A stretch of 64,000 nt of DNA from Takakia lepidozioides (Eukaryota; Plantae; Bryophyta): contig CM060734.1 of the NCBI GenBank assembly GCA_030704615.1, positions 6,758,001-6,822,000 of the forward strand. Reading direction: 5' to 3'. The translations under genes and the position numbers were made by a program. The notes under the pieces are model-generated. The model worked only from the letters and a program-made list of their open reading frames with translations, was not told the origin of the DNA and did not search any database. Shown in pieces: positions 1 through 64,000 of the stretch (the stretch's first letter is position 1; each line of letters starts with the position of its first letter).

Positions 1-2638
1 CTCCTCCCTAGACCTTGCTTCGGGCTTCTGGCAAGTGCCCCTCACTGAGACAGCCAAAGAGAAAACCTCCTTTGTTTGTAGGATGGGTAAGTATCAGTAT
101 GAGAGTATGCCCTTTGGGCTTTGCAATGCAACCTCCACATTCCAGCGGTTGATGGACATTGTCCTTGGCAACCTCAGGTGGGAATGTGCTTTAATTTACA
201 TAGATAATATTAATGTTTATTCTGCTAGCTTTGAGGCTCATCTGCTGCATCTTCAGAGGGTGTTCAGCAAGCTTAGGACTGCAAGATTAAAGGTTAAACC
301 AAAGAAATGTGAGCTTTGCATGCCTGAGTTGCATTTTCTTGGTCATGTGCTGACTAAGGATGGCCTGCTGCCTGATCGTGCTAAGATTGAGGCTGTTTGG
401 GGGTTTCTTGTCCCTAGGGATAAACATTTGTCAAATCATTCCTGGGACTTGCTTCCTATTACAGGCAATTTATTAAGGACTTTGCCAAGCTCGCTCATCC
501 CCTCACCGAGCTGTTACTTAAGGAGGCCCGATTTGAGTGGAGCAAGCTGCAACAAGCAGCCTTTGATAGGGTAAAAGTGGCCCTCACCTCTGCCCCTATT
601 CCCATCTTTCCTGATTTTCTGCTTCTTTTCAAATTGCAAACTGATGCATCTGATGTTGCTATTTCTGCAATCCTGTGTCAAGTCATAGATAGCAAAGAAC
701 ACGCCATAGCTTATGTTTCTCGTAGACTTGACAAACATGAAAGGAACTATTCAATTTCTGATGAGGAGGGATTGGCTTTAGTTTTTGGAGTTAAGCATTT
801 CCGCCAATATTTGCATGCAAATTTACTGTTGAAACTGATCATCTACCGTTAAAAGCTCTTGTTAAACCTCGAGAATTATATGGGAGACTTTCTCGGTGGG
901 CTATGTATTTGCAGGCCTTTGACATGGATATAGTGTACAAGAAGGGTAAAGAGAACAGCAATGCTGATGCTCTTACACGCACTGATCCACCAACCAGCAG
1001 GCCATATGTTTCCCTAGATGATTTGGCTATTTCTGATTCTCAATCTGCAACAGCTCCTGATCTTGTTTATAATTTGCTTTGTGCAGATCAATCTTCTCTT
1101 GTTGCTGATATTCGTGAATTGACTGCTACTTAGGGATGGTCAAGCCTTCTTGATGGCTTTGGTTGATTCTAGTTGTGCTAGTAGGGACAGTGGATCTGAT
1201 GTATAGAAGCTTGGGGTGGTGTCTGATTTCTCATTTCTGCATAAGTCTTGTTGCTTCCTTTCTTGTAAAAGTTTGTTGAGTCCAACTGCTGTATTCCGGC
1301 ATGGCTTAGGCAGGAACTTAAGGCCTAATCAGGCTGCTCACGAGTTGTTTCAAATGAGGTGGGGAAAGAGTGGTTGGAGATAACTTGAGGCAGACACTCA
1401 TGTCCACCCCTGCTAAACCCATTGGACCATACTTCTGTGCAGACCTGCCATGGATGATTCACTGCACGCAGTGCTACTCCAGCAGTGTCTTACCGGACGC
1501 ACGCCAGCAACACTTCCTGATAACCTGAAGAAGTAGGTGTTGTATCACATCAGCACGCATCGTTGTATGAACAAAATGTTGTTCAAAGCGTGTACTAGGG
1601 AAGGAATTGTTTGCTATTTGGAGGTGCCACCATGGAGCCAGCTGACCTCTTTATTGGAGCGGTTTCATTCTTCGTTGTATGCCGGGCACCTGGGCATTAA
1701 GAAAACCATAGTTCCCATTCAGGAAGTTTACTATTGGAAATGCATACAACGTGATGTGACTGATTTTGTCTCGAAGTGTGAGGCATGTCGTGCTAATGTG
1801 CCTCTTCCTCAGGTTGGAGTTGTCTATCAATTACAGCCCTTGCCTGTCACTCATGCCTTTGCTCGTGTAGGCATAGACTTGGTGGGACCCCTCAAGCTCA
1901 CGTCAAAGGGACATAGCTACCTCTGTGTAGCTACAGATTACTTGACCAAGTGGGTGGAAGTCCGTCCTCTTTACACCAAGGATTCGGATTCCGTGGCTCA
2001 GTTTTTCTTGATGACATTATCCTACGCATGGTTGTCCACGGGAGATCTTATTTGATCAGGGCAAGGAATTCTGCAATCAGCTGATGACTGTCATCTATTT
2101 CAATTTTGGGGTGAAGCATCGAACGACAGTTCCATACCACCCTCAAACCAACGGTTTGACGGAGCGCTTCAACCAGACCATCTGCAGGATGTTGGAAAGG
2201 AATGGGGCTCTAACTCGGGAATGGGATATCTTTCTATCTCCTATAGTTTTTGCTTATCGTACTGCTGTCCATGCGAGCACGAGGAAAACTCCAGGCTTTG
2301 AACTTCTTTATGGTCGCAAGTGTGTCTCTCCTTTGCATTCCTCTCCTTTGATTTCTACTGTAGCTGACCCAGTAGACCTTGATACATTTTTGGAAGATTT
2401 GCATGCTCGTCATGTTGTTTCAGTCAATGATGCCAAGGCTAACATTGTGGTTGCACAAGCAGCGCAGGCTCGCAATTTCAACAAGAGGGTCAAGTACACT
2501 GATCACTTCTACGAGGGACAGACCGTGTGTTTGAGACTTCAACATGGCATGCATGTGTGCAAATCCAAGTCGAAGATCGGCGGCCCGTATCTGCTCTACA
2601 AGCTGCTGCGTGGTCAGCGTGCTCTGATTCTTCCTTAA
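1..2638 (+). pseudogene. pol: Gypsy pol pseudogene (RT, RNase H, integrase) with frameshifts and stops
   Basis: RT motifs MPFGLCNA and YIDN (catalytic YxDD mutated); RNase H LQTDAS, ERNYS, NADAL; integrase H..H/CEAC zinc finger, GIDLVGP, YHPQTNGLTER. Split over 5 ORF fragments. Confidence 0.93.
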
Positions 2639-3019
2639 GGCGCTAATACGAAATCCCATGATGAACCGGTTCACCTTACTGATTTGATCCACTCGACTTT
2701 GGTGTTTGATCTCACATGCATTAATGTGGAGGGACGTCGGTGGTACTCACACCTTTGACTTCTCAAGTTGGTCCTTCCTGATCTTTAGCTTAGTCATTGG
2801 CTGTATTTGCTTACTGCAGTATTGCATTAGATGGTGCCTCGCTTGTACTCCTTGCACGGTTTTCCTTCTTGGTGGATTTTGTCCCTAGACCCAATTTGCA
2901 GGTGCCGGGTTTTTCCCCATCAAGGTTTTGAATCCAGCAATGGAGGAGGCTCCACTTAGGGGTATGTCAATCTTAGTATTAGCTTACCTCGCGGAGCTTG
3001 GATTTTAAAGGGGGGGTAG

Positions 3020-3864
3020 CCTTCACATATGTGCTGCCACATTCTCTCCTTGCCTCATAATGGTGGTTTTCATTCAAACCTGACAGTGACCATCCCTGTC
3101 TTTATGTATTTGGCGGTACGCTGCAATACCGGTAACTTAGGCTAGAGCGGCTGCATCTGTACCGTTGGCTGCCCAACGGTTTGATCTTAGTCTAAATCTG
3201 GCTGTCTTGTTGCAAGCTGGCACGTGGCCTGGGGCTTAACCTCTGATCTCCCCTATAAAGTTAGCCCAATCTGGGGTCAAGGGTCTTTTGGTGAAATTGT
3301 GCGACAAGACATAGTATCTTCCCTCTCTTCTTTGACCAGTGTACTTATGTGGTGTTTGTACACAAGGTGTACATCTATGTGGCTTCGGTGTTATGCCAAT
3401 GGATGAACAGGCGTGAGAATCCTATGTGCCGTCCTCTGCGTGTTTGGGTGCCTGAATTTCTGCATTGCATGCTCTTCTGAACTATACCCCTTCATTTCTA
3501 GAGTGCTAACGGTGAGGAACGCCGCATATTCCTTCTGCTCAAAACAAGTCTTCACAAGGTTGACACAAGTTCCCCAAGAGATCCCTGACCATTTTGTTGG
3601 GAAGATGCCCAATGCCAACACAAGAGGACAGATCCTTGAACTGGAGTTGTACGCATATTCTCAATTGATGTATGGAACTTCAGTTGAGGCACATTCATGG
3701 GTGTTTATGCGAATTAGCTGGGCTCGTCAATTTTCAGTAGCCACGTCATTAATGTAGGACAACATCTTAATTTGGTTTGGTGAGTAGTCCTGTGGTAAGC
3801 TTGCATGTACCAAGGGAGATGTATTGCATCAACCGAATCCGCTTGGTACATCGTGATCATTACA
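3020..3864 (+). repeat. Putative 3' LTR of the first Gypsy element
   Basis: Follows the PPT, contains TATAAA at ~3254, ends in CA. The 5' TG is not intact and no second LTR is available for comparison. Confidence 0.4.
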
Positions 3865-3999
3865 ATCCTGAAACTATAACCTAGAAATTAGATGTTTGAA
3901 TTTTTCAGCTTAATATGTTCAGTAAGATACTTCAGCTAACTAACTTCTTAAAAAAAATGGAAACCTCGGAGCAACTGCTCACAAATTATAGGCCTCTTA

Positions 4000-4112
4000 A
4001 TTATAGTGAGGGAGAATATAATACCTTACACAACTATGTAGCAGGATTTGAGCCTGGAATATTCTCGTGGGTGGCCATAGTGCACCATCACTTGAGCTAT
4101 CGACTCTGTTCC
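4000..4112 (-). mobile_element. tRNA-derived SINE-like element (old copy)
   Basis: Minus strand reads aacag...TAGCTCAAGTGATGG (A box-like)...GGCTCAAATCCtgctac (B box-like) with tRNA-like spacing. It shares head and post-B-box sequence with the element at 18073-18287. Confidence 0.6.
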
Positions 4113-4245
4113 GAAAGTGTTGCAGCTTCAAAAGTTATTTAAAGGTTACCTTGAGGTAAAAGTGCCGATGAGATCAGAAAGGTTTACTGAATGTACAAAC
4201 AAATTGACATCCTCATTGTCTTTACATCAGACTTATGGTGGAGTC

Positions 4246-4291
4246 GTCCTACCTGTTCTCCAGCCTGAGTCCTACCTGTTCTCCAGCCTGA
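4246..4291. repeat. Short tandem duplication (GTCCTACCTGTTCTCCAGCCTGA x2) in the 3' UTR region of the PYROXD2-like gene
   Basis: Direct repeat read from the sequence. Confidence 0.85.
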
Positions 4292-4341
4292 GCCTTCGTC
4301 ATATACAAAATTGGAAATAGTAGGCAGGGGGGGGATATAAG

Positions 4342-7300
4342 TTATTGTGCCCTATCCTGAAGGACGACCCTGGCAGCATTTCGACCAGGAGCTCCCATAA
4401 CACCACCACCAGGGTGTGCACCAGCCCCACACAAATAAAGTCCTTTCACAGGTGTTCGATATCCAGACCTGTGTTCGATAATCAATAATTAGCATCCAAA
4501 GTTTTTGAGCTAGGGACAGTTTACAGTGCAGTAATAATCATTGAATCAGAAGAAATACCTGCATGAAAATATGCTAAACTCACCAGCCCTTGAGAGGCCT
4601 AAGAAGAAAGAGAGCATCCAATCCCATTGCACCATGAAAAATGTTACCACCTGTACTATGAGAGGCAACAAATCATCACACAGCCTGTCAGCAATTTCTT
4701 AGATGGAGAACCATAGCACTGTTGCCATATTTGTGTTGTAAAGACATCCGGTACTCAGACAGCACATGCAGCCATGTTACCACAAAAATTGCATAACCCC
4801 TCTCCCCCGCCCCCTTGAGGCAAACATGTTGAGGTACTTATCAGTAAAAAATGAATGCCCTATGAGGTTTTCAGGTGTTGAAAATGTCTTATCACCACCA
4901 AGAGGCCGATGCAACTTCCTGCAATGGCTAGTTTGTATTGATTGAGCAAAGCGTGGCTGCACAGGGATTAGATATGGCACTAGTTCAAGAAGTACTCTGC
5001 ACCAGATAAAAGGGTGAGTACACGCATAGGTGATAAAGAACAATTCTGTAATCCCCCTTTCGAACTGGATTGTGCAGCAGGATTCCCTATGCACTTCTGA
5101 GGAAATTGGGATAATGCTACCACTTTACCAGAAACGTATGTGCCCCACAGGGGTGTAAGTCACTTTGAGCAATGTGGCTGTTTGGTTCATAGCACCTAAT
5201 GAACAACAACCTTGTTGGCAGCAAATGCAAGGGCAGTTTTGTAGGGATTTGCAGAGAAAGAACTAAAAGGAAAAAACTCTTTCATGTAGTAGCAAACACA
5301 AGAGTCACGAAATGCACCTGTTAGGCCAAGAACTCGCTCCAAGTCAGGAGGGGTAAGCATGTCATAGCCAACAATGGAGGAGCTGAAGCCTGGAGCATAT
5401 TCATCCACCAACTCAAAACATGTCTTTGCAAATGCCTCCTGCGTAGATGGCAAACAAAATTGTGCTTAACCCAATGATTGGTGACTTATTTTGTTGTATC
5501 GTTTGAAACGTGACCAACCAAATTATTGATGCCAAACTCAGTAGAGAAAGGTTTTCTTCTTTGTGTCAGGAATATCTATGAATTTCAAACTTGTGACCTG
5601 CTCAGAAGGACAGTCACGAAAACACTTACTCGAGTTGCAGGGTCTTGCCAGCTGCCATTCGTCAAAAGGAACGGTGTATACTGCACAAACATGTTGACGA
5701 CGTGCTTTCCTGGCGGAATCAAACGGACTCAGTTCAAGACTGGACAGGTTTAATCAAGAGTTCAATATCAGCAAAATCAGAGAAAAACATTGTAAGCATA
5801 TTTGCAGGAGTTCTTTCGTCCAGGATTCCCAAATTGTAATGGTGACAAGTGAGTGGTGCAGAAGCAGACAAGCGCACAAGAAAAGAAAGAAAGAGAAATT
5901 TCATGACGTCCATGGGAAGCAAAAAACAAGATGGAAATTGGGGCCTCCAACAATCAGCCGCCACAACCATTCAACTTGGAGAGATTCTTTAACGTGGAGA
6001 ACCTCGCGTAAACATGCCGCAAGGCATGTCTGATCTTTGCAATGGAAAAGGAGTGGCAGTCTTTAATAGGCAAAAATAGCAGCCCCAGTTTTTGTAGCAG
6101 AGTGGACGGTCAAAGAAGAAACATTCTTAAGTCTCAATCTCTAGTCTATCTAGTTTAGCCTGTCTTGTCTCACGCCGTTGTTTAGACAATGGTGTTCAGC
6201 CGCTGTGTGAAATTAGTGGAAAAAAAGGATGTGAGAAACAAGATCTGCAATAAAAATTTGCCAACACCAACCTTTGGGGGCAATGGTGTGATCCAAAACA
6301 GAGGGGATGGTCATTTCTATGAGTGGTCTGGCAGATGGCTGCCCATTCATCGCATCCTTATATGCCACATCAATTTCTTCCATGCTGCACCCACCAGGGA
6401 TTGAGCACAGCTCCGGTGTCAAAGTGGTTCTATCTAAGTACTAGCACTGTTTGACGGCGTAGCTGCGAATTAGGAATGAGCCAGAGACAGTCTGTGAATC
6501 AGCATTACATACATTATGTAGTGAGTAGGAAAGTAATGGGTTAAGCTATTTGTGTTAAGATCAATTCCAACGACCTCGATTCGACCTCTTTTACCTTGCA
6601 ACAGATGTAACACATGTGCCTTGATTGTACTTCCACAGTAGCCCCAGTAGACAACTTCTTGGTTTCAGTGAAAAAAAAAAATGCACACTTAAGCTTAAAA
6701 AGGCTTTTCTCTTGAGAAATTTATTAGATTAAGGACTACCTATCAGCACCGAGATGAATGGTCCCATAATGTTCAGGTCCGGGCCCCTCTCCTGAGTGTG
6801 TACATGCTCGGAACCTTGGTAATGCATCCACTGCTACATTTATCTTTGTTGTTCCCTGATATATCAACATGCAGAGTGAGTGGAGAGCTTCCCTCGGGTA
6901 CCAACGTATTGAAAGAACATGTCAACACCTAACCAAGAGGTACTTGCATATATTGAGAGAAATGGAATGGTACTTTATAACGTCCATGGAAAGCTCATAG
7001 AGCTTATGGGACAAAGTGGAAGAAAACATGAGAGAGGAAACAAAACCAGAGCCAAAAATAGAACTATTGCTCGAGTGATTGTCTAAGGGTGAAGGCCTCG
7101 TGCAGGTAAGCTGCCAAGCATTTCTGATCCTTATAGTGGAAGACTTCAGTGGGAGATTGGGTTTTGTGGAATAGACAGTGGAATCTCCCACGGACCTCGT
7201 AGTATAGAGGGCAATAGAAGAAGAAGTGTTCTTCAGTTTCAATTTCCCGGTTGCGCCCTGTGCAAGCTGGACATAGGCGAGAGAGAAAGGAACCCTTTCA

Positions 7301-10300
7301 TGCTACTGAGACATCTTCAACAATGAAAGGTGTGACAAACCAACCTTCTAGACATCAGCAATGAGAAAGGGCTTGGATGAAGGAGCATACAGACTTGTAG
7401 TCGATGGATTTGACACCATTCAAAAACTCCTCAGGAAGGACATGATCTGGCATCAACTTCTGCCATGGCCCAACAAAATCTCAACACAAAGTCTCGCCAC
7501 AATCCACTGCAAAACTATCAACAACTGTAGCCTGCTCAAAATCCACTAATACTCGTCCACTAAAAGATACCGATTAAATGTCTTTGAAGCATAAGAATGC
7601 CTATGCTGAGCTGTGTGGAACCTTTCTGCACCAGAAGCCACTGTGTTGACCACTATAGGGGGGGACAAGCTCTTACCAAGAATGTAACAGCTGGCGTGGC
7701 GTTTGAGAGAACCTGTCTTGCTCGTATGCACGTCCCATCAGCAAGTACAACCTAACCACTGGTGCCACCAATGTTAAACCCCAAATAAGATGTGAAATTG
7801 AGCAAGAGAGAGAAGACTCCAGCCAAAGCCAGCAAGAGCCACTTCCTTAGGAAACTAGGGTACTGCCCCGGCTAGGGAGTGGGCTCTATGCAAACACCCC
7901 AAACCTACTAGTCAGTCTGCTGCCACTTTTGTGTCTGCGTTTGATAGTGATAATGGCAGTGAGGAAGTGAATAGCAGTGAGGTGAATATCTCTCATGCAA
8001 GTCATAGGTTCAAAGGGTAAGGGAAGGTTATCATAAGATCATGTATGCTGTGGGTATGTATGCCACCTCGAACACCAGCTAGTAGAGGTCCTGTGTTGCA
8101 ACCATGTTGGCAAAGGGCTAAGATTAGGGGGGTGTATTTTTCTCATTTGGATTGGATGGCCTGTGATGGGAATCGGTTGTGGCGAAATGTGAGTTGCAAA
8201 ATTCCAGTCTCACCAAACTCACTGACATGTTTACTCTCAAAGAATTACCTCCACAGAGGGCAGCCATTCCATTCATCACCAGGAGTTTGATAGCCCCATT
8301 TCACATGAAGCAGAAGATTCGGAACTGTCAGCAATTTACCGATTGAAGTTCTAGTTGAACATTATCAGAGCTAAAGAGGGAAAATCTGCTGTAGCAAATC
8401 CTGTCACCATAAAAACTAACCCTGTCCTGCCCCTTCTTAGCTTGACAACTCATGGGAGTCTACACTCCTTATGCAAATTGCACTGCATCCAAAAAGACTG
8501 ATCAAAGGTTATGCTCACCCCAGTGACAGCCTTCTCGCTGCGGTCTTCTTCCACCAAAAACTTTCTTGCCTGACAACGACAAAAACATAGCACACTCAGG
8601 GTTTAATTCTTCACATTCAAGTCATGGCCTCTCTTTCTCCCCTCCTTCACTTCCCCTGCACATAATTGTTTGCATCCACTCGGTCACATCACCTATTTCC
8701 GACCAATAAATCACATAAAGTTCAACATTGACCTCCACATTGGTGACCAAAGTTGCCCCGGCTTCTTTTGCTGCTCTGGCAATGGCCATTGACGCTGCCC
8801 CCATTCCTCCTTCCACATATCTAGCCACAATAGAGTTTTGTCATTGCAAAACACTGCATGTTTGTGACAAGTTCAATGCATGTTGACAGGCACATTTTTA
8901 CTAAGTCGCACACCACTTGACCTTACAGTACATCTCAAATTGGCTACAGGGGAATCTGCACACCAGTTTCTCCAGAGTGACAGTGGATTGAAATGCTGGA
9001 AGCAAGAAAAAGAGGGGTTGAAAGTAAAGAGATGGCAACTCCTACCAATGATCATCCTGAAGGGGGGTGGGGGTGAAGTGGGTTTCAAAGAATCAACAGT
9101 TTGCCCGTTCTTACAAAACAAGGAGGAGAACTCACGACCATATGCCGCGAGCTCCATTTGTTTCACCCATGACATGATGCAACAGCACATATCCACTGCC
9201 TGGTGTATGAACACTTGCCTGCATTCCACATTTTTGTATTTCAAATCTCTCTCTCTTACTCTCTGTGTCTGCCATCCTCCTCAATTCCAGTTTCTCCCTA
9301 TCTTGATCTTGAGATACACTCGGCTGGAGTTGGAATCCTCACCATAGCTCCAATGACTGCATCTGTTGCCAAAGTTGCCTTCAACACATCCGACTGCCAG
9401 TACAAACCATCCAAACCATCCAAACCATCCTTTCACTCACATTTGGATGTTTAGAACCACAATTTCCCATGATCTCTTAGAGAATGTCAAAAACTAAACC
9501 ATCTGATGAGTCTAAACCCCTGAAGGAAGAGCCTTAGGCTCCGATTGGCCTATATATACATAACTGTTCCTGGGTCAGTCGGAATATCTAGATGAGTCTC
9601 TTGACAACATGTTACCTCAAACCAGTGGTTGAGAACTTTGGAGGCAGGAGCAAGCAGCAGCTCCATGAAGGACCTGACAACACCTCAGCAAATTATCAGT
9701 GTCAATCAATACCTCTCGCATGTCCAGAGCCATAACTTTGAAAAATCCAGCAGTCCCCTGCAGTCCCCTGCATTTCCCTGCCCCCCAACCCCATGCCCTC
9801 CAGTTCTTTCTTCCTTGCTACTTTGTGCCCACAACGTAACTTCAAACAACAGAGTAACACAAGCACTACAAAAGGAAAATGAAAGAATTTGAGTCACGAT
9901 ACTACACAAAAGAACATAAGCATGTTGACAACATTGATTTACTCTTACGCAATCTCATGTTGCTCCAATGTCACTGCCCGTTTCAACAGGCCTCCCAGCA
10001 CTTTTGTCCTAGACCATCTGTCCCATATTTTTCTCTTGAAGGAACCTTCACCCAAGCCTGTCTCGGGAGGTATTGTGTCCAAGAGAGGATCCATTACTGA
10101 ACAGAACTTTCCTAGCTGCTCCTCATAACTGCAGAGTAAAGCACAAACATAATCAACAACAAAAGTAACTGAAGATTTCTCCCATGCACGGAAAAGTCTG
10201 TTCTTCAGTCTACACACAATGAGGTACATAAGAGTTCATTAAATTGATCCTGGCTTGGTGCAGCTGATAATGACGAGTGCACTTCTGAGTATGCCCCCCC

Positions 10301-12794
10301 ACACCTCCTCACTTCTTTTAAGCCGTCATGATATCCACTTCTCTTAACAAGCAAGTACAGCAGCGACTTACCGTGGATAGGCTGCTGCATCGATTTTTGA
10401 AAACTTTGAGATTTCTGCCTGATTCAGTGCTTCATCAGGACCCATCAGAAGGAACTGGCCATCCACGGTGGGTGTGAATGAGGATGGGTTTCTGGGTAGC
10501 AATTTCAAGCCATGCCTGGGCAGGTCAAGCTCCCTGACACATCAACGGGTCGAAACTTAAGTCATGGAGACAACAGACAGTTTTTGTAGAAACAGACTTT
10601 TCCTACACAAAGCCCGCTACAGCAGCCACCCAACCCACTGCCACTGGAGAGGATACCCATTTAGGCTTCCCTGCTAGGAATCCTGACAATATATACTTCC
10701 ACTACTAAGCAATTTGGATGCTTACTGAATGATCCCAGGCCGGAGAAGGCTTTGCAAATAACTGGCTCTTGAAAACTTGAAGCCTGGGACCCCTTCCTCA
10801 GTGACTGCTGCCCCTCCCAGTACATGGCGCCTCTCAAGCACTGCAACCTGGAGACCAGCACGTGCCAGGTAGGCTGCGGCTGTTAGGCCATTGTGGCCCC
10901 CCCCAACAACAACTGCATCCCACACCCTGCAGACATATAAAAGTTGGTAATGACTGCTTTATTTATTAACAGAGTAGGTTCTCATTTACCATTTCCTGCA
11001 AAAATCAGTTATAAGGTACCCTTTGAGTCTAGTCCCCACTGGATACTAACCCTCCCAAGGATAGGCCCTCTGAGAGAGATTGCCATAGAACTTGCGCACA
11101 GTCCACAACAATACACTTACAGGAAATCCTTTTGCTTGCCACAGATGTTCCATGTATTTGTACGGGTGCACTGCCACTCACTGTCTTCTTCTTGACAGAA
11201 AAGGGCACTCAAGAAGACAGCTCAACTATATCAAAGGGGATGAGAAGAAAGACAGTACATTAATTACGTCCACAGGAGGCCCTGGAAGGTCTATGAGAGA
11301 ATGTACTCATAAGACACTGTTTACCGTGGCCTTGTCGCGCCATAGACCCCGCGCCCAGCTGGGGTGGAACAAAAGGGAACAGACACTACCTTTGTGAGGG
11401 GCACACTCCAGTAGTGGGACTTACCTTTGTATAAACAGTTAGTTCGGGCTTTCCAGATATCCTCTGAAAGCCCTTCATACAAGCATCAATCTGCTGTGTG
11501 TGAGCTGCTGGCAATTAGACCCCAACAGGGCCAGGGCATTAGGCGCCCTGGCCATGAGATTTTTAAAGTTGGTGAACAGAGGTGCGGGAACAATGTCTTC
11601 AGGCTGCCTCCACATTGGGCAATTACAATCTCCTTTTCCTATCTGCATCTGTTTATTGTTCAATGGTAGGCTCCCTGCCTGAGTTTAAATGGTACCCTCT
11701 TGAGCTAGAAGTTGGGACGGACTTTGATGGGGCCTGTTATTTGTGTTCTCTTTGCATTAATTTTGTTTAGTAATTGATAATTCTACCCTGGGGTATCAAA
11801 CTTATGAGTAGAAAATCATTTTCTGCCTCTACACTCCTTTCAATACTCAAGAACTTCTGAGAGACTGTATCCCCAATATGGGCTTGCTCTGTCTGCCTCT
11901 TTGCCAGAAATGTTTGGCAGGCTATTTTCAGGAGGAACTCCGTCTTTGTGATTCTATAAATCCCAATCGACACAAGAAGGGACACCAAATATTCACTGCC
12001 TTTGATGAAGCGACCTCAGACCTTCCAACAACAATTAATGAAGCATAGACAATTGAGTCCCCAAACCCTGAACCCTGCTCATCAATCCAATCTATTCACC
12101 TGATTTCCTTTTGGGAAAGTAAGAATGAAAATCCGATAGGAATTAGATAAAATATAGCAAACATATACGAGGTCCCCTTGGGAAATTGTCCAGTAGTGCG
12201 CAAGTTAATACTTTCCAAGAGAGCCAATGTGCCCACAAATAGATTCAACCTGTAATTCCTAGACATTCATTTCACTGTCCCAGTTTCAGCCCGGACTTCA
12301 AAAAATCCATAGTCATCATCGACCTGAAACGATGCTTCAACCTTGCAGATCCGTGTGCACTCGCCATTCAGTTCGTTCATGTGGATTGATTCCACTATGT
12401 ATTAAATGTTTGAAAAAGAAACAAAATACAACCTTCAAAGACAGCTCACAGCATGATGCTCACAAACAGCATCCATCGCTCTTCACAGCATTACCAGCAA
12501 CGTTCACAATCAAACACCTTTCACCATGGAAAATATGACTCTTTGGAGAGAAAGTCAAACGAAAGATGGGTTATTGTGAAAACAAAGATTACTACATTCC
12601 AACTACATTTTAGTGTCTTCCAATTGTGAGTGTGTGAGAGAAAGAGTCAAAGATAAAAGAGATACAAACCTGTCAGTAAGCCAGGTGGTGCCTCTTAATT
12701 CGGCATCCGTGAACAACGTCCGGGGAGCACCGCCAACTAGAAACAAGGCACGAACGAGGGAAGGCGAGAGAAGAGCGCGCCTCCATGGCTTCAT
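4342..12794 (-). CDS. PYROXD2: Pyridine nucleotide-disulfide oxidoreductase domain-containing protein 2-like (phytoene dehydrogenase-related FAD oxidoreductase), 17 exons, 588 aa: complement(join(4342..4468,4584..4650,5318..5438,5630..5709,6272..6384,6740..6855,7391..7459,7677..7751,8519..8569,8733..8820,9136..9218,9343..9393,9616..9673,9949..10128,10372..10533,10726..10926,12670..12794))
   Basis: All 16 introns are GT-AG with consistent phase; the exons total 1767 nt with no internal stop. Motifs: [23 protein letters not shown] (FAD binding), [68 protein letters not shown]. The Arg-rich N-terminus resembles an organellar presequence. Confidence 0.93.
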
Positions 12795-12949
12795 GGCTTC
12801 CTGCCTCTCCTTACAAGATCAAAAACTAGGAGCGCATCAGTCCGCCACCGATTCTCCAGCCTGTCTCTCAGCTTCCTTGGGTAAACAGCTTGGATGGATA
12901 AAACAGTCTTATCATCCATGAGGACAAGACCTGGATAAGTACCTGTATG

Positions 12950-15900
12950 ACGGTACTTCCTTCGAGGTATTGCACCTTTGAAGGGCTATCTATTGCTGGA
13001 CTTACCGTCATGCAGGTAAACAGACGTCTCAAGCTGTTTGAAGTACTTTCATGCAGGTAAGATTCCTTGCTGGCGTGCTACCTGAGCTTGGTGAAAGAGA
13101 TGGTTGTTGTCGTTGTAACGCACAGAGGGAGCGGAGCTTGATCCAAGTGAGATGTGGAGAATGGCGATGACCCACTTGATCATATGCGACAGGAAGAAAA
13201 AACCCCATTGTGTAAATTTCTGAAGTAGCATTCAGTGAGTCACGAAATAGAACACTGGGTGTGCTAGGAAATGACGAATTCACATTGAACAGTCTGTGTA
13301 CACTTAGGCATTCTTGGCCACAATGGTTCCCGTTTGAAGGTAGAGGTTAGCTGTAAGTTTCAGATTCTCTGCTTAGTATCCAAGTTTTCATCTTTTGAGT
13401 CACTAGTTTGGACTTGGGGCGCCTTCTTCTTCTTGAATTGCGCGCTACAAGACTGCACCAAACTCCTGCAGCAAGGACCGGTCCTTTCTCCTCGCACATG
13501 GTGTCTCCAACGTCCTGCTGCTCTACATCAGCTGCAGCTGCAAATCAATGTAAGCAATTATTCTCTAGACCCTGCAGCATCTGCTCTCTGTCCAACACAC
13601 GTAGAAAATTAGAAGTTCATGTAAAATCCTTTACACTAGAAGAATTTGCACCAGATTGACAGACAGTCATCCAGTCATCCACTCCGTGCATGCTTGTGGA
13701 AGCAAATGCCTTAGACGGTAACATTCCCACCATTGCCCTGCAACATTACAACACGAGCTGGCATGATGATGGAGTGCAAGGCTTTGGAAAGAGCATGCTA
13801 TGGACTTTTATGATGAAAGTAAATTAGTGCTCAGATTATCAGGATGTTGTTGGGAAGAATGGAGAGGTGTTTCCCTGTCTCTTGTCACTGTTCTCTCTAC
13901 TGTAAAATCTGGGGACGCAGCCAATCCCTTGCAGATGTGTTGCATTACGAGGAGCAGACATATTGGCATATCCACATGAGTTTCTACCCCTAGAGAATCT
14001 CTGGAAGATGAATTATAGTATTGGCACTTTCTTTCTTGTATCATGCTTCTTTTCCCATAAGCACGTTATAAATTCCTTTCTTGGATGATCAGAGAGGTAT
14101 ATACGAGACTCATGAGTGAGATTTCACATGGTGTTCCTCAAATATGAGCTTGGTGCTCAAATCTCCCAATCAGGGCCAATGATAACACAGACATCAGAAG
14201 AGTTGAGATATCAGCAAAACATACCAAATCGCCAGAACGTGCGTTTGGGCTCCCAAGAAACTCATCCGCCTCTCCCTGCAGCCCAGTAAAGTTTGTAGTC
14301 ACATCCTCCATTTGGAATTTGTACACATGTGAACCACTTCTTAGTTTGATGTTGTCTAATCCGAACGAGTAGCCATTGTTACTCATTTGTCTGTCTCCCT
14401 ACCCCCTGGACGCAAAGAGTGGTTTTCTCTTCTTTATCTTTGAGAAGGAAGGGGGAATTCCCCATATCAAACTTATCCAGAAACATTTGCTTCCATCCCC
14501 CATGAACCCCATGCAGCCTGCTTGTTAAAGACATGCCTGACGCTAATATCAGTATCCCTCCGTTTCTTTCTTTTCCAAACCCTGACCATGGAGAAATACC
14601 CTCCCAATAGCGAGAGTTTATAGTTGAAGTGGAAGCCAAGAATCTACCGTTGTGTTTAGTCCTTCAAGGTACTCCAGCATATTAGCATCCTGCACATGGA
14701 AAAAGAGTAAATCTCTGTCCCATGTCAATCAAACCTTTTGACAAAAGACTTCTAGTTGGTAAAGCTCTACTAGAACAAAAGGAATGATTATGTGTTGTTA
14801 TGCTGGTAGCTCTGACTGTGTCTTGGTAGCTAACCTCATCAAACATTTCTGTGCACAGAATTTGATCTTCCCCTAATTCTAAGGAAGAGTTGTATTGATT
14901 GCTGGGAATGTGGCTGTGACCTTCTGTTCAGGCATAGTCACCACAGGGAGTTGGCCCCTTAAAACCAATTGTGGAAGATCCAACTTGAAATTGGCATAAA
15001 GATTACACTTAGTAAGGATCAGGTCCAGAGAGTGAGAGATGAGAAATTTTTACATGTCCACATTCAAGTTCACTTTCAATTGTGTTAACTTCCAAAAGAA
15101 AGTGTAGTATCAAGTGACGTTTTTTATCTACTGTAAAAAGAGACTGTTGGGAGATTTCAAAGAACTAAAGATCATTGATGTCAGAACAGAACAAGACCTC
15201 TTTTGCTTTCAAAGCATCGATGAGCCTCTGGGCAGCTTCCAACTCTGGCGACATAACATATACCTGTATCACCCATGATGCAACCATCCAGAGTCAAGAG
15301 TAGAAGCACGGTTACAAAGGGAAATGGTTGAATTCAGCCTAAAAGCCGACTACAAAAGATGTCAGTGTAATTGTACTCACAGGCATTGATAATCAACATG
15401 AGGTGGTTGTGTAGTAGCATCCTAAGTGTATGCACAAACGACGTTTCATTTTTCAGTGCTTTTGTTATGCTGCAGATTTCCAAAATGTATTGCTTCCTCA
15501 TGATTTCATTATCCTGATAGCTTACGGTGGTGACCAAATTGTCCAGGAAAAAATCTGTACACCTCATCATCAGAGTCTTCCCATTGAGATGGAGCCAGGC
15601 TCACAAACCTTTGCTTTGGTTTGAAGACCCAAATGCTCACGAAGATCATCTTGGGCAAACATCACTGCAAGAGCTGGGGAAGAGGGTAACCTCCACTCAA
15701 CCAGAAGGTTTGAAGATTCTTCACAACTTCAGACTTTTCTTGGTCTGCTTTGACTGCCGCTAACTCTCCTGGTTTGGCACATCAATATATTAGGGAGCTC
15801 AAGCTACAGTTCCATTGGGGATTACTTTGTTGTGTTAAATTAGACTTGGTAAACACTTTCCCAACTCAAAATGGAGTCCAAGTCTGTGCTTGCTTGTGCT

Positions 15901-17750
15901 GATTGATGAATAAACTTGATTGAGAGCCTATGTCCAATTGCCAGACAACTTTATATAGCCCTGGTGAAGGTGTAAAGTATCACAAGACAGACTATAGGCC
16001 AAATCCAGAGGAGCATGTGGAGACTAACAAAATGTTGGAGTATACTGCAGCCAGCTATTCTACTGCTACCCAATAGAATATATACTGGCAAGGTACAGGT
16101 GTCAGCATTACAACATTATGATACTCTTGCAGTAGAGCATGGCAAGGTCCTTGGTAGAAATACATCGAAATTCTTTGTCTTCATGTAGGACGCATTGCAT
16201 CACAAATATGACATATTAGACATAGAAGAGGCATGAGGCAAGGGCCAGTAGTAAAGCAAGAGTTTTCATGGTCCCAAGTACAATAGAATAAACAGTAGAG
16301 CTTGTGTAAGCAGGTTGTATATACCGAGCCTCTGCAACCAGACCCCAACATCAGCCAAGTCAAGAATATCATGGTCCAGCACCCCAGCCTGCCAATCCAA
16401 CTCTGCATGATTAAGAAGTTCTATTTCCTGTGATTGACGCTGTGAATATTCATGAGATTCTTGCTTAACAATGATGCTGCAGTTGTGACTGGATTTCCTG
16501 TGTCTTATTGGTGCACTCCTGATGTTTAATGGCTTCAAGTAGCCATTAAGTACCCATTGAAGGAGTCTTTGGCTTGCCAGTCTTTGCTCAAGTTTCTACT
16601 ATGCACAGAAATCATAGTAGAAACATCTTTAGGAGAGGGTTCTATTCTTACTTCTTTACTGTGGCCCACATTGCACATAGATAGGATCTACCTTCCAACC
16701 TCCAGACTGATAGGACTTGCACTCGGACACAACGAAAAGTAATATGCTTCTTTTAAATCCTGAGCACCTTTCTGGGTGCACAGGAAGATCCTCTGAAGAA
16801 AGCAACTATTACTCATAAATATACTTATTTGATGTATGTAAATACAAATACACACCAATTTCTGAGCATGACTAAGAACAAGGGGGTCGCACACATAGCC
16901 CCATTGTCTGCTTGTTTTCCCCTTTTCCGTTTATTAAATTCTGGTTCTGGCAGATGTCTGTATGTACTAGGGACGTCCTCAACATCTTCAGCAAGTTTAA
17001 GCTCCTCTAGCATCTGGGTGCGCATGTCAATCCTGTCCATGCACCCTTTCACAAGCTTGAGGTACTCCTTGAGGCTAATACTGTTGTCACCGTGGGGTAT
17101 AGAAAAGCCTGCAGCCTGCGACGACACAATGGAGTTCTGAAAATCCAGTGTGTGGCTGGTGATCACAATGAGTAACTGGTACAGCCTTAACAAGAGTCTA
17201 AACAACGTCTACCAAACGTTCCTAACAGAAATTCTTCATACGGTAACAAGCAGAAGTCGTCCTACACCTAAACCCCCCCCTACAAACTGGGATGCATGAC
17301 ATTAAAACGAAATATGACAAACGATAGTGAGCTCTTGGTAATGTACATTGCAGAGCTAATGCCAGATCTGGCAGTTTACCTCTTTCTCATACCTGGGCCC
17401 TTTTGTACAAGTCTTCCTCAGTATCGGGTCTCAAAGAGCCAGCTGGGTTTTGGCTTTTCGGGTTGAGTTGCTGCCGCCTCAGCCACTTCAATCAGGTCTG
17501 TAGTGTCGACCGATACATCAACCCCAGCTGTGGTACTTCACAGAGTTCTGTCTCAGGAGACAATCTACCAATGCTGGAAACATAGAAGCAACATCGAAAC
17601 CCACTGACCAGCATCGACGATGGTCGCTGGAGCTTCTCTACAATCTGCGGAACCCAAGGCCATGCCCCGCATCCCCGACAAGCATTTCCAAGGTCCCGAT
17701 AGCGAGCAGAACCGCCAAACAACCCAGGTCAGCAATCCAGAGGCAAGACG
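12950..17750 (-). pseudogene. Probable decayed multi-exon gene of unknown function
   Basis: An in-phase GT-AG intron (17392-17137) joins ...EEDLYKRAQ|NSIVSSQAAG...LKEYLKLVKGCMDRIDMRTQMLEELKL. Further exon-like blocks lie at 16325-16660, 15560-15960, 14140-14690 and 13030-13540, with in-frame stops or frameshifts (e.g. TGA 17492-17494). No family recognised. Confidence 0.35.
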
Positions 17751-18072
17751 AGCCAATTATCATCAGTTCAGAGAGGATGCAGCTAATTTATGAGCTTAAG
17801 CATCGAGACCTTTCAACTTTCTTCCTACGCCTGGTGTTGACGTTACCAGACAACCAATCGGTGTGGGCACTATATCAACGATGTTCAGTAACTAAGGCTG
17901 GATGCCGCTGCGGAGCCCAGATCCGAGTTTACGGACTTCACCGAACTACGATAGAGGATTGGCGTAAGCACAGCTGCTTGGAATGGCAGCCATCCGAGTC
18001 AAATCAATCTCATCTCACACGCGCAAGGGATCCATCTCCCAAAGTGCACCACCTAGTGTACCGGACGGTAAA

Positions 18073-18287
18073 GTTTGTTTGTTTTTTTTTTAATAAAGGG
18101 AAACACCTGTGTCGCAGAGAAGGGGGAGAAGGGCGTACCACACCCCTCAAGTAGCGGGATTTGACCCCAGGGTCATCCGGATGGCACTCAGTTGGCTGAG
18201 GCTAAGTTTATATACTCGATAGAGTATACAACTTGGTTGTCACCCATTGTGATAGTTCACTTTACCAACTGAGCTACTTACTGTTGG
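18073..18287 (-). mobile_element. tRNA-derived SINE with poly(A) tail, interrupted by a captured Gypsy RT fragment
   Basis: Minus strand: A box TAGCTCAGTTGGT (18276-18264), B box GGTCAAATCCC (18166-18156), non-tRNA tail, A-rich end (T-run at 18073-18091 on plus). Confidence 0.75.
18190..18258 (+). other. 69-bp Gypsy RT fragment, 68/69 identical to 55990-56058
   Basis: AGTTGGCTGAGGCTAAGTTTATATAC(T/C)CGATAGAGTATACAACTTGGTTGTCACCCATTGTGATAGTTC. The only mismatch is 18216 T vs 56016 C. Confidence 0.97.
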
Positions 18288-20728
18288 TTAGTTTTATTAG
18301 TTAGAACATACGGTTGACAAATGTACCCCGGCCAAAATACAAAAGGATCTTTATGTGTAGGGTAAAGAAGCGAATACGTCCTGCGTTGTATCTCGCGCAA
18401 TCTGATTGGCCAGGAATTATCCCATATCGATTGCCTGTATCCAGCACCCTGTATAGTATATAATCAGGTGTGAGCTGCAAGGGAGTGGAGGTTGGGCTTA
18501 TGGTTGATTATGTCATCCCAATGTGGAGTACGTTGTATTCGGGGACGTTACGTACTTATGTACCCCCCGAAATATAACATACTTACCCTGAAATTTGTCC
18601 AAATAAGTGTACTCAAACTACAAAGGAAAAAAGTGACGAGGGTTCTTTACGAAAAATCTGTTGCTAGCTCGTTCGAGACTCATGCCCATCTTTCGGACAG
18701 TCTTATCCCCTGCAATTCCTTGTGGATTGATTCTCAACTGCTAGGCCACCACACGACCTTCTATGGCGTTCTCTGCTCACCAGACTTTAGAATCTGTTGG
18801 CCAATTTTCCTGGGTGAGAACAACCCATAGGGCAATGTTGGGTGTTATGGTTGCCACCGACTATATCATCATCATTCAAAGCTAGATCTGTATAAAAATG
18901 GCAACTAACCCAGGTAGATGGAGGAGGTTGAAGGAAGCGGTGTATGCATTACCTCTTTCTGGACCATATTTCTCTATTGTCTTAATTTGTGACAGGCACA
19001 ACAGTCTATTGAACTAAGGCTGGATAAGTTAGGCGAGAATCTATTATTTACTCATGGTGTGTGAGGTTTAGTGATAGATTTAGTTGAATGGAGCAGAACA
19101 TATTCTTAGGTTAGATTGGGAGGGATAGTTATTATTGTATTTATAACTACGTATGTCTGTTGTAAGGTCTTGACCATGTTTTGAAATGTGGTTGTCTGTG
19201 AGGGAAAGAGTGTGTACATGGAGTGTAAAATTTTGCGGCATAGTTGTTGTCATGTCATGACAACGGCCTTCACAACATGAGCAGATCAGTGACTGACTCA
19301 TTTGGATATTTGTCGGAGGTACTTTATGGCTTCAGCAGACCAGGGCCCAGCACTCCAGGAATTCCAAACTTTGCTTCAGCACTTGATTGCCGTTCTGACT
19401 CCTCCCACAGCTCAGTATCTACGAGTTTGTTATGTGCCAGTGCTTACAAAAGCTGGAGATCAGAAATGTAGGATAAACCGAAACAATCCCTCGTGGGTCA
19501 AGCAAACACCATCTTGGGACTACAGATCTCACCAACTTTGTTCTCAGCCCTCCCTTTCTCATTGTAATCTAGGTAGTTGCAGCTGCAGACCTCATTGCGG
19601 ACGTTCCATGAAGACTGATTATCCCGAGTTTACCCTCAGATGGTTCATCTAACATATATGAAAGGTATGGAGATGAAGACAATGATGCGCGTTCGAAGGC
19701 TTCTCAATGGTTGCTAACTTTTGTACTCCAACCATCTACAGAAATCCATTTGGAAGCACACTCCAAACCACAAACTTGCTTTCACCAAGCTGCCCACACC
19801 AATTGTTACACCCTTCTTTTGTGAAACCAGTATTCGTGGTGATAATGATGCGCAACTAGAGGCTTCCACACCGGGCTGAAGCACCCTTCTCAACGTGCAA
19901 TTTGGACGAGGTAGATTATATTAGCCCTCGCGAGAAAACATTGAGATGGAAACAGTGATTCAAAGTTCTTTTCAGCCAAATAGCGTGCTCACTTCTTCAT
20001 AAAACCATGACATTTCGCCAAGCAGGTCGGCGATGCATTTAAAGAGCTGCATATGTGCCATGTTTGCATAACCATTTTGAAAAACAAAATGATCTGATAT
20101 ATTATGAGATATAAAAAATTGATGGTAATATAAATGAGAGTAATTACAGGAAGTAAAATAAAAGACTTTTTAGCTTGGTTTGCTAGAGTACCACGAAAAA
20201 AGATATGCCTACGTGGAGGGTGCAGAGTACATATTAAGTAGCAAATAACTATGACTCATGCAACTCCGTGTCATTTCGATCAGCTTGAGGTCATTGTCTT
20301 TATGAGCTTTGTTTGTAGAATGTGAAGGGGTTTACAGAGTTAGGATAATTCAGCAGAGTGAAACATATATGGTCTCAACTTCAAGGTCCATCACTATAGA
20401 ATTGAACCGAGGGGCTCCGCCCTCTCACCATGATCTTGTCTAAGGCTTAGCAAGGTTTTAGTTATGACTATCTTTTAGGTTTTGCCAAATCCCTAACCTC
20501 CTCGTCCTCCTAAGCTCTCCAGACTAGCGGTTCCACTTATTTACAAGTGCCTCTATATTTAACCATGGCCGCCGCCATGGCGCCTCTATTACCTCTCAAT
20601 GTGCTTGGGGGTCTTCCCACCTCACCTTTTGCTCTAGCAATGCTTCTAATTGCTGGATCATAGCGCTTCTTTGAGCTCCCTCTTCGTGTTTTTAGACTAG
20701 ATTCCACCAGCAAACAAAAAATCACCAT

Positions 20729-22855
20729 ATGACTCGTGAGGTTTTAAGCTTTAAGTTGTCTACCTACGATGAAGACCTGTTACGCGAGTGGGTGCTCTTC
20801 CACCCCATCTCTGTATCAGAAAAGGATCTACGTTACGACGAGCTCTACTCCAACGGCTCATCATCTTTTATGGCGGAGGCGGGGTCACTACCACTGCCCA
20901 TACTCTCTCTCCAAGCGCCCGCGAGTTCATCCCTGGTATGTTCTCATTTTTTCGCAAGCGGAGCTCCTCGTCAAGGTCCGGAAGTACGACCTCATGGCGT
21001 CTCCCCTCAGCTACTTTAGTCTGATGCCAGGCCTCACTTATAGCAAATCTATCTTGATGTGCTTCTTTCAGATCATATTGTGTACTTGCGAACTGCTTTA
21101 TGGTGTCTTGCTACTGATTCCTCCGTGTTTAAGACGGGATCTGCTTGGACTCGGCGTTACGGCATGCCCTCCCCCCCGGCATGTTTCCCGAACTACTACC
21201 CGCTCTAGAAAGCACTGGTATATGGGTGCCTTATCGACTGCCCGTCTCTACCACAGTAAGGGCTGGTTTCTCATCATCGCGTTTTGTCTTATCTCGCCCG
21301 CCAATGCACTCATCATGCATCACGAAGAAGCGCCTGCTCTACCCACCCACCCTGTTCTCAATGGTGTGTGCACCAACACAGTATTCAGCTGGCCCGGCCA
21401 GCCTGTGCTCTATGTTGCAGCTGGGAACCTGTGGATAAATGAGTATGAGTGGATCTATTTCGCTGATTGCCCGATTGCTGCTGTGAACAGGGGCATAGGC
21501 GTGGCCCCCAAATCTGCACATCTAATCCCTATTTTGTGAGGGCCCAATTTCGGACCAATGTTTTCTGGTGCTATCTCTCTCTCAGGCTGAACGATCGCAA
21601 GGGCTCTCTCGTCACACCCCCCATGACCATGCAGGAAGACAGGCAGCTTACTACAGACTCTCTGGCCCTATCTTCGCTGTCTCTGCGGACCCACTGATGA
21701 TTATCGAGCTGGAGCTGTTTAACTTCGTCTACATTCCAATGGTTCACTGGTTATTACTGGACCCTGGACAGGCTGCGGCCAACTGGTCCCATGACAGTAC
21801 AGATCCCGTTGTCGAGGGGCTTGACCGCCTCATGGATATTTCTCTGAATTGCCCTCTTATAGCGACCTGGTGGCTTTCAAATTCCAACAAAGAGACAGAC
21901 CCGCATGGCTCATGGGCGTTGCTTCAACTTTCAGGGCACTCTCTTCCAAGTGCTCACTGGTCTGGTGTTCCATCAAACCACATCAATGTGAGGGCTCAGT
22001 TACGAGGCACGACAACCGGTCTCTATGTTGATCGCCCCCTCATACAAGCTGTCATCAGTCTGGATACTCTAATTGCTAGGTGGCTAACAAGACCAACCGT
22101 GAAGATGGACATCACCAGCACGTGTATTAGTGCTCTTTTCCGCGCAACTTTGATGGAGAGAGCCCCAACCCTGCAATTCGCTGGTCTGGCCTGATTGGGC
22201 ACACTCCTGTAGTGGCTGGCCCTTGGAGAAATGAGTCTAGGCAGATGCGGGTCTCCTCTAATCACTGTTTTCCTTATATTGATCAAGCAGCGGCACCCAT
22301 AGGGCTGAGGCCCTCTACGCTCAACAAGTTCGGACATACCCCATATATCTGCCTCTACTTTGTGACATGGAGCTACGTTTATACTGCCCCCAAAGGCTTC
22401 TCCCCCCCTACATGCTAGCACGCAATCAGAAGATCCCGGCCACCATCCCTGCACCGCAGTGGCATGCGCACCATAGCGTCAAGGAAATGAGAATTATGAT
22501 GGAATGGCTAAGGATGCTGGACTGGCCAACCCTTCTTAGCTGGCTCCACAACCATGGCGGTGACTTCATGCCCCGCAACACTGCTGCCAACATTCCCACT
22601 CAGGTGCCATGGCAATGGCAACAGTGGTGGCTCAATCTCCGTCCTCAATCAGCTCACTATCTTCTTATTCTTCGGGAGCACACTCCCCCTTCCCCCCAAT
22701 CTTGGTTTTTCTCTTCCTTCTCATTGCTTAATAGATTCGGCTCTACTTACAATGAAGTTTCATCATATTATGATGCAAGTTACTATGCCACAGATGGATC
22801 CCCGATCTTAAGTGGCACCTCACTACCCAGTCGGATCAGCCACGCATATACCTAA
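20729..22855 (+). pseudogene. Decayed intronless long ORF of unknown (probably mobile-element) origin
   Basis: Overlapping plus-strand ORF fragments (96, 256, 208, 68, 162 aa) tile ~2.1 kb via frameshifts. The region is C/CpG-rich relative to its flanks. No recognisable domain. Confidence 0.4.
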
Positions 22856-23402
22856 AGCGCTTTGCTGCCCAAGTCCAGCACTCTCGACCAACTACCCCTT
22901 GCCAGCCACCATCCATGGTACCCTATCCTACTCTTTCAGGTACAAGTCCTCTCAATTTCTACCATCTGAAGCACAAATTCAACACAGGTAACCACCTCGT
23001 CTCATCCACATCTCCCTTACTCGCACCACTTCCCTCTACTCTGCACGATCCCCTTTCAAGTCTATGGGCTCCTGATTTCAACACACTTGTTACTTGTCAA
23101 GTTTTCTGCTTTCCACATCACCCAATGTCAATGGTCTCATGGTTCTAGCAGATCTTACCCACCTCTACATTATTATACTTGGCCTTCCCACAATACCACT
23201 ATCTGCTCTCAAACTAGTTTCCAATGCTATTTCAGCGCTAGACACGTTATGCTCAGTATGTCCCCCTCCTTTCATTTATATGACATGACCTCATCATATG
23301 GTGTAACCCCAAGTATACACTCCACACTATCTGTCCATTGCTCTAACCCACATCTCTTTCTTACAGGCGATGGTGCCCTATCATGGGGCTGTTTATGTCT
23401 TT

Positions 23403-23590
23403 AATTGACAATGACCCTAGTTGGTCTTGTCCATGTCTAGACATGACATGAATATCTTCCCTCTCCCTCTCTCTTATTAACTTTTTCTACCCCCTCTTTT
23501 TTTTCTTTTTTTTGTGAGCAGCACGAAAGAGAGGGAAGATACTATGTTTTGTCGGGACATGGACAGGACCAAACATGGTCATTGTCAATT
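23403..23590. repeat. Inverted repeat (~63-bp arms, ~63-bp pyrimidine-rich spacer)
   Basis: AATTGACAATGACC/GGTCATTGTCAATT, TGTCCATGTC/GACATGGACA, TATCTTCCCTCTC/GAGAGGGAAGATA. Confidence 0.85.
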
Positions 23591-26500
23591 TTTACGACAA
23601 ATCAACCTCATGAAGAGGCATTATCAGTCAAACTCCACTTCAAATCAGATCTTATGATGACCTCCATTACATTTCAAAGACAAAGAATCTACCTGGTAGA
23701 TTTCAATGACAAGAAAATACGGGTGGGAGGGTGGGATTACTTAGAAGATCCCCTCCTTATAATAATCCAGCTTTATATTCTAAGGAACAGTATGCTAAAC
23801 AAGTGTTATGCCTGTTTTAGAATTATAAGCTATGGGTGGCATCTAAGCAAACAATTAAATGTTTACCTATATCATGCAATAGTACTGCTCATCTGGAACC
23901 CAAAAGTTCCAGCTATTTTCCATTAATCACACAACCGGGATATTAAATCATCTGGTTACTTATAAGATAACCAGTTTTTTAATAACAACAACCCAGAGCT
24001 TATCTGCTACATTTTTAGAACTTCTTGTAATCATGACATAGAGTCAAAACTCATTGCATTGTTTAGTAAGCTTGATTTCCCAGAACTGCTTTCTCCTGTA
24101 GTGTTCTGTATCAGAATATGTCATAGCTAGCAAAAAACAAACAGCTATCTTTTTTGTAACATAAAATCCAGAGCCATGTTGTAGGTTAATCAGTCTTTGA
24201 TTACCAAGCAACAGCAGAGGCTTCTCTTTAAAACAACCAGACCTGGTTTAGGTCTGGGGTCATTATGTTACAACCTTGACAAGGTGTTTGCAAGGCAAAA
24301 AAGACTATTAATGAAGTTCAAAAAGGCCATAGTTCCCACACTTGTTCAAACCCTGGTGTTACACAGGTTTTGAATCGATAACATCTGAAAAAAATATATT
24401 GTGTAGCCTGATATTTTTATCAAGCCAGAGCAGCTGAAATCATTTAATCTAACCCAACTAAAGCTTGGAGGGTTTTTAGAATAGCTCGATTCTGGGTCCC
24501 CACCAACTCATGTTTCTTGTGTGTCTTGGCATCAATCATGCCAGAGCAGAAATAGTGAGTCATGTGTTCTTTTTTTTGTAACCCACAAGCCATAAACAAG
24601 CTGTATATAATCTGTAATTACAGGAATCATATCCAGAGCCTAGTTTAGGCCTGATGACATCAGGTTTCTTACCTTAGCAGATTGTATGCAAGGTACAAAA
24701 AACACAGATGGAGTTCAGAAAGCCACAGATGTTCCATAGTATGAGTACATAAAGGCATACAGGGCCTTAGAACAAAACAAGTGCAATGCTATGTCATATC
24801 AAAACCAGCCATAGCTAGAAAGATCAAACAAACAACAGTCTTTTTTGTAATCATACAATCCAGAGCCATGCTGGTAAGTATGATGTTAATCATTCTTTGG
24901 TCATCAAGCAACAGAAGAGGATTTTCTTCAAACACCAGGACCTGGTTTAGGTCTGGGGTCATTATGTTACCACCTTAACAAGGTGTTTGCAAGATAAAAA
25001 AGACATTTTAATGAAGTTCAGAAAGGCTATAGTGCCAATACATGTTCAAACCCCAATGTTACATAGGTTTTGAAGTCATAACATCTGAAAAAAAGGCTGT
25101 GTTGCCAGATATCAGAGCAGCTGATATCTTCAATCCAACCTACCAAGAGTCTATAAAGCCAGTACATGTTTTTCTAAAAAAACAAAAGCTTGCTTTTAGA
25201 AGAGTAATTTTGGGTCCCCACCAGTCCATGTTTCTTGTGGAGCAGAAACAATGAGTCCTGTGTTCTTTTATTGTAATCCAAAAGCCACAAACACAACTGT
25301 ATACAATCTGTAATTACAGAGTGACATGAAGAGGTAGCAGGTTACTTACCTTAGCAGATTGTATGCAAAGTAAAAAAGGAAAGGAGGTTCAAAAAGCCAC
25401 AGAGGTTCCATAGATTGAGCACATAAAGGCATACAGGGCTTAGTATAAACCAGATGCAAGCTCTGGCCTCTCCCCTACCGTGTTGCTTGAAAGTGTACAT
25501 ATCAGAGTAGCAAATCGTGCTCTAAGCATGAAAAAGAGCAGACCTTAATAGAATTCATGTGTTCTAAAAAGGCTCGCTAATGCACTTGCTGCTTCAACAC
25601 AGAGATAAAGGTTGTAAGCATATCTAGATTGGTCAGGTAGGGAGGCAAAAATGAGACATCTCCCTGGATAATCAGCTGATGTCGATGTCACTTCACTTGC
25701 AGGTTTGTCATCAGATTCAAGCTTCAAAAATCACATTAAGTGAGGACCCTCACCTGGTCCCATCACAAGCCCCCACAAGAACCAACAGGTTAGTGAGAAT
25801 TGTGGAACCCCAGGTGAATCGGGTCTCACGCTTGTTATCGCTGTACAACATGAGTTCTAACGCAAGAATCAATTCTAAACACAAGCAAGGTTATCCACAA
25901 CCTTAATCGATTGCGGAAGAGGACTCGACATCGCTCCAAGCACTTGACAATCAACAGCACAAACAAGCAATGGTTTGTTGAGATCTATGCGCATTTTAAC
26001 AGGTGAAGAAACCCCTTGAGTTTTTATGAGCAGTGCTGAAACTTAATGATCCAGAGAGGATCTACAAGCAATCGGGCAACCTAAGGTAGATTGCCCGCCA
26101 AGGGAGTAGGCCACCATACTGAGGGAATTGAAGCACTGCCGCCGTTACGCATCCCAAGGGAGATGAGAAAGGACTGGAATCTTGCCAGAGTACTTGTAAG
26201 CAGCATTGAAGCGTCTCCATAGCCATCAAAATCATAAAATTCATGCTAAGAGATCCCTCTGACGCCATCACTTCATCTCCCGTAGAAAAAACGCACAGTA
26301 TCGTGCAAGTTTTATGGCAGGAGAGGAAATATGGCAAACCATTGCGATTTCATCCATGTGGGATGAAAAATAAGGAATGAAAGGTGAATATTCCCCTGTT
26401 GTCATCGCCATGTCATCTAGCAGGGATGACATCCTAAAATCGATGACGAGAACCTGGCATTCATTAGGGTTAGATATAAATGACCTTAATAATCCAAAGG

Positions 26501-26891
26501 AACCAGGTAAAAAATGATAACCAGAATTAACATTTAATGGAATTCATCCATTATTAACTATATCCGGTATGGATGAAGATAGCAGAAAGTTAATTATAGT
26601 TTAGTCAAAAATTACCTTAGTACCAAACCCTCTGGGTTATGGAATAGGTTACCAACAGGATCCATGTACAGAGGGAGAGAGAGGGACAGAGAGAGGGAGT
26701 GAGAGGGAGAGATCAGGAAACAAAAAGAAAAAGAGGAAGGTGGGGGGGGGGAGTGACTGAGTAGCAACTGCTCGGTCACCCCCCCCCCCCCAACCTTTTT
26801 GTTTTTTCTTTGTTGCCCCCTCTCTCCCTCTGTCTCCCTCCTCGGAATTGGCCGGTTGCATCAGTGTTCTTTTCATGATTTTCCATCTATA
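23527..26891 (-). mobile_element. Diverged inverted relative of the 3.4-kb array unit (LTR 26891->25741 ending ...GGTCCTCA, plus partial internal region)
   Basis: Reverse-complement matches to unit blocks at 23529-23625, 25741-25767, 25801-25852 and 26041-26226, plus GGATGAA motifs (26350-26580) and a GA tract. Confidence 0.8.
24120..25450. repeat. Diverged tandem duplication of ~680 bp inside the left relative
   Basis: GACCTGGTTTAGGTCTGGGGTCATTATGTTAC at ~24240 and ~24939; CTTACCTTAGCAGATTGTATGCAA at ~24668 and ~25345; CATAAAGGCATACAGGGC at ~24748 and ~25422. Confidence 0.85.
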
Positions 26892-27391
26892 NNNNNNNNN
26901 NNNNNNNNNNNNNNNNNNNNNNNNNNNNNNNNNNNNNNNNNNNNNNNNNNNNNNNNNNNNNNNNNNNNNNNNNNNNNNNNNNNNNNNNNNNNNNNNNNNN
27001 NNNNNNNNNNNNNNNNNNNNNNNNNNNNNNNNNNNNNNNNNNNNNNNNNNNNNNNNNNNNNNNNNNNNNNNNNNNNNNNNNNNNNNNNNNNNNNNNNNNN
27101 NNNNNNNNNNNNNNNNNNNNNNNNNNNNNNNNNNNNNNNNNNNNNNNNNNNNNNNNNNNNNNNNNNNNNNNNNNNNNNNNNNNNNNNNNNNNNNNNNNNN
27201 NNNNNNNNNNNNNNNNNNNNNNNNNNNNNNNNNNNNNNNNNNNNNNNNNNNNNNNNNNNNNNNNNNNNNNNNNNNNNNNNNNNNNNNNNNNNNNNNNNNN
27301 NNNNNNNNNNNNNNNNNNNNNNNNNNNNNNNNNNNNNNNNNNNNNNNNNNNNNNNNNNNNNNNNNNNNNNNNNNNNNNNNNNNNNNNNNNN
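26892..27391. other. Assembly gap (500 N)
   Basis: Run of N. Confidence 1.
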
Positions 27392-28342
27392 AACATCTAT
27401 AGGGCTTCTGAATGCTGAAATTTTGAGCTAGGCCTTGGTAAGACAGCCTGCTGGAGTAGACGTGTACACCTTATACATGATCCGGTCAGTGCACATTACT
27501 CTTGTTTGCCGGTCCCATGTAGCCGATGCCTTATGTCAGATTTAGATACCTTATGATACGAATGAGTTCCTTTTCTTTGGCTCAAATGTTTCTATGTTTC
27601 TCCTGGTTATGGCTTTGCTCTTTATAGCACCATAAAAAATACCCAATTATGATATGCTGCTGGTAGATGTTTTGTCTGAATACCAGGTGGTAAACCCATG
27701 CCAGACCCCAATACCTGCCCCCTTTGGTTTTGTACACATTTTTACCCAAAACAAGGGGTTGGGATTTTTTACTTTATTTGGGATTGGGGGGTGGGGTGAT
27801 TGGTTTAAACACTAAAAGTCTGATAAAGATTTTCCGATTGTTACTTTATGACCTTGGGAATTGAGGGTTCTTTCACTGGCCTCTTCTTCCGGTCACCAGA
27901 GCTTATATATAAACTAAAGGTAAAACTCTACATTTTGATGTATGTGTTGATGTACCTTCGTTTGTGTCACAACTTGCCAACTTGGAACATGCCAATGGCA
28001 GAAAAATTCATTGCCTAAAACCTACCCCATTGGTTTTGTACACATGCGGTACCCAAAAATATGGGCTAGGTAAACACTAAAGGGTTGATAAAAGTTTCTT
28101 TCCTGTTTGTTGCTTCATGATTTCGGAGTTAAGGTCCCTTCATTGGCCTCATCTTTCCATTATCAGAGCTTATGTGTAGCTAAAAGGTAAAACTCTACAT
28201 TCTGATGTAAGTGTTGATGTACCTTGATTGTCACGGCTTGTTTTGTTTGTTGACCTTGGAGAGTTGAGATCGTAGGCATGTTTATTTCTATGGTTCCTTT
28301 GTAACCAGAAGTAAAAGCTACAAAGAAGAGGGAGGTCATTTA

Positions 28343-29408
28343 TGTGATGGGGTCTGGTATGCACTCATACCACACTCACTCCATAAGGAGCTGCCATACC
28401 AGGGGATGGTTGGTGGGTTCCATCTCTCTCCCTCTCTCTCCCTCCCTCCATGGATCTGGCTGGTTCTCTTAAAACTTGATAGTTTAAGACCAGTGGTATG
28501 TTACCTAACCCCTAATTAACCTTCTTGGAATTTGGTTAATTTCGGTTTTACATTACCCGATTTTTGGTATAAGGTCGGGATCCTAATGGAGCCATCATAT
28601 TATTTAATTTTTTCATCCATAAATGGATGTCATCCTCAGAGGATGACACGGATGAAAAATCGATAGACGATTTCATCCACGCGATGAAATCACGATAGAT
28701 TTCATCCTGCGCGGTAGAGTTCATCCCGTGTGATGGATTTTCATCCCGAATGGATGAAATCGTGAGAAATCACGTGGATGAAATCGCGGGAAATCGCGCT
28801 TCATCTCTTCCCTGCCCTAACCCTCTGCACGACGATCGTGCTTAAGGGATGGCTGGAGCTGAGAGATGGTGGCGGGGGGCGCATGGACCTCGATTCAGGC
28901 GCCCTTGAATGCCATGGAGCTGCGCCATTAAGGCATTTAGGTGTTCTGGCAAGATTCAGTACCTTCTTCCCCTCTCGGGGTGCGCAATGGCGGCAGTACC
29001 TGCAATTTCCCTGTGGCGGTTGTCTCTAATGCTTGGCGGGCGATCTACCTGTGTTGTGGTTGCTTGCTGTGACCTTCATTGATCATTAAGGTACAAGCGG
29101 CGATCTTAAGGCCTCGGGGAAGTGTCTGAACTCTTTAAGTTTGGGCGATTCACTTTCTTTGTGCATGCTTTGTACATTTTGTTGCGCATTCTTGTTTGCT
29201 GGTCTTGAGAGCTATGGCGCAGGCCTCTCTTCCACAAGCCATCAAGGTATTGGCTTGCATATGCTCTGTTTCCTTTCTGCCCTTGCTTTGTATTGCATGT
29301 TGTACAGCGATAACAAGCGTGAGACCTGCGATTCACCTGGGGTTCCACATCGTCTCTAACTTAACTGTTTCTGATTGCATGTGATGGGACCAGGTGAGGG
29401 TCCTCACA
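28343..29408 (+). repeat. Putative LTR of the array unit (other copies: 31786-32826, 35201-36184, 38521-39474, 41848-42919, 45288-46350, 48713-gap)
   Basis: Termini TGTGA...TCACA, preceded by the polypurine tract AAAGAAGAGGGAGG (28322-28335). Diverged relatives have the matching termini TGAG (50174, after PPT AGAGGGAGAG) and CTCA (25741). No canonical tRNA PBS seen. Confidence 0.65.
28610..28830. promoter_or_regulatory. Cluster of GGATGAAA/TTTCATCC motifs in both orientations, followed by telo-box-like CCCTAACCCT (putative U3 promoter)
   Basis: About ten motif copies within 200 bp, CpG-rich, also present in both diverged relatives. Function is inferred. Confidence 0.45.
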
Positions 29409-31196
29409 AGCTGATGGCTTTAAAGAGATCTGGTAACATGCTACAATGTAGGGCAGACCTGTTTTCATGACCAGACAGTGTTCTTGAATGTACAAGCATT
29501 GGAAACTTAGCCTCTTTTAGAAGCTGGTCACTTTAGGACACTTGATACCATGCCAAACTGATATGGATGGATCTTTTGTGGCCAAATCTGGTCCTTGGTT
29601 ATATGCCCTTGAATGTTTACCTATTTTCCAAAATGGTAAGACATTGGTAGATGTGAACAGAATGATTCAGGCATTGTATTCAAGTTGCTTTAGGATAAAT
29701 AATACCAAAGTAACCTGCAGGCCTGATGGGACGAGCAATTCAGATTCTTTGTGTTTCCTATGGATGATTGCATGGCATGTAAATCTGATTACAGCCTGTT
29801 ATGGTAATGATTTCCCTACCCCGGACATAGAACTTGGTCTTGGGGCATGGAATAAGAGGTGGGAATATTACTCTACCCTGTCGTTGAAATTACACACCAG
29901 CCCCAAATCTAAAACGGATCATGGGGCAAAAAACATGGTGTCAATAAGTGACTTGATGTGCAAAGTAGGGCAGCTGATCATAACCTGTTGTATAAGCTGC
30001 CAAATATCAGTCCGTAACCCTGCTTTGGTGATGTTCTTTATGTAAAGAAATGCTCTTATTTGTTCTTAAGCCTTCTATGATCATAAATGGCTTCTTTAAG
30101 ACAAACAGACATTTCCAGCCATGAACAGTGATCAATGGATCTTTATTTGGACATGGATACTTACTGCTCAGTCACTTTGGTATGTCCAATGATACAAAGA
30201 ACCCAAAACTATACTAGTTTTTGGGCCAACAATAAATGAGGATGGTTGGTTATGCCTTGGTATGTAAGCTGACCAAAAAATACAGACTGAATGACATGGC
30301 ATGTCATGAATGGCACTTTTTAGCATGCTGAACAATGGTTTCCTACTATGAACAGTGGTAATCGAGTCTCTAATTTTTCCCACCCCCCCACCCAGAGACT
30401 TCATTGACTTTGAAGTCTGGGATTTGTCATAAAGCTGACTTGTGAATGAAGAATGGTTGATAATGCCTTGTTATGAGGCTGATTTGTCGTTAATTTTACA
30501 ATGACCTTGTCAGGTCTTTGTCCATGTCTCGACAAGACATAAGTATCTTCCCTCTCTGATTTAGACCAGTGTACTTGGTGGTTCTTGTACACATTATCAA
30601 CCAATCTCCCTTCTGTTTTCAGTTTTATGTTTGATTTACTAACACCTTGGTCTGAGCATGACAAAAGGTTATCAAATATGTTCCTGGTTGAAGTGATGAA
30701 CCCAAGGCAATGGGAAGGCCAAAGCCATGAGATATCAGCCTCCTCTCCGCCATGACCATGGTGTGGAGCAAGCAAGTCCTTCATAAGGTAAGATCTTCTC
30801 CAGCAAAAATATGTTGGCTAATTGGGCATGGAGAGTAAGGCATCCTTGAAGGTACCTGAGATAAGCATAGAACATCTATAGGGCTTCTGAATGCTGAAAT
30901 TTTGAGCTAGGCCTTGGTAAGACAGCCTGCTGGAGTAGACGTGTACACCTTATACATGATCCGGTCAGTGCACATTACTCTTGTTTGCCGGTCCCATGTA
31001 GCCGATGCCTTATGTCAGATTTAGATACCTTATGATACGAATGAGTTCCTTTTCTTTGGCTCAAATGTTTCTATGTTTCTCCTGGTTATGGCTTTGCTCT
31101 TTATAGCACCATAAAAAATACCCAATTATGATATGCTGCTGGTAGATGTTTTGTCTGAATACCAGGTGGTAAACCCATGCCAGACCCCAATACCTG

Positions 31197-31670
31197 CCCC
31201 CTTTGGTTTTGTACACATGTTTTACCCAAAACAAGGGGTGGGTAAACACTAAAAGTCTGATATAAGATTCTTTCCTGATTGTTACTTTATGACCTTGGGA
31301 ATTGAGGGTTCTTTCACTGGCCTCTTCTTCCGGTCACCAGAGCTTATATATAAACTAAAAGGTAAAACTCTACATTTTGATGTATGTGTGATGTACCTTC
31401 GTTTGTGTCACAACTTGCCAACTTGGAACATGCCAATGGCAGAAAAATTCATTGCCTAAACCTACCCCCATTGGTTTTGTACACATGCGGGTACCCAAAA
31501 TATGGGCTAGGTAAACACTAAAGGGTTGATAAAAGTTTCTTTCCTGTTTGTTGCTTCATGAATTTCGGAGTTAAGGTCCCTTCATTGGCCTCATCTTTCC
31601 ATTATCAGAGCTTATGTGTAGCTAAAAGGTAAAACTCTACATTCTGATGTAAGTGTTGATGTACCTTTGA
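31197..31670. repeat. Internal diverged ~270-bp duplication in each array unit (copy 2 shown)
   Basis: TTGGTTTTGTACACATG...GGTAAACACTAAA...CAGAGCTTAT...CTAAAAGGTAAAACTCTACATT occurs twice per unit. Confidence 0.9.
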
Positions 31671-34600
31671 TTGTCACGGCTTGTTTTGTTTGTTGACCTT
31701 GGAGAGTTGAGATCGTAGGCATGTTTATTTCTATGGTTCCTTTGTAACCAGAAGTAAAAGCTACAAAGAAGAGGGAGGTCATTTATGTGATGGGGTCTGG
31801 TATGCACTCATACCACACTCACTCCATAAGGAGCTGCCATACCAGGGGATGGTTGGTGGGTTCCATCTCTCTCCCTCTCTCTCCCTCCCTCCATGGATCT
31901 GGCTGGTTCTCTTAAAACTTGATAGTTTAAGACCAGTGGTGTTTACCTAACCCCTAATTAACCTTCTTGGAATTTGGTTAATTTCGGTTATTTACATTAC
32001 CCGGATTTTTGGTATAGGTCGGGATCCTAATGGCCATCATATTATTTAATTTTTTCATCCATAAATGGATGTCATCCTCAGAGGATGACACGGATGAAAA
32101 ATCGATAGACGATTTCATCCGACGCGGATGAAATCACGATAGATTTCATCCTGCGCGGTAGAGTTCATCCCGTGTGATGGATTTCATCCCGAATGGATGA
32201 AATCGTGAGAAATCACGTGGATGAAATCGCGGGAAATCGCGCTTCATCTCTTCCCTGCCCTAACCCTCTGCACGACGATCGTGCTTAAGGGATGGCTGGA
32301 GCTGAGAGATGGTGGGGGGGGCGCATGGACCTCGATTCAGGCGCCCTTGAATGCCATGGAGCTGCGCCATTAAGGCATTTAGGCTGGCAAGATTCAGTAC
32401 CTTCTTCCCCTCTCGGGTGCGCAATGGCGGCAGTACCTGCAATTTCCCTGTGGCGGTGTCTCTAATGCTTGGCGGGCGATCTACCTGTGTTGTGGTTGCT
32501 TGCTGTGACCTTCATTGATCATTAAGGTACAAGCGGCGATCTTAAGGCCTCGGGGAAGTGTCTGAACTCTTTAAGTTTGGGCGATTCACTTTCTTTGTGC
32601 ATGCTTTGTACATTTTGTTGCGCATTCTTGTTTGCTGGTCTTGAGAGCTATGGCGCAGGCCTCTCTTCCACAAGCCATCATTGGCTTGCATATGCTGCCC
32701 TTGCTTTGTATTGCATGTTGTACAGCGATAACAAGCGTGAGACCTGCGATTCACCTGGGGTTCCACATCGTCTCTAACTTAACTGTTTCTGATTGCATGT
32801 GATGGGACCAGGTGAGGGTCCTCACAAGCTGATGGCTTTAAAGAGATCTGGTAACATGCTACAATGTAGGGCAGACCTGTTTTCATGACCAGACAGTGTT
32901 CTTGAATGTACAAGCATTGGAAACTTAGCCTCTTTTAGAAGCTGGTCACTTTAGGACACTTGATACCATGCCAAACTGATATGGATGGATCTTTTGTGGC
33001 CAATCTGGTCCTTGGTTATATGCCCTTGAATGTTTACCTATTTTCCAAAATGGTAAGACATTGGTAGATGTGAACAGAATGATTCAGGCATTGTATTCAA
33101 GTTGCTTTAGGATAAATAATACCAAAGTAACCTGCAGGCCTGATGGGACGAGCAATTCAGATTCTTTGTGTTTCCTATGGATGATTGCATGGCATAAATC
33201 TGATTACAGCCTGTTATGGTAATGATTTCCCTACCCCGGACATAGAACTTGGTCTTGGGGCATGGAATAAGAGGTGGGAATATTACTCTACCCTGTCGTT
33301 GAAATTACACACCAGCCCCAATCTAAAACGGATCATGGGGCAAAAAACATGGTGTCAATAAGTGACTTGATGTGCAAAGTAGGGCAGCTGATCATAACCT
33401 GTTGTATAAGCTGCCAAATATCAGTCCGTAACCCTGCTTTGGTGATGTTCTTTATGTAAAGAAATGCTCTTATTTTGTTCTTAAGCCTTCTATGATCATA
33501 ATGGCTTCTTTAAGACAAACAGACATTTTTCCAGCCATGAACAGTGATCAATGGATCTTTATTTGGACATGGATACTTACTGCTCAGTCACTTTGGTATG
33601 TCCAATGATACAAAGAACCCAAACTATACTAGTTTTTGGGCCAACAATAAATGAGGATGGTTGGTTATGCCTTGGTATGTAAGCTGACCAAAAAATACAG
33701 ACTGAATGACATGGCATGTCATGAATGGCACTTTTTAGCATGCTGAACAATGGTTTCCTACTATGAACAGTGGTAATCGAGTCTCTAATTTTTCCCCCCC
33801 CCCCACCCAGAGACTTCATTGACTTTGAAGTCTGGGATTTGTCATAAAGCTGACTTGTGAATGAAGAATGGTTGATAATGCCTTGTTATGAGGCTGATTT
33901 GTCGTTAATTTTACAATGACCTTGTCAGGTCTTTGTCCATGTCTCGACAAGACATAAGTATCTTCCCTCTCTGATTTAGACCAGTGTACTTGGTGGTTCT
34001 TGTACACATTATCAACCAATCTCCCTTCTGTTTTCAGTTTTATGTTTGATTTACTAACACCTTGGTCTGAGCATGACAAAAGGTTATCAAATATGTTCCT
34101 GTTGAAGTGATGAACCCAAGGCAATGGGAAGGCCAAAGCCATGAGATATCAGCCTCCTCTCCCGCCATGACCATGGTGTGGAGCAAGCAAGTCCTTCATA
34201 AGGTAAGATCTTCTCCAGCAAAAATATGTTGGCTAATTGGGCATGGAGAGTAAGGCATCCTTGAAGGTACCTGAGATAAGCATAGAACATCTATAGGGCT
34301 TCTGAATGCTGAAATTTTGAGCTAGGCCTTGGTAAGACAGCCTGCTGGAGTAGACGTGTACACCTTATACATGATCCGGTCAGTGCACATTACTCTTGTT
34401 TTGCCGGTCCCATGTAGCCGATGCCTTATGTCAGATTTAGATACCTTATGATACGAATGAGTTTCCTTTTCTTTGGCTCAAATGTTTCTATGTTTCTCCT
34501 GGTTATGGCTTTGCTCTTTATAGCACCATAAAAATACCCAATTGATATGCTGCTGGTAGATGTTTTGTCTGAATACCAGGTGGTAAACCCATGCCAGACC

Positions 34601-37600
34601 CAATACCTGCCCCCTTTGGTTTTGTACACATTTTTACCCAAAACAAGGGGTGGGTAAACACTAAAAGTCTGATATAAGATTCTTTCCCGATTGTTACTTT
34701 ATGACCTTGGGAATTGAGGGTTTCTTTCACTGGCCTCTTCTTCCGGTCACCAGAGCTTATATATAAACTAAAAGGTAAAACTCTACATTTTGATGTATGT
34801 GTTGATGTACCTTCGTTTGTGTCACAACTTGCCAACTTGGAACATGCCAATGGCAGAAAAATTCATTGCCTAAACCTACCCCCATTGGTTTTGTACACAT
34901 GCGGTACCCAAAAATATGGGCTAGGTAAACACTAAAGGGTTGATAAAAGTTTCTTTCCTGTTTGTTGCTTCATGAATTTCGGAGTTAAGGTCCCTTCATT
35001 GGCCTCATCTTTCCATTATCAGAGCTTATGTGTAGCTAAAAGGTAAAACTCTACATTCTGATGTAAGTGTTGATGTACCTTTGATTGTCACGGCTTGTTT
35101 TGTTTGTTGACCTTGGAGAGTTTGAGATCGTAGGCATGTTTATTTCTATGGTTCCTTTGTAACCAGAAGTAAAAGCTACAAAGAAGAGGGAGGTCATTTA
35201 TGTGATGGGGTCTGGTATGCACTCATACCACACTCACTCCATAAGGAGCTGCCATACCAGGGGATGGTTGGTGGGTTCCATCTCTCTCCTCTCTCCCTCC
35301 CTCCATGGATCTGGCTGGTTCTCTTAAAACTTGATAGTTTAAGACCAGTGGTATGTTACCTAACCCCTAATTAACCTTCTTGGAATTTGGTTAATTTCGG
35401 TTATTTACATTACCCGGATTTTTGGTATAAGGTCGGGATCCTAATGGAGCCATCATATTATTTAATTTTTTCATCCATAAATGGATGTCATCCTCAGAGG
35501 ATGACACGGATGAAAATCGATAGACGATTTCATCCACGCGGATGAAATCACGATAGATTTCATCCTGCGCGGTAGAGTTCATCCCGTGTGATGGATTTTC
35601 ATCCCGAATGGATGAAATCGTGAGAATCACGTGGGAAATCGCGGGAAATCGCGCTTCATCTCTTCCCTGCCCTAACCCTCTGCACGACGATCGTGCTTAA
35701 GGGATGGCTGGAGCTGAGAGATGGTGGCGGGGGCGCATGGACCTCGATTCAGGCGCCCTGAATGCCATGGAGCTGCCATTAAGGCATTTAGGTGTTCTGG
35801 CAAGATTCAGTACCTTCTTCCCCTCTCGGGGTGCGCAATGGCGGCAGTACCTGCAATTTCCCTGTGGCGGTTGTCTCTAATGCTTGGCGGGCGATCTACC
35901 TGTGTTGTGGTTGCTTGCTGTGACCTTCATTGATCATTAAGGTACAAGCGGCGATCTTAAGGCCTCGGGGAAGTGTCTGAACTCTTTAAGTTTGGGCGAT
36001 TCACTTATGCTTTGTACATTTTGTTGCGCATTCTTGTTTGCTGGTCTTGATATGGCGCAGGCGGTATTGGCTTGCAAATATGTTGTTAACAAGCGTGAGA
36101 CCTGCGATTCACCTGGGGTTCCACATCGTCTCTAACTTAACTGTTTCTGATTGCATGTGATGGGACCAGGTGAGGGTCCTCACAAGCTGATGGCTTTAAA
36201 GAGATCTGGTATGCTACAATGTAGGGCAGACCTGTTTTCATGACCAGACAGTGTTCTTGAATGTACAAGCATTGGAAACTTAGCCTCTTTTAGAAACTTT
36301 AGGACACTTGATACCATGCCAAACTGATATGGATGGATCTTTTGTGGCCAAATCTGGTCCTTGGTTATGCCCCCTATTTTCCAAAATGGTAAGACATTGG
36401 TAGATGTGAACAGAATGATTCAGGCATTGTATTCAAGTTGCTTTCCAAAGTAACCTGCAGGCCTGATGGGACGAGCAATTCAGATTCTTTGTGTTTCCTA
36501 TGGATGATTGCATGGCATGTAAATCTGATTACAGCCTGTTATGGTAATGATTTCCCTACCCCGGACATAGAACTTGGTCTTGGGGCATGGAATAAGAGGT
36601 GGGAATATTACTCTACCCTGTCGTTGAAATTACACACCAGCCCCAATCTAAACGGATCATGGGGCAAAAAACATGGTGTCAATAAGTGACTTGATGTGCA
36701 AAGTAGGGCAGCTGATCATAACCTGTTGTATAAGCTGCCAAATATCAGTCCGTAACCCTGCTTTGGTGATGTTCTTTATGTAAAGAATGCTCTTATTTTG
36801 TTCTTAAGCCTTCTATGATCATAAATGGCTTCTTTAAGACAAACAGACATTTCCAGCCATGAACAGTGATCAATGGATCTTTATTTGGACATGGATACTT
36901 ACTGCTCAGTCACTTTGGTATGTCCAATGATACAAAGAACCCAAAACTATACTAGTTTTTGGGCCAACAATAAATGAGGATGGTTGGTTATGCCTTGGTA
37001 TGTAAGCTGACCAAAAAATACAGACTGAATGACATGGCATGTCATGAATGGCACTTTTTAGCATGCTGAACAATGGTTTCCTACTATGAACAGTGGTAAT
37101 CGAGTCTCTAATTTTCCCACCCCCCCACCCAGAGACTTCATTGACTTTGAAGTCTGGGATTTGTCATAAAGCTGACTTGTGAATGAAGAATGGTTGATAA
37201 TGCCTTGTTATGAGGCTGATTTGTCGTTAATTTTACAATGACCTTGTCAGGTCTTTGTCCATGTCTCGACAAGACATAAGTATCTTCCCTCTCTGATTTA
37301 GACCAGTGTACTTGGTGGTTCTTGTACACATTATCAACCAATCTCCCTTCTTTTCAGTTTTATGTTTGATTTACTAACACCTTGGTCTGAGCATGACAAA
37401 AGGTTATCAAATGTTCCTGATTGAAGTGATGAACCCAAGGCAATGGGAAGGCCAAAGCCATGAGATATCAGCCTCCTCTCCCCGCCATGACCATGGTGTG
37501 GAGCAAGCAAGTCCTTCATAAGGTAAGATCTTCTCCAGCAAAAATATGTTGGCTAATTGGGCATGGAGAGTAAGGCATCCTTGAAGGTACCTGAGATAAG

Positions 37601-40600
37601 CATAGAACATCTATAGGGCTTCTGAATGCTGAAATTTTGAGCTAGGCCTTGGTAAGACAGCCTGCTGGAGTAGACGTGTACACCTTATACATGATCCGGT
37701 CAGTGCACATTACTCTTGTTTGCCGGTCCCATGTAGCCGATGCCTTATGTCAGATTTAGATACCTTATGATACGAATGAGTTCCTTTTCTTTGGCTCAAA
37801 TGTTTCTATGTTTCTCCTGGTTATGGCTTTGCTCTTTATAGCACCATAAAAAATACCCAATTATGATATGCTGCTGGTAGATGTTTTGTCTGAATACCAG
37901 GTGGTAAACCCCTGCCAGACCCCAATACCTGCCCCCTTTGGTTTTGTACACATGTTTTACCCAAACAAGGGGTGGGTAAACACTAAAAGTCTGATATAAG
38001 ATTGTTTCCGATTGTTACTTTATGACCTTGGGAATTGAGGGTTCTTTCACTGGCCTCTTCTTCCGGTCACCAGAGCTTATATATAAACTAAAAGGTAAAA
38101 CTCTACATTTTGATGTATGTGTTGATGTACCTTCGTTTGTGTCACAACTTGCCAACTTGGAACATGCCAATGGCAGAAAAATTCATTGCCTAAACCTACC
38201 CCCATTGGTTTTGTACACATGTGGTACCCAAAAAATATGGGCTAGGTAAACACTAAAGGGTTGATAAAAGTTTCTTTCCTGTTTGTTGCTTCATGAATTT
38301 CGGAGTTAAGGTCCCTTCATTGGCCTCATCTTTCCATTATCAGAGCTTATGTGTAGCTAAAAGGTAAAACTCTACATTCTGATGTAAGTGTTGATGTACC
38401 TTTGATTGTCACGGCTTGTTTTGTTTGTTGACCTTGGAGAGTTGAGATCGTAGGCATGTTTATTTCTATGGTTCCTTTGTAACCAGAAGTAAAAGCTACA
38501 AAGAAGAGGGAGGTCATTTATGTGATGGGGTCTGGTATGCACTCATACCACACCACTCCATAAGGAGCTGCCATACCAGGGGATGGTTGGTGGGTTCCAT
38601 CTCTCTCCCTCTCTCTCCCTCCCTCCATGGATCTGGCTGGTTCTCTTAAAACTTGATAGTTTAAGACCAGTGGTATGTTACCTAACCCCTAATTAACCTT
38701 CTTGGAATTTGGTTAATTTCGGTTATTTACATTACCCGGATTTTGGTATAAGGTCGGGATCCTAATGGAGCCATCATATTATTTAATTTTTTCATCCATA
38801 AATGGATGTCATCCTCAGAGGATGACACGGATGAAAAATCGATAGACATTTCATCCGACGCGGATGAAATCACGATAGATTTCATCCTGCGCGGTAGAGT
38901 TCATCATGGATTTCATCCCGAATGGATGAAATCGTGAGAAATCACGTGGATGAAATCGCGGGAAATCGCGCTTCATCTCTTCCCTGCCCTAACCCTCTGC
39001 ACGACGATCGTGCTTAAGGGATGGCTGGAGCTGAGAGATGGTGGCGGGGGGCGCATGGACCTCGATTCAGGCGCCCTTGAATGCCATGGAGCTGCGCCAT
39101 TAAGGCATTTAGGTGTTCTGGCAAGATTCAGTACAATGGCGGCAGTACCTGCAATAATGCTTGGCGGGCGATCTACCTGTGTGTGGTTGCTTGCTGTGAC
39201 CTTCATTGATCATTAAGGTACAAGCGGCGATCTTAAGGCCTCGGGGAAGTGTCTGAACTCTTTAAGTTTGGGCGATTCACTTTCTTTGCATGCTTTGTAC
39301 ATTTTGTTGCGCATTCTTTTTGCTGGTCTTGAGAGCTATGGCGCAGGCCTGGTATTGGCTTGCATATGCTCTATGTTGGATAACAAGCGTGAGACCTGCG
39401 ATTCATAGTTCCACATCGTCTCTAACTTAACTGTTTCTGATTGCATGTGATGGGACCAGGTGAGGGTCCTCACAAGCTGATGGCTTTAAAGAGATCTGGT
39501 AACATGCTACAATGTAGGGCAGACCTGTTTTCATGACCAGACAGTGTTCTTGAATGTACAAGCATTGGAAACTTAGCCTCTTTTAGAAGCTGGTCACTTT
39601 AGGACACTTGATACCATGCCAAACTGATATGGATGGATCTTTTGTGGCCAAATCTGGTCCTTGGTTATATGCCCTTGAATGTTTACCTATTTTCCAAAAA
39701 TGGTAAGACATTGGTAGATGTGAACAGAATGATTCAGGCATTGTATTCAAGTTGCTTTAGGATAAATAATACCAAAGTAACCTGCAGGCCTGATGGGACG
39801 AGCAATTCAGATTCTTTGTGTTTCCTATGGATGATTGCATGGCATGTAAATCTGATTACAGCCTGTTATGGTAATGATTTCCCTACCCCGGACATAGAAC
39901 TTGGTCTTGGGGCATGGAATAAGAGGTGGGAATATTACTCTACCCTGTCGTTGAAATTACACACCAGCCCCAAATCTAAAACGGATCATGGGGCAAAAAA
40001 CATGGTGTCAATAAGTGACTTGATGTGCAAAGTAGGGCAGCTGATCATAACCTGTTGTATAAGCTGCCAAATATCAGTCCGTAACCCTGCTTTGGTGATG
40101 TTCTTTATGTAAAGAAATGCTCTTATTTTGTTCTTAAGCCTTCTATGATCATAAATGGCTTCTTTAAGACAAACAGACATTTCCAGCCCATGAACAGTGA
40201 TCAATGGATCTTTATTTGGACATGGATACTTACTGCTCAGTCACTTTGGTATGTCCAATGATACAAAGAACCCAAAACTATACTAGTTTTTGGGCCAACA
40301 ATAAATGAGGATGGTTGGTTATGCCTTGGTATGTAAGCTGACCAAAAAATACAGACTGAATGACATGGCATGTCATGAATGGCACTTTTTAGCATGCTGA
40401 ACAATGGTTTCCTACTATGAACAGTGGTAATCGAGTCTCTAATTTTTTCCCACCCCCCACCCAGAGACTTCATTGACTTTGAAGTCTGGGATTTGTCATA
40501 AAGCTGACTTGTGAATGAAGAATGGTTGATAATGCCTGTTATGAGGCTGATTTGTCGTTAATTTTACAATGACCTTGTCAGGTCTTTGTCCATGTCTCGA

Positions 40601-43600
40601 CAAGACATAAGTATCTTCCCTCTCTGATTTAGACCAGTGTACTTGGTGGTTCTTGTACACATTATCAACCAATCTCCCTTCTGTTTTCAGTTTTATGTTT
40701 GATTTACTAACACCTTGGTCTGAGCATGACAAAAGGTTATCAAATATGTTCCTGGTTGAAGTGATGAACCCAAGGCAATGGGAAGGCCAAAGCCATGAGA
40801 TATCAGCCTCCTCTCCCGCCATGACCATGGTGTGGAGCAAGCAAGTCCTTCATAAGGTAAGATCTTCTCCAGCAAAAATATGTTGGCTAATTGGGCATGG
40901 AGAGTAAGGCATCCTTGAAGGTACCTGAGATAAGCATAGAACATCTATAGGGCTTCTGAATGCTGAAATTTTGAGCTAGCCTTGGTAAGACAGCCTGCTG
41001 GAGTAGACGTGTACACCTTATACATGATCCGGTCAGTGCACATTACTCTTGTTTGCCGGTCCCATGTAGCCGATGCCTTATGTCAGATTTAGATACCTTA
41101 TGATACGAATGAGTTCCTTTTCTTTGGCTCAAATGTTCTATGTTTCTCCTGGTTATGGCTTTGCTCTTTATAGCACCATAAAAAATACCCAATTATGATA
41201 TGCTGCTGGTAGATGTTTTGTCTGAATACCAGGTGGTAAACCCATGCCAGACCCCAATACCTGCCCCCTTTGGTTTTGTACACATGTTTTACCCAAAACA
41301 AGGGGTGGGTAAACACTAAAAGTCTGATATAAGATTGTTTCCCGATTGTTACTTTATGACCTTGGGAATTGAGGGTTCTTTCACTGGCCTCTTCTTCCGG
41401 TCACCAGAGCTTTATATATAAACTAAAAGGTAAAACTCTACATTTTGATGTATGTTGATGTACCTTCGTTTGTGTCACAACTTGCCAACTTGGAACATGC
41501 CAATGGCAGAAAAATTCATTGCCTAAACCTACCCCCATTGGTTTTGTACCACATGCGGTACCCAAAAATATGGGCTAGGTAAACACTAAAGGGTTGATAA
41601 AAGTTTCTTTCCTGTTTGTTGCTTCATGAATTTCGGAGTTAAGGTCCCTTCATTGGCCTCATCTTTCCATTATCAGAGCTTATGTGTAGCTAAAAGGTAA
41701 AACTCTACATTCTGATGTAAGTGTTGATGTACCTTTGATTGTCACGGCTTGTTTTGTTTGTTGACCTTGGAGAGTTGAGATCGTAGGCATGTTTATTTCT
41801 ATGGTTCCTTTGTAACCAGAAGTTACAAAGAAGAGGGAGGTCATTTATGTGATGGGGTCTGGTATGCACTCATACCACGCTCACTCCATAAGGAGCTGCC
41901 ATACCAGGGGATGGTTGGTGGGTTCCATCTCTCTCCCTCTCTCTCCCTCCCTCCATGGATCTGGCTGGTTCTCTTAAAACTTGATAGTTTAAGACCAGTG
42001 GTATGTTACCTAACCCCTAATTAACCTTCTTGGAATTTGGTTAATTTCGGTTATTTACATTACCCGGATTTTTGGTATAAGGTCGGGATCCTAATGGAGC
42101 CATCATATTATTTAATTTTTTCATCCATAAATGGATGTCATCCTCAGAGGATGACACGGATGAAAAATCGATAGACGATTTCATCCGACGCGGATGAAAT
42201 CACGATAGATTTCATCCTGCGCGGTAGAGTTCATCCCGTGTGATGGATTTTCATCCCGAATGGATGAAATCGTGAGAAATCACGTGGATGAAATCGCGGG
42301 AAATCGCGCTTCATCTCTTCCCTGCCCTAACCCTCTGCACGACGATCGTGCTTAAGGGATGGCTGGAGCTGAGAGATGGTGGCGGGGGGCGCATGGACCT
42401 CGATTCAGGCGCCCTTGAATGCCATGGAGCTGCGCCATTAAGGCATTTAGGTGTTCTGGCAAGATTCAGTACCTTCTTCCCCTCTCGGGGTGCGCAATGG
42501 CGGCAGTACCTGCAATTTCCCTGTGGCGGTTGTCTCTAATGCTTGGCGGGCGATCTACCTGTGTTGTGGTTGCTTGCTGTGACCTTCATTGATCATTAAG
42601 GTACAAGCGGCGATCTTAAGGCCTCGGGGAAGTGTCTGAACTCTTTAAGTTTGGGCGATTCACTTTCTTTGTGCATGCTTTGTACATTTTGTTGCGCATT
42701 CTTGTTTGCTGGTCTTGAGAGCTATGGCGCAGGCCTCTCTTCCACAAGCCATCAAGGTATTGGCTTGCATATGCTCTGTTTCCTTTCTGCCCTTGCTTTG
42801 TATTGCATGTTGTACAGCGATAACCAAGCGTGAGACCTGCGATTCACCTGGGGTTCCACATCGTCTCTAACTTAACTGTTTCTGATTGCATGTGATGGGA
42901 CCAGGTGAGGGTCCTCACAAGCTGATGGCTTTAAAGAGATCTGGTAACATGCTACAATGTAGGGCAGACCTGTTTTCATGACCAGACAGTGTTCTTGAAT
43001 GTACAAGCATTGGAAACTTAGCCTCTTTTAGAAGCTGGTCACTTTAGGACACTTGATACCATGCCAAACTGATATGGATGGATCTTTTGTGGCCAAATCT
43101 GGTCCTTGGTTATATGCCCTTGAATGTTTACCTATTTTCCAAAATGGTAAGACATTGGTAGATGTGAACAGAATGATTCAGGCATTGTATTCAAGTTGCT
43201 TTAGGATAAATAATACCAAAGTAACCTGCAGGCCTGATGGGACGAGCAATTCAGATTCTTTGTGTTTCCTATGGATGATTGCATGGCATGTAAATCTGAT
43301 TACAGCCTGTTATGGTAATGATTTCCCTACCCCGGACATAGAACTTGGTCTTGGGGCATGGAATAAGAGGTGGGAATATTACTCTACCCTGTCGTTGAAA
43401 TTACACACCAGCCCCAAATCTAAAACGGATCATGGGGCAAAAAACATGGTGTCAATAAGTGACTTGATGTGCAAAGTAGGGCAGCTGATCATAACCTGTT
43501 GTATAAGCTGCCAAATATCAGTCCGTAACCCTGCTTTGGTGATGTTCTTTATGTAAAGAAATGCTCTTATTTTGTTCTTAAGCCTTCTATGATCATAAAT

Positions 43601-46600
43601 GGCTTCTTTAAGACAAACAGACATTTCCAGCCATGAACAGTGATCAATGGATCTTTATTTGGACATGGATACTTACTGCTCAGTCACTTTGGTATGTCCA
43701 ATGATACAAAGAACCCAAAACTATACTAGTTTTTGGGCCAACAATAAATGAGGATGGTTGGTTATGCCTTGGTATGTAAGCTGACCAAAAAATACAGACT
43801 GAATGACATGGCATGTCATGAATGGCACTTTTTAGCATGCTGAACAATGGTTTCCTACTATGAACAGTGGTAATCGAGTCTCTAATTTTCCCACCCCCCC
43901 ACCCAGAGACTTCATTGACTTTGAAGTCTGGGATTTGTCATAAAGCTGACTTGTGAATGAAGAATGGTTGATAATGCCTTGTTATGAGGCTGATTTGTCG
44001 TTAATTTTACAATGACCTTGTCAGGTCTTTGTCCATGTCTCGACAAGACATAAGTAATATCTTCCCTCTCTGATTTAGACCAGTGTAATTGGTGGTTCTT
44101 GTACACGTTATCAACCATCTCCCTTCTGTTTTCAGTTTTATGTTTGATTTACTAACACCTTGGTCTGAGCATGACAAAAGGTTATCAAATATGTTCCTGG
44201 TTGAAGTGATGACCCAAGGCAATGGAAGGCCAAAGCCATGAGATATCAGCCTCCTCTCCCGCCATGACCATGGCGTGGAGCAAGCAAGTCCTTCAGAAGG
44301 TAAGATCTTCTCCAGCAAAAATATGTTGGCTATTGGGCATGGAGAGTAAGGCATCCTTGAAGGTACCTGAGATAAGCATAGAACATCTATAGGGCTTCTG
44401 AATGCTGAAATTTTGAGAGCTAGGCCTTGGTAAGACAGCCGCTGGAGTAGAAGTGTACACCTTATACATGTCCGGTCAGTGCACATTACTCTTGTTTTGC
44501 CGGTCCCATGTAGCCGATGCCTTATGTCAGATTTAGATACCTTATGATACGAATGATGAGTTCCTTTTCTTTGCTCAAATGTTCTATGGTTCTCCTGGTT
44601 ATGGCTTTGCTCTTATAGCACCATAAAATACCCAATTATGATATGCTGCTGGTAGATGTTTGTCTGAATACCAGGTGGTAAACCCAGCCAGACCCCAATA
44701 CCTGCCCCCTTTGGTTTTGTACACATGTTTTACCCAAAACAAGGGGTGGGTAAACACAAAAGTCTGATATAGAGTTTCCTTTCCTTGTTACTTTATGACC
44801 TTGGGAATTGAGGTTCTTTCACTGGCCCTTCTTTCGGTCACCAGAGCTTATATATAAACTAAAAGGTAAAACTCTCTACATTTTGATGTATGTGTTGATG
44901 TACCTTCGTTGTGTCACAACTTGGCCACTGGAAACATGCCAATGGCAGAAAAATTCATTGCCTAAACCTACCCCCCATTGGTTTGTACACATGCGGTACC
45001 CAAAATATGGGCTAGGTAAACACTAAAGGGTTGATAAAAGTTTTTCTTTTGTTGTTGCTTCATGGATTTCGGATTTTAAGGTCCCTTCATTGGCCTCATC
45101 TTTCCATTATCAGAGCTTATGTGTAGCTAAAAGGTAAAACTCTACATTCTGATGTAAGTGTTGATGTACCTTTGATTGTCACGGCTTGTTTTGTTGTTGA
45201 CCTTGGAGAGTTGAGATCGTAGGCATGTTTATTTCTATGTTTCCTTTGTACCAGAAGTAAAGCTACAAAGAAGAGGGAGGTCATTTATGTGATGGGGTCT
45301 GGTATGCACTCATACCACACTCACTCTCCATAAGGAGCTGCCATACCAGGGGATGGTTGGTGGGTTCCATCTCTCTCCCCTCTCTCCCTCCCTCCATGGA
45401 TCTGGCTGGTTCTCTTAAAACTTGATAGTTTAAGACCAGTGGTATGTTACCTAACCCCTAATTAACCTTCTTGGAATTTGGTTAATTTCGGTCATTTACA
45501 TTACCCGGATTTTTGGTATAAGGTCGGGATCCTAATGGAGCCATCATATTATTTAATTTTTTCATCCATAAATGGATGTCATCCTCAGAGGATGACACGG
45601 ATGAAAAATCGATAGACGATTTTCATCCGACGCGGATGAAATCACGATAGATTTCATCCTGCGCGGTAGAGTTCATCCCGTGTGATGGATTTTCATCCCG
45701 AATGGATGAAATCGTGAGAAATCACGTGGATGAAATCGCGGGAAATCGCGCTTCATCTCTTCCCTGCCCTAACCCTCTGCACGACGATCGTGCTTAAGGG
45801 ATGGCTGGAGCTGAGAGATGGTGGCGGGGGGCGCATGGACCTCGATTCAGGCGCCCTTGAATGCCATGGAGCTGCGCCATTAAGGCATTTAGGTGTTCTG
45901 GCAAGATTCAGTACCTTCTTCCCCTCTCGGGGTGCGCAATGGCGGCAGTACCTGCAATTTCCCTGTGGCGGTTGTCTCTAATGCTTGGCGGGCGATCTAC
46001 CTGTGTTGTGGTTGCTTGCTGTGACCTTCATTGATCATTAAGGTACAAGCGGCGATCTTAAGGCCTCGGGGAAGTGTCTGAACTCTTTAAGTTTGGGCGA
46101 TTCACTTTCTTTGTGCATGCTTTGTTTTGTTGCGCATTCTTGTTTGCTGGTCTTGAGAGCTATGGCGCAGGCCTCTCTTCCACAAGCCATCAAGGTATTG
46201 GCTTGCATATGCTCTTTTCCTTTGCCCTTGCTTTGTATTGCATGTTGTACAGCGAACAAGCGTGAGACCTGCGATTCACTGGGGTTCCACATCGTCTCTA
46301 ACTTAACTGTTTCTGATTGCATGTGATGGGACCAGGTGAGGGTCCTCACAAGCTGATGGCTTTAAAGAGATCTGGTAACATGCTACAATGTAGGGCAGAC
46401 CTGTTTTCATGACCAGACAGTGTTCTTGAATGTACAAGCATTGGAAACTTAGCCTCTTTTAGAAGCTGGTCACTTTAGGACACTTGATACCATGCCAAAC
46501 TGATATGGATGGATCTTTTGTGGCCAAATCTGGTCCTTGGTTATATGCCCTTGAATGTTTACCTATTTTCCAAAATGGTAAGACATTGGTAGATGTGAAC

Positions 46601-49391
46601 AGAATGATTCAGGCATTGTATTCAAGTTGCTTTAGGATAAATAATACCAAAGTAACCTGCAGGCCTGATGGGACGAGCAATTCAGATTCTTTGTGTTTCC
46701 TATGGATGATTGCATGGCATGTAAATCTGATTACAGCCTGTTATGGTAATGATTTCCCTACCCCGGACATAGAACTTGGTCTTGGGGCATGGAATAAGAG
46801 GTGGGAATATTACTCTACCCTGTCGTTGAAATTACACACCAGCCCCAAATCTAAAACGGATCATGGGGCAAAAAACATGGTGTCAATAAGTGACTTGATG
46901 TGCAAGGTAGGGCAGCTGATCATAACCTGTTGTATAAGCTGCCAAATATCAGTCCGTAACCCTGCTTTGGTGATGTTCTTTATGTAAAGAAATGCTCTTA
47001 TTTTGTTCTTAAGCCTTCTATGATCATAAATGGCTTCTTTAAGACAAACAGACATTTCCAGCCATGAACAGTGATCAATGGATCTTTATTTGGACATGGA
47101 TACTTACTGCTCAGTCACTTTGGTATGTCCAATGATACAAAGAACCCAAAACTATACTAGTTTTTGGGCCAACAATAAATGAGGATGGTTGGTTATGCCT
47201 TGGTATGTAAGCTGACCAAAAAATACAGACTGAATGACATGGCATGTCATGAATGGCACTTTTTAGCATGCTGAACAATGGTTTCCTACTATGAACAGTG
47301 GTAATCGAGTCTCTAATTTTTCCCACCCCCCCCCCAGAGACTTCATTGACTTTGAAGTCTGGGATTTGTCATAAAGCTGACTTGTGAATGAAGAATGGTT
47401 GATAATGCCTCGTTATGAGGCTGATTTGTCGTTAATTTTACAATGACCTTGTCAGGTCTTTGTCCATGTCTCGACAAGACATAAGTATCTTCCCTCTCTG
47501 ATTTAGACCAGTGTACTTGGTGGTTCTTGTACACGTTATCAACCAATCTCCCTTCTGTTTTCAGTTTTATGTTTGATTTACTAACACCTTGGTCTGAGCA
47601 TGACAAAAGGTTATCAAATATGTTCCTGGTTGAAGTGATGAACCCAAGGCAATGGGAAGGCCAAAGCCATGAGATATCAGCCTCCTCTCCCGCCATGACC
47701 ATGGCGTGGAGCAAGCAAGTCCTTCATAAGGTAAGATCTTCTCCAGCAAAAATATGTTGGCTAATTGGGGCATGGAGAGTAAGGCATCCTTGAAGGTACC
47801 TGAGATAAGCATAGAACATCTATAGGGCTTCTGAATGCTGAAATTTTGAGCTAGGCCTGGTAAGACAGCCTGCTGGAGTAGACGTGTACACCTTATACAT
47901 GATCCGGTCAGTGCACATTACTCTTGTTTGCCGGTCCCATGTAGCCGATGCCTTATGTCAGATTTAGATACCTTATGATACGAATGAGTTCCTTTTCTTT
48001 GGCTCAAATGTTTCTATGTTTCTCTCCTGGTTATGGCTTTGCTCTTTAGCACCCATAAAAAATACCCAATTATGATATGCTGCTGGTAGATGTTTTGTCT
48101 GAATACCAGGTGGTAAACCCATGCCAGACCCCAACCTGCCCCCTTTGGTTTTGTACACATGTTTTACCCAAAACAAGGGGTGGGTAAACACTAAAAGTCT
48201 GATATAAGATTGTTTTCCTGATTGTTACTTTATGACCTTGGGAATTGAGGGTTCTTTCACTGGCGGGTCACCAGAGCTTATATATAAACTAAAAGGTAAA
48301 ACTCTACATTTTGATGTATGTGTTGATGTACCTTCGTTTGTGTCACAACTTGCCAACTTGGAACATGCCAATGGCAGAAAATTCATTGCTAAACCTACCC
48401 CCATTGGTTTTGTACACATGCGGTACCAAAATATGGGCTAGTAAACACTAAAGGGTTGATAAAAGTTTCTTTCCTGTTTGTTGCTTCATGAATTTCGGAG
48501 TTAAGGTCCCTTCATTGGCCTCATCTTTCCATTATCAGAGCTTATGTGTAGCTAAAAGGTAAAACTCTACATTCTGATGTAAGTGTTGATGTACCTTTGT
48601 TGTCACGGCTTGTTTTGTTTGTTGACCTTGGAGAGTTGAGATCGTAGGCATGTTATTTCTATGGTTCCTTTGTAACCAGAAGTAAAGCTACAAAGAAGAG
48701 GGAGGTCATTTATGTGATGGGGTCTGGTATGCACTCATACCACACTCACTCCATAAGGAGCTGCCATACCAGGGGATGGTTGGTGGGTTCCATCTCTCTC
48801 CCTCTCTCTCCCTCCCTCCATGGATCTGGCTGGTTCTCTTAAAACTTGATAGTTTAAGACCAGTGGTATGTTACCTAACCCCTAATTAACCTTCTTGGAA
48901 TTTGGTTAATTTCGGTTATTTACATTACCCGGATTTTTGGTATAAGGTCGGGATCCTAATGGAGCCATCATATTATTTAATTTTTTCATCCATAAATGGA
49001 TGTCATCCTCAGAGGATGACACGGATGAAAAATCGATAGACGATTTCATCCGACGCGGATGAAATCACGATAGATTCATCCTGCGCGGTAGAGTTCATCC
49101 CGTGTGATGGATTTTCATCCCGAATGGATGAAATCGTGAGAAATCACGTGGATGAAATCGCGGGAAATCGCGCTTCATCTCTTCCCTGCCCTAACCCTCT
49201 GCACGACGATCGTGCTTAAGGGATGGCTGGAGCTGAGAGATGGTGGCGGGGGGCGCATGGACCTCGATTCAGGCGCCCTTGAATGCCATGGAGCTGCGCC
49301 ATTAAGGCATTTAGGTGTTCTGGCAAGATTCAGTACCTTCTTCCCCTCTCGGGGTGCGCAATGGCGCAGTACCTGCAATTTCCCTGTGCGG

Positions 49392-49891
49392 NNNNNNNNN
49401 NNNNNNNNNNNNNNNNNNNNNNNNNNNNNNNNNNNNNNNNNNNNNNNNNNNNNNNNNNNNNNNNNNNNNNNNNNNNNNNNNNNNNNNNNNNNNNNNNNNN
49501 NNNNNNNNNNNNNNNNNNNNNNNNNNNNNNNNNNNNNNNNNNNNNNNNNNNNNNNNNNNNNNNNNNNNNNNNNNNNNNNNNNNNNNNNNNNNNNNNNNNN
49601 NNNNNNNNNNNNNNNNNNNNNNNNNNNNNNNNNNNNNNNNNNNNNNNNNNNNNNNNNNNNNNNNNNNNNNNNNNNNNNNNNNNNNNNNNNNNNNNNNNNN
49701 NNNNNNNNNNNNNNNNNNNNNNNNNNNNNNNNNNNNNNNNNNNNNNNNNNNNNNNNNNNNNNNNNNNNNNNNNNNNNNNNNNNNNNNNNNNNNNNNNNNN
49801 NNNNNNNNNNNNNNNNNNNNNNNNNNNNNNNNNNNNNNNNNNNNNNNNNNNNNNNNNNNNNNNNNNNNNNNNNNNNNNNNNNNNNNNNNNN
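49392..49891. other. Assembly gap (500 N)
   Basis: Run of N. Confidence 1.
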
Positions 49892-52300
49892 AAGCTCAAG
49901 ACAATAATTCATCCAGTTAGGGATTATACCTGGCATATTTTTCATCCGGTATGGATGAAATTCAAAACATATTCCATTAGGGATTAGAAAGAAGGTATTT
50001 CCAAACCAGGTGGGCTTAGGAATTTTTTTGTTAATCCCAAACAGATAATTGGAGAGAGGGAGAGAGAGGGAGAGAGGGGGCGCCCACCATCCAACCCCTG
50101 GTATGGCAATCCCTTATGGAGTGAGTGTGGTATGCACTCACCCCGTAAGGGAGTGCATACCAGACCCATTCTCATAAGGCTCTCCCTCTACAATGTAGTT
50201 CTATCCTTGGACTTGAATACCAAAAAGATAAAAGGTCTACATTCTCGCTGCCCTCAGATCACGAGTGAACATTGGCATAGCATAAATCAAACTTGGCAAG
50301 AATATAGAGTCATGCGTTTTCCATGTTACCTCTTATCTTGTCAACAAGCTCTTGTAAAGAAGCAGAGACCAAGGAAGGATCTCCGTGCGATGTAGTTTTA
50401 TCTTTGGTTAAAAAGCTACAGTCTCTGCTTCCCAAGTCAAGAGAAAATATGGACAAGACATTCATATAGTCGGGCACGCAAGAGTTCAGAAATTACAGGT
50501 GTTCTTCAACCGATGGCAGTAAATTACTGCACATTTTTCCACCATATCAGCCAACTTTATGGTTAGAACCGTTTTTCCAAAGGTATGAATAAGAACTTGT
50601 GCTCTTCAGCCAGTGGCAGTAGTCTACTGCCCGTGATTCACAACATGAACATGTGAATAAGAGCATTGGCAACAATCTGTTGCCCATCTTTTCACCATAT
50701 CAGCCAGCTTTATGGTTTTAAAACCAAATTTCCTTAAGGTATGAAAAAAGGACATATGACGTTACACCTGGGCATTTTTTTAGTGGTGCTATAAAGAGCA
50801 AACCCACATCCAGGAGAAGTATTAAAGCCCACGAGTAGGGAAGGCTTTTCATCGTAAGGGATCTGATGCTGACATAAGGCATCAACTACATGTTACCAGT
50901 TAACACGAGGAATGTGCATTGACCGGATCATGTAGAAGGTGTACACACATACTCTAACAGGTTGTTTTACCCGGGCCTAGCTCATAATATTAGTATGCAA
51001 GAAACCCTTAGATGTTCTTCAAGTAATATCAGCAATGTCTTTCTCTCGTTGCCCAATCCGCCAACAAATTTTTGTTGGAGAGGATCATCATACCTTACGA
51101 GGGATTTGTTGCTCCACACTATTGTCATGGAGGTATAGGGGGCTGATACCCCATGGCTTTCCTAGACCTCTGCAAAAGCCATTAAAGGTGTTAGTACATC
51201 ATAGTAAGAAAACTGGAAAATGGCAGGTGAGAGAGAGAGAGCGTGTGTACAGAAACCACTAAGTACGTTGGTCAAGAATAGAGAGGGAAGATACTATGTC
51301 TTGTCGGGACATGGACAAGACCAAACAAGGTCTTTGTCAAATGAACGACAAATCAGCCTCATAACAAGGCACTATCTAACTTCACCTTCCATAGGCAGTA
51401 TCTTACCTGATAAAAACCCATGTCATCTTCCTGAAAACACATGAAAAATCAGGGTGGGAGGGTGGGATTTCCAAGACAACCATCACCCTAGATTCAGATG
51501 TCATTCATCATTGAAGGAGTCTTGTTTTTCTTATAAAACAATCGGGACCAACACCACCTTTGGTACATACCATATCAGCATAAACACTTGAGCCTTTAAG
51601 AATGAGTTGCAGGTGTTGCAATTCCAAGAGCCCAGACCAGCCAGCATGCTATGTCTATGTTCCATGAATGCACAAAGGTCTGGATCTGGTTTTCCAATCA
51701 TCTCTCCAAAACTCAATCAGAGTGGAGTGCGACAATGAGCATAATCAGAACTTTATATACAACACCAGCTCAAAGGGTATTCCAAAAGGCTAGTTTGATA
51801 AGTTAAACCAGCCCCTATGTATTTTGAAAAAGCCAACAAGACCACTGCTTGGTATTCTTCCAAGTCAAGTACAGCTTGGTACTTTCCAAGTTAACATAGT
51901 AAAACTGAACCTGTTTCAAATTCAAAGGATGGTTCCAATGGCATCGCTTAAAACAGGTGTTATGTAATCTGAAAAGCCCATCACGCCAGCTGCTTGGTAA
52001 TCTCTAAGTTAAAACAGTGTAACCATGGCTGTTCTAAACTTAGAACTCTGACCTCAATGTTCAAAAAGTACCGCTTGGTACTTACCGTGTTAAATCAGCA
52101 TAAGATGCCTATCTTAAGCATCATTGGATAGCCTTATAAGGTCTGGAGATGGTACTCCAGCACCATATCAAAATGCAGCCGAAGCTCAGACTGGTATCAT
52201 GCCAGAAAACTGATTTACAATCAGGTCGAAAACCCCACTAATATGGTGCCAAAGTTCAGACCGGTATCATACCAGAAAACTGACTTATAATCAGGTTACA
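49892..52300 (-). mobile_element. Second diverged inverted relative of the array unit (internal region, PPT ~50180-50190, LTR starting at 50174)
   Basis: Reverse-complement matches at 50082-50170, 50783-51160, 51281-51375 and 51452-51467. The right boundary is uncertain. Confidence 0.75.
51840..52300. repeat. Short diverged direct repeats (GCTTGGTA..AAGT x4; GGTATCATRCCAGAAAACTGA..AATCAGGT x2)
   Basis: Read directly at ~51847, 51873, 51992, 52073 and ~52192, 52262. Confidence 0.7.
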
Positions 52301-52548
52301 ACCTGTTATACTCATATGCATGAAGAGCTTGTACTGGTAAAGAATTGGATTCCAAAGGATATTCTGTGGATCAAACTCACACCAAGAACAGCTTTCCAGA
52401 CTTGTTTGCCATATGGTTATATGGTAACGGAGACTTCTAGTATAGCCAAGGGTGCATTGAAGCTTGAAAGAAACCCAGGCATATATGAGAGATACTACAG
52501 AAGAGAGTTTTGGTTATTGCCACATTAAAGAAATGAAAGACATGGGAC

Positions 52549-54920
52549 ATGAGTGATGAAAGAGAAGCTAGACTCCAGAGATATTTAGCAAAAAGAGAAA
52601 GTTATCTGAAACCTAATTATCCATATCTTTGGGAGAGAGGAATAGACATAGGGGAATCATCTGGACCTCTCACACCATTAAGATCAGAGAGTACATCACC
52701 TATATCGGAAGAACTAGAGGTGGATGCCACTCCTTCTTTTTCTTTGCAAGAAAGATTAAGGGAATTGGTACGGGAAGAAGATCAACCACGAGGTGAAAGA
52801 TCTGAGGTACATCCCTGGATAAAAGATTTGACATAAATCTTTGATAAGAGTTGGCATGGAACACCAAAAGCAGGAACTCCAGTTTCTGAAACGGAAGGTG
52901 AAGAATGAGGAGAGGATGTGGCAGAGCCAACGGAGAGTTCAGACTCTCCAATACCATTGCAGTTGAGTTACATGAGTGAAGAAGAAACCCAAGGGCAGAA
53001 CTTGGAGGATGAAAACAGAGAGAAGGAATTGGAAGAGGAAGAGTATGAAGAAGTAGACCCAACAGCTGAGGTTGAGACTACAACCAGGACATCCCAACCC
53101 GTTGGACCTGGATCAAGTGGAGCACTTGGATCACAGGCTAACAAAGGTGTCGGCTCAGGGGGATCAGGCGGGCCGCCTGGATCTGGCTATGGGGGGACAG
53201 GGAGTGTGGAAAGTAGTGCAACTAGAGCTGGGAATACTGTGAATATTGTGGGGCCAGTAGCAGGGAGTGCTCAGGGGCCACCACTTGGTGGAAGATCCAC
53301 CACAACTACAACAGGTCCTCAAGGACCAGCACCAGCAAGGGGGCCAGCATTTGTCAGTGGGCAGAAGGTAGGGCCACAGATGGTGTTACAACCAACACGG
53401 GCAAAACCACATTTTCCAATATATTCAGGAAAAGGGGATCCTGATGTACACATTAGCCAATTTGAGCACATGTGTATTGTAAACAATGAGAATGGCGATG
53501 ATGCCAATATGAGATTGTTTCCTTGTTCACTTATCAAGAAAGCAAGTGAATGGTATGCAAGATTCCCTGATAATCATTTTCTAACCTGGAATGGCTTGAA
53601 TACAACATTCCGAAATAGGTTCAGGACAAGTAAAACTGAGGATGAAGTGTATGGAAGTTTACAATAGTTAAAGCAAAAGAAGCATGAAACTGTTGAGGAG
53701 TATATGGAAAAAATGGATTTGATGATGAAAAAGCTGGCTGCTGTACCAGCACCAGGTTTACAGAAGACTTGGTTTGTGAGTGGACTAAGACCAGAGTTGC
53801 AAAAGAAAGTGCATTTGAAACAGCGAACATAATTGAGCAATTGGGAATGCTCGGGAGAGAGAAAAGGGGACTCTGAGGATGAATCAGATGAGGAAGAAGA
53901 GCAAGAGCTGAAAAGGAAGAGTAAGAGAAAGGAGAAGTTGAAGAGGGATAAGTATGATAAAAGATTAGAAGAAATCTTGAAGAAGTATGCCACAGAGGCT
54001 GCAACACATTGGAGGAAGGGTGTTTGGTGTGCAAAGTGCCAGAATGAAGGCCATACCACCACTGAATGCCACATGAAGGAGAAACACTGTACTATCTGTA
54101 AAATGGATAACCATTCTACTGAGAATTGTTACTACAACAGAAGGACAGCAGCTAGAGAACCTCGGCAAGTAAGGGTGCATCAAGTGCAGCCCCAGCCAAG
54201 AAGAAACAGTGATCAAGACCACTATGGTAGGCCTGGTGGTTATAACAATGGCATGGAAAGGAGACGTAATTCAAGAGAGAATTACCAAGGAAATTCCAGA
54301 GGCAACTATCAAGGTAATCCAAGGGGGAATTACCAGCCAGGGTATAAGGATTACAGAAACAATTCCAGAACAGACCAAGGGCGAGGACCTAATGGGGAAG
54401 AACTGTATTACTATTGTAATCAGGCAGGCCATTGCAAGGCAGCCTGTCCATTCTGGATCAGACACCAGAATGAGATGAGAGCTCCTATGAATGAGGGGCC
54501 AGTGGTGGCAGCTCACATGGTTAGGCCATGTGTTGTACCAGAAGTAAGTACAACGATAGTAACGAGAAGCAAAGCCAAACTAATACCTCCAGTAGATGAG
54601 GAAGATGATGATAATGAAGATGGCAGTGATGTGCTTGAAGATGATGAGGCTTGGAGAGATGAGAAGGAACTGCACAAAGAAGTGGCAGATACCATAAGGG
54701 AAATGCAGAAGAGTACTGATATTCCTATGGCAGATTCCTCTGATTCTGAAAGAGAAGAGGAAGTGAGTGAGGATGAAGGGAAGAAAGAAGCTGTAGACAT
54801 GCAGAGTAATGAAGGGACTTTGGCTGAAGTAATATGCTAGTCCAAAGCGGAGATTACCATTGGAAAGCTATTGGCTGTGGCACATTATTGTAGACACAGG
54901 CTGTATCAAGCAATCAATTG
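52549..54920 (+). pseudogene. gag: gag (retrotransposon gag domain, three CCHC-type zinc knuckles) with premature stops
   Basis: PIYSGKGDPDVHISQF...LFPCSL..ASEWY...TWNGL..F; CAKCQNEGHTTTEC, CTICKMDNHSTENC and a degenerate YYYCNQAGHCKAAC. Confidence 0.88.
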
Positions 54921-55019
54921 AATTGCCCATGTGACAGGGAACACAGACCTGAATAGCAAGGTGATCAGTTATAATGTGAAGCCGGAAGGGCGAGAAACAG
55001 TCATGGACTTTGATGATTC

Positions 55020-58000
55020 TATGCCAATAATCCAATTGAGAATTGGAAGCACAGAACTAACTGATGTACTGATAGATGAGGCTCTGGAGTGAATATCATG
55101 ACAGAAAATTAAGGCAGAAGCTTGGTCTAAGTAACATGAAACCAGCCCCGTTTACAGTAACAATGGCAGATCAAAGAAGTGTACAGCCATTGGGATTGAT
55201 AAGAGGAGTTAAGATACAGATTCAAAAGATGATCTTTATGATCACAATAACTGTATTGAAAATGGATGAAGTCATGGAAGCTTACTCCTTATTGTTGGGA
55301 CGTCCGTGGCTGAAACAGGCCAGGGTATTCCATGACTGGAATTCCCAGTTACTAACTGTGCATAATGGGATGCACAAGATACAAATTACCACTAAGAAAT
55401 CTAGTAGATTACCTGCTACGAGAAGACCTCGAGGGGTCAGGGAGTATGACTGGAGGGGAGGACTGGATGAGAAGCAGGAAGCTACCTGTTCGCTGCACAC
55501 CCAGAGTGGGAGCAGGTTGCAGAGATGCAGCTGGAAGGCCTAAGTTGTTTAAAAGGTATCTGCTGTGGTGTAGTGACAGCAACACCAATTGAAGGTGAAA
55601 CAAGCAGTTACCCACCACATTTCTATGAAGAAAGAGAAGGAGAAATGGAAATCCTAGAGGAACCAGCCACTGTGAGTTTACAGGATGAAGTGGTGACTGG
55701 TTGGACAATCACAGCTGATGAGCAGGTGAGAGAAGTGAATGTGGGAACTGAAGAAGAACCGAGGATGGTGAAGGTAGGGGCTGATTTGGAGCCAGAATTC
55801 TTTGAGGAAGCTAAGAGTTTGTTCATCAAATACAGAGATGTATTTGCTTGGAGCTACGAGGATCTAAAAGGATACCACCTGAGATCTGTCAGCATAAGAT
55901 TGAACTGGAACCAGGGTCAGTACCAATCAAACAGGCAAGGTACAGAATGAATCCCAACTATGCACAGAAGGTTGGAGAAGAGATCAAGAAGTTGGCTGAG
56001 GCTAAGTTTATATACCCGATAGAGTATACAACTTGGTTGTCACCCATTGTGATAGTTCCCAAGAAGAATGGTAAACTGAGAGTTTGTGTGAACTATAAGA
56101 AGTTGAATGCTTGCACGAAGAAAGATCCTTTCCCTGTGCCATTCACAGAAGCGGTATTGGACACTGTGGCAGACCATGAGATGTACTCATTCATGGATGG
56201 CTTCAGTGGTTATAATCAAGTGCAAGTGGCAGAAGAAGACCAGGGAAAGACAGCTTTCATCACAGACTGGGGGTGCTTATGCATACAAAGTCATGCCTTT
56301 TGGACTTTGTAATGCACCAGCAACCTTTCAGAGAGTGATAAGTGAATCTTTTCATGAGTATCTGGATGATTTCATGCAGGTGTTCTTGGATGATTTCAGT
56401 GTGTACAGCTCTAAGAATGAGCACTTGCATAAATTGGAGTTATGTTTGGCCAGATGCAGGATGAGAGGTCTGGGCCTGAATCCAGAGAAGTGTACTTTCT
56501 GTGTGAACTCAGGGGTGCTTTTGGGACACATTGTGTGTAAGAGGGGACTTCTTGTGGATCCCAGGAAGACAGAGGCCATTAAAGCCTCTCCACCACCAGT
56601 AAATGTTAAGAGTCTAAGGAGATTCCTTGGACAAACCAGTTATTACAGAAGATTTGTCAAAAGGTATGCACAGATAGCAGCACCATTGAGCAAGCTTCTG
56701 AAGAAAGATGCAGTGTTTGCATGGACAGCTGAATGTCAACAGGCTTTTGAGGAACTTACATTGTCAGTAACAACTACACCTGTGCTGATTAACCCTCACT
56801 GGCATGTAGTATTTCATGTTCACTGTGATGCCTCAGGAGAAGCGTTGGGAGCGGTGTTAGCCCAAAATGTTACAGGAAATATAGATTCACCTGTGTACTA
56901 TGCTAGCAGGTTGATGAACAGTGCTGAAAGGAACTATAGCACAACTGAAAGAGAAGCACTGACAATGATTTATGCAGTCAAGAAATTCAGGCATTACCTA
57001 TTGGGAAGAAAGTTTATGTTTTATGTGGATCACCAGGCTCTGATATATCTGGTGAACAAACCTTTGATAAGTGGAAGGATAGCAAGGTGGTTAATAATCT
57101 TGCACGAGTTTGAGTTCGAAGTTGTTTACAAGCCTGGCCGTTTGCATCTTGTGGCAGATCATTTGTCACGCCTAACAACAGGAGAGCCCGCCACAGGAGT
57201 AGACGACCAATTACCTGATGCGAGTTTATTTGCAATGGAGGTGCAAGGAAGTGCAGATGAATGGTTAGATTGGCAGTGGCCAATCAGATACTACCTTACT
57301 CATGGTCAGTGCCCACCTAGTTATGGTAAGGAGCAGAGGAAGAGAATCGCTATCAAGGCTTTACCTTATACTATGGTAGGGGGCAGAATGTATAAGCTAG
57401 GACCTGATGGAGTACTTAAACGATGCTTGTACCACCATGAAGTAAATAAAGTTTTGGAGGAAGTTCATAAAGGAGTGGCTGGAGGTCATTTTGGAGAAGA
57501 GACTACCAGTAGGAAGATACTACTTGCAGGTTACTGGTGGCCTACTTTGTTCAAAGATGTACACAAGTATTGTCAGAGTTGTGATGAATGTCAGAGGCTA
57601 GGACCTTTGCAGAGATCTGGGAAGATGGCTTTGCATCCTACGATGCCTACTGAACCATTTCAGAAATGGGGACTAGACTTTGTTGGACCAATTAACCCAC
57701 CGGCCAAGAATACACAGAACAAGTATATAATTACAGCCACTGATTATACTATGAAGTGGGTGGAAGCTAAAGCTCTGAGGGACAACACAGCCAAGTCCAC
57801 AACAAGGTTCCTGTATGAGAACATACTTACACGATTTGGCTGTCCCTGGAATTTATCAGTGACCAGGGAAGTCACTTCATTAATGAGACCATTGAACTAT
57901 TGACTAAAGAGTTCATGATTGTGCATAGGAAGAGTACAACGTATTACCCACAGGGTAATGGGCAGGCAGAGGCTACCAACAAAATACTATGTACTATCTT

Positions 58001-58809
58001 GGCTAAGATAGTCAATGCAAACAGAACGGATTGGGATACAAAGCTGCTGACACTTTGTGGTCATACAGACTTCATATAAAGTCACCACTAAGTATACACC
58101 ATTCCAATTAGTTTATGGTATGGAAGCTTTACTTCCAGTGGAATTCTTGTTACCTACCATGAGAACTGAATGGGGAAAGAGAATGGAATTGGAAGATTCA
58201 ATTAAGGTCAGGAAACATGAATTATACCATGTGGAAGAAGTACGTGCTGATGCAGCTGATAACATGACCAGAATTCAGATGAAGAGGAAGGAACAGTTTG
58301 ATGAAGGCAAATTAAAGACTTTTAAGACGGGAGATTTGGTTCTCTGGTTGCAGAAGAAGGGGAAGATTAAAGCTTCTAAGCTTAAATCACCATGGAAGGA
58401 ACCTTATGTCATACAGAAGATGTATGATAACAACACAGCCATGTTACAAACCATTAACAAAGAGATGCTGGGAAGAGTCAATGCCAATAAGTTGAAGGGG
58501 TACAGTGGTATCCATGACAAACCATTGCAGCACGATTTGCATGTTGAAACGCAAAAGCAGTCACGGGCTGCGCCAGTGATACCAACGGAGTATGGAGCAC
58601 TTGTCGCTAAGCCGAGCATATATGACCAGGGCGGGAACTACATGTGTTTGCATACCTATCACAGCCCATCACAGCGTGACACAGCCTATCACAGCCCATC
58701 ACAGCGTGACACAACCTATCACAGCCCATCACAGCGTCACACAACCTATCACAGTGCCACACAGCCTATCACAGCCCAACACAGCCCATACAAATTACAC
58801 AGTCCATAG
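55020..58809 (+). pseudogene. pol: pol: aspartic protease, RT, RNase H, integrase, with frameshifts
   Basis: Protease VLID(G)GSGVNI (frameshifted at ~55080) and LLLGRPWL; [16 protein letters not shown] and FLDD; RNase [22 protein letters not shown]; integrase [27 protein letters not shown]. Confidence 0.95.
58655..58790 (+). repeat. 30-bp minisatellite (CCTATCACAGCCCATCACAGCGTGACACAG, ~4 copies)
   Basis: Direct repeats; translate as YHSPSQRDTT. Confidence 0.9.
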
Positions 58810-59563
58810 GGTCAGTGACAGGTGGACGCGAATTAACGGTAGAAAAGTGGCCATCAAGTGAAGAAAAAGTTTGGAAGTCAAACTTGGAGAATGTGCCACG
58901 CGGAGAGGGGAAGACGGGGGCATGTTTAGAAACGGACACGTGGCGGCGAAGGCGAAGCACACCGCGCTGCATCGATTGCAAAAGTGAGTTTCATCATGCA
59001 AGAGGACAAATCGGGCCGTCAAAGTACCTACCCGGTACAACAACTAATACTAATTGTGGGCCCATTAATGCATTCAGTGCCAGGGTAACGGAACCCTTTT
59101 CGAGTTCAGAAAAGGGAAACCTATGCCACATGTGCTGTCCTACTGGACATTCCAGGTGGAAATGTCCATGGAGGGGGGTGGAAATAAGGAATTATCTAAG
59201 CAGTCCACAGCCAATCAGGAGTGAGAATTACATGCAGGTGGTTCCCTCCAAGAAACAAGAACAAGAAATAAGAAGTGTTATGAGTGGAGTGGCTCTGAAT
59301 AGCCAAGCTCTCGACGGAAGGGGCAATCAAAGCACTAGCCTGGTAGCTATGGCAGATGTAACCGATTACACACTCGCTTTACTTCTCACGCAGTGGCGCA
59401 AGGACGGACGCATTGAGAGTATATTTTCTCTCACTCGTTACTTGCAAGCCCACAGGCTTACACGCACTTACCTGTTCCATTCTGTGCCAACCATACCTTC
59501 ATGCTCTGTGCCCTGCAAGCTTTCCTTCAGCTGTTTCAAACAAAGCCTTTCTGTTTGTCTAGA

Positions 59564-62500
59564 ATGAAGAGAGTGAGGGGAATGGAGGATATCAGGGTGA
59601 AGAGCACCACAATATTGCAGAAGCAAACAATTGCAGCACCGCAAGCAGTACAGCTGCTAAGGGAGTTGCGATTGGAGGGGCTGCTACGCAAGGACTGGTC
59701 CTTGCATCATCGGCAGTTCATGATACAATTTCTTCAGAACTTTGAGCCTCGGACGGGAGTTACTCAGGTGAGGGGAGTAGATATAGAAATTACTCCCCAG
59801 TACCTGCAGCAATTGTTTGATTTGCCATCAGGACATGTGGATGTGGATGAGCACAGGGCAAGATTGCAGATAGGGAATTTGTTCCAAGAAGGGAGTTTCT
59901 TTAAAACTCAAGTTACGCTTGTACCAAAGCCGAGTACCCAGGGCTTAGGGAAGTTGGCCAAATATTGAACGTTCTGTTTGCCATGAAACAGAACCAACAG
60001 TATTTGAGCAGGTCATTCACAGAGGAGATCCTGAAAGCTTTGAGGGGAGAGGATGTCGCTTGGGCGGAGTTAATGTACAATGGACTGGTGGACAAGATGA
60101 AGAGGTTACAGGGCACTGCTGCTAAGTCTCCGATCATTGTGTCTGGTCCAGTCATTGCCCAAATAATTCTTGATTCTTGCATACTTGATACTCGGGAACG
60201 TAAGGAGATGGGAGTGTTTGAGGCAGAAACCACTGCAATTGAAGAGCAGGGCTCTTCACACAGTGAGGGTGGACTGGCAGGGCAACACCAGTCTAAGAGA
60301 CAGAGGCGGGGTATGACTGTAGTGGCGGATCCACTGGCTTCACGGAAACCGCACGATAATGTTTCCCAAGCTCTTGTGCAAGATGGGGCACAGCAGCACA
60401 GAGAGCTGTTATTATTGGAAGCACAGCCTTCGGAAAGGGAAGAGGAAGTCACTTTGATACCACAGCCACCACAACCAATTGACTCAGTTGTTTTAGAGGT
60501 TCCACAGTTAGTACATGCTGTGACATCACCCCCAATTGCTCTGGAAGGAGAAAGGTTGGACATTCCCACTACAGAGCAGGTCGTGGCCGAAATTGAGAAG
60601 GGTGACCTTCTCTATGAAAACTCTGGCTTGGTAAGGGAATCAGTGATTCCAGAGGTGCAGCGGTTGTCCAGGGAAAACCTTGCTGTGCATGTAATACCCA
60701 CACCTGTGACGGAGGTACCAGGGGTAGAATATCAAGACACTGCAGCACTTGTGGCGGATGAGGTGGTTCAGGAAGAAAATCTGGTGGGGCAATGGCCTGA
60801 ATGGTTGGTGAGGCATCACACTGTCGAGGATCAGGAAGAACAGCAGCAAGCTCACCATGATGACCCTCAGCAGGCCATGCTTATGAGTTCCATAAGCAGA
60901 ACACTTAATTTGTTGGGCACTTATGTGAAATCCCATGTTCCATCTACCCAATTGGCAGCTTTGAGGGAGGAACTCAGGAGGGAGTTTGAGGCTCGACTTG
61001 CCACTGAGTGTGCTAACAAGGTAGATGAGGAGGTCAATCTCAAGTTACAGCAAGAGTTAGAGGACACAAAGGCTGCTTTGCAGTTGGCCAAGGGACATCT
61101 GATTGAAGCCGGCCTCGAGCAGGACCAGTTGCATGAAGCACATAAGCAACAGTTATATCAAATGCAGGTGAAGCATGAGGACAAGTTGCAAGAAGTGAAT
61201 GCACTACATACAGAGTTGCAGGTATGAGAGGATGACCATACAATGTGCTACACTCACAACTACTCTTGAGCAAACTGCATTAGAAGTTAACAGACAAGGG
61301 GAGAGATGTATGAAAGCAGAGGCAGAGATAATCGAGCAGGCAAAACTCATTGTTGATATGAAGAATACAATCTGTCGCAATGAGAATACTTTCAAGCAAT
61401 ACAGACAGGTTGAGGCTGACCAAGAGAGGTACATCCTGGAGTTGCAACAAACGGTCATGGTAAATAGAAATGAACTCTCTGTGGCTAACAAGGCTCGGAA
61501 GGAAGCCAATAATCTGGCTGCTGCTCATGCGAAGCGCATGGAGGCTTTACAGCAGCAGTTAGATGTGTACAAGCTCACAGAGGAGCAGACTCTCAGGGGT
61601 GCCACACACAACTTGGTGGATAACCACCTTATGCAGGTCTGGTTAGCACAAGGGCCAGTGGAAGGCAAAGCACCACGGAAGCTCACCCAGGGCGAGATGA
61701 ATGAGCTCAGACTGTAGGTGCAGAACATTGCCACAACTACTATAGACAATGTCTATAGTAAGATAGCGGAGCTACAGGAGGATGTAGAAGGCCTGCAGAC
61801 TCAGGTGGATGACCTGAGTTCAAATATTGACAAGAGAGTCTTTGTACCTGAGGAGCAGCTGATGGCTACTTATTTACAGGCCAGAACTCTAATTTTTCAG
61901 TCTTCTTCGCAAGGGGTGCAGGAGATGCCAGTGGTAGAAGGGCCTGTGGTACCAATACCACAACAAGTGACTTTGCAGGTAGCTGACCCTGTTGTTACAC
62001 TCGGGCTATGATTATGCCCTTCAACCAAATTCCCATTGTGTTGGATTTGGCTTGGAAGGAATTTAGTCCGCCACAGTCGTTGGCTCATTACTACCAGATC
62101 ATGCGCATTTGGCTGCCAGTGGCGACTAGGACTAAGGTTCTTCCGAACAATCGACCCATTGAGGATCATCACTTTGCGAGGTACTGGTCTGAAGCAGGTA
62201 CCATGTTGAAAGAATTAATTGCCTTCCAAGTTGTACATGGGTACATTTATACCAAAACCAAGGAGGTATTAAGTATTGTCATGGGCTGTGGATTATACTA
62301 TGCTGCTTGTTTTCTGGCACATTATCACATTGAGCAACAGAAGATGCAATCGCGATTTCTGAGTTATTCCAGTGGGGATCATTGGGTCTTACCTTCAGTG
62401 CCACCTCATATGTACCTATATGATGCAAAAGTTATGATGCAGAAGGATTCCCAACTTCGTTCATGGTTTCATTCGGCTTGGAACAATTTGACAACACAGA

Positions 62501-63009
62501 AATTCGGCCCTGAAGATATTTTCTTTAAGGGACATGAGGCATGGAAATACTTGCACTGTTCCCAAGTCATTGGCACACCTCTTACCTATATAGATAAGGA
62601 ATTCATGACGTTCACTAATTTTGCATGCCAGCGCTTACAACAAGTTGTACAATTTAAACTTCCAGATATGGTTGGACAACATTGTATGCCACACAGGATT
62701 CCACTTAAAGTTCGGCCGTTAAAACACCTGAGGGGCGACGAGGATTCTGATACTACTGTTTCTTCAGCGGACTCTTTTGACATGGCAGAGGACTATGTAC
62801 TTCAGATGGCAGAGAAGAAACGACGGGGATCTCCTATGCCTGAAAGGTTACCTCGTTATCAGCCAAAGGAGGGCCAGACATTTCCAGGTAGTGCTCAATC
62901 ATCTCCGTCAACCAGTGACAGGATTCGGGCTCGCACACGGAGTCCTTCACGAGACTCTCATCGTCGGAAGGGTGCTCACTCACAAAGGTTTGCTAATCCC
63001 AAACAGTAA
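59564..63009 (+). pseudogene. Large extra ORF 3' of pol (~1150 codons reconstructed) with a central coiled coil; interrupted
   Basis: Five abutting sense ORFs (59501, 59965, 61199, 61718, 62008). The N-terminal FMIQFLQNF...VRGVDIEITP..LQQLFDLP resembles Athila-type plant transposon ORF domains, followed by an E/Q/L-rich heptad region. Confidence 0.75.
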
Positions 63010-63167
63010 ACCGTGATGACACGGCTTTTTGAGAGAGAGAGGGGTAAATGTTAGAGGGCTGATTGGGACTTAGACGCTTTTACGGGTTCTGTGGGGTACC
63101 CTTAATTTTTGCGCAGACTGAGACCAACAGGAGCCTTAGGGGTGGCAGCAGCAGGCTTTAGGGGGGT

Positions 63168-63370
63168 TACACAGCCCGACACAGCTTTACACAGCCAGCC
63201 CGACATAGGCCAACACAGCCAGTCACAGGCCGACACAGCCCAACACAGCCAGTCACAGCCCGACACAGCTTCGCACAGCCCAACACAGCCGACACAGCCA
63301 GTCACAGCCCGACACAGCCTTACACAGCCAGTCACAGCTCGGCACAGCTTGACACAGCCTGTCACAGTAC
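63168..63370 (+). repeat. 10-bp-based minisatellite (CACAGCCNRR) in the 3' UTR
   Basis: About 20 CACAGC cores in tandem. Confidence 0.9.
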
Positions 63371-63432
63371 ATGGGGAACAGTTATCATGGGCAGGGAACG
63401 ACTATGAGGGAACGACATCTGCAGAAGGAACG

Positions 63433-64000
63433 TGTTACTACAGGGATGACGGTTAATTAGTTAGGTGGTTAGAACAGCTTGCGGGCAGATAAGGGGAGCG
63501 GCAACGGAAAGAGGGGACACTTCACGGGGAGCGTTTCTTGGTCATGGAAGAGAGGAGATCAGGCGGAGAGCAAGAATGAGAGCACGGAGAAGGAGGAGAG
63601 ATGAACAATAGATGCTTGTTACATGCAAAGCTGTAGTGAAACTGTAGGGCAGATTAGAGTCACCATGGCATTGGCCTGATACCTGATAAATCATAATCTG
63701 ATACTTATTCGATACAAGCACACTGTGTAGAGAGATATGAGTGAAGCTGTGAAATGAATGCATGATTAATTGGAATTAAGTAGATATTGAAGCAATCTGA
63801 TGCTTCAGTATCAGATAAGGTGAATTGATAACATGAAGGCAAGAAGAAATACAAATGTGAAGCACAACCATGATTCACTAGCTGTAGGTCATGACTGATT
63901 GTACTGAGCGGGCTGAGTGCTTAGAAATATCCAACTCTTTTATCTTGGAGTTTCCACCTCAGATAACGAAGGGATGGGTGAGTAAAAGCCGTTCGACAAA
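63433..64000 (+). repeat. Putative 3' LTR of the second Gypsy element (runs off the window)
   Basis: TGTTA start after purine-rich AGAAGGAA. An alternative PPT, AGGGGGG, lies at 63160-63166. Confidence 0.4.

Follow-up and report, generated by a model that had tools for sequence, protein, structure and literature searches.

How did a piece of a Gypsy retrotransposon come to lie, in antisense, inside the promoter region of a tRNA-like SINE, and does it serve any purpose there? The question is posed by a locus in the moss Takakia lepidozioides (GenBank assembly GCA_030704615.1, contig CM060734.1), which we analyzed as part of a stretch of 64,000 nucleotides (positions 6,758,001 to 6,822,000 of the forward strand). 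This whole stretch is referred to here as the window, and all coordinates are counted from its first base. A first-pass annotation, made from the sequence letters, had described the locus as a minus-strand, tRNA-derived SINE carrying a fragment of retrotransposon RT-coding sequence between its A and B boxes. It had offered two explanations, i.e., a self-promoted guide RNA directed against the retrotransposon or a one-off filler or template-switch accident.

Anatomy of the interrupted SINE

Read along the minus strand, the element near 18 kb opens with a 5' part (positions 18259 to 18282) that forms the start of a tRNA-like head and contains an A box, TAGCTCAGTTGG (18276-18265), within an exact 14-mer of the canonical tRNA D-arm. 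The 69-bp insert (18190 to 18258) comes next. Beyond it, the 3' part (18092 to 18189) completes the tRNA-like head, with a B box at 18167-18157 (GGGTCAAATCC) and the 3' strand of a closing stem, and adds a body of approximately 65 nt. The retroposon ends in a pure run of 10 A residues (A10; 18082 to 18091). The insert therefore lies between the two promoter boxes of a minus-strand tRNA-like element, as had been described. The start-to-start distance between the boxes is 109 nt with the insert (an A-B gap of 97 nt) and 40 nt after its removal. The latter value is near the 45 nt that separate the A and B boxes of an uninterrupted tRNA-like element at positions 3950 to 4107 (minus strand), and the earlier statement that excision restores tRNA-like spacing thus holds. 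With the insert removed, an 8-bp acceptor-like closing stem is also predicted, the 5' strand of which is provided by bases of the 18259-to-18282 part.

The element is bordered by a candidate target-site duplication, with the 5' copy AAAACTAACCAAC at 18283 to 18295 and the 3' copy AAAACAAACAAAC at 18073 to 18085 (both on the minus strand). The two match at 11 of 13 positions (18283-18295 against 18085-18073); they are of low complexity and rich in A and C, and the 3' copy overlaps the end of the A tail, so this duplication is suggestive only. The upstream flank of the SINE is A/T rich and contains CAA motifs.

We estimated how readily such an arrangement would arise by chance. A loose pair of A and B boxes is expected 0.37 times per shuffled window and is not significant alone. 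The joint chance expectation for a box pair with an A tail of at least 8 bases within 150 nt is about 0.003, and that for the exact 14-mer of the canonical D-arm alone is about 5e-4. The A10 tail is one of only six A/T runs of at least 8 bases in the whole window. Chance alone does not account for the architecture of the SINE.

Programs designed for tRNA genes did not recognize the element. ARAGORN made no tRNA call on it, even when its settings were relaxed and the insert was removed; the Rfam tRNA model was silent on the head, with or without the insert, at the gathering threshold and at E values up to 10. Tobacco TS, Brassica S1, and the Au SINE are examples of tRNA-derived plant SINEs, which have A-rich tails and are mobilized by LINEs. 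The 18-kb element resembles such SINEs in its internal A and B boxes, its tRNA-like closing stem, its unit length without the insert (approximately 130 to 140 nt), its A10 tail, and its A-rich possible target duplication. It differs from them in that its head is not detected by tRNA models and in that no published SINE family was matched; a literature search with three short words of the SINE sequence found no match. Judged by these features, the element is probably a copy of a tRNA-derived SINE, and it is the only one of its kind in the window.

Searches for relatives were carried out in the window and in metagenome contigs. Beyond the element itself, neither nhmmer with the insert-free SINE nor a regular-expression scan for the A and B boxes detected further family members in the 64-kb window. 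An exact-pattern scan of the metagenome contigs with the 24-mer spanning the B box and acceptor region yielded 0 matches. A gapped A-box...B-box pattern yielded 14 loci in the metagenome contigs, none of them a family member; we rejected these as unrelated tRNAs or other SINE-like elements without similarity outside the boxes. Metagenome loci L001, L003, L005, L006, L009, and L010 constitute a tRNA-headed SINE-like family of their own, with a common GGCTGGACGGTC...GGGTCAAATCC head, and this family is unrelated to the 18-kb element. We also considered whether the element could be the LTR of a TRIM built on a tRNA and rejected this in view of the lack of a second LTR copy. The ORFs around the SINE, at 12 to 24 kb, had no Pfam match.

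The insert is a piece of Gypsy pol

In a blastn comparison, positions 18190 to 18258 were identical to positions 55990 to 56058 at 68 of 69 sites, on the same strand and with an extension of 0 bases on either side. The sole mismatch is 18216 T versus 56016 C. The 69-mer had no other match in the 64-kb window (blastn and self-comparison; E about 1e-27 to 1e-29). The near-identity to an RT-coding segment, on which the first-pass annotation had been built, is thus confirmed, and the match is real and far beyond chance. Its orientation was likewise as described: the plus strand of the insert carries the coding sense, so that the piece is antisense within the minus-strand SINE, and runs of 4 or more T residues are absent from both of its strands. 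The antisense placement in a SINE transcript holds regardless of scaffold orientation.

The matching segment belongs to a degenerate Ty3/Gypsy element (53833 to 64000, plus strand), in which a gag-like zinc-knuckle ORF is followed by pol in several overlapping, frameshifted ORFs toward the end of the window. Pfam matches in this element include RVT_1, RT_RNaseH, and Integrase_H2C2 (integrase zinc-binding). The best database relatives of its 598-aa and 154-aa pol ORFs were 51 to 66% identical, with the liverwort Riccia and the fern Adiantum among the named ones; no closer Gypsy was found in the protein databases with these two queries. The 3' part of the element contains ACAGCCC-rich tandem arrays (58654-58789 and 63169-63367), whose periods are 10 and 30 nt. 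They are similar to each other and may be LTR or 3' untranslated region repeats.

Positions 55990 to 56058 encode LAEAKFIYPIEYTTWLSPIVIV, located directly on the N-terminal side of the Pfam RVT_1 match and overlapping its first two residues. The motif is conserved among 120 plant and metagenome homologues. Given this conservation across Gypsy RTs, Gypsy is the native context of the piece, and the copying went from Gypsy to the SINE, not in the reverse direction.

The homologues also polarize the single difference between the two copies. At the codon concerned (18216/56016), the donor has CCG (Pro) and the insert has TCG (Ser). Of the 120 homologues, 69 have Pro and 0 have Ser at this codon, so the T at 18216 is the derived state and arose in the insert. 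The change is a C-to-T transition in a CHG (CCG) context. Loss of a conserved Pro codon is as expected if the insert has been decaying passively under neutrality.

An imperfect 31-nt palindrome is contained in the RT-coding piece at both places (18205-18235 and 56005-56035). With T at 18216, the central 7-bp stem of this palindrome becomes perfect on the plus strand, and the predicted fold of the 69-mer is -21.5 kcal/mol with this T and -16.7 kcal/mol without it. This stem-perfecting effect is probably a coincidence.

Scaffold context of the two loci

The donor-like Gypsy copy lies approximately 38 kb from the SINE in scaffold coordinates, across two gaps of 500 N each (26892 to 27391 and 49392 to 49891). 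The distance is therefore a statement of the scaffolding and not one of contiguous sequence. Distance and orientation across the gaps rest on scaffolding alone, and the middle contig is placed in the same way. The retrotransposon had been called a neighbor of the SINE: it is on the same scaffold at about 38 kb, which upholds the description in part, but that proximity crosses both gaps.

The middle contig (27392-49391) consists entirely of a tandem array of approximately 3.4-kb units (about 6.4 units; 95 to 97% identity), with internal subrepeats of approximately 215 bp; in the one unit inspected, ORFs did not exceed about 110 aa. Diverged fragments of the 3.4-kb unit, all of them short, occur outside this contig at 3302-3364, 23369-23657, 25740-25852, and 50776-51376. 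Two adjoining segments of approximately 680 bp at 24109-25459 share about 72% identity, suggestive of a tandem duplication of some age, and T8 runs are found near these segments at 23497, 23506, and 24570.

Junctions and the state before insertion

On the plus strand, the SINE reads ...CACTC before the insert and ACTTTACC... after it, and the corresponding flanks of the copied segment in the donor are ...CAAGA and CCAAGA.... At neither junction did direct reading reveal identity between the flanks of the SINE and those of the donor. The two ends of the insert have only 1 to 2 nt in common with the opposite SINE ends, and junction microhomology is 0 to 2 nt overall. Neither terminal repeats nor a duplication flanking the 69 bp was seen at the junctions. 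The abrupt ends together with these two absences indicate that the insert is not a transposition. Taken as a whole, the junction pattern fits uptake of a fragment in end joining and does not fit transposition or recombination driven by homology or microhomology.

Three candidate junction features were examined and discarded. An AGTG duplication of 4 nt at the insert fails to abut it on the right, and the distant relative described below is equally long at that place. Direct repeats of 7 nt (CAAGAAG) near the donor ends do not line up with the copied segment. A word resembling an A box, located on the minus strand at the 3' end of the insert, did not fit the consensus.

The uninterrupted element near position 4100 offers a limited view of the state before insertion. 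It ends in T8 rather than in poly(A), and ARAGORN and the Rfam tRNA model do not recognize it. No link between this element and the 18-kb SINE was detected by nhmmer. A local alignment of the two scored 47, versus 20.5 ± 3.8 for shuffled sequences (approximately 7 standard deviations), with the aligned part comprising mostly the tRNA-like head and extending slightly beyond it. The first-pass annotation had taken positions 4000-4112 to be an empty relative of the SINE. Missed by nhmmer and visible in the alignment, the element appears to be a distant relative at most, rather than an empty member of the family. A T-tailed SINE and a small Pol III gene are both possible identities for it. It carries no insert, and in its alignment to the 18-kb SINE there is no large gap at the insertion point, so that the 69 bp would have entered without obvious loss of SINE sequence. 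The proposed pre-insertion state of the SINE is accordingly a reconstruction from tRNA-like spacing and from one distant relative.

Origin of the insert

From these observations, we infer a break, a route of repair, and an order of events. With a probability that we put at roughly 0.7, the chimera arose in a single event, in which Gypsy DNA or cDNA was captured in the manner of filler while a break was repaired. The SINE copy (18086-18282, minus strand), tRNA derived and with a poly(A) tail, would have integrated first. A later DNA break would have occurred in the integrated SINE at the boundary of the D-arm and the anticodon arm, and end joining would have repaired it while taking in the 69-bp stretch of Gypsy pol. 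The template for this filler may have been a Gypsy copy in the genome, perhaps the one that shares the scaffold; alternatively, a piece of Gypsy cDNA may have been ligated in. The insert would then be passive filler, with its antisense orientation a 50:50 outcome of the capture, and decay of the locus would have followed, as represented by the C-to-T change at 18216 in its CCG context.

The microhomology of 0 to 2 nt, together with the lack of a large SINE loss relative to the distant relative, is in keeping with blunt capture during end joining. The 64-kb window contains just one element with an insert. The presence of a near-identical Gypsy copy on the same scaffold is a mild argument for a template in cis, with the reservation that gaps intervene and that its weight depends on how many copies the family has. 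Provided that the 13-nt duplication is genuine, its 2 mismatches in 13 positions, compared with 1 in 69 for the insert, weakly suggest that integration of the SINE is older than the capture. The cleanness of the insertion counts against capture by end joining, which in plants often deletes bases; an insertion without deletion would be a less usual outcome. A one-off filler accident, which the first-pass annotation had named as its own alternative, is consistent with all of the observations.

Comparable captures have been reported from several organisms. Ty1 cDNA is a main class of filler at breaks in yeast (PMC1976456), retrotransposon sequences were captured at Cas9 breaks in mouse zygotes (PMC4516963), and filler DNA has been described at maize wx, R-r, and p2/p1 (PMC2686159). 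The Takakia insert resembles these cases as a copy, tens of base pairs long, of a sequence located elsewhere in the genome, with abrupt borders, retroelement origin, a size within the published ranges, and neither transposon termini nor a target duplication; a donor may lie in the same chromosome region. It differs in that there is no deletion or complex mosaic at the junctions of the insert with the SINE, in that the insertion site falls within the internal promoter region of a SINE, and in that the break itself is deduced from its presumed scar.

Other origins deserve a hearing. The insert may have been gained in a SINE source gene, in which case the locus would be a retroposed member of an insert-bearing composite-SINE subfamily. 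The A and B boxes beside the insert are intact and the tail is pure A10, TFIIIC tolerates changed A-B distances (PMC4090602), and SINE bodies built from other repeats are known (PMC5786205). Foreign repeat sequence inside a SINE is common to those composite SINEs and to the present element. In those SINEs, however, the foreign module is family-wide and lies downstream of the promoter, whereas the 69-bp insert occurs in one copy and splits the promoter boxes. No second copy was present in the 64 kb or in the two metagenome scans, and the insert has diverged from the Gypsy copy at only 1 of 69 sites, compared with 2 of 13 for the candidate duplication. We consider this origin unlikely, although it is the strongest competitor to capture at a break.

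Less probable still is that the chimera formed during retroposition, with LINE-mediated reverse transcription of SINE RNA switching template to Gypsy antisense RNA or minus-strand cDNA and back again. Chimeric retrocopies do arise by template switching, and the insert is located inside the retroposed unit rather than at its edge. This route, however, needs two jumps, the second of them back to the adjacent SINE nucleotide without loss or duplication; microhomology is absent at either switch point, and the required template is the Gypsy antisense strand, which is the rarer species. We regard as very improbable an assembly or polishing artifact by which a read segment from Gypsy was spliced into the SINE. 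The scaffold has gaps and many repeats, with the two 500-N gaps and one contig composed entirely of tandem repeats, which makes such an error conceivable. Against it, the insert is short, the contig that contains it is unique, and the two halves of the SINE stay in register. The insert also differs by a base change of its own from the only other copy that the window contains, and a clean internal insertion of 69 bp is a rare product of chimeric joins.

Does the chimera act in silencing?

The remaining alternative to capture of passive filler concerns function. In this scenario, the locus is a cassette in which a Pol III transcript of the SINE, carrying 69 nt antisense to the Gypsy RT sequence, seeds spacer-like small-RNA silencing. 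Transcription of the chimera is possible, with the A and B boxes and the A/T-rich, CAA-containing upstream flank intact; plant tRNA genes have A/T-rich upstream flanks with CAA motifs as well. Also compatible with a guide RNA are the canonical form of both boxes, the insert's freedom from T4 runs, and a predicted RNA hairpin of approximately 13 bp within it. The tolerance of TFIIIC for altered box spacing, which extends to intron-containing tRNA genes (PMC4090602), points the same way. The parallel with tRNA introns is incomplete: canonical introns are located one base 3' of the anticodon (position 37/38), whereas the 69-bp insert is at the D-arm/anticodon-arm boundary and has no splicing context.

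Several observations weigh against such a role. The first T4 on the SINE strand is at 17307, i.e., 980 nt from the 5' end of the SINE, so no defined compact transcript is encoded. The 97-nt gap between the boxes is outside the usual optimum. Antisense orientation has a prior of 50%, and the sole change since the capture is of a type that neutral decay would be expected to produce. The case amounts to one locus with one insert; recurrent and diverse TE-derived inserts at the same position were not encountered within the window, where the element near 4100 has none. Plant TE silencing normally draws on Pol IV or Pol II transcripts. The guide-RNA proposal of the first-pass annotation consequently finds no support in a solitary copy with one insert, a T4 run 980 nt away, and a lost Pro codon. 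We give such a cassette the least credence of all the explanations, and the same very low credence goes to the broader idea of a SINE family that acquires antisense retrotransposon fragments again and again in the space between its A and B boxes, with Pol III making silencing triggers from them.

TE-fragment archives that generate antisense small RNAs exist in the form of piRNA clusters and plant siRNA loci. The chimera is like them in containing an antisense TE fragment in a potentially transcribed unit. It differs in that such archives hold many fragments and are defined by their small-RNA output, whereas the present case is a single fragment known from its sequence.

Significance of the chimera

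The SINE-Gypsy chimera is real, and its explanation is most likely an ordinary one, namely, a new instance of a known capture phenomenon. Were the functional scenario true, the SINE family would constitute a heritable, promoter-equipped archive of TE sequences, in its logic comparable to piRNA clusters. If several SINE copies proved to have different TE inserts at this site, or if the chimera gave rise to small RNAs, this would speak for a route into plant TE silencing that is driven by Pol III; to our knowledge, none has been described. If the chimera is a repair scar, as we favor, its mechanism is not new. It would add one more natural case of retroelement filler, in a seed-free land plant, and would be useful mainly as a dated marker of end joining.
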